This document shows positions 1 to 32,000 of a stretch of DNA of 32,000 nt, piece by piece. This DNA is from Alphaproteobacteria bacterium (GTDB lineage: Bacteria > Pseudomonadota > Alphaproteobacteria > Rs-D84): assembly GCA_017475605.1 (NCBI GenBank), contig JAFVFD010000005.1, forward strand, positions 1 to 32,000. The letters run 5' to 3'. The position numbers and the translations under genes were made by a program. Positions within the stretch are counted from its first letter, which is position 1; every line of letters starts with the position of its first letter. A model generated the notes under the pieces. The model saw nothing but the letters and a program-made list of their open reading frames with translations, searched no databases and was not told the DNA's origin.

Positions 1-1
1 C

Positions 2-223
2 AAAGCAACAGCAGCGGCATCCGTTGATGCATTCATCAACACAGTTACAAAAGTTCTGAAGAAGAAAGGCGACGTTCGCTTGGTTGGCTTCGGCACATTT
101 ACAACTGCAAAACGCAAAGCAACAACTGGCCGTAATCCTCAAACAGGCGCTGCAATCAAAATCCCAGCATCTGTTCAGCCTAAATTCAAACCAGGTAAAG
201 CTTTGAAAGATGCTTTGAACTAA
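2..223 (+). CDS. hup: HU-family nucleoid-associated DNA-binding protein, 5' end cut by the window edge
   Basis: Frame 2 reads ...GDVRLVGFGTFTTAKRKATTGRNPQTGAAIKIPASVQPKFKPGKALKDALN*. This is the conserved HU/IHF beta-arm signature (GFGxF..R.GRNPxTG..I.I). It is absent from the ORF track because no start codon lies in the window. Confidence 0.93.
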   Translation, partial: KATAAASVDAFINTVTKVLKKKGDVRLVGFGTFTTAKRKATTGRNPQTGAAIKIPASVQPKFKPGKALKDALN

Positions 224-244
224 ACTGATTTTGTTTTAGTGTTT

Positions 245-287
245 AAAATCGGATTACCAATTGGCAATCCGATTTTTTTATTTTTTC
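245..287 (+). terminator. Rho-independent terminator after hup
   Basis: Stem AAAATCGGATT (245-255) pairs with AATCCGATTTT (266-276), followed by a T-run (TTTTTTTATTTTTT). Confidence 0.75.
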
Positions 288-290
288 CGC

Positions 291-319
291 TTTACTTGAA
301 AAATAATATTGCCTACAAT
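291..319 (+). promoter_or_regulatory. Candidate sigma70 promoter for the 348-821 gene
   Basis: TTTACT (291-296), 17-bp spacer, TACAAT (314-319). AAGGA Shine-Dalgarno just before ATG 348. Confidence 0.45.
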
Positions 320-347
320 CAGGCCGTAAAGAAAAAAAGGAAAAACA

Positions 348-821
348 ATGCCAACAAAATCAACAAAAAAACCTGCGACAAAATCAGTCGCCAAAAAAGC
401 ACCTGTAAAAAAGACAACTAAACGGGCGGTTAAATCTGCACCGGTCGCGGCACAGCAACCGGCCGCAACGACCGAAATTCCGATGACAACAACATGCTGC
501 TGCCATTGTACACGTCGTAAAAAATTCTTTTATTTAATCGTTACATTCATTTTAGGTATTTTGGTTGGCCAGTTATTCTGCTGCTGTGGCCATCAAAAAC
601 ATCCACGCGTTCACTTTGTAAACGGCTGTGTTGATGTTACATCGGTCAAGTGTCCAAAAATGTTGGAACAATTGCCAACAATGGATGCGAACAATGACGG
701 TTGTATCACGCGTGCCGAATTGCGTGCGGCGAAACGCGCGATGCGTCATCAAAAGGAAGTATCGGTTGCCGAACAACCAGAAGTCAATGTTGACGATGCA
801 ATCGCACCAGTTATGGAATAA
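348..821 (+). CDS. Single-pass membrane protein: lysine-rich histone-H1-like N-tail, CCC-flanked TM helix, C-terminal EF-hand loop
   Basis: 157 aa. N-terminus is MPTKSTKKPATKSVAKKAPVKKTTKRAVK. TM segment FFYLIVTFILGILVGQLF lies between TTCCCHC and FCCCG. DANNDGCITRAEL (nt 684-722) matches the canonical 12-residue EF-hand loop. Good SD. Confidence 0.8.
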   Translation: MPTKSTKKPATKSVAKKAPVKKTTKRAVKSAPVAAQQPAATTEIPMTTTCCCHCTRRKKFFYLIVTFILGILVGQLFCCCGHQKHPRVHFVNGCVDVTSVKCPKMLEQLPTMDANNDGCITRAELRAAKRAMRHQKEVSVAEQPEVNVDDAIAPVME

Positions 822-831
822 TAATTATTTC

Positions 832-868
832 AAAAAAATTACACCGCCATTTTGGCGGTGTTTTTATT
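832..868. terminator. Bidirectional Rho-independent terminator (348-821 gene / xerC-like gene)
   Basis: Hairpin ACACCGCC-ATTTT-GGCGGTGT (841-861), with an A-run on the left and a T-run on the right. It sits at a convergent gene junction. Confidence 0.8.
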
Positions 869-1790
869 CGTCATCAATTTCTTCCGATGCGCGTGGATGG
901 GCGTGCATATAAATATTACTTATTTCCGCCATATTCACACGGGTATATAATTGGGTCGTGGAAAGCGATGCATGCCCCAATAATTCCTGAAGCGACCGCA
1001 GGTCCGCCCCACCCGCCAACAGCGCGGTTGCAAATGTGTGGCGCAACGCGTGTGGTGTTACATAGTCCGGCAACTGTAAATAATGGCGCAAATGTTCAAC
1101 AACCTTTTCAGCCATACGCGGCGACATAGGCAGCCCCCGCACACTGCGGAATAATTCATCGTCGGGCGCATTACCAAACGGACGAATCGCAACATATTTT
1201 TCAATCGCATCATAGACCGCCGGCAACACCGGAACGATTCTTTCTTTGTTCCCCTTGCCCAATATGCGCAGTATCTCTGGCCGCCCGCGCACATCGGCAT
1301 TTTTCAACGACAATGCTTCGGATATTCGCAGACCACACCCGAAAATAAGTACCACCAACGCCCAATCACGCGCCGCGATCCATGGATTGTCGCCCTCGGT
1401 TTCCATGATTGCGGTTTTCATATTACTTACATCGGCGGGTTCAATGGCCTTGGACAATTTACGTGGAACCTTGGGCGAAGAAATAAGGCCAATCGCATCA
1501 TTTTTAATATTGTGATGCCGCGCCATATATTTATAGAACCCACGCAGCGACGACAATGCCCGCGCCGTAGATTTATGCGCCAAACCACGACGGGCGCGAT
1601 CCGCCAAATACGACCGAAAAGAAATCGTATCTGCGCGCGCCATATCCCCCAACGCAACATCCCCACCGATAAACCGTTCGTAAAATTTCAAAAAGTCGCG
1701 AATATCCGTTTCATAGGCCGTTGCCGTATGTTCGGAATAGTTTTTTGTTCCGATTAAATATTCTATAAATTCGCCGACTATTTCATTCAT
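864..1790 (-). CDS. xerC: Tyrosine site-specific recombinase, XerC/XerD family
   Basis: 308 aa. Catalytic region ...GLRISEAL...HALRHTFATALL...LQELLGHASLSTTQLYTRV (R..H-x-x-R..H..Y). N-terminal core-binding domain present. Its ATG overlaps the upstream SIMPL stop (ATGA). Confidence 0.9.
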   Translation of the reverse strand: MNEIVGEFIEYLIGTKNYSEHTATAYETDIRDFLKFYERFIGGDVALGDMARADTISFRSYLADRARRGLAHKSTARALSSLRGFYKYMARHHNIKNDAIGLISSPKVPRKLSKAIEPADVSNMKTAIMETEGDNPWIAARDWALVVLIFGCGLRISEALSLKNADVRGRPEILRILGKGNKERIVPVLPAVYDAIEKYVAIRPFGNAPDDELFRSVRGLPMSPRMAEKVVEHLRHYLQLPDYVTPHALRHTFATALLAGGADLRSLQELLGHASLSTTQLYTRVNMAEISNIYMHAHPRASEEIDDE

Positions 1791-2551
1791 TTGACTTCAA
1801 ATACCGCGGACACCGAAACAGACACATCTGTATCTTTTGATACCAATGCGCCACCAACATCCATTGCGCTTTCCGCGACCGCCCCCATTGCCATCATACG
1901 TGGCGCGATATTTTTATACATGGTTGTGTTTGTCGCACTGGTTTCGTACGATACAGACAACATTTTACCGGCCCGTCTTTTGTCGCCCGCCGCCAACGCA
2001 TTTGCGCGAACGCGCGCATTTTCAACGGCAACACCCAAACATTTTTCCATTATCGGCTTTAAAACCTCGGCACTGGTGTACATACGCAGGTTTTCAGAAA
2101 ACACATTGTCGGCCCCTGCAAATTCGTTCAACACACTTTCAATTGTTTCAATACTTTTTGCCGAAATTTCCACCGCGATAGTGGTTTCGATTCCCAACGA
2201 AATTGACTTTTGTAAATCGCGGTTCCATTCTGTTTTTTCATAGGAATTAAACTCTGTGGTCTGCATTTGCGCATCGTCCAGGGTCTTTACGAAATCGGTA
2301 ATTTTTGCGACCGTTGCGGTTGCCTGCTTCATAGATTTTGCCGCAGATTTATCTAATGTTGTAACCCGTAAAGTAATTGCGGTTTTATCGCGTGGCGCGG
2401 TGGTAAGGCATTCGCCCCGTACCGCAATTGTGCGCGGATTTGATGGCGCACGTAATCCAATTACCAACAATGCCAATATCGCCGCCGCACCAACAACAGA
2501 CAAAAACCACACACCCGCCACAGTTAATTTAACGGTTTTCATAATTTTCAT
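1787..2551 (-). CDS. SIMPL/DUF541-like exported protein (family assignment tentative)
   Basis: 254 aa with an N-terminal signal/anchor (VAGVWFLSVVGAAAILALLVIGL). Composition and the C-terminal ...VSVSVSAVFEV are typical of SIMPL-domain periplasmic proteins. AGGAGAG SD precedes the start. Confidence 0.8.
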   Translation of the reverse strand: MKIMKTVKLTVAGVWFLSVVGAAAILALLVIGLRAPSNPRTIAVRGECLTTAPRDKTAITLRVTTLDKSAAKSMKQATATVAKITDFVKTLDDAQMQTTEFNSYEKTEWNRDLQKSISLGIETTIAVEISAKSIETIESVLNEFAGADNVFSENLRMYTSAEVLKPIMEKCLGVAVENARVRANALAAGDKRRAGKMLSVSYETSATNTTMYKNIAPRMMAMGAVAESAMDVGGALVSKDTDVSVSVSAVFEVK

Positions 2552-2571
2552 ATTCTCTCTCCTTTTTCAAT

Positions 2572-3624
2572 CTAGTCAAAATAATTAAGTCGCATCGCAC
2601 GTTTAACGTCGGCTAATGTTTCCGCCGCAACCGCGCGTGCGCGTTCGGTGCCGTTACGCAGTATTTCCATAACAGATGCCGTATCACGCGCCAACATTTC
2701 GCGTTTTTCACGAATTGGTTTTAATGTTTCCTGTAATACGGAATTAAGAAACTTTTTCACCTTGACATCGCCCAGGCCCCCACGTTCATAATGCGCCGCC
2801 AATTCTTCGTAATTCGCATATTCGGGTAAAAATGCCGCAAAATGTTCTGGCTTGGCAAATACTGATAAATATATAAACACCGGGTTATCACGTGTATTAC
2901 CGGGATCTTCCACCCGCAGATGTTTTGGGTCTGTGAACATAGACTTCACACGCGCCGCAATTTCATCGGCGGAATCTTTTAAATAAATACAGTTCCCCAA
3001 CGACTTGCTCATTTTCGCATTACCGTCGGTTCCCGGCAAACGTGCCGCCAAACTTGATTCCGGCATAACAATCTTGACAGGTTTTAATACTTCGCCATAT
3101 ATGGAATTAAATTTGTGTACTATTTCATTTGTCTGTTCAATCATAGGCGCCTGGTCATCACCGGCGGGAACGATATTCGCGCGGAACGCGGTTATATCAG
3201 ATGCCTGGGATATTGGATAGGTCAAAAACCCAACCGGCAAACCATTTGCGAATTTTTCTTTTTGGGCGATTTCACCTTTGACCGTTGGATTGCGTTGCAG
3301 GCGCGCGACCGTTACCAAATTCATATAGTAAAATGTTAATTCTGTTAATTCCGGCACCGCAGATTGAATAAACATTGTTGTTTTGGTCGGGTCATAACCC
3401 GCCGCCAACATATCAAGCGCAACCTCCATCACATTTCTGCGAACTTTTTCTGGGTCATCAAAATTATCGGTTAAACCCTGGGCATCGGCAATCATGGCAT
3501 ACATATGCGCATAACCGCCCGCGTTTTGAATCGCGACATTATTTACCAATGCACCGCAATAATGCCCAATGTGTAATGGCCCGGTTGGACGCACCCCTGT
3601 TAAAATAATTTTTTCATCTGACAT
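2572..3624 (-). CDS. trpS: Tryptophan--tRNA ligase
   Basis: 350 aa. Class I motifs TGPLHIGHY (HIGH) and KMSKSLGN (KMSKS), with TrpRS-like length and layout. Confidence 0.95.
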
Positions 3625-3704
3625 AATACAAAAACCTTTTTACTTTTCGTAATTTTAATTGAAAAAACCCCAAAAATAAAGATAAAAATACTGGTTGTTA
3701 TGGG

Positions 3705-3739
3705 TATAAAAACACCGCCATTTTGGCGGTGTTTTTATT
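3705..3739 (-). terminator. Rho-independent terminator ending the licD/tagD-like transcription unit
   Basis: Hairpin ACACCGCC-ATTTT-GGCGGTGT (3712-3732) with flanking A/T runs. It shares a 28-nt identity with the terminator at 841-868. Confidence 0.75.
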
Positions 3740-4124
3740 TCGTTTTTATAAATTGTTTTATCAATGTACTGCTTATATTTGGGGAACGCGGTAGATATAC
3801 AACACGACACAGGTCCGACAGATCATCAAACTTTCCACGCCAATCGTCCCCTATGACAAAAATATCAGCACCATATTTTACAATATCTTCGCGTTTTTGT
3901 TCCCAGGTACGTTCTGGAAAGATTAAATCAACATATTTTATTCCGCGCAGTATATTTTCCCGTTCGGCATAATTAAACACGCTTGTTTTACCCTTAATCG
4001 CGTTAAATTCATCGGTGGACAGCCCCACCCCCAACCAATCGCCCATTGCGCGCGCGCGTTGCAACAGCAACATGTGTGCCCAATGGAATGTATCAAATGT
4101 GCCGTATGTTAAAACACGTGTCAT
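3735..4124 (-). CDS. Small cytidylyltransferase, glycerol-3-phosphate cytidylyltransferase (TagD)-like
   Basis: 129 aa counted from MTRVLTYGTFDTFHWAHMLLLQRA (HxxH nucleotidyltransferase motif), with a C-terminal RSPNISST (RTxGISTT-like) motif. The longer ORF to 4229 overlaps licD and is rejected. The start lies 1 nt after the licD stop. Confidence 0.85.
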   Translation of the reverse strand: MTRVLTYGTFDTFHWAHMLLLQRARAMGDWLGVGLSTDEFNAIKGKTSVFNYAERENILRGIKYVDLIFPERTWEQKREDIVKYGADIFVIGDDWRGKFDDLSDLCRVVYLPRSPNISSTLIKQFIKTK

Positions 4125-4125
4125 T

Positions 4126-5088
4126 TTAATCCCCTGCGATAAATGTTTTAAGTTGTTCAAGTTCCTCCCACGTGAAAGATGCCCCGCTGTGTCTGTTAAA
4201 TTCGGGCTTAAATGCATGCCAGTCGCCAAACCGCGTAGTCAGCCACGCATCAACATTATTTGGTGCGGGGAACTTATATCCACAAAACTCTATTTCGCCC
4301 AACGGGAAAATATATTCCCGACGAAACGGCCGTTTATGATAGAAATGCGCGGCGCGTTCTGGGAACGTTTGCCAATCGATTGCTTCAAATATATCGCCAT
4401 TTTCAAAATCGGGTTCATTATTTTCCATAATCATATTATCACGAATCTGGGTATAAGAACTGTATTCGCATTCTGGTTCGTAATCGATATATTGTTCCGC
4501 ATGTTTCATATCGCTTTCCAGTTTGCGCGCCATATGCATCGCATTCACATATTTTTCATCAAACGCGTCCATTTCATCACGCGACATACGGGTGTAATAT
4601 GTGTCCCATGGGAACAAATCGACACATATTTTTTTCATATAGACAACTTTGAATATACGGCCACTTATACCCCATTTGGTTTCGAAATCACCATTGTTAA
4701 ATTCGGCCTTTAAAACATCCACCGCGCGTTCAAAATCATTCCGCATAAGGCAAATATCCGCATCATCATCCCATGGTATAAAATCGCCGGTTCGTGCCGC
4801 CCCCAGCAAATTTCCATAGCCCAAGAAATATTGAATACCGTTTTTGCGCAAAACCGCGTCTATCAGCCGTAATAATTTCAACACCGCCATTTGTTTTATT
4901 CGCAAATGCCCACTTGCCACAGGCAGTGCATTTACATCACAATCAAACGAATAAAGACCCGTCATATGTTTGCGATTATCCATAATCTCGTTGATAATAA
5001 AGTTTAATTTTGTATCAACGGTGCGATAAAAATCACTTATATAACCAAAAATCTCGTCATTTGTTTTCATAAAGACACCCTGGCGCAT
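4126..5088 (-). CDS. licD: LicD-family phosphotransferase (CDP-alcohol dependent; phosphocholine, glycerol- or ribitol-phosphate transfer)
   Basis: 320 aa. LicD-type core ...YFLGYGNLLGAARTGDFIPWDDDADICL... An alternative, better-RBS start is at 5070 (MKTNDEIF). Confidence 0.85.
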   Translation of the reverse strand: MRQGVFMKTNDEIFGYISDFYRTVDTKLNFIINEIMDNRKHMTGLYSFDCDVNALPVASGHLRIKQMAVLKLLRLIDAVLRKNGIQYFLGYGNLLGAARTGDFIPWDDDADICLMRNDFERAVDVLKAEFNNGDFETKWGISGRIFKVVYMKKICVDLFPWDTYYTRMSRDEMDAFDEKYVNAMHMARKLESDMKHAEQYIDYEPECEYSSYTQIRDNMIMENNEPDFENGDIFEAIDWQTFPERAAHFYHKRPFRREYIFPLGEIEFCGYKFPAPNNVDAWLTTRFGDWHAFKPEFNRHSGASFTWEELEQLKTFIAGD

Positions 5089-5240
5089 TTAAGAATTAAC
5101 TGTACGAAAAACGTACCACATCAATTACGCCAAGTCAAGACAGGCACCCAACAAAAGTTTTAATTAACTACCTAAATAATAATAACAATTTTCACTTATT
5201 GTGAATGTACCCTTGGAATCGGTCATTGTCCCCGTCAACA

Positions 5241-5591
5241 TTACGACCCCGTCCAATAACAATCTTCACCACTGGTATAGTAAAACGTACCCTTGGTATC
5301 AGTATAGCTATCGTCCCCGTACATATAGCAAGATTCTTTAAATCTATGTGGAGCAGAGGACATCTGGGCATTACTAATCGTTAAAGACAATGGTTTCGCC
5401 ATACCCCCGCCCCGCTGTGATATAAGGCCCTCGGTCGGACACGCATGACAATAAGAATCTGTTGCGCTTTCCGCATAATATCCACTGTTACAACTGCGCG
5501 TTGTACCGGAAACCGAACATTCCGCAAATGCATTATTTGATGTGTACAACAATAAGAATGTACAAAACACACTTAATTTTAATCTTGCCAT
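5241..5591 (-). CDS. Small exported Cys-rich protein (GCC2/GCC3- or TNFR-like C..GYY..C..CP module)
   Basis: ATG at 5591 with an AAGGGGA SD; the track's TTG start at 5612 is less likely. Signal peptide MARLKLSVFCTFLLLYTSNNAFA. Mature part has 6 Cys, including CNSGYYAESATDSYCHACP. Confidence 0.75.
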   Translation of the reverse strand: MARLKLSVFCTFLLLYTSNNAFAECSVSGTTRSCNSGYYAESATDSYCHACPTEGLISQRGGGMAKPLSLTISNAQMSSAPHRFKESCYMYGDDSYTDTKGTFYYTSGEDCYWTGS

Positions 5592-5650
5592 TGTTATTTT
5601 CCCCTTTAACAAATTCTTGTTATACCTTGTTTACCTGTGGTTCTTAACCC

Positions 5651-6628
5651 CTAGGTTTGACATTCACCCACCTTATAGCACGTCTGCCCAATCAGCCCAA
5701 AATCCGACCACCCCCAACCTTGTGTACTGGAATTGCATTGACCGGTGGCATATGGGGCAGAACAAGACCCATACACTGATGTAACCTTTACAGTTGTTGT
5801 TCCGTCGCCGGTTGTCGAGGCAGCCCTTGTACATGTATCGCCCGATGCGGTCCACCCAGATGGGCATGGCACACGATAATATGCATCAAAAAGGCAACAA
5901 TACCCCCCAGTCGATGTAGAAACCGAGTTTTCACAATCTGGCTCGGTTCGATATAAACGTTTGGTGCTGGTTGTACTGGTATAGACATCCGACCAATCAA
6001 CAATGGTTATATTTCTACCAACACCAAACTTACAAAACCCCTGGGCATAGGCTGAACATCCTTCGTTGACCCCAGCAATAGGTCCAGAGCTCCCGCTTCT
6101 TTGGCACGTGTAATATGAATATGTATTGGAACAACCATCTACACTAAGGGTAGCAGACGTTTTCGTATAACCGTCACTACATACGGAACATGTACGAACA
6201 CAATATGACCCAAAACACTTATCTTTACCGTATGTTTTACAACCGAGAATAGTTGCATTTGCGGCGGTCTGACACGTAGAACTGCTGTAACTTTTTACGT
6301 TACAAGTTGTACTAGGACCTTCGAGTGTACAATAATGCAACGTTATATTACCGCAATCGGGGTCATTATATGTATATGGCGTAAGCACACCGAGTTCGCA
6401 GATTCCTGCATCAGAAATTGCCCCACCACATGATAAATAACATCTATTACCCCATTTGACAGTACCCCAATTAGAACAATTTGCCCGCCCCCCAGGAAGA
6501 ACATCAAGTTGTGTATCATCAGCATTACAAGACCCGATATAACACACATATGCTTTCGCGGTATTGGTAAAAAATGGTGCCACCGCCAGTATACACCCAA
6601 ACCACAATACCCGTAATATCCGATTCAT
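5651..6628 (-). CDS. Exported, extremely Cys-rich and S/T/G/Y-rich protein of unknown function
   Basis: 325 aa. Signal peptide MNRILRVLWFGCILAVAPFFTNTAKA. 28 Cys in the mature part by hand count. AAGGGGGA SD. A 38-nt gap separates it from the next Cys-rich gene. Confidence 0.85.
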   Translation of the reverse strand: MNRILRVLWFGCILAVAPFFTNTAKAYVCYIGSCNADDTQLDVLPGGRANCSNWGTVKWGNRCYLSCGGAISDAGICELGVLTPYTYNDPDCGNITLHYCTLEGPSTTCNVKSYSSSTCQTAANATILGCKTYGKDKCFGSYCVRTCSVCSDGYTKTSATLSVDGCSNTYSYYTCQRSGSSGPIAGVNEGCSAYAQGFCKFGVGRNITIVDWSDVYTSTTSTKRLYRTEPDCENSVSTSTGGYCCLFDAYYRVPCPSGWTASGDTCTRAASTTGDGTTTVKVTSVYGSCSAPYATGQCNSSTQGWGWSDFGLIGQTCYKVGECQT

Positions 6629-6676
6629 TTTTTCCCCCTTTCCATTGGGCCACCAGCCCAGTATTTCCGCGGTGGT

Positions 6677-6702
6677 CGAACCAAAACGGTGGTTTTGATT
6701 CG
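6677..6702. repeat. Left dyad-symmetric recombination-site-like element (site L)
   Basis: CGAACCAAAACG GT GGTTTTGATTCG. 10 of 12 half-site positions are symmetric about a 2-bp core; equivalently, 9 of 10 arm positions about the 6-bp spacer CGGTGG. 6684-6705 is perfectly reverse-complementary to 6760-6781. Confidence 0.7.
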
Positions 6703-6715
6703 GCCATTTTTGGTG

Positions 6716-6745
6716 TTGACAAAGTCCCGAAAAACCGAATAAAAT
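6716..6745 (+). promoter_or_regulatory. Near-consensus sigma70 promoter inside the inverted-repeat cassette, firing rightward
   Basis: TTGACA (6716-6721), 18-bp spacer, TAAAAT (6740-6745). It lies wholly within the 54 bp between the perfect repeat arms. Confidence 0.6.
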
Positions 6746-6762
6746 AGAATCAATTAAGTGGC

Positions 6763-6788
6763 CGAATCAAAACCACCGTTTAAAATCG
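6763..6788. repeat. Right dyad-symmetric recombination-site-like element (site R), an inverted copy of site L
   Basis: CGAATCAAAACC AC CGTTTAAAATCG. The core AC is the reverse complement of the left core GT, so the two sites are in inverted orientation. Confidence 0.7.
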
Positions 6789-6858
6789 GCTGCCTTTATT
6801 TTTAATAACACACTGTATTTACGGTATAATTCGCCGATTTTTTGTTTTTAATTTTTTG
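6782..6858 (+). terminator. Candidate terminator-like stem plus T-run downstream of the cassette promoter
   Basis: AAAATCGGC (6782-6790) pairs with GCCGATTTT (6833-6841), followed by TTGTTTTTAATTTTTTG. The 42-nt loop is long, so efficiency is uncertain. Confidence 0.3.
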
Positions 6859-6957
6859 TCATTGCGAACGAAGTGAAGCAATCTAGCCACCGACGACCTG
6901 TTAATATGTACACAAGGTTGCATACACATAACATTGGTTCCACGATGTGAAAAATGC

Positions 6958-6986
6958 TTGAATATTCCGACAAGCGCATATAAAAT
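6958..6986 (+). promoter_or_regulatory. Candidate sigma70 promoter proximal to leuS
   Basis: TTGAAT (6958-6963), 17-bp spacer, TAAAAT (6981-6986), about 35 nt upstream of ATG 7021. Confidence 0.55.
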
Positions 6987-7020
6987 CACATTCAGACTTA
7001 ATAAACATGGGGTAAATAAT

Positions 7021-9423
7021 ATGGCCGACGACATAAAGAAAATAATGGAACGCGAAGAAAAATGGCAACGCCGTTGGCGCGATGCGCGCGCATTTGTACC
7101 AAAAAACGACGGTTCAAAACCACGTTTTTATAATCTGGTGGAATTTCCGTTTTTGTCGGGCGCGGGGTTACATGCGGGCCATATGCTGATATATACAGGC
7201 ATGGACGTTATGTCGCGTTTTCGTCGCCATTTGGGATATGATGTTTTATTCCCCATGGGGTTTGATGCGATGGGTATTACCGCCGAACACTATGCGACAA
7301 AAATTGGTCGGCACCCTGCTGAAATCGCCACCGAATTAAAGAAATCTTATTCCGCCGTTATTGACCAGGCCGGTTGGTCGGTTGATCCGGAAACCCGCGT
7401 GGCCAGTTCGGACCCAGAATATATCAAATGGACACAGTGGATGTTCATTCAATTCTTTAATGCGGGATTGGCATATAAATCTGAATTGCCAATGAATTGG
7501 TGCCCCAATTGTAAAACAACATTAACAAACGAAGAATTGGAAGATGGCAAATGTAATCGTTGCCATGGCGACGTCGAAAAAAAATTGAAATTACAATGGA
7601 ATCTGCGCCTGTCGGACTATGCGGAAAAATTGTTGGACGGCTTACAAGATGTCGATTTTGATGAACGCATCAAAAAAGACGAAATCAATATGATTGGTAA
7701 ATCCACCGGGGCCGAGGTTGATTTTCGTGTTGGCGACGACATTATGACCATCTATACAACACGTGTTGATACGGTATTTGGTGTAACATTCTGTGTTATT
7801 GCGCCGGAACACGCATTGGTGCGCAAATGGTTGGATGCGGGCCTGATTAAGAACAAGGACGCGGTTGAAAGTTATATCAAGGCGTCTGCGGCAAAATCTG
7901 AAATTGAAAGAACAGATGCTTCACGTGAAAAGACCGGTGTTCAATTGATGGGAATAAACGCAATCAACCCATTTACCAATCAAGAAACCCCGGTGTTCGT
8001 TTCTGACTATGTATTGGCCGATTATGGTTTCGGGGCAATTATGGCGGTGCCAGCGCACGATTCACGCGATTGGGCATTTGCCAAAAAATTTGGCCTGCCG
8101 ATAATACCGGTGCTGGCGGGGGGCGATGTTGAAACCGCCGCATGGGAAGAAAACGGTGAACACATCAATTCTGGCTTCATGAACGGCATGAACAAAGAAG
8201 ATGCCATCGCGGCGGCGATTAAATACGGTTCTGAACATGGTTTCGCGCGTGCCGCGGTTAAATATAAATTAAAAGACTGGGGCTTTTCGCGCCAGATGTA
8301 TTGGGGCGAACCGATACCATTGGTCCATTGTGATAAATGCGGTTGGGTACCGGTGTCAGACGACGAATTGCCGGTTTTACAGCCATATATGACAGACTAT
8401 AAACCAACTGACAATGGGGAAAGCCCCCTGGCCCGCGCGACAGATTGGGTGAATACCACATGTCCAAAGTGTGGCGCACCGGCAAAACGCGAAACAGATA
8501 CTATGCCGGGTTGGGCGGGTTCATCGTGGTATTACCTGCGGTATTTGGACCCGAAAAACGATAAAGAGTTTTGTTCGCGCGAACAGATGGAAAACTGGAT
8601 GCCGGTGAATCACTATAACGGTGGCCACGAACACAATACGCGCCATTTGATTTATTCGCGATTCTGGCATCATGCGTTGTATGATTTGGGGCTGGTTAAC
8701 ACACCGGAACCATACGCAAAACGCACCGCCCAGGGACTGGTATTGGGTAATGACGGTTTCAAGATGTCTAAATCGCGTGGCAATGGATTCCAGGTGGCCG
8801 ACCTGCTTAACGAAGTTGGGGCGGACGTTGCGCGTGTAACGATTTTGTCGCTGGGGCCATGGAAAAACAACACCATGTGGAACGAAGGTGCCCTGGCGGG
8901 TGTTCAAAGATTCCTTAAACGCGTAGAAGGTTTTTCTGATAATTTAACCGACGATGCACTTACCCCGGACCAAGAACGACTGGTTAATAAACTTATCGCC
9001 GATGTTACGGACAGAATTACCAATATGGGATTTAATACGGCCATTTCCGCGATGATGGAATATCTGAATGCGTTTCCGGGCGGTAAAATGCCCCGCACCG
9101 CATACGTGGCATTGATTCAGATGCTGAACCCGTTTGCGCCACACCTTACCGAAGAAATGTGGGAAAAATTGGGTAATTCAAATATGCTGGTATTTGAACC
9201 ATGGCCGACATTTGACGAAACGAAGTTGGCGAAAACAGATATGACCATTGTTGTATCAATTAATGGTAAACGCGCAAATGATTTTGTTGTGCCGGTGGGG
9301 GCATCGGAATCTGAAATAACCGCGGCGGCTAAAACCGCGGCGGGCGCGAAACTGGACGGTGCAACGATAATTAAAACGATTGTGGTACCGAACAAGTTAG
9401 TGAATTTCGTGATAAAGAAATAA
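7021..9423 (+). CDS. leuS: Leucine--tRNA ligase
   Basis: 800 aa from MADDIKKIMEREEKWQRRW. HIGH-type motif GLHAGHM, KMSKS motif FKMSKSRGN, and a Cys cluster CPNCKTTL...CNRCHG. The track ORF from 6934 is an upstream in-frame extension. Confidence 0.95.
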   Translation: MADDIKKIMEREEKWQRRWRDARAFVPKNDGSKPRFYNLVEFPFLSGAGLHAGHMLIYTGMDVMSRFRRHLGYDVLFPMGFDAMGITAEHYATKIGRHPAEIATELKKSYSAVIDQAGWSVDPETRVASSDPEYIKWTQWMFIQFFNAGLAYKSELPMNWCPNCKTTLTNEELEDGKCNRCHGDVEKKLKLQWNLRLSDYAEKLLDGLQDVDFDERIKKDEINMIGKSTGAEVDFRVGDDIMTIYTTRVDTVFGVTFCVIAPEHALVRKWLDAGLIKNKDAVESYIKASAAKSEIERTDASREKTGVQLMGINAINPFTNQETPVFVSDYVLADYGFGAIMAVPAHDSRDWAFAKKFGLPIIPVLAGGDVETAAWEENGEHINSGFMNGMNKEDAIAAAIKYGSEHGFARAAVKYKLKDWGFSRQMYWGEPIPLVHCDKCGWVPVSDDELPVLQPYMTDYKPTDNGESPLARATDWVNTTCPKCGAPAKRETDTMPGWAGSSWYYLRYLDPKNDKEFCSREQMENWMPVNHYNGGHEHNTRHLIYSRFWHHALYDLGLVNTPEPYAKRTAQGLVLGNDGFKMSKSRGNGFQVADLLNEVGADVARVTILSLGPWKNNTMWNEGALAGVQRFLKRVEGFSDNLTDDALTPDQERLVNKLIADVTDRITNMGFNTAISAMMEYLNAFPGGKMPRTAYVALIQMLNPFAPHLTEEMWEKLGNSNMLVFEPWPTFDETKLAKTDMTIVVSINGKRANDFVVPVGASESEITAAAKTAAGAKLDGATIIKTIVVPNKLVNFVIKK

Positions 9424-9476
9424 AAAACAACCATCTACGCGTCAAAATCACCAACACAACTTATTGTGGTATATAC

Positions 9477-9505
9477 TTGACAAAAATACTTTTTTGGACT
9501 ATATT
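9477..9505 (+). promoter_or_regulatory. Candidate sigma70 promoter for the subtilase autotransporter
   Basis: TTGACA (9477-9482), 17-bp spacer, TATATT (9500-9505). GGAGGTG SD at 9514-9520. Confidence 0.55.
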
Positions 9506-9525
9506 TATAGTGTCGGAGGTGAGTA

Positions 9526-11403
9526 TTGAAACCACTGAATAAGATTTTTGCCGGAATTATGTGTGGCGTGCTGGGGATAAACAGCGCGATGGCTGCCGAT
9601 AATTGTACAAATATCGCATACAGAAATGCCCACCCGGAACGTTGTAAATATGCCGACGCGGCATCCAACGACAATACTTGGTTATGGTTGGGTGGTGGTG
9701 CGGCTGTCGCGGGTGGTATTGCCGCATTGGTTGGCATGGCATCTGGTGGCGGGTCGGGTTCATCGTCAAATGGGAACGGGGTTTCGACATCATCAACACA
9801 ATATGTACGCACAATCAACCCGACAATCATTACCCGCAACGGTGTCGCCCCAGACTTTTCAGGCACCGATTTATCGTCAATCACAAATACACGCGATTAT
9901 AAACGGAACGCATCCGCATATGATGATATACAATTGGCCTATTCCATCGCACGCGGATATACCGGGACCGGTTCCACAATTGCGGTTTTTGATACAGAAA
10001 TCACATCGCAATATTCACATGGGGCCGCGGTTTCACAGATTGCCAACGGACCAATCGCACCAAACGCAGTGGTTCACCACTATGCGATTGCGTCTGATAC
10101 CAAGACTTTTAAATCATATAATCAAATCGGTGCCATAATTAACGATGCCACACACGCAAATATCCACAACAATTCCTGGAATGTGTCATCGGTTTCCGCA
10201 GATATGATTAGTTCCCGTACACAATTTGCCGCACAAACCAGTCAAACTTTTGTGAATGCCTTATCAAATGCCGCGCAAAATGATGCTGTTTTAGTGTGGG
10301 CGGCCGGAAACGACGGCAACAGTCAAAGCGGTATGTTATCCGCCGCACCGCGCGTTATACCGGAATTAAACGGGCATTTCGTTAACGTCGTTGCGTGGGA
10401 TTCCCAAACACGCGCATTGGCGGAATACAGCAACGCGTGTGGTGTTACAAAAGATTATTGTATAACCGCACCGGGTGCAATTCAAACATCAAACGGATAC
10501 ACACATGTTGGGACATCTTTTGCCGCCCCGGTTGTATCCGCCGCCATCGCCGTTATCCGCGAAGCATGGCCATACCTGAACGCGACACAAATTACAGATA
10601 TTTTGTTTGAAACCGCCGCTGATTTGGGTGATGCCGGGGTTGATGAAATCTATGGCCATGGAATGCTTGATTTAGAAAACGCGACCCGTCCAGTTGGCGA
10701 ATTATCTATCGCGGTCGGCGACAATATGACACAACCGTTACAGACGGCCCAGGTGCCCGCAAACATCGCACGCAACATAGAATCTGCGAATCCAACAATG
10801 GCATTTTTTGATGCGTATGGGCGCGCATATGAAACACGTGTCGCAGATAACATTTCCGCACGCAATCGTGGGTTGGGATTTGAACGTCTGCGCGGCGATG
10901 ATGCCCGCATGAAAATAAATATGGGTTCGTTGGAAATGGGTTTCTATCACAGCGACATGTTAAATGCCACTGGATTCCTGCAAACAGACGAAGACACAAC
11001 TGTAAGTTATGTTGCCTTGAATCATTCGTTTAATTTGGGTAACTTTGAATTATTTACGCGTTCCCAGTTTGGCACCACACACCCGATTGCATCATCTGAA
11101 TCAATCGTGTCTGAATATTCCAACCTTTATACCGCATCGGCGATGGTTGGGTTACGTGGCGACAAATGGTCTTTTTCGGTTGGTGTACCGGAAACAATCG
11201 TTCGTGGCGATATGAATTTACATACGGCAATCGGTCGTCGTAATGACGGTGCGATTATTTATCACGATTATAAAATCGGAATGGCAACCACACCGTCAAT
11301 TGAATATACAGCAAACTATGGCTTTTTAACGGCCGGGTTTGTTGATAATCCATATGGCGACGACGAATTTTACGTATTTGCCAAAACAAAACTTAGTTTC
11401 TAA
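9526..11403 (+). CDS. Subtilase (peptidase S8) autotransporter
   Basis: 625 aa, TTG start with a strong SD. Signal peptide ...GINSAMA. Gly/Ser linker. Catalytic motifs AVFDTEI (Asp), SHGAAVSQIA (His), NNSWN (Asn) and GTSFAAPVVSAAIAVI (Ser). The C-terminal ~250 aa have alternating beta-strand character and end ...FAKTKLSF (terminal Phe). Confidence 0.88.
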   Translation: MKPLNKIFAGIMCGVLGINSAMAADNCTNIAYRNAHPERCKYADAASNDNTWLWLGGGAAVAGGIAALVGMASGGGSGSSSNGNGVSTSSTQYVRTINPTIITRNGVAPDFSGTDLSSITNTRDYKRNASAYDDIQLAYSIARGYTGTGSTIAVFDTEITSQYSHGAAVSQIANGPIAPNAVVHHYAIASDTKTFKSYNQIGAIINDATHANIHNNSWNVSSVSADMISSRTQFAAQTSQTFVNALSNAAQNDAVLVWAAGNDGNSQSGMLSAAPRVIPELNGHFVNVVAWDSQTRALAEYSNACGVTKDYCITAPGAIQTSNGYTHVGTSFAAPVVSAAIAVIREAWPYLNATQITDILFETAADLGDAGVDEIYGHGMLDLENATRPVGELSIAVGDNMTQPLQTAQVPANIARNIESANPTMAFFDAYGRAYETRVADNISARNRGLGFERLRGDDARMKINMGSLEMGFYHSDMLNATGFLQTDEDTTVSYVALNHSFNLGNFELFTRSQFGTTHPIASSESIVSEYSNLYTASAMVGLRGDKWSFSVGVPETIVRGDMNLHTAIGRRNDGAIIYHDYKIGMATTPSIEYTANYGFLTAGFVDNPYGDDEFYVFAKTKLSF

Positions 11404-12028
11404 GACCATCATTAGCTTTTATCACCACATCTGGTTTTAATTCGTTAACTAAAACAAATTTGTGTAATGTATCACGATGTACGTGTAACCGACGAGCCAG
11501 CACACTCTGTTTGACCCCCGATTCCAATTTTTCAGCAATGTATTTTTCGTGTCCGATCAATTTACACGCAGGTGTTGAATCAACTGGCCGTCCCAACTGT
11601 TTGCCTTCGGATTTGATACGCGCCAGGGCTTCCTTGGTTCGTTGCGATATAAGGTTGCGTTCAATTTCCGCCGACAACCCAAACGCAAAGGCCAAAACCT
11701 TGCTGGTAATATCGGCCCCTAACCTGTAATTATCCTTGATTGTCCATATTTTAGCCCCAACATCCATACAGTGATGCAGAATACTCATAATCTGTAACAA
11801 ATTACGCCCCAAACGCGATAATTCAGATGCAATTATCATATCATCTTTGCCGATATGTTTAAGCAATCGTCCCAGCTTTCGCTTGTCCAGGGCCTTGGTC
11901 GCAGAAATTGTTTCTTCTATCCAACGTTCAACCCGCAGATTATTTTTTTCACAAAAGTTGTTAATTTCAAACCGTTGATTTTCGGTTGTTTGGTGGTCTG
12001 TCGACACACGTATATAGCCATATATCAT
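11393..12028 (-). CDS. Small serine recombinase (resolvase / Hin-type invertase family)
   Basis: 211 aa from MIYGYIRVSTDHQ (catalytic Ser in the RVS motif), then LSRLGRN, AEIERNLISQRTKEAL, GKQLGRP and a C-terminal HTH (SVLARRLHVHRDTLHKF). AAGGAG SD. The ORF-track N-terminal extension to 12094 is rejected. The 3' end overlaps the autotransporter 3' end by 11 nt. Confidence 0.9.
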   Translation of the reverse strand: MIYGYIRVSTDHQTTENQRFEINNFCEKNNLRVERWIEETISATKALDKRKLGRLLKHIGKDDMIIASELSRLGRNLLQIMSILHHCMDVGAKIWTIKDNYRLGADITSKVLAFAFGLSAEIERNLISQRTKEALARIKSEGKQLGRPVDSTPACKLIGHEKYIAEKLESGVKQSVLARRLHVHRDTLHKFVLVNELKPDVVIKANDGLRN

Positions 12029-12135
12029 TTTATACTCCTTTGTTTCTTGGCAAATACATGAGTCTTTTTCTCCGAATCCAACCCTTCGAAACAATTGTAC
12101 GACGACCCACCAACTTCTTTTTTGATAAATAAAAC

Positions 12136-12164
12136 TTGTGTTTTAGCGATTTGCTTTCTATGAT
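12136..12164 (+). promoter_or_regulatory. Weak candidate promoter for the A2M-pbpC operon
   Basis: TTGTGT (12136-12141), 17-bp spacer, TATGAT (12159-12164). Confidence 0.3.
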
Positions 12165-12191
12165 GTACCCGATGGATATGGGAGATTTTCA

Positions 12192-15100
12192 GTGAAAGGA
12201 AAAAAGCAATCTTTTTTTAGACGCAATTGGTATATATTTTTGGGGATTTTCTGCGTAATTTGTATGATTTGCGCAATCGCATTTACTGTATCCGAACACA
12301 AAGAACGGGCCAAATTTATAATGGATGCCCCCACCCCTGCGCATGCTGAATTTACAGATAATAATTATATTGATTTTACATCTGGTCCGGACGTAATTGA
12401 TGTTAATAACAACCGAAACCTTAACGACACAGAACCACTAACCATACGCTATCGTTGGGAATCGGGCCCGTACGAGCCGGCATTCAAAATGGATGCTACA
12501 AATGCGGACATTTCAAAAAATGTTAAAATAAGCCCCTATTTACGTGGTACATGGTCGCGGGTTAATTCGGACACGATTCGTTTTATGCCTGAATCTGATT
12601 GGCCTGCGGACACATCTTTTACTGTAAAAATCGGCCACAAAATATTAACTAGTGATATTCGTGTTAATACACGCAATGTATCCTTTACCACACCTAAAAT
12701 TATTACAAAAATCGAAAAGTTTGATGTAATTCCAGACAAATCGCACAAGGGGCATGTAATTGGTGTTGCTGTTTTATCGTTCAATTACCCAATTGATACC
12801 AATGGTTTTAGCAATCGCGTTACAATTAAGCGCGGTCTGCACAGGGTTCCTTTTTCGGTCCGGTTTGACCGATTTGCCCGTACCGCAATTATAACAACGG
12901 AACCAATTGCGGTTGACGATTCAACACATACACTGCGGTTAAAAGTTAATAAAATACCGGCCGAGACATCAGATACAGAAACCAAAAAAGTAAGTGCAAC
13001 CACAATGATTGAATCTGTGGACAACCTGTTCAAGATTTCTGATTTACAATCCGTCGCCGCTGATGATGTGCGTGGCAACGCCCAACAATTGATTTTGGTT
13101 AATATGACAACTGCCGCCGCAGACAATACAAATTGGCCGACCAAGGTGGAAGCATACCTTTTGCCGAAACACAATGGCGACGAAGACGAAACCGAATCGC
13201 ACCCCTGGGCAACTGATGAAATAAGCGATACCGTTTTATCAAATTCTAAAAAACTGGTATTAAAACCAACAAACTTTGCTAACCCGATTGGTGTATATCA
13301 ATATGCGTTCGCCTATGATGTATCAGACAGTGTCGCGCGTTATATTTATGTTCGTGTCCAGGGTGGCATTGAATCGAATGCCGGATTTGTATTAAAGAAT
13401 GGTGTTGCCCGCGTATTACCTGTCGCATATCCGGAAAAGACTGTAAAAATTGCAGGCACCGGCGCATTGTTATCTTTGGCGGGCGATAAAAAGTTGGGCA
13501 TTATGGCACGCGGTGGTGCCGATGCCGCATATGTCAATTTGTACAAGGTAAAATCCAGTGAAATCAACCACCTTATTACACAAACATTTGATTTGTTTTC
13601 GTCCAACATAGATTTCAAAACATGGGCATTTAATGAATATGATATGGCATCTGTATTCAGAAAGCGTATCGCCTTTTCGGATACATCTATGAATAAAACA
13701 AATTATGCGTCTGTTGATCTGGGCGACTATTTGGATCGTGGTACAACCGATAAAACAGGAATCTTTATCGTTCAAACTGGCGCATCTGAATCAAGTGCTA
13801 ATTTCAGCGACCGCCGTTTAATATTACTTACCAATTTGGGAATTATTCGTAAAATTGCGCTGGATTCCACGTCCTCTTTGTTCATATCAACAATAAACGA
13901 CGGAATGCCGGCCGCCGATATTGAAATATCTGTACTGGGGCGCAACGGTAATGCCATTTGGGCGGGGCGCACAGATTCAAACGGGTTTATTGAATTACCA
14001 AAATTCGCATGGTCTGAATACAAAAACGAACGCGAACCAGTTGCAATTGTTGCGCGCACCGGTGATGATGTTTCGTTCATTCCGTATGATTCATATGAAA
14101 CACATGTAGATTATTCTAAATTTGATATTGATGGTGCCTTTGTGTCCGGCGAAACACCCATGAACGCATATATGTTTTCGGATCGTGGTATATATCGTCC
14201 GGGCGAAAATGCTATTATTGGCGGTATCATTAAAAATAAAAAGTTCACAAAATTATCAAATGTTCCGGTAAAAATTGAAATAACCGATTCCCGCGAACGC
14301 ACGATATACGAAGAAACCCTGTCGGTTGCATCGGACGGAATGTTTGATGTACGGTTTGACATATCTGATACGGCCCCAATCGGCGAATATACGGCGCGCC
14401 TTTATATGTTGGGGGCAAAAAACAAAGTCCAAGATATGATTGGCACAACTACATTCCGCGTCCAAGAATTCACACCAGACAACCTTAAAATCGGGGCAAC
14501 TATTGTTGGCGCAACTGAAAATGGTTGGATATCACCGAATAATATGGTCGCAAACATTACATTACACAACCTTTTTGGGACACCGGCAACTGACCGCCGC
14601 ATATCCGCCCAGGCGACACTGCGCCCGACGGACTTTACATTCCCAGAATACAAAAATTATACATTTACACCGAACTTTATGACCGGGGCGGGCATGTCTG
14701 CAAACGCGGCAAAACGCGCCCAGACCTTTACGGTTGACCTTGCTGATGCGAAAACAGATGCGAATGGGAACGCAACTTTTGATATCAAGTTCAACAACAA
14801 TATTCCAAACGGAACATACCTTATGACATTGAACATTAATGGGTTCGAAGGTGCATCTGGTACCGGGGTTCAGACAACTATTACCGCGCGGGTATCAAAC
14901 GCAAAATACCTGGTGGGATATCATGCTAATTCCAACCTGGGCTATGTATCACGCGACGATATGCGAACGGTAAAATTAATCGCGATTGATTCAGACGGCA
15001 AACCAACAAACACTGAAAAATTAAAACTGCGCACCGTTCATCGCGAAAACCTGACCAGTCTGATAAAAGATTATAATGACTATTATAAATATCAGACAAT

Positions 15101-17915
15101 AACACGCGATACAACCGTATCTACAACGAATTTGGATATTTTGGCAACCGGTACGGAAATAAGATTGGACACAACACATGGCGGAACTTATTTTATTCAA
15201 ATAACAGATGATGAAAATAATATCTTGGCTAACATTGAATATTTTGTTGCAGATGCATCAAATACGGCCCTGACCACCGACACCAACGCAGAAATGCAAA
15301 TCAAACTTAATGCCAACGAATATGCCGCCGGCGATAATATTGCGGTTAACATTACCACACCATATGTCGGAACAGGTCTTATTACAATTGAACGCGACCG
15401 CGTGTACGCATACAAATGGTTCCGCACAAACGCGACATCATCGGTTCAGTATATTACCCTGCCCGACGGATTCGAAGGTTCCGGTTATGTTAATGTTTCA
15501 TTCGTTCGCGATATAAACAGCCAGGATATATTTACCGCACCATATACATCTGCGGTTGCACCATTCCGCGCCGACACAACAAATCGCAATATTTCAATCA
15601 AACTGGATGCGCCAAAAACGGTTACCAACAACAAATTACCGATTACATATACGGCCAACAAAAATGCGCGTCTGATGATTTTTGCGATTAACACCGGCAT
15701 TTTACAGGTCGCAAAATATCGCGTTCCATCGCCATTGGCGCACTTTTTCCCGAAATCAGCATTACAGGTAAACACATATCAAATATTGTCCCTGTTATTG
15801 CCAGAATACAAAATATTGCGTGAATTTGCGAAAACCGGCGGTGGCGATTTTGCCGAAGTTGATGGCGGCATTGGTGTCGCATTAACAAATCCGTTTACAC
15901 GCAAAACAAACAAACCTGTGGCGTTCTATTCCGGCATAATTGATGCAGTTGCCGGGGAATCAAAGACAGTAACTTTTGATATTCCGGAATATTTCAATGG
16001 CGCAATACGCGTATTTGCCGTTGCCGCCAATGATAACGCAGTTGGTTCTGCAAATACCGACACCGTTGTTCAAAGTCCGATTATCGTTTCCACAACCGCA
16101 CCTGTTGTTGTTGCGCCGAACGATACATTTGACATTAACACCATAATAACAAATATGACAGATGGTACGACCGCAACCGCCGTTGCCGATGTAAATGCAT
16201 CTGTTTCGCCGAATTTAAATATAACAACCATTCCAAATACAACATTGGAAATACCATACGGCACAGAAAAATTATGGTCCTTCGTTGTGCGCGCAGGTAC
16301 CGCGTTGGGTAACGGTGATATTCAGATTGATACATCTGTTCGCGATGGCACAGATGCGGTCTTATCACACCGCAGCACACACGCATCACTGTCGTTGCGC
16401 CCAACAACCCTTTTCAGCACTAAAATCAAACTGGGCACATTAAAATCAACGACAAACATTCGTAATTTCTCGATTGATGCATACCCAGAATACGCATCAA
16501 CCAAATTATATATTTCAAACAACACCGCAATTATTGCGCGCCCGTTATTTGAATACCTTAAAAACTATGAATATCAGTGTACCGAACAATTGGTATCACG
16601 CGCATTACCATATGCGTTGATGCCGGCAAATGATATGATTGGGACAATATTTGCGGAATCTAAATCTGTGGTGGAATCAACAATCACCACCCTTAAAAAC
16701 CGCCAAAATGACGATGGCTCGTTTGATTTATGGGTATCAAATTCAGACGTACAATATGATCATGTTGATGCATCAACGGCATATTTAACCGCGTACGTTG
16801 CGCAATTCCTTGATATCGCAAAGTCCGCTGGATTTGATGTTCCGAAAAATATGAATGCACGCGCGATTGATTATATGCGTACATTTGCGGGCTCGAACAT
16901 AAACGATGATTTTGATGCCGCGGCACATGCCTTTGTTATATACATCTTGACCAGGAATGGTTATATAACGACCGGCTATATTGATGCATTCGAAGAATAC
17001 GCGAACGAAAACATTAAAAATTGGCAGTCTGATTTAATGGGTGCATATATCGCGACGGCTTACAAATTGTTAAAACAGGAAGCCAAGGCCGAAACAATTA
17101 TGTCTAAATATCGTGGCTCTTTGCGTGGCAAATTTGACGATAATATGTTCCGCAACGATATTGTTGACGATGCCATGTATGCCTATTTGAACAAACGATT
17201 CTTTGGCGATAAATCAACAGACGTTCCAGATTCTGTATCTGAATATATAAACGATGGCGATTACAGTTCATATACATCTGCGGCGGTAATTTTGGCCGCG
17301 GCCGGCGATACGGACAACGAAACACCGGCGAACGACGAAATAAGTGTAACCGTTGACGGTGTATCGGTTGAACCCCAGGCGCGTGGCGATGCGATTGTTG
17401 CAGACATTCCAAACAATGCGAAACAGATTTCTGTGCGTTGTGCAACATGCGACCGCAAACATCAACCATATTACACTGTTATTGCGGGCGGGTTCCCACA
17501 CACCACAACCAGCCAATCAAACGGTATCGAAATAACACGCGAATATTTTGACGACAACGACAACCGCATAACAAGTGCGACCGTTGGCGACACTGTTACG
17601 GTAAAAATAACTGTGCGCAGCCGTCGTGCCGACATTATACCGAACGTTGTTATCACAGATTTGGTACCAGGCGGATTTATCCCAGGTACCGCAACCGGCA
17701 CAAATATTTCATTCGCCGAATCACGCGAAGATCGCGTATTGGTATTCTTGGACGTTTCGCACGAACCACAAACAATTACATATAACGCCCAAATTGGTGC
17801 GGCGGGAACATTTGCGATACCGCCAATATATGCCGCATCAATGTATAATCCGCAAATAAACGCAACCGGGGATACGGGCAAAACATTTACTGTATCAAAT
17901 GCATTTACTGAATAA
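12192..17915 (+). CDS. Bacterial alpha-2-macroglobulin (YfhM/ECAM-like), thioester type
   Basis: 1907 aa, GTG start after a GGGAG SD. N-terminal membrane anchor WYIFLGIFCVICMICAIAF. Thioester motif CTEQ at nt 16578-16589 (YEYQCTEQLVSRALPY). Large size, and immediately followed by and overlapping pbpC, as in the known yfhM-pbpC arrangement. Confidence 0.92.
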   Translation: MKGKKQSFFRRNWYIFLGIFCVICMICAIAFTVSEHKERAKFIMDAPTPAHAEFTDNNYIDFTSGPDVIDVNNNRNLNDTEPLTIRYRWESGPYEPAFKMDATNADISKNVKISPYLRGTWSRVNSDTIRFMPESDWPADTSFTVKIGHKILTSDIRVNTRNVSFTTPKIITKIEKFDVIPDKSHKGHVIGVAVLSFNYPIDTNGFSNRVTIKRGLHRVPFSVRFDRFARTAIITTEPIAVDDSTHTLRLKVNKIPAETSDTETKKVSATTMIESVDNLFKISDLQSVAADDVRGNAQQLILVNMTTAAADNTNWPTKVEAYLLPKHNGDEDETESHPWATDEISDTVLSNSKKLVLKPTNFANPIGVYQYAFAYDVSDSVARYIYVRVQGGIESNAGFVLKNGVARVLPVAYPEKTVKIAGTGALLSLAGDKKLGIMARGGADAAYVNLYKVKSSEINHLITQTFDLFSSNIDFKTWAFNEYDMASVFRKRIAFSDTSMNKTNYASVDLGDYLDRGTTDKTGIFIVQTGASESSANFSDRRLILLTNLGIIRKIALDSTSSLFISTINDGMPAADIEISVLGRNGNAIWAGRTDSNGFIELPKFAWSEYKNEREPVAIVARTGDDVSFIPYDSYETHVDYSKFDIDGAFVSGETPMNAYMFSDRGIYRPGENAIIGGIIKNKKFTKLSNVPVKIEITDSRERTIYEETLSVASDGMFDVRFDISDTAPIGEYTARLYMLGAKNKVQDMIGTTTFRVQEFTPDNLKIGATIVGATENGWISPNNMVANITLHNLFGTPATDRRISAQATLRPTDFTFPEYKNYTFTPNFMTGAGMSANAAKRAQTFTVDLADAKTDANGNATFDIKFNNNIPNGTYLMTLNINGFEGASGTGVQTTITARVSNAKYLVGYHANSNLGYVSRDDMRTVKLIAIDSDGKPTNTEKLKLRTVHRENLTSLIKDYNDYYKYQTITRDTTVSTTNLDILATGTEIRLDTTHGGTYFIQITDDENNILANIEYFVADASNTALTTDTNAEMQIKLNANEYAAGDNIAVNITTPYVGTGLITIERDRVYAYKWFRTNATSSVQYITLPDGFEGSGYVNVSFVRDINSQDIFTAPYTSAVAPFRADTTNRNISIKLDAPKTVTNNKLPITYTANKNARLMIFAINTGILQVAKYRVPSPLAHFFPKSALQVNTYQILSLLLPEYKILREFAKTGGGDFAEVDGGIGVALTNPFTRKTNKPVAFYSGIIDAVAGESKTVTFDIPEYFNGAIRVFAVAANDNAVGSANTDTVVQSPIIVSTTAPVVVAPNDTFDINTIITNMTDGTTATAVADVNASVSPNLNITTIPNTTLEIPYGTEKLWSFVVRAGTALGNGDIQIDTSVRDGTDAVLSHRSTHASLSLRPTTLFSTKIKLGTLKSTTNIRNFSIDAYPEYASTKLYISNNTAIIARPLFEYLKNYEYQCTEQLVSRALPYALMPANDMIGTIFAESKSVVESTITTLKNRQNDDGSFDLWVSNSDVQYDHVDASTAYLTAYVAQFLDIAKSAGFDVPKNMNARAIDYMRTFAGSNINDDFDAAAHAFVIYILTRNGYITTGYIDAFEEYANENIKNWQSDLMGAYIATAYKLLKQEAKAETIMSKYRGSLRGKFDDNMFRNDIVDDAMYAYLNKRFFGDKSTDVPDSVSEYINDGDYSSYTSAAVILAAAGDTDNETPANDEISVTVDGVSVEPQARGDAIVADIPNNAKQISVRCATCDRKHQPYYTVIAGGFPHTTTSQSNGIEITREYFDDNDNRITSATVGDTVTVKITVRSRRADIIPNVVITDLVPGGFIPGTATGTNISFAESREDRVLVFLDVSHEPQTITYNAQIGAAGTFAIPPIYAASMYNPQINATGDTGKTFTVSNAFTE

Positions 17916-20271
17916 CATTTGGGCGCGAATATACAGACACCGGCGCGGCTGGATTATTCTGGGCGCGCTGGTTATTCTTTTTTGGGTGGTGCGGTTATTT
18001 TTAATGCCGCCGCTGTTAAACGGTACGCATTTTTCACGCGTTTTTTACGACCGAAATGGAACATTGTTACGCATCACATTATCGGCGGACGACAAATACC
18101 GCATTTACACCCCACTGGACGAAATAAACCAGGCAGTCATTCGCGCCACCATTTTATACGAAGATAAATATTTTTATCGCCACATTGGAATAAATCCAGT
18201 TGCCCTGGCGCGCGCAACAAAGAGTTATTTTTCCGGCACCCCCCACCCCGCTGGCGCATCAACAATCACAATGCAGGTTGCGCGAATAAAATACAACCTG
18301 GACACAACGCGGCCACTTGGGAAATTGATTCAGATTGCCGCCGCAATTTACATTGATGCCTTTTATTCCAAAAAGGATATTTTAACCGCATATCTGAACC
18401 TGGCCCCCTATGGTGGCAATATCGAAGGTATCGCCGCCGCATCACAAATATATTTTCACCGGCGACCATCTGAATTAACAACAATAGAATCTATTACATT
18501 GTCCACGATTCCACAAAACCCGACCAAGCGCGGATTAAATACGGAACGCGGTTTGGCAAATATGCAACATATGCGCGCCGACCTGGTGCGTCGTTGGTTG
18601 GACGAATACCCAGATTCTGATTCATCGTTAACGACATTGGCAACAATGCCATTGGCGGCATACGGCACGCGTGATTTGCCGTTCTTGGCCCCCCACTTTG
18701 TTAATCGTCAAATATCGATGCGCCAAAACAAATCGCATTCAGATACAACAACCACACTTGATATAAAACTTCAAACCCGGGTTGCCACGCGCCTGACCGC
18801 AGAAATAGCAAAACGAAAAAACCAGGGCATAAAAAATGCCGCCGCAATTCTAGTTAATTACAAAACCATGGAAGAATTGGTCCACATCGGATCTGTTGAC
18901 TATTTTGATAAAGAAATATTTGGCGAAAACGACGGTGTTGTTGCGCGGCGCAGTCCAGGTTCCACATTAAAGCCATTGATATATGCGACGGCGGTTGATA
19001 TGGGGCTTATTCATTCCATGACTTTGATGAAGGATGCAAAAATTAATTTTGGTGTATATGCCCCTGAAAATGCCGACAACGAATTTTTTGGGCCGGTATT
19101 GGCGCGCGATGCATTGACACATTCACGCAATATTCCGGCAATAAATCTGTTACGACAAATTGGGCCCCGCAATTTCCACAAAACATTGTCCATGTGTGGC
19201 ATTTCAAATCTTAAATCCCCGGAACATTATGGCATTTCAGTCGCACTTGGCGGGGCCGAGGTTTCAATGCGCGAACTGGCGGGCATATATGCTATGATGG
19301 CAAACCTTGGGCAATTCAGGGAAATACGAACCGACATCAATGCCCCCGCCGGCACCGCAACAAATATTTTATCGCCCGAGGCTTTCTTTATCGTCCTTGA
19401 TATGCTGTCGCACCAGGCAACCCCAACGACCAAGATTCCATTTGCGAAAAACCAGCCGAAAAAAATTACACACATGTGGAAAACCGGCACATCTTCTTCT
19501 TTCCGCGACGCGTGGACGGCGGGCATTTTTGGCGACTATGTTTTGATTGTATGGGTCGGCAACTTTGACGGCACCCCCAACAATGCGTTCAGTGGCGCAC
19601 GCGCCGCTGCACCAATATATTTTGCACTTGCCCAAACCATTATTGATTATTACGCACACACCAACACCCCGGTCCAAGATAATAATTTCATGCGCGATGA
19701 TTTGAATATATCTGAAATAGAAATGTGCGACGGGGTCGGTGGCTTGGCGGGGGCATATTGTCCGAAAAAGGTTTCGGCATATTTTATTCCAGGCAAATCC
19801 CCAATTGACGAATCATCGGTTTATCGGGCAATTCCGATTGATAACGCGACCGGGCGACGCGCGTGTTCACGCGACCCAAAAACAACACATATGGCGGTAT
19901 ATGAGTTTTGGGATTCAGAATACCTGGACATGTTCCGCCGCGCAGGCATCAAGCGCAACACCCCACCCGCATATCTGGAAAGTTGTAATTTTGGAAACCA
20001 CGCGGAACCTGATGCCGCACCAATAATCACATCACCCGCGGACAGCACAAAAATTGTTATCACCGACAATCGTAATGTGGCAACCGTTTCATTCGGGGCG
20101 ATTTCTGAAAATACAGAAACAAAAATCTTTTGGTTTTTGGACGATGCGATGATTGGCACCACAAAATCTGGCGAAACATTTACACACGACGTACCAATGG
20201 GCACACACACCATCCGCGCGGTTGATGAAATCGGCACCGGCACATCAAATGATTTCAGTGTGATAAAATAA
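17899..20271 (+). CDS. pbpC: Penicillin-binding protein 1C (bifunctional glycosyltransferase/transpeptidase)
   Basis: 790 aa. GT51 motifs RATILYEDKYFYRHIGINP and GASTITMQVAR. Transpeptidase motifs SPGSTLKP (SxxK), HSRN (SxN) and KTGTS (KTG). C-terminal PbpC-type extension. 17-nt overlap with the A2M gene. Confidence 0.93.
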   Translation: MHLLNNIWARIYRHRRGWIILGALVILFWVVRLFLMPPLLNGTHFSRVFYDRNGTLLRITLSADDKYRIYTPLDEINQAVIRATILYEDKYFYRHIGINPVALARATKSYFSGTPHPAGASTITMQVARIKYNLDTTRPLGKLIQIAAAIYIDAFYSKKDILTAYLNLAPYGGNIEGIAAASQIYFHRRPSELTTIESITLSTIPQNPTKRGLNTERGLANMQHMRADLVRRWLDEYPDSDSSLTTLATMPLAAYGTRDLPFLAPHFVNRQISMRQNKSHSDTTTTLDIKLQTRVATRLTAEIAKRKNQGIKNAAAILVNYKTMEELVHIGSVDYFDKEIFGENDGVVARRSPGSTLKPLIYATAVDMGLIHSMTLMKDAKINFGVYAPENADNEFFGPVLARDALTHSRNIPAINLLRQIGPRNFHKTLSMCGISNLKSPEHYGISVALGGAEVSMRELAGIYAMMANLGQFREIRTDINAPAGTATNILSPEAFFIVLDMLSHQATPTTKIPFAKNQPKKITHMWKTGTSSSFRDAWTAGIFGDYVLIVWVGNFDGTPNNAFSGARAAAPIYFALAQTIIDYYAHTNTPVQDNNFMRDDLNISEIEMCDGVGGLAGAYCPKKVSAYFIPGKSPIDESSVYRAIPIDNATGRRACSRDPKTTHMAVYEFWDSEYLDMFRRAGIKRNTPPAYLESCNFGNHAEPDAAPIITSPADSTKIVITDNRNVATVSFGAISENTETKIFWFLDDAMIGTTKSGETFTHDVPMGTHTIRAVDEIGTGTSNDFSVIK

Positions 20272-20304
20272 ACACCGCCCAAACGGGCGGTGTTATTATT
20301 TTTC
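20272..20304. terminator. Bidirectional Rho-independent terminator (pbpC / 20296-21159 gene)
   Basis: Hairpin ACACCGCCC-AAAC-GGGCGGTGT (20272-20293), with AAAATAA on the left and TTATTATTTTT on the right. Confidence 0.75.
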
Positions 20305-21159
20305 AGTTTTATTAAATATATCGTATTTCATGATATAGTTAAATGATAAACCAATCATAAAATTACTGCCGTATGTATCAACACCACGCGCCTTGGCACG
20401 ACGATATTGAACATATGGCCCCATCGTGAAATTACCCCAAAGGTTTGTATCCATGCGCGCAGTCGCACTAAAATCGCGTTCTAAATCGGTCGGCACATAT
20501 TCCGAATACGACAAATATTCACGATAATAACCATTGGTTGATAACTTTACCCCTTCGCGAATTTCGTATTCCAGTCGCCAACCCGCTTCGACTGCGGATT
20601 TATTAACCTTGTGTTCTGAATATGTAAAATCATATTCATATACACCAACCAAATACAAACTTTTTATAATTGGATGGTCAAAAAGCGATAAACCAGCACT
20701 TGCGCGGAAAACATTTTGCCGCGGTGCATCCCCAGATGCAGCGAATTCTGTTTCATATGCCGCACGCGCCATTGGACCGAACTTCAAATCACCCATGTGC
20801 CAGCGCGCCCATGACAAATCAGACGTTAACAAAATCTTGTCCGCATTTTCGTTGGTAACCGTTTCGCCAGTATATTTTTCCAGTTTTGTTTTACCGTATT
20901 CCATAAACAAACTGTTATCCCATTTCAAATCATCAACTTTGTATTCCAAAACGGTATCAAAAACGCCCTTGATAAATTCCTGGTCGTCGGCCTTTAATGC
21001 CTGAATCGGCGAATCAGAATAGTCCGCCGCATGCCGAACATCTGTCTTGGATAAATCAAGTCCAATACGACGAATGTCCAAAATCAAATCACGATTTTCC
21101 GCAGCGGTTGCCGCAAATGGCATCAACGCCGCCAATATCAACAATGATACTTTTTTCAC
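20296..21159 (-). CDS. Outer-membrane beta-barrel protein, unknown family
   Basis: 287 aa. Signal peptide MKKVSLLILAALMPFAATAA. Alternating aromatic/hydrophobic beta-strand pattern throughout. Family not recognised. Confidence 0.7.
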   Translation of the reverse strand: MKKVSLLILAALMPFAATAAENRDLILDIRRIGLDLSKTDVRHAADYSDSPIQALKADDQEFIKGVFDTVLEYKVDDLKWDNSLFMEYGKTKLEKYTGETVTNENADKILLTSDLSWARWHMGDLKFGPMARAAYETEFAASGDAPRQNVFRASAGLSLFDHPIIKSLYLVGVYEYDFTYSEHKVNKSAVEAGWRLEYEIREGVKLSTNGYYREYLSYSEYVPTDLERDFSATARMDTNLWGNFTMGPYVQYRRAKARGVDTYGSNFMIGLSFNYIMKYDIFNKTEK

Positions 21160-21187
21160 TTTCCTGCCCTTTTGTTAAAAAACATAT

Positions 21188-21793
21188 TTATTTCCAAACG
21201 CGCATAAATCCGTCATCCGCGGCGGTTTTCCACCCGGCACCACGCAACGCGATTGTAAAAGCCGAACGCGCAGATGTCGGTATTTCAACAATCGCCGTAT
21301 TTCCGGAAATATTTTTTGTTGCGAAATCAATGCGTTCCGCACGCGCCAATGACCGTAACCCCGCCCAATCTGCGATTGGGTCACGCAGGCTTATTTTCAT
21401 TGGAAACACATTAACAACACTGCCATCCGACAACCAATTTTGAATATTATTGTCCGCCATCCATTTACGCGCCGCATTGTTATCAATTGTCATCGTAATA
21501 TTTGCGGAATATGTTGTATCGGATAATTTTTCGCCATCAATACTGGTTGATGAAATAAGCGGTGTTAAATCGACACTTTTTGCGCCACGCACCGCCGCCA
21601 CCAATTGATCACGCACCGCATACTGCCCCAGTTTATCAATCAGTATTTGACGACGCGCATCATTGATTGCCATTGTTTTTGCGGTTGTGGCGGTATCACT
21701 TGTCATGCGTACGGGAACAGTTCCCGTCAAATCGGCCGCGAATGCCACACCCGACATCGCAATTCCACAAAAAGCAATCAGTATTTTTTTCAT
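21188..21793 (-). CDS. Exported protein of unknown function
   Basis: 201 aa. Signal peptide MKKILIAFCGIAMSGVAFA. Lies between two outer-membrane protein genes with 28- and 42-nt gaps, so an operon is likely. Confidence 0.75.
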   Translation of the reverse strand: MKKILIAFCGIAMSGVAFAADLTGTVPVRMTSDTATTAKTMAINDARRQILIDKLGQYAVRDQLVAAVRGAKSVDLTPLISSTSIDGEKLSDTTYSANITMTIDNNAARKWMADNNIQNWLSDGSVVNVFPMKISLRDPIADWAGLRSLARAERIDFATKNISGNTAIVEIPTSARSAFTIALRGAGWKTAADDGFMRVWK

Positions 21794-21835
21794 ATCGATT
21801 ATACTAGCCCAACAAAATCATTCATGCAACAAATA

Positions 21836-23335
21836 TCAGAACCGCGCATTTATTCCGACACGCACACCCAACGAACGATAGAACGATTCGATTTCGCCGT
21901 TGGCACTGCACACCCAACCAGAACAAGTTTTTTCCATCTCTTTGATACTAAGTGCGGTTGCATCACCCGTTGTTGGATCTAACATATCAGCCTCGGTCTT
22001 GCCGGCATTCAACCAATCTGCCAATATTTCATCATATCTTTTGGTATAATAATTACCATTCAGATAAGTTTTCGCATCGGCGGAACCAACATTGTAATAA
22101 TCATATGTTACACCAAGCGATAAAGACACATTGTTTGAAATCGCCGTTGTCCAATTAGCCGCCAACCCCAAATGGAACGCGGAAAACATACCCGCGGAAT
22201 CTTCAACACTTTTCGGATGTTGCCAATCGAAACGATACGGCTGGTCGCCTTCGGCATTGTATCCAGGCAGGCCCACCTCGACCCGCGCATCAAATGAATT
22301 ATTTGCGTTTATTTCATACAACATATCCATGGCAAGATATGGTCCCGACCATGCAACTTCGTACGAATGGCTGACCCCCGGCTGCTGATAATAATATGTT
22401 CCGGCGGTATCAATATATTTAACACCGTCTGCGACATCAACAGTACCGTCTATATCATCGCGCCAAATAATCTGATTAGTCCCGTTGTCATAGTGAACGA
22501 TAATTGCGGGATCGCATTGCATTTCATCACTGCCCGGCACCTTGAAACAAGCCGCCGTATCCACCGACAAACCGTAATTTTTCTTGGTTTCCAATTTATA
22601 TTTCAAATAACGATAACCCACCGATGGTGTGATTTTAAGGTTGCCCCATTGCATAACCCCCGGCAGGCCAAACCCAACATTGAACCCCAGCATATTTCCA
22701 CCATCACTGGTTCCAACCGACAACGCATGCCCTATCTGTTCGCCAATTACCGTATTTGTTGAATCAATCCACTGCGTTACAAAGAATCCACCATTTGTAA
22801 TATCGTCATCAACCATTGACGATTCGCCCCACTGCATACCGTATTTGATTCCGGCTTCAACTGCGCCCTTGGTATTACCCATATCAAAGACATATTTTCC
22901 ATTCACATCCAAAACATTCCACGCAATATTATCATAGTGTAAAATAGATGCAGAATCTTTCATTTCCATTTTCCACATGGCATTCTGGTGTGAAATCCCC
23001 CCGTCCAGATAAAAACCGCTTTTAATTCCACCGGACGATTTTGACGATTGATTTGATGTCTGCTGTGTTTGAACCTGACCCTGACGTTGGGCAACGACGG
23101 TCCCCGGCTGTTGATAATTATTATATCTGACACTGGAATATCCGCTGGTAGAATAACCAGTCGGACGGGCATAACCCGCCGTTTGACTGTTATTTGTATA
23201 GGATGCGCTTTGTCCATAGCGGGCCTGGGGTGCCTGATATGTTGCACCGGTATAGTAAGTCCCAGCCGCATTGGCCAAAACCGGCACAAGCGAAAAAATT
23301 GAACAACCCATTAGAAATCGTGTCATTTTTCTCAT
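21836..23335 (-). CDS. Omptin-like outer-membrane beta-barrel with an N-terminal Q/S/T/Y/G-rich low-complexity extension
   Basis: 499 aa. Signal peptide ...SLVPVLANA. Ends ...GVRVGINARF (terminal Phe). Blocks resemble E. coli OmpT by eye: SSMVDDD vs GNMVDQDW, GYRYLKYKL vs GYQESRYSF, and a SGPYLAMD...GDQPY region vs KMPYIGLT...DNDEHY. The function call is tentative. Confidence 0.8.
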   Translation of the reverse strand: MRKMTRFLMGCSIFSLVPVLANAAGTYYTGATYQAPQARYGQSASYTNNSQTAGYARPTGYSTSGYSSVRYNNYQQPGTVVAQRQGQVQTQQTSNQSSKSSGGIKSGFYLDGGISHQNAMWKMEMKDSASILHYDNIAWNVLDVNGKYVFDMGNTKGAVEAGIKYGMQWGESSMVDDDITNGGFFVTQWIDSTNTVIGEQIGHALSVGTSDGGNMLGFNVGFGLPGVMQWGNLKITPSVGYRYLKYKLETKKNYGLSVDTAACFKVPGSDEMQCDPAIIVHYDNGTNQIIWRDDIDGTVDVADGVKYIDTAGTYYYQQPGVSHSYEVAWSGPYLAMDMLYEINANNSFDARVEVGLPGYNAEGDQPYRFDWQHPKSVEDSAGMFSAFHLGLAANWTTAISNNVSLSLGVTYDYYNVGSADAKTYLNGNYYTKRYDEILADWLNAGKTEADMLDPTTGDATALSIKEMEKTCSGWVCSANGEIESFYRSLGVRVGINARF

Positions 23336-23402
23336 TATCTATTCCTTCCGTATAACAATTTATTAATATTTTATCATAAAAAGGTTGAAAAACAAAAAGG
23401 TT

Positions 23403-23431
23403 TTGACAACAATATAGAAAGTTTTAAATCA
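23403..23431 (+). promoter_or_regulatory. Candidate promoter for tRNA-Leu
   Basis: TTGACA (23403-23408), then an A/T-rich -10-like TTTTAAAT (23422-23429). The predicted start lies next to the tRNA 5' end (23438). An A-rich UP-like tract is upstream. Confidence 0.4.
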
Positions 23432-23437
23432 CAGAAC

Positions 23438-23522
23438 GCGACCATGGCGGAATTGGTATACGCGCAGCACTAAGGATGCTGTGGAGCAATCCTTGGGGGT
23501 TCAAGTCCCCCTGGTCGCACCA
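23438..23522 (+). tRNA. tRNA-Leu, apparent anticodon AAG
   Basis: 85-nt type-II cloverleaf folded by hand. Acceptor stem GCGACCA/TGGTCGC. 3-bp D stem GCG/CGC with a GG-containing loop. Anticodon stem CAGCA/TGCTG with loop CTAAGGA (positions 34-36 = AAG, nt 23472-23474). 13-nt variable arm (GGA/TCC stem). T arm GGGGG-TTCAAGT-CCCCC. Discriminator A, encoded CCA. Confidence 0.88.
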
Positions 23523-23593
23523 AAATAATAAAAATCCCTGTATTTTATACTTGCCCGGCATTTTATAATTTTGCTAACATTTGGTTGTAGAGA

Positions 23594-26509
23594 ATGAAAA
23601 AACTTGGGCTGATTTTGGTTGGGTGCCTTGTATTCATTGGTCTTTACGGTGCCCATGCTGACAATCTTGATGACGCAGTACGCGCCGCGGTTCGTCGTGG
23701 GTCGAACCCGTCATCTGTTACAACGCGGCAAAAAAGTGATTTTACGCAGCAAAACACCCAAACACGACCACAAACAAACCGTACAAATAATGTTGTTACC
23801 CGCAACGCAACCGGCACGCGTACGACTAATGTTGTATCCCGTTCAACCGAACAGCCCACAACACCCCCCGCAAACGTTGTCGTTCGCAGTACAACACCCG
23901 TTGTCGCCCGACCACAAAATGTGGCCCCGACGGTTTCCACCCGTACCACAACTGGTATGACCGGACGCACACGCGCACGTTCGACCACCACACGCAATAC
24001 GGCACGCGCCGCAACAACAGTCGCAACCCGCGAAGATATTTTGACCCGCAACTATTCTAAATGTAAAACCGTATTCAACGAATGTATGGACGAATTCTGT
24101 GCGAACAAGGATACCCAGTTAAAACGTTGCGCATGTTCATCGCGTATAAACGAATTTGATAAAATTAAAAAGCAATTAAGCGATATTGATGAAAAAATGT
24201 TGGATTTCAACCAACGTTTGCTGACGGTCAGCATGGACAAGGAAGATGCCGCGGCTTTGAATATCGCAACAGAAGGCGAAAAGGCTTTCTATGATACAAA
24301 AGATGTATCAAAATCAAAGAAAACATTGGACGAAATTGCTAAAAAGCTGAACACAAGTTTTGACAGCAGTAATTTTTCCAGCAGTTTAGGAACCGCTTTG
24401 TCGTGGTCCCTAGATTTAGACAGCGCATTTGATACAGTTGATTCATTAAAGGGTGCGTCCACCGCGGCTAAATCTGGCACCGCCCTTTATTCTGCGGCAT
24501 TACCAATATGTCGCGAAATGGCGGCCGAGGTTTGTTCCGAAGAAGATCTTGTTATTGCGGAAAACGGATATCAGGTTTTGATTAACCAAGATTGCAATAC
24601 GGTTGAAAAAACATATAAAAGTGCCGCGGAACAGGCACGCAACAAGGTGCTAGAAAGTGCCGCCCTGCTGGATATGTCGCGTTTGAATGTTTATCAAACA
24701 AATAATGCCGACGATATTTTGACCTGTAAGACAAAAATGTTGGATATGTTAACCGATTCAACCGTTTGTGGCACAGATTTAGGAAAATGTTTAGATATAA
24801 CCGGCCAATATATCGACCCATCAACTGGTGAAGCATTCCTTTCGTCTGATTTAGCCGACCTGGGGACACTTATTTCCCGTCCTGACGTTAACGAAACCTG
24901 GTCCAGCGCACCAGGGAATGCGACATTTGTAAGGTTTCTTAATTCTAAAAAGAAATTTTTGGAACCCGCCATGGAACATTGTGTAGATATAGCGGACACC
25001 GTTTGGAATGCTTTTGTTGAAGATGCCCTGTCTCAAATCAAGATTGCACAAATTCGCAAACTAGAAACCGTACGTCAATCTTGCACAACATTGACGGCCC
25101 AATGTTTAACCGGGACGATGGAATCAATAGAAGACTTTGATGCACGTGCGTTATCTATATTTGGTGTTGCCGCCGACACAACCGTCAACGCAATGTGCGA
25201 CAATGTTTTGTCATCATGCACAACACTTTTACAGACAACCGATACCCAGTCAGAATGGTACGCCGGTATGACAGGTATTCAGGCAGACATTACATACGAC
25301 ACCATCAAAAAGACCTGTCGCGAGGTTGGACGCGCCTGTGTAATTCAGGTATGTACATCAACATCGGGCAACTTTGGTTTGTGTGAAAACATTTCAACAT
25401 CTATTAACCGTAAATCTATTATCAACCATACTGCATGTTGGGACGAGGTTTTGAACTGCGTTAACAGTGCCGGCGAAGATGCACTTAAACGAATATACAC
25501 CCAAAACGGTCTTGATAATGCAGACAAATATATGTTCTATGCCGACATCTATAATATGTATTCAAATGCCGACAGTGGACCATTTATATCTAATAGTGAA
25601 GATTACACCAGAACTTGTGTTGCAACCGAATCAAATGATACCGAATACGACACCTGTATATATGATATGTGCTATAACGATTGCAATGGTGTTGCATATG
25701 AAGACACACACGCATGTCGCGTATGTCGCTTGGCCGAAAGCATCTGGGGTAATTGCGAGGCACGACCATCCGAACCCCTTGAAAAAGAAGGTCTGCACAA
25801 CCGAATCAAAATGCCAAGTGACAAAAACACAACGACCATTTTGTCTTGGTTTGCCACAAACACAAATACGGCAAATGAACTTGACAGTTGTCGCGACACA
25901 ACATGTGGCATTGGCTTTTATGCCTCGATTGATCCTACGACACAAACCACAATTTGTTTGGATAAATCTTTACAACAAGATGATTGTGAAAACTGTGGTG
26001 AAAATCTACAGATAAAAATTGCAGACGGGGTTAAAAATTGTTGTTCAAACAAAACAGACCGTAACAACAACTGTTGTATCAAGGGCGAAATTGTGGAAAT
26101 TAACGACAGCGACAGCACCAAAATGTGTGTTCCAAACAGAAACACTTCTCTTGTTGCGACTTTCACTGTCCCAGAAGGTAACAGTTATTACCCATCGGGG
26201 ACGTATAAATTGTGGTGTTCTGGTACAGCAATAACATCCAATGATGAAAATCAGGTTGTTTGTCAGGGTGGTAATTTTATAGTAATCAAGGACGATGCGT
26301 CTTGGTACGCGGAACCACAATATAGTCAAAATAATCAAGACCAACAAAGAACGCCAACCATAACAACGTATTTCAGTGCAGGCTGTTTAAATACCAAGTC
26401 CACCGAATACACACATAAATATTCCAACGGTACATGGTCATGGACATCTGATTCTGACCCATTTGACAAAACGGTTAACAGATATAAAATTAGGTATAAC
26501 AAGAATTAA
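23594..26509 (+). CDS. Large exported Cys-rich protein: T/R/V-rich N-terminal linker, helical Cys-containing core, densely Cys-rich C-terminal third
   Basis: 971 aa. Signal peptide MKKLGLILVGCLVFIGLYGAHA. 42 Cys after the signal by hand count. No family recognised. Confidence 0.85.
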   Translation: MKKLGLILVGCLVFIGLYGAHADNLDDAVRAAVRRGSNPSSVTTRQKSDFTQQNTQTRPQTNRTNNVVTRNATGTRTTNVVSRSTEQPTTPPANVVVRSTTPVVARPQNVAPTVSTRTTTGMTGRTRARSTTTRNTARAATTVATREDILTRNYSKCKTVFNECMDEFCANKDTQLKRCACSSRINEFDKIKKQLSDIDEKMLDFNQRLLTVSMDKEDAAALNIATEGEKAFYDTKDVSKSKKTLDEIAKKLNTSFDSSNFSSSLGTALSWSLDLDSAFDTVDSLKGASTAAKSGTALYSAALPICREMAAEVCSEEDLVIAENGYQVLINQDCNTVEKTYKSAAEQARNKVLESAALLDMSRLNVYQTNNADDILTCKTKMLDMLTDSTVCGTDLGKCLDITGQYIDPSTGEAFLSSDLADLGTLISRPDVNETWSSAPGNATFVRFLNSKKKFLEPAMEHCVDIADTVWNAFVEDALSQIKIAQIRKLETVRQSCTTLTAQCLTGTMESIEDFDARALSIFGVAADTTVNAMCDNVLSSCTTLLQTTDTQSEWYAGMTGIQADITYDTIKKTCREVGRACVIQVCTSTSGNFGLCENISTSINRKSIINHTACWDEVLNCVNSAGEDALKRIYTQNGLDNADKYMFYADIYNMYSNADSGPFISNSEDYTRTCVATESNDTEYDTCIYDMCYNDCNGVAYEDTHACRVCRLAESIWGNCEARPSEPLEKEGLHNRIKMPSDKNTTTILSWFATNTNTANELDSCRDTTCGIGFYASIDPTTQTTICLDKSLQQDDCENCGENLQIKIADGVKNCCSNKTDRNNNCCIKGEIVEINDSDSTKMCVPNRNTSLVATFTVPEGNSYYPSGTYKLWCSGTAITSNDENQVVCQGGNFIVIKDDASWYAEPQYSQNNQDQQRTPTITTYFSAGCLNTKSTEYTHKYSNGTWSWTSDSDPFDKTVNRYKIRYNKN

Positions 26510-26521
26510 AAAGGATATACA

Positions 26522-26956
26522 ATGAATTATAAAAAAATTATACCTTATAAATTAAGACGCGCATTATCAATGGCGACAATCGCCGGCGCGACCCTGATGC
26601 CCGCATCTTGTTCCAAGGTGGAAAAGGAAGAACCAACCCGCGATGTCGTGATTGAGTTTGACGAAACGAATTTAAATGAACAATTAAACAAGGAAAAATT
26701 ACAAGAATTGGCCAATGACAAAAGTATAAAAAACATATATTTAACCCCAATAAAACATTGGGATGGCTGGGCCGACAATGGCATCATTGCCTTACGCAAG
26801 GGGCTTTTACAACCCACCATGGAAATATCACCAAAAATGCGCGGTCAGGGAGATTTTGATTTCAAACTTGGCGCGGCGTCCAAGGTTCCGACCGACAGTT
26901 TATGGTTTGTGAAAAACGGATGGACAATAAATAAAAAATACCAGAATCAAAAGTAA
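26522..26956 (+). CDS. Small exported protein, possible lipoprotein
   Basis: 144 aa. N-region KKIIPYKLRR, h-region ALSMATIAGATLMPAS followed by Cys (an imperfect lipobox). Gaps of 12 nt and 4 nt to the flanking genes. Confidence 0.7.
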   Translation: MNYKKIIPYKLRRALSMATIAGATLMPASCSKVEKEEPTRDVVIEFDETNLNEQLNKEKLQELANDKSIKNIYLTPIKHWDGWADNGIIALRKGLLQPTMEISPKMRGQGDFDFKLGAASKVPTDSLWFVKNGWTINKKYQNQK

Positions 26957-26960
26957 GTTT

Positions 26961-28133
26961 ATGAAAAAAATAATTTATATCATTTTTCCATTAATTGTAT
27001 ATGTGTTTGCATATGCCGGTGTGGCACATGCCGCGGATTGTCCGGCATCACCAGAAAATGAAACGGAGTGTACAAGTGTCGCAGGTTGCGTCTATAAAGA
27101 AGTCGGAACCATGAAAGTATGTGAACCATGCAGTACTGGTTTCTACCGAAAAAAAAACCAAGAAAATAAATACATTTGTACAGACTGCACAAAACGTCCC
27201 GATGGTGCGGAATGGAAGGGTAACGGTGGTGATTCTGATAATTGTCCATGGGAAAAAACCTGTGCGGCAGGAACCGTTTGGAACAAAGAAACACAAAATT
27301 GCGATTTCTGTGAACCCTCAAACCAATACACTTCTGTCAGGGCAACCATAAAATATGACGGAACAAATACAACTGTTAATGGCGACCCCGAAGAAGATGC
27401 CCCCGTATGTACAGGTAAATCTTATAAAATAACCATTGATTGCAACTTTGGCTCTGGCTGTAATACACTATATCGTCAATATGGGAATCAAACAGATTGG
27501 TTTTATGACCGTAATATGACAACAAAAATTACCCCCCCTCTATCCCAAATACCAACAAGAACCCGGTATGTTTTTAAAGGATATTATACATCAGATAACA
27601 AACAAATCTTTTCTGGTAGTGGTACGATTGTACACAGCAATGCTGATAATATCAGCGAAGAAACTACGTTACACGCAGAATGGAGTTATGGTTCTTTCAA
27701 AATACAACTTATTAATACAGAAACAGAAAATGTATTACAAACAATTAACAATTGTGGTTTTGACAAAACAGATTGTGACATCTCTTATTCTAGGTGTGCA
27801 TCAGGCATATATATTGAATCAATGAATGTTATTAGCCCTGAAAACTGTGGCACTATAACTGACAATTTTAGCAAATTTTCCATAAGCGAAAACTGTTCTA
27901 TTTCTGATGGTGAAACCGTAAAAATAGGTGTAACATTTGCTGACTGCACTAGTGCTTTTTATTGTACAGCGTGTGTCCAACACCCTTGTACCCCCGGGGC
28001 GACATCTGCTGCGGGCAGTACCAATAAATCCGACTGTCATTATACAAAAAATACCGTATTCCGTGACACCGCGGGCACATTCAATTTGCCAGTTAATGAC
28101 GGAAAAATTAAAATTGAATGGAATTGGAATTAA
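26961..28133 (+). CDS. Exported mosaic Cys-rich protein: TNFR/GCC-like Cys modules flanking a Listeria-Bacteroides (Flg_new)-like repeat
   Basis: 390 aa. Signal peptide ...AYAGVAHA. 24 Cys in the mature part. CEPCSTGFYRKK...CTDC and CTACVQHPCTPGATSAAGSTNKSDC modules. aa 155-242 (YKITIDCNFGSG...IPTRTRYVFKGYYTSDNKQIF...TTLHAEWS) follows the P.r.GY.F.GWY....tLyA.W pattern of Flg_new repeats. Confidence 0.85.
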   Translation: MKKIIYIIFPLIVYVFAYAGVAHAADCPASPENETECTSVAGCVYKEVGTMKVCEPCSTGFYRKKNQENKYICTDCTKRPDGAEWKGNGGDSDNCPWEKTCAAGTVWNKETQNCDFCEPSNQYTSVRATIKYDGTNTTVNGDPEEDAPVCTGKSYKITIDCNFGSGCNTLYRQYGNQTDWFYDRNMTTKITPPLSQIPTRTRYVFKGYYTSDNKQIFSGSGTIVHSNADNISEETTLHAEWSYGSFKIQLINTETENVLQTINNCGFDKTDCDISYSRCASGIYIESMNVISPENCGTITDNFSKFSISENCSISDGETVKIGVTFADCTSAFYCTACVQHPCTPGATSAAGSTNKSDCHYTKNTVFRDTAGTFNLPVNDGKIKIEWNWN

Positions 28134-28134
28134 T

Positions 28135-28175
28135 AATTAAAACAACTTGATTGTTTTAATTGCAGATTTTATTTG
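28135..28175 (+). terminator. Possible AT-rich terminator hairpin at the convergent junction with pth
   Basis: AATTAAAACAA (28135-28145) pairs with TTGTTTTAATT (28151-28161), then GCAGATTTTATTTG. It overlaps the last pth codons and the stem is weak (all A/T plus one C-G pair). Confidence 0.3.
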
Positions 28176-28658
28176 TTCCAATTCCGCATCGCCAACCCGC
28201 CCCAGGACCCAATCCGCCGGATCAATTTTCAAATCAAAATCACGTGGGTGCCCAATTCCAATTCTTATACGGCGATATTCCGCACCAACCGCCGCATCGA
28301 TTGATTTAATGCCGTTGTGGCCCGCACTGGAACCACCCGTTTTTTCCTTTATATTTCCGGGTTTTATATCCATATCATCATGAATCACGATTATATTTTC
28401 GGTTGGTATTTTATAAAACCGCGCAATTGCCCCAACCGCATTCCCAGACAGATTCATAAATGTTACCGGACGCACAAAAATCACATTACGCCCATCAATT
28501 TTTGTGCGATATGTCAACGCATCAAATTCGTTTTTCCACGATGCGTCCGCCCCGGCCAAAAATTCAACCGCCATAAAACCAACATTATGGCGGGTGCGTA
28601 CATATTCGGCCCCCGGATTCCCCAAACCAACAATCATTACAGGTTTATTTTCTTGCAT
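28137..28658 (-). CDS. pth: Peptidyl-tRNA hydrolase
   Basis: 173 aa. Canonical N-terminus MIVGLGNPGAEYVRTRHNVGF, plus GGSSAGHNGIKSI. Confidence 0.95.
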   Translation of the reverse strand: MQENKPVMIVGLGNPGAEYVRTRHNVGFMAVEFLAGADASWKNEFDALTYRTKIDGRNVIFVRPVTFMNLSGNAVGAIARFYKIPTENIIVIHDDMDIKPGNIKEKTGGSSAGHNGIKSIDAAVGAEYRRIRIGIGHPRDFDLKIDPADWVLGRVGDAELEQIKSAIKTIKLF

Positions 28659-28704
28659 AGTTATATCTCTTTTTTTACTATATTATCATACAAAGGGGGA
28701 AAAA

Positions 28705-29253
28705 ATGAAATTAAATTATAAATCTGTTTTAACCGCCGCCACAATTATGGTTACCGCGGCAAATGCGAATGCTGGTTTGGTTGCTGATTGGTATGCGGGG
28801 GCAACCGCGGGCATTGGTGGTCAATCAATCTATCTGGATAACGACAACCACAAAAGTTTTTCCGCCCAATCGTTCGGCGCAGTTATCGGTGTTGATTTGC
28901 CCGTTGTACGATTTGAAGCCGAATATGATTATTTAAATTCTGACTATACGAAATCAGGCCTGTTGGCTGGAAACGCATATGTTAAATTGCCGGGTCTGGT
29001 TGTTGTAAACCCATATATTGGTGTTGGGGTTGGTATGCTTTATGGTTCTGATTCAGATTCCGCAAAATATGCCAAATTCGACAGCACTATTGCCTATCAG
29101 GGTATGTTGGGCGCAACATTTAACATTCCAGCATTACCATTCAAGATTGATGTCGAAGGACGCGCATTAATTGCACCGGATGTTTATGAAGATTTACACG
29201 ATTCCACCGCGTTTCAATATGATGCACGCGTAAAATTGCGTTATATATTCTAG
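28705..29253 (+). CDS. Small outer-membrane beta-barrel protein (OMP_b-brl / Omp25-opacity-like)
   Basis: 182 aa from MKLNYKSVLTAATIMVTAANANA (signal peptide), with an AAGGGGGA SD. Ends ...RVKLRYIF (terminal Phe). The track ORF from 28504 is an antisense-of-pth extension and is rejected. Confidence 0.85.
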   Translation: MKLNYKSVLTAATIMVTAANANAGLVADWYAGATAGIGGQSIYLDNDNHKSFSAQSFGAVIGVDLPVVRFEAEYDYLNSDYTKSGLLAGNAYVKLPGLVVVNPYIGVGVGMLYGSDSDSAKYAKFDSTIAYQGMLGATFNIPALPFKIDVEGRALIAPDVYEDLHDSTAFQYDARVKLRYIF

Positions 29254-29271
29254 GAAACAGGCCTGACAAGT

Positions 29272-32000
29272 ATGCTGACACTGATTGATGGGAACTCTTT
29301 GTTATTTCGCGCATATTACGGCGTACACAGTCGCCTGACACGGCGCGATGGAACCCCAATCGGTGCGGTATACGGCTTTTTCAATATGGTCTTGCCGATT
29401 TTTGCAGTGGCAAAACCAGACGATGCGATTATTTGCGTTTTTGATGCTTCGCGTATCACTTTCCGCCAGGATATTTACCCCGAATACAAAATGAATCGAA
29501 CGGAACCACCCGCCGATTTAGTATCCCAGGGCAAAGTGATTCAGGACGGCTTGATGCGCATGGGGGTGCCGGTACTTTGTGTCCCCGGGGTCGAAGCAGA
29601 CGATGTTATCGCAACATTGGCACATCAAAACGTGGACACGCCAACCCGCATCATCACCAGCGATAAAGATTTAATGCAACTTATTACCGACCGCGTATTT
29701 TTATACGATGGTATGAAGGCGCACGAAATTCACGAACCAGAAGTTCTGGAAAAATTTGGTGTGCGTCCCAACCAGGTAATAGATGTTCAATCGTTGATGG
29801 GCGATTCAACCGATAATGTCCCCGGTGTTCATGGCATTGGTCCGAAAAAGGCATCGGAACTTATCAATCAATATGGAACGTTGGACAACCTGTATGCGCA
29901 TATCGATGAAATAGCAAACGAACGCACACGCAACATGTTGCGCGACGGTCGCGAAATGGCATATATATCGCGCAGGCTCGTTACACTTAAAACAGATGTC
30001 GCACTTGATGGATTAAATATCGCCCCACTGAACTTTAATCGTACGGCGGCAATGGACTTTGTGCGTGATGCGATTGAAAGTGCATCCCTTGCCGCGAAAA
30101 TAGAAAAACTTTTCCCGACAAATACATATAACCCGACCGCGCCACAAACAGTCTTTCCGGGGTCCGCATGTCCAACCGATATCGATTCCGCGCACAACGC
30201 ACCCCGCCCCACCCCGACAGTTGCCACACCGCAAAATAAAATCGCATCTGAATTTGTTGTGATTCGTACGACGGACGAACTGGACGCGTTTTTATCGGGT
30301 GTAAAAAATGTAATCGCGTTTGATACAGAAACAACGGGCCTTAATCAGATATCCGATAAAATTGTCGGTATTTCGTTGGCAACCGATTCGTCGCGTGGCG
30401 CATATATTCCAGTGCGGCATATAACCGCGGGTGGCGATTTATTCGCGACAAGTACGATTGCCCCAAATCAACTTGATTTGGACACTGTCCGCAAACATTT
30501 GTGGCCCATCTTTACCAATACAAATATTGTAAAGGTTGGGCATAACCTTAAATACGATTTACACATTTTGGAAAATGAATCATGGGATACTACCGCGATT
30601 CGTCCGATTGATGATACAATGCTGTTGTCGTATGCGTTACATGGTTCACTTCATGGGCATGGGCTGGACGAATTGGCGATAAAATATCTGGGACACACCG
30701 ATATTGCTTTTTCATCACTTTTCCCCGCGGGCACACGCGATGCGGACAAACATTTTGATATGTTGCCGATTGACACCGCCGCGCCCTATGCCGCCGAAGA
30801 TGCATCTGTATGCTTTGCGTTATACGAATTAATGCGGCCGGAAATTGACGCAAACGAAAAATTGCACGAATTATATGAAACATGTGATTTACCATTGATG
30901 CCTATTTTGATGCGCATGGAACGCAACGGCGTGTTGGTAAATCGCGCGGGGCTGGCACAGCTGTCGGGGGCATTCCACGATCAACTGTCAAAATTGGAAA
31001 GTGAAATCTGGGAAATGGCCGGACATGAATTTAACATAGGCAGCCCTAAACAACTGGGCACTATTTTGTTTGATGAATTACACCTGCCGGAAAATCGGAA
31101 ACGTTCAACCGATGCAGAAACATTAAACGAAATGATTGATGCGCACCCAATAATTGAAAAGATTTTATCGTGGCGTTCAATCGCGAAGTTGGCTGGTACA
31201 TATGCCGATGCTTTGCCGAAACAGATTGCATCAGATGGTCGTATTCACACAACCTATTTACAGACCAGTACGAACACAGGCCGCCTTTCCAGTCGTGATC
31301 CAAACCTGCAAAACATTCCTATTAAAACCGAACTGGGCGAAGAAATTCGCAAATGCTTTGTTGCCCCCGCGGGACGCAAGTTGATTTCCGTTGACTATTC
31401 CCAGGTTCAATTAAGGTTGCTGGCGGATGTCGCAAATGTACACACGTTCCGCGACACATTTAACAACGGTGCCGATATTCACGAACAGACCGCACGCAAG
31501 ATTTTTAATATTCCAGCAAACACCCCCGTTCCAAAAGAGATGCGCCGCGCCGCAAAAACCGTTAACTTTTCCATCATATATGGCATATCGTCATTCGGAC
31601 TGGCGGGGCAATTGGGTGTATCGCGCGCCGCCGCCGCAGATATAATCAATTCATATATGGCCGGGATACCAGAAATCAAACAATACATTGATTATATACA
31701 TAAATTTGCGACCGAAAACGCGTGCGTTTACACCCCATGGGGCCGCCGCATAGAATTACCCGAAGTTAAAAACCCCCGCATGCGCGCATATGCCATGCGT
31801 GCCGCGGTTAACGCACCAATCCAGGGATTTGAAGCAGACATTGTTCGTCGTGCCATGGTGGAAATTGATAAAAACATCGTTCAACCAAATGCCAACATAA
31901 TCAAAATGATTATGCAGGTTCATGATGAAATAATATTTGAATGCGACGAAGACCGCGCCACCGAATTTGCGGAAAAAATTAAAACGGCGATGGAAACCGT
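29272..32000 (+). CDS. polA: DNA polymerase I, 3' end cut by the window edge
   Basis: Starts MLTLIDGNSLLFRAYYG (5'-3' exonuclease N-terminus). 3'-5' exo motif AFDTETTGL. Polymerase motifs RRAAKTVNFSIIYG and QVHDEIIFE. Open to the end of the window, which is why it is absent from the ORF track. Confidence 0.95.
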   Translation, partial: MLTLIDGNSLLFRAYYGVHSRLTRRDGTPIGAVYGFFNMVLPIFAVAKPDDAIICVFDASRITFRQDIYPEYKMNRTEPPADLVSQGKVIQDGLMRMGVPVLCVPGVEADDVIATLAHQNVDTPTRIITSDKDLMQLITDRVFLYDGMKAHEIHEPEVLEKFGVRPNQVIDVQSLMGDSTDNVPGVHGIGPKKASELINQYGTLDNLYAHIDEIANERTRNMLRDGREMAYISRRLVTLKTDVALDGLNIAPLNFNRTAAMDFVRDAIESASLAAKIEKLFPTNTYNPTAPQTVFPGSACPTDIDSAHNAPRPTPTVATPQNKIASEFVVIRTTDELDAFLSGVKNVIAFDTETTGLNQISDKIVGISLATDSSRGAYIPVRHITAGGDLFATSTIAPNQLDLDTVRKHLWPIFTNTNIVKVGHNLKYDLHILENESWDTTAIRPIDDTMLLSYALHGSLHGHGLDELAIKYLGHTDIAFSSLFPAGTRDADKHFDMLPIDTAAPYAAEDASVCFALYELMRPEIDANEKLHELYETCDLPLMPILMRMERNGVLVNRAGLAQLSGAFHDQLSKLESEIWEMAGHEFNIGSPKQLGTILFDELHLPENRKRSTDAETLNEMIDAHPIIEKILSWRSIAKLAGTYADALPKQIASDGRIHTTYLQTSTNTGRLSSRDPNLQNIPIKTELGEEIRKCFVAPAGRKLISVDYSQVQLRLLADVANVHTFRDTFNNGADIHEQTARKIFNIPANTPVPKEMRRAAKTVNFSIIYGISSFGLAGQLGVSRAAAADIINSYMAGIPEIKQYIDYIHKFATENACVYTPWGRRIELPEVKNPRMRAYAMRAAVNAPIQGFEADIVRRAMVEIDKNIVQPNANIIKMIMQVHDEIIFECDEDRATEFAEKIKTAMET

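Follow-up and report, generated by a model that had tools for sequence, protein, structure and literature searches.

A candidate miniature invertible promoter upstream of Cys-rich secreted-protein genes in gut Alphaproteobacteria of the Rs-D84 lineage

We consider it likely that positions 6676-6789 of the window, the 32,000-nucleotide stretch of DNA analysed in this study, form a miniature invertible promoter (inverton) which switches an operon for Cys-rich secreted proteins by means of the recombinase encoded at 11393-12028. An invertible promoter had been suggested in a preliminary description of this DNA made from its letters, and the interpretation is now supported by elements of the same kind in relatives, where they occur in both orientations, the window's own copy having been seen in the off orientation only. 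Every statement of that description about the sequence was borne out when rechecked. The host belongs to Candidatus Enterousia/Rs-D84, uncultured gut Alphaproteobacteria with genomes smaller than about 1 Mb (PMC12306168), and Enterousia, from the uncultured order Rs-D84, is without a TCA cycle and a respiratory chain (PMC12306168). In the literature searched, we found no report linking Rs-D84 or Enterousia with inversion. To our knowledge, almost nothing is known about the interaction of Rs-D84 with the host, phages or other cells.

Results

Anatomy of the 112-bp element

The element is intergenic: on one side is a minus-strand gene starting at 6628, which encodes a Cys-rich protein of 325 aa, and on the other is the plus-strand gene leuS (7021-9423). 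Its parts are as follows.

6676-6703, no strand: candidate recombination site L, gene side, TCGAACCAAAAC-GGTG-GTTTTGATTCGG, with 12-bp imperfect dyad half-sites and a 4-bp centre
6704-6761, plus strand: putative invertible loop with predicted promoter, -35 TTGACA at 6716-6721 and -10 TAAAAT at 6740-6745, now rightward, which would be off
6762-6789, no strand: candidate recombination site R, off side, CCGAATCAAAAC-CACC-GTTTAAAATCGG, inverted partner of site L

Inverted repeats bracketing a short segment are expected of an inverton, and a repeat search placed the arms at 6684-6709 and 6756-6781 (26 nt, 96% complementary, 46 nt apart). Within them, 22 bp (6684-6705 against 6760-6781) are perfectly complementary, which confirms that site R is an inverted copy of site L. 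The 18-nt arm core occurs only twice in the 32-kb window even with up to three mismatches allowed, the chance expectation being 0.03. Each site is also a dyad in itself: a recount found 10 of 12 half-site positions symmetric in site L, as expected from its earlier description as near-palindromic, and 9 of 12 in site R. The site centres are 86 bp apart, and the asymmetric cores read GT on the left (6689-6690) and AC on the right (6775-6776), the inverted orientation that had been claimed for them. We propose the GT of site L as the crossover dinucleotide, a position that we infer. A purpose-built detector, which required two dyads at 83-88 bp from each other and asymmetric cores that match, returned a single pair in the window (6676-6703/6762-6789) and none in 20 shuffles of the 32 kb. 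An outer 9-bp stem suggested by RNA folding (6671-6679 with 6785-6793) was rejected as a part of the element; it is broken in the close strain represented by contig L001.

Predicted promoter, off-side terminator-like feature and presumed target operon

The loop carries TTGACA-18-TAAAAT at 6716-6745 on the plus strand, a match to 11 of 12 consensus positions and the best promoter-like site in 6300-7200, in agreement with the near-consensus sigma70-type promoter firing rightward of the preliminary description. A close strain has TACAAT instead of TAAAAT as its -10 hexamer. In only one orientation this predicted promoter would serve the gene on one flank, as is expected of an inverton. The promoter scan also bore out two further claims, namely that the Cys-rich gene is without a good minus-strand promoter (no promoter-like site on that strand from 6628 to 7038) and that leuS has a promoter of its own (promoter-like sites present). 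The genes concerned on the gene side are the following.

5651-6628, minus strand: presumed target gene, Cys-rich protein of 325 aa, signal-like segment at the N terminus, without a Pfam match
5241-5591, minus strand: presumed second operon gene, Cys-rich protein of 116 aa, C-terminal motif DxxG[ST]Fx[FYI]xxxC[YF][YW]

When the inversion was modelled by reverse-complementing 6689-6776, the -10 hexamer came to lie at 6725-6720 on the minus strand, leaving an 85-nt leader to the ATG at 6628, which matches the distance of about 85 nt estimated earlier. The flipped junction at the window locus would read, for example, TCGAACCAAAACGGTGGTTTTGATTCGGCCACTTAATTG, and the region 6660-6720 would carry ...GATTCGGCCACTTAATTGATTC in the flipped state. 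In this modelled on-state leader, the site L palindrome would form a hairpin with no U-run behind it. The currently off side has a different make-up.

6758-6803, plus strand: terminator-like feature that off-state transcripts would meet, hairpin of site R (6758-6793) and then TTTATTTTT (6795-6803)

A simple terminator scan did not call the feature at 6758-6803. A T-run is found on the non-gene-side flank in the window and at L063, L074, L082 and L008, and never on the gene-side flank. Judged from these sequences, the off-side recombination site seems to double as an intrinsic terminator that would silence the parked promoter. In the off state, the promoter would point rightward and its transcript would at once meet the site R hairpin and T-run as a terminator, neither reading usefully into leuS nor serving the Cys-rich operon. 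In the on state, the promoter would point leftward, and transcripts of the operon for Cys-rich secreted proteins (6628 down to 5241) would begin with an 85-nt leader. The arrangement at L015, where two switches face each other over about 500 bp with no gene in between, supports reading the away orientation as nothing more than "off".

The motif DxxG[ST]Fx[FYI]xxxC[YF][YW] is common to proteins adjoining elements at L063, L042, L011 and L008. The 116-aa protein itself was not on record in a look-up. A paralogue of the 325-aa protein, P0122 (53% identical), is preceded by the same leader and arm and marks a second locus in the window species. The unannotated Cys-rich proteins are likely exposed, selected surface or secreted factors.

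A family of elements with a common plan

At least eight Enterousia-like (Rs-D84) lineages of gut Alphaproteobacteria have homologous elements, which precede genes for secreted Cys-rich proteins.

Window species: at least two loci, the second upstream of the paralogue P0122
ODAJ metagenome: L042 and L063
Candidatus Enterousia MAG JAZLAV01: at least eight paralogous loci
Sheep-colon MAG: L008
MAG RACS_032: L011, single site only
Species carrying the recombinases P0048, P0059 and P0042: three lineages

The arm sequence has many copies in the Candidatus Enterousia MAG and one each in two other gut Alphaproteobacteria MAGs. Several dispersed invertons sharing one site are typical of the Mpi system, and JAZLAV01 has at least eight loci with the window's arm sequence. 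In a metagenome scan with the 18-mer arm, 33 of the 35 loci were chance matches in unrelated genes, with L042 and L063 the only relevant ones. At each element, one flank leads over about 50-60 nt and a G-rich ribosome-binding site to a Cys-rich gene with a signal-like N terminus, and the encoded proteins are of small or medium size.

Six lineages aligned promoter-forward share a common plan. It begins with an outer half-site, the centre, an inner half-site and 11 nt; continues with TTGACA or TTGAAA, 18 nt, TAAAAT, TACAAT or TAAACT and about 14 nt; and ends with an inner half-site, the reverse-complemented centre and an outer half-site. The site centre varies by lineage between GGTG and GGAG, with GGAC in the P0059 species. 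The central dinucleotide is likewise GT or GA by lineage, and partner sites agree in all copies except L015a. In every lineage measured, the centres lie about 85-86 bp apart, and this conserved spacing answers the earlier caveat that 86 bp is much shorter than the invertible segments characterised so far. Most pairs of lineages share only 31-53% identity in the loop, and the -35 and -10 hexamers and their positions are conserved in the six aligned lineages. Selection therefore acts on sites, promoter and geometry, which are conserved, and not on the remainder of the loop, which has diverged.

Multi-copy palindromic units can also be mobile repeats of the MITE/REP type, or the unit could be a structured RNA, for instance a small RNA or the leader of leuS. 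That the unit is multi-copy in a related MAG and that several contigs end in it would suit a mobile repeat, and its folding as a long hairpin would suit a structured RNA. However, the flanks are conserved from copy to copy, and the gene that follows always encodes a secreted Cys-rich protein. We encountered no solo insertion and no empty site, and where the element is absent the neighbouring secreted-protein gene is absent too, so the MITE/REP identity was rejected. The possibility raised in the preliminary description that the unit might turn out to be such an element is thus answered by a unit that is multi-copy but not mobile, its copies having flanks and a downstream gene family in common. 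As to a structured RNA, a transcript from the internal promoter would hold only one arm. At the gathering score, Rfam recognised only a tRNA-Leu elsewhere in the window, and an Rfam structured RNA was likewise rejected; at permissive thresholds, the element drew only sub-threshold plant microRNA-precursor models on both strands, a generic response to a hairpin. Neither threshold gave a T-box or another leuS leader. We regard a mobile repeat or a structured RNA as highly improbable.

Both orientations among relatives

In the species carrying P0048, the same locus with identical flanks is represented by six independent assemblies, in four of which the loop points towards a gene for a 145-aa secreted protein (L071, L074, L075 and L077) and in two of which it is exactly reverse-complemented and points away (L073 and L076). 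Among the paralogous loci of JAZLAV01 with near-identical flanks, L005 is flipped relative to L014, L015a, L015b and L020. The ODAJ metagenome has the same cassette in both directions, towards the Cys-rich gene at L063 and away at L042. A single orientation was seen in two species: all five complete copies in the P0059 species point away from the secreted-protein gene, and all three copies in the P0042 species point towards it. This suggests that switching may be rare or may have been lost at some loci.

A SNP in the outer half of the site (L071 and L073) keeps with the flank in both states and the first loop bases travel with the loop, which places the exchange point within about 19 bp around the site centre. 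The two states are unlikely to stem from an orientation error of the assembler, since the arms (23-26 bp) are shorter than the final k-mers given in some contig names, e.g., k141.

Inversion could in principle proceed without a recombinase, with the arms forming a hairpin or cruciform that leads to template switching during replication. Minute hairpin-associated inversions are known from chloroplast non-coding DNA, and the 26-bp arms fold as a very stable hairpin (z-score -7.8). Such a mechanism has no need of the dyad symmetry within each site, which includes the outer half. At L008 and L082, the two sites match each other poorly as repeats, and still each dyad and the matching central dinucleotide have been kept. 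The spacing fixed at about 85-86 bp and the linkage to a dedicated invertase also speak against template switching, which we think very unlikely to be the cause of the inversions.

The copy in the window

The window locus is in the off state, pointing away from the Cys-rich gene, in all three assemblies that contain it (the window; L001, on the same contig as L068; and L002, on the same contig as L066). Look-ups of the recombinase, LeuS and the 325-aa protein retrieved no further copy of the locus, and none flipped. In a fourth assembly, contig L003 begins at the position equivalent to window 6759, which in the modelled flip is the last base common to both orientations, and at its other end the 44.8-kb L003 scaffold stops within 3 nt of the arm of the paralogous switch. 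In sample ERZ28654170/SAMN15829995, scaffold_2393 is broken at both switches. A break of this kind is what a mixed-orientation assembly bubble would produce, but it is not proof of one.

The window copy might instead be a frozen relic fixed in the off state, within a family that inverted formerly or still does so at other loci. It would then work only as a fixed promoter plus terminator, or else as a palindrome upstream of leuS to which a protein binds. One orientation in three independent assemblies is what a relic would show, and apparently fixed copies exist elsewhere, L011 having a single site and L015a mismatched central dinucleotides. By contrast, neither site of the window copy is damaged and their GT/AC cores match. 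The recombinase ORF, too, is intact, with 100% conservation in several samples, the start of L003 falls precisely on the divergence point of the two orientation states, and the Cys-rich operon has no other recognisable promoter. A relic is therefore improbable in our view. Given the intact sites with matching cores and an operon without an alternative promoter, we are fairly confident that the copy in the window still switches.

The recombinase

The following gene encodes the presumed enzyme.

11393-12028, minus strand: candidate invertase, 211-aa small serine recombinase of the Mpi family, Pfam Resolvase E = 4.5e-32

The protein scores 305.1 bits against NCBIfam NF009949 (master DNA invertase Mpi family, equivalog), for which the cut-off is 272, and NCBI names an identical protein 'master DNA invertase Mpi family'. 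Among proteins of solved structure, the Gin DNA invertase is its best relative, and a serine in its conserved N-terminal YIRVSTDHQ stretch aligns with the N terminus of Gin. The gene lies 4.6 kb from the element and outside the segment. An element is located 2-6 kb from the recombinase gene in five lineages (the window, L063, and the P0048, P0059 and P0042 species), the orthologues being 91% identical at L063 and 75-77% identical in the other three species. JAZLAV01, with at least eight switches, has a 91% identical orthologue and is the sixth lineage with the enzyme; the end of its contig with the recombinase does not fall within an arm. Synteny around the gene is conserved as PBP1C, alpha-2-macroglobulin, recombinase and S8 peptidase. 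The ORF at 11393-12028 is real, and its earlier nomination as candidate invertase is upheld by its family and its linkage to elements in five lineages, and on the same two grounds this enzyme probably does the flipping.

A real inverton could also be flipped by a tyrosine recombinase, either the XerC-like protein (864-1790) or one encoded elsewhere. The sites can also be read as arms of about 11-12 bp around a CGGTGG spacer, and sites read in this way (4-6 bp spacer) are like the core sites of dif, lox and FRT. In addition, the XerC/XerD-like gene at 864-1790 is only 4.9 kb from the element. On the other hand, this XerC-like protein looks like a housekeeping Xer, and no Phage_integrase gene is present within 7-10 kb of the recombinase-linked elements in other lineages. 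It is the Mpi-family serine recombinase, unlike a tyrosine recombinase, that is linked to elements in five lineages, and the half-site ATCAAAAC resembles the half-sites of Hin and Gin. We consider flipping by a tyrosine recombinase quite improbable.

Discussion

A proposed serine-recombinase mechanism for the switch

For the preferred reading, an invertible promoter flipped by the Mpi-family enzyme, the mechanism may be as follows. Two dimers of the serine recombinase (11393-12028) would bind the two dyad-symmetric 28-bp sites, and the site-bound dimers would then form a synapse, with strand exchange at the asymmetric dinucleotide in the centre (GT left, AC right), which would turn the 86-bp segment round. 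One recombinase probably flips several switches per genome, at least two in the window species and at least eight in the related Enterousia MAG, so that phase variation among the secreted or surface Cys-rich proteins would be combinatorial.

Comparison with known systems

In Bacteroides fragilis, a single serine recombinase, Mpi, turns round no fewer than 13 dispersed regions, seven of which are capsule promoters (PMC4747536, PMC5903667, PMC10403206). The system described here resembles it in that the recombinase passes the NCBI Mpi-family equivalog model, in that one enzyme appears to serve many dispersed switches with the same repeat, and in that short promoter segments precede genes for surface or secreted products in a gut bacterium (PMC4747536, PMC5903667, PMC10403206). 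It differs from the Mpi system in its host, which is an alphaproteobacterium (Rs-D84/Enterousia) and not a member of the Bacteroidota, and in its targets, which are Cys-rich secreted proteins and not polysaccharide operons. The promoter here is sigma-70-like, the sites are full hix-like dyads, and the off-side site appears to double as a terminator. The segment is also only about 85-86 bp from centre to centre; the invertible regions of Bacteroides are roughly twice that size.

A second comparison is with Hin, Gin, Cin and Pin, which are also small serine recombinases, Gin being the closest solved structure to the enzyme here. Like hix and gix, the sites are 26-28 bp long with imperfect 12-bp dyad half-sites rich in A-tracts (ATCAAAAC here, compared with ATCAAAAAC for the hix half-site), and the dyads of about 26 bp, the asymmetric 2-bp core and the inverted orientation are all those of Hin/Gin sites. 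The Hin/Gin/Cin/Pin segments are about 1-4 kb long, with the recombinase gene and a Fis-bound enhancer inside or beside them. In the window, by contrast, the segment measures 86 bp, the recombinase gene is 4.6 kb outside and there is no room for an internal enhancer.

The arrangement of a promoter on a small invertible segment that turns a surface structure on or off is shared with fimS (type 1 fimbriae of E. coli) and the RecV switches of Clostridioides difficile. Those switches use tyrosine recombinases and short non-dyad repeats, and their segments are 150-314 bp long. Small size alone is not unprecedented, as elements in computational inverton catalogues of the PhaseFinder type are mostly shorter than 300 bases (PMC11602134).

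What is known, therefore, is the Mpi-type promoter inverton: the recombinase qualifies as a member of that family and the switch works alike. What is new is the host clade and, as targets, two families of unannotated Cys-rich secreted proteins, together with the very small, nearly invariant size of the element and the apparent dual use of a site as terminator.

Compactness of the element and its meaning

We know of no characterised precedent for an 86-bp segment, which needs a very tight DNA loop if a serine-recombinase synapse is to form. Tentatively, these elements may be unusually compact natural serine-recombinase invertons that work without an enhancer, fixed geometry taking the place of the Fis/enhancer filter, a site serving as the off-state terminator stem and one master invertase attending to at least eight switches in a genome of less than 1 Mb; we hold this to be possible but doubtful. 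The near-invariant spacing of about 85-86 bp would correspond to about eight helical turns, and the spacing, together with an A/T-tract periodicity of about 11 bp, might pre-bend the roughly 60 bp in between and allow direct synapsis of the site-bound dimers. In the loops, AA/TT/AT periodicity peaks near 11-11.5 bp and exceeds that of all 2000 shuffles, a signal confounded by the shared ancestry of the loops and by the promoter elements. If this enhancer-free reading were true, the elements would constitute a minimal combinatorial phase-variation system for Cys-rich surface proteins.

More broadly, a conserved master invertase with many promoter switches ahead of genes for secreted Cys-rich proteins would mean that reduced genomes invest in phase variation. 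The element is a very small self-contained module, in which two 28-bp candidate sites, a predicted promoter and an apparent built-in terminator fit into 128 bp, and it could serve as a compact genetic switch. It also raises the question of how a serine recombinase achieves synapsis over about 60 bp of free DNA at a near-constant spacing of about 85-86 bp.

A small dyad beside the recombinase gene

One further dyad was noted near the recombinase gene.

12130-12145, no strand: small dyad TAAAAC-TTGT-GTTTTA, between the recombinase and alpha-2-macroglobulin genes

It is possibly a recombinase-binding (autoregulatory) site, its membership of the system being uncertain. L063, L071 and L074 have a conserved motif, AAAA[CG]-ACAA-GTTTT, in the corresponding position.

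Recombinase gene and switch geometry

The gene for the candidate invertase, an Mpi-family serine recombinase (window 11393-12028, minus strand), shares ~11 bp (window 11393-11403) with the 3′ end of the S8-peptidase gene, which converges on it, and the same overlap is seen in L063 (from the ODAJ metagenome), L071-L089 and L100. The window and these loci also share one syntenic block consisting of the genes for PBP1C, alpha-2-macroglobulin, the recombinase and the S8 peptidase. The recombinase gene thus belongs to the core genome rather than to a mobile element. Between the recombinase and alpha-2-macroglobulin genes lies a small dyad, TAAAAC-TTGT-GTTTTA (window 12130-12145), whose motif has been kept in the corresponding position of L063, L071 and L074 in spacers that have otherwise diverged. 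The recombinase may bind at this dyad.

The centres of the two inverted sites of the switch lie ~85-86 bp apart in all lineages (window 6676-6789 and the elements in L014, L042, L063, L074, L082 and L008). The loops show an AA/TT/AT periodicity that peaks at ~11-11.5 bp, and the observed value was reached by 0 of 2000 shuffles, a comparison confounded by the promoter elements in the loops and by their common ancestry. Synapsis may require intrinsic bending or a particular helical phasing, which the constant spacing and the loop periodicity would then reflect.

Target proteins

A C-terminal motif, DxxG[ST]Fx[FYI]xxxC[YF][YW], is common to the Cys-rich protein encoded at window 5241-5591 and the element-adjacent Cys-rich proteins in L063, L042, L011 and L008, and may serve in sorting or anchoring. 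A second family of smaller targets (143-145 aa), which we refer to as CWCKM, occurs in the Enterousia MAG JAZLAV01 and in the P0048 species. No protein of either Cys-rich target family had a match in Pfam.

Variant copies and strain variation

The cassette of gene plus switch itself varies among strains, since some strains are without both the switch and its target gene (L087 12440-12740 and L072 15000-15700). In L087 the S8-peptidase gene directly adjoins rpsB, and in L072 the place of switch and target is occupied by other genes.

One paralogous switch in JAZLAV01 (L015, contig JAZLAV010000007.1, locus positions 54 and 139) is centred on GGAG at one of its sites and on GGTG at the other, so its central dinucleotides (GA vs GT) are mismatched. 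Exchange by a serine recombinase would be expected to be blocked at such a pair, and this copy may be locked off. In the MAG RACS_032 (L011 6090-6155) only a single dyad site is present, and a promoter directed at the Cys-rich gene, TTGACA-17-TATATT, follows immediately after the prfB stop codon; this element looks like a locked-on derivative. At another JAZLAV01 locus (L014 4178-4582) an additional CWCKM-family member flanks the switch on its off side, and inversion there might toggle between two paralogues instead of acting as a plain on/off switch.

The loop of a close strain (L002) differs from that of the window at two positions, L002 2722 and 2727 (window 6742 and 6747). The -10 hexamer TAAAAT of the window is TACAAT in L002, which is still a good -10. 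Both ends of scaffold_2393 (sample ERZ28654170, 44.8 kb) fall 1-3 nt from the inner edge of an arm:

End 1: L003 position 1 (window 6759), at the window's switch
End 2: L081 position 1, 78 bp upstream of P0122, a paralogue of the window's 325-aa Cys-rich protein

In the P0048 species, the phase-variable 145-aa gene is followed, ~1 kb downstream, by a reverse-transcriptase gene (Pfam RVT_1) with two small ORFs in front of it:

L071 17158-18869: reverse-transcriptase region
L073 16788-18820: reverse-transcriptase region
L074 16669-18504: reverse-transcriptase region

A diversity-generating retroelement and a group II intron are both candidate identities for this region.
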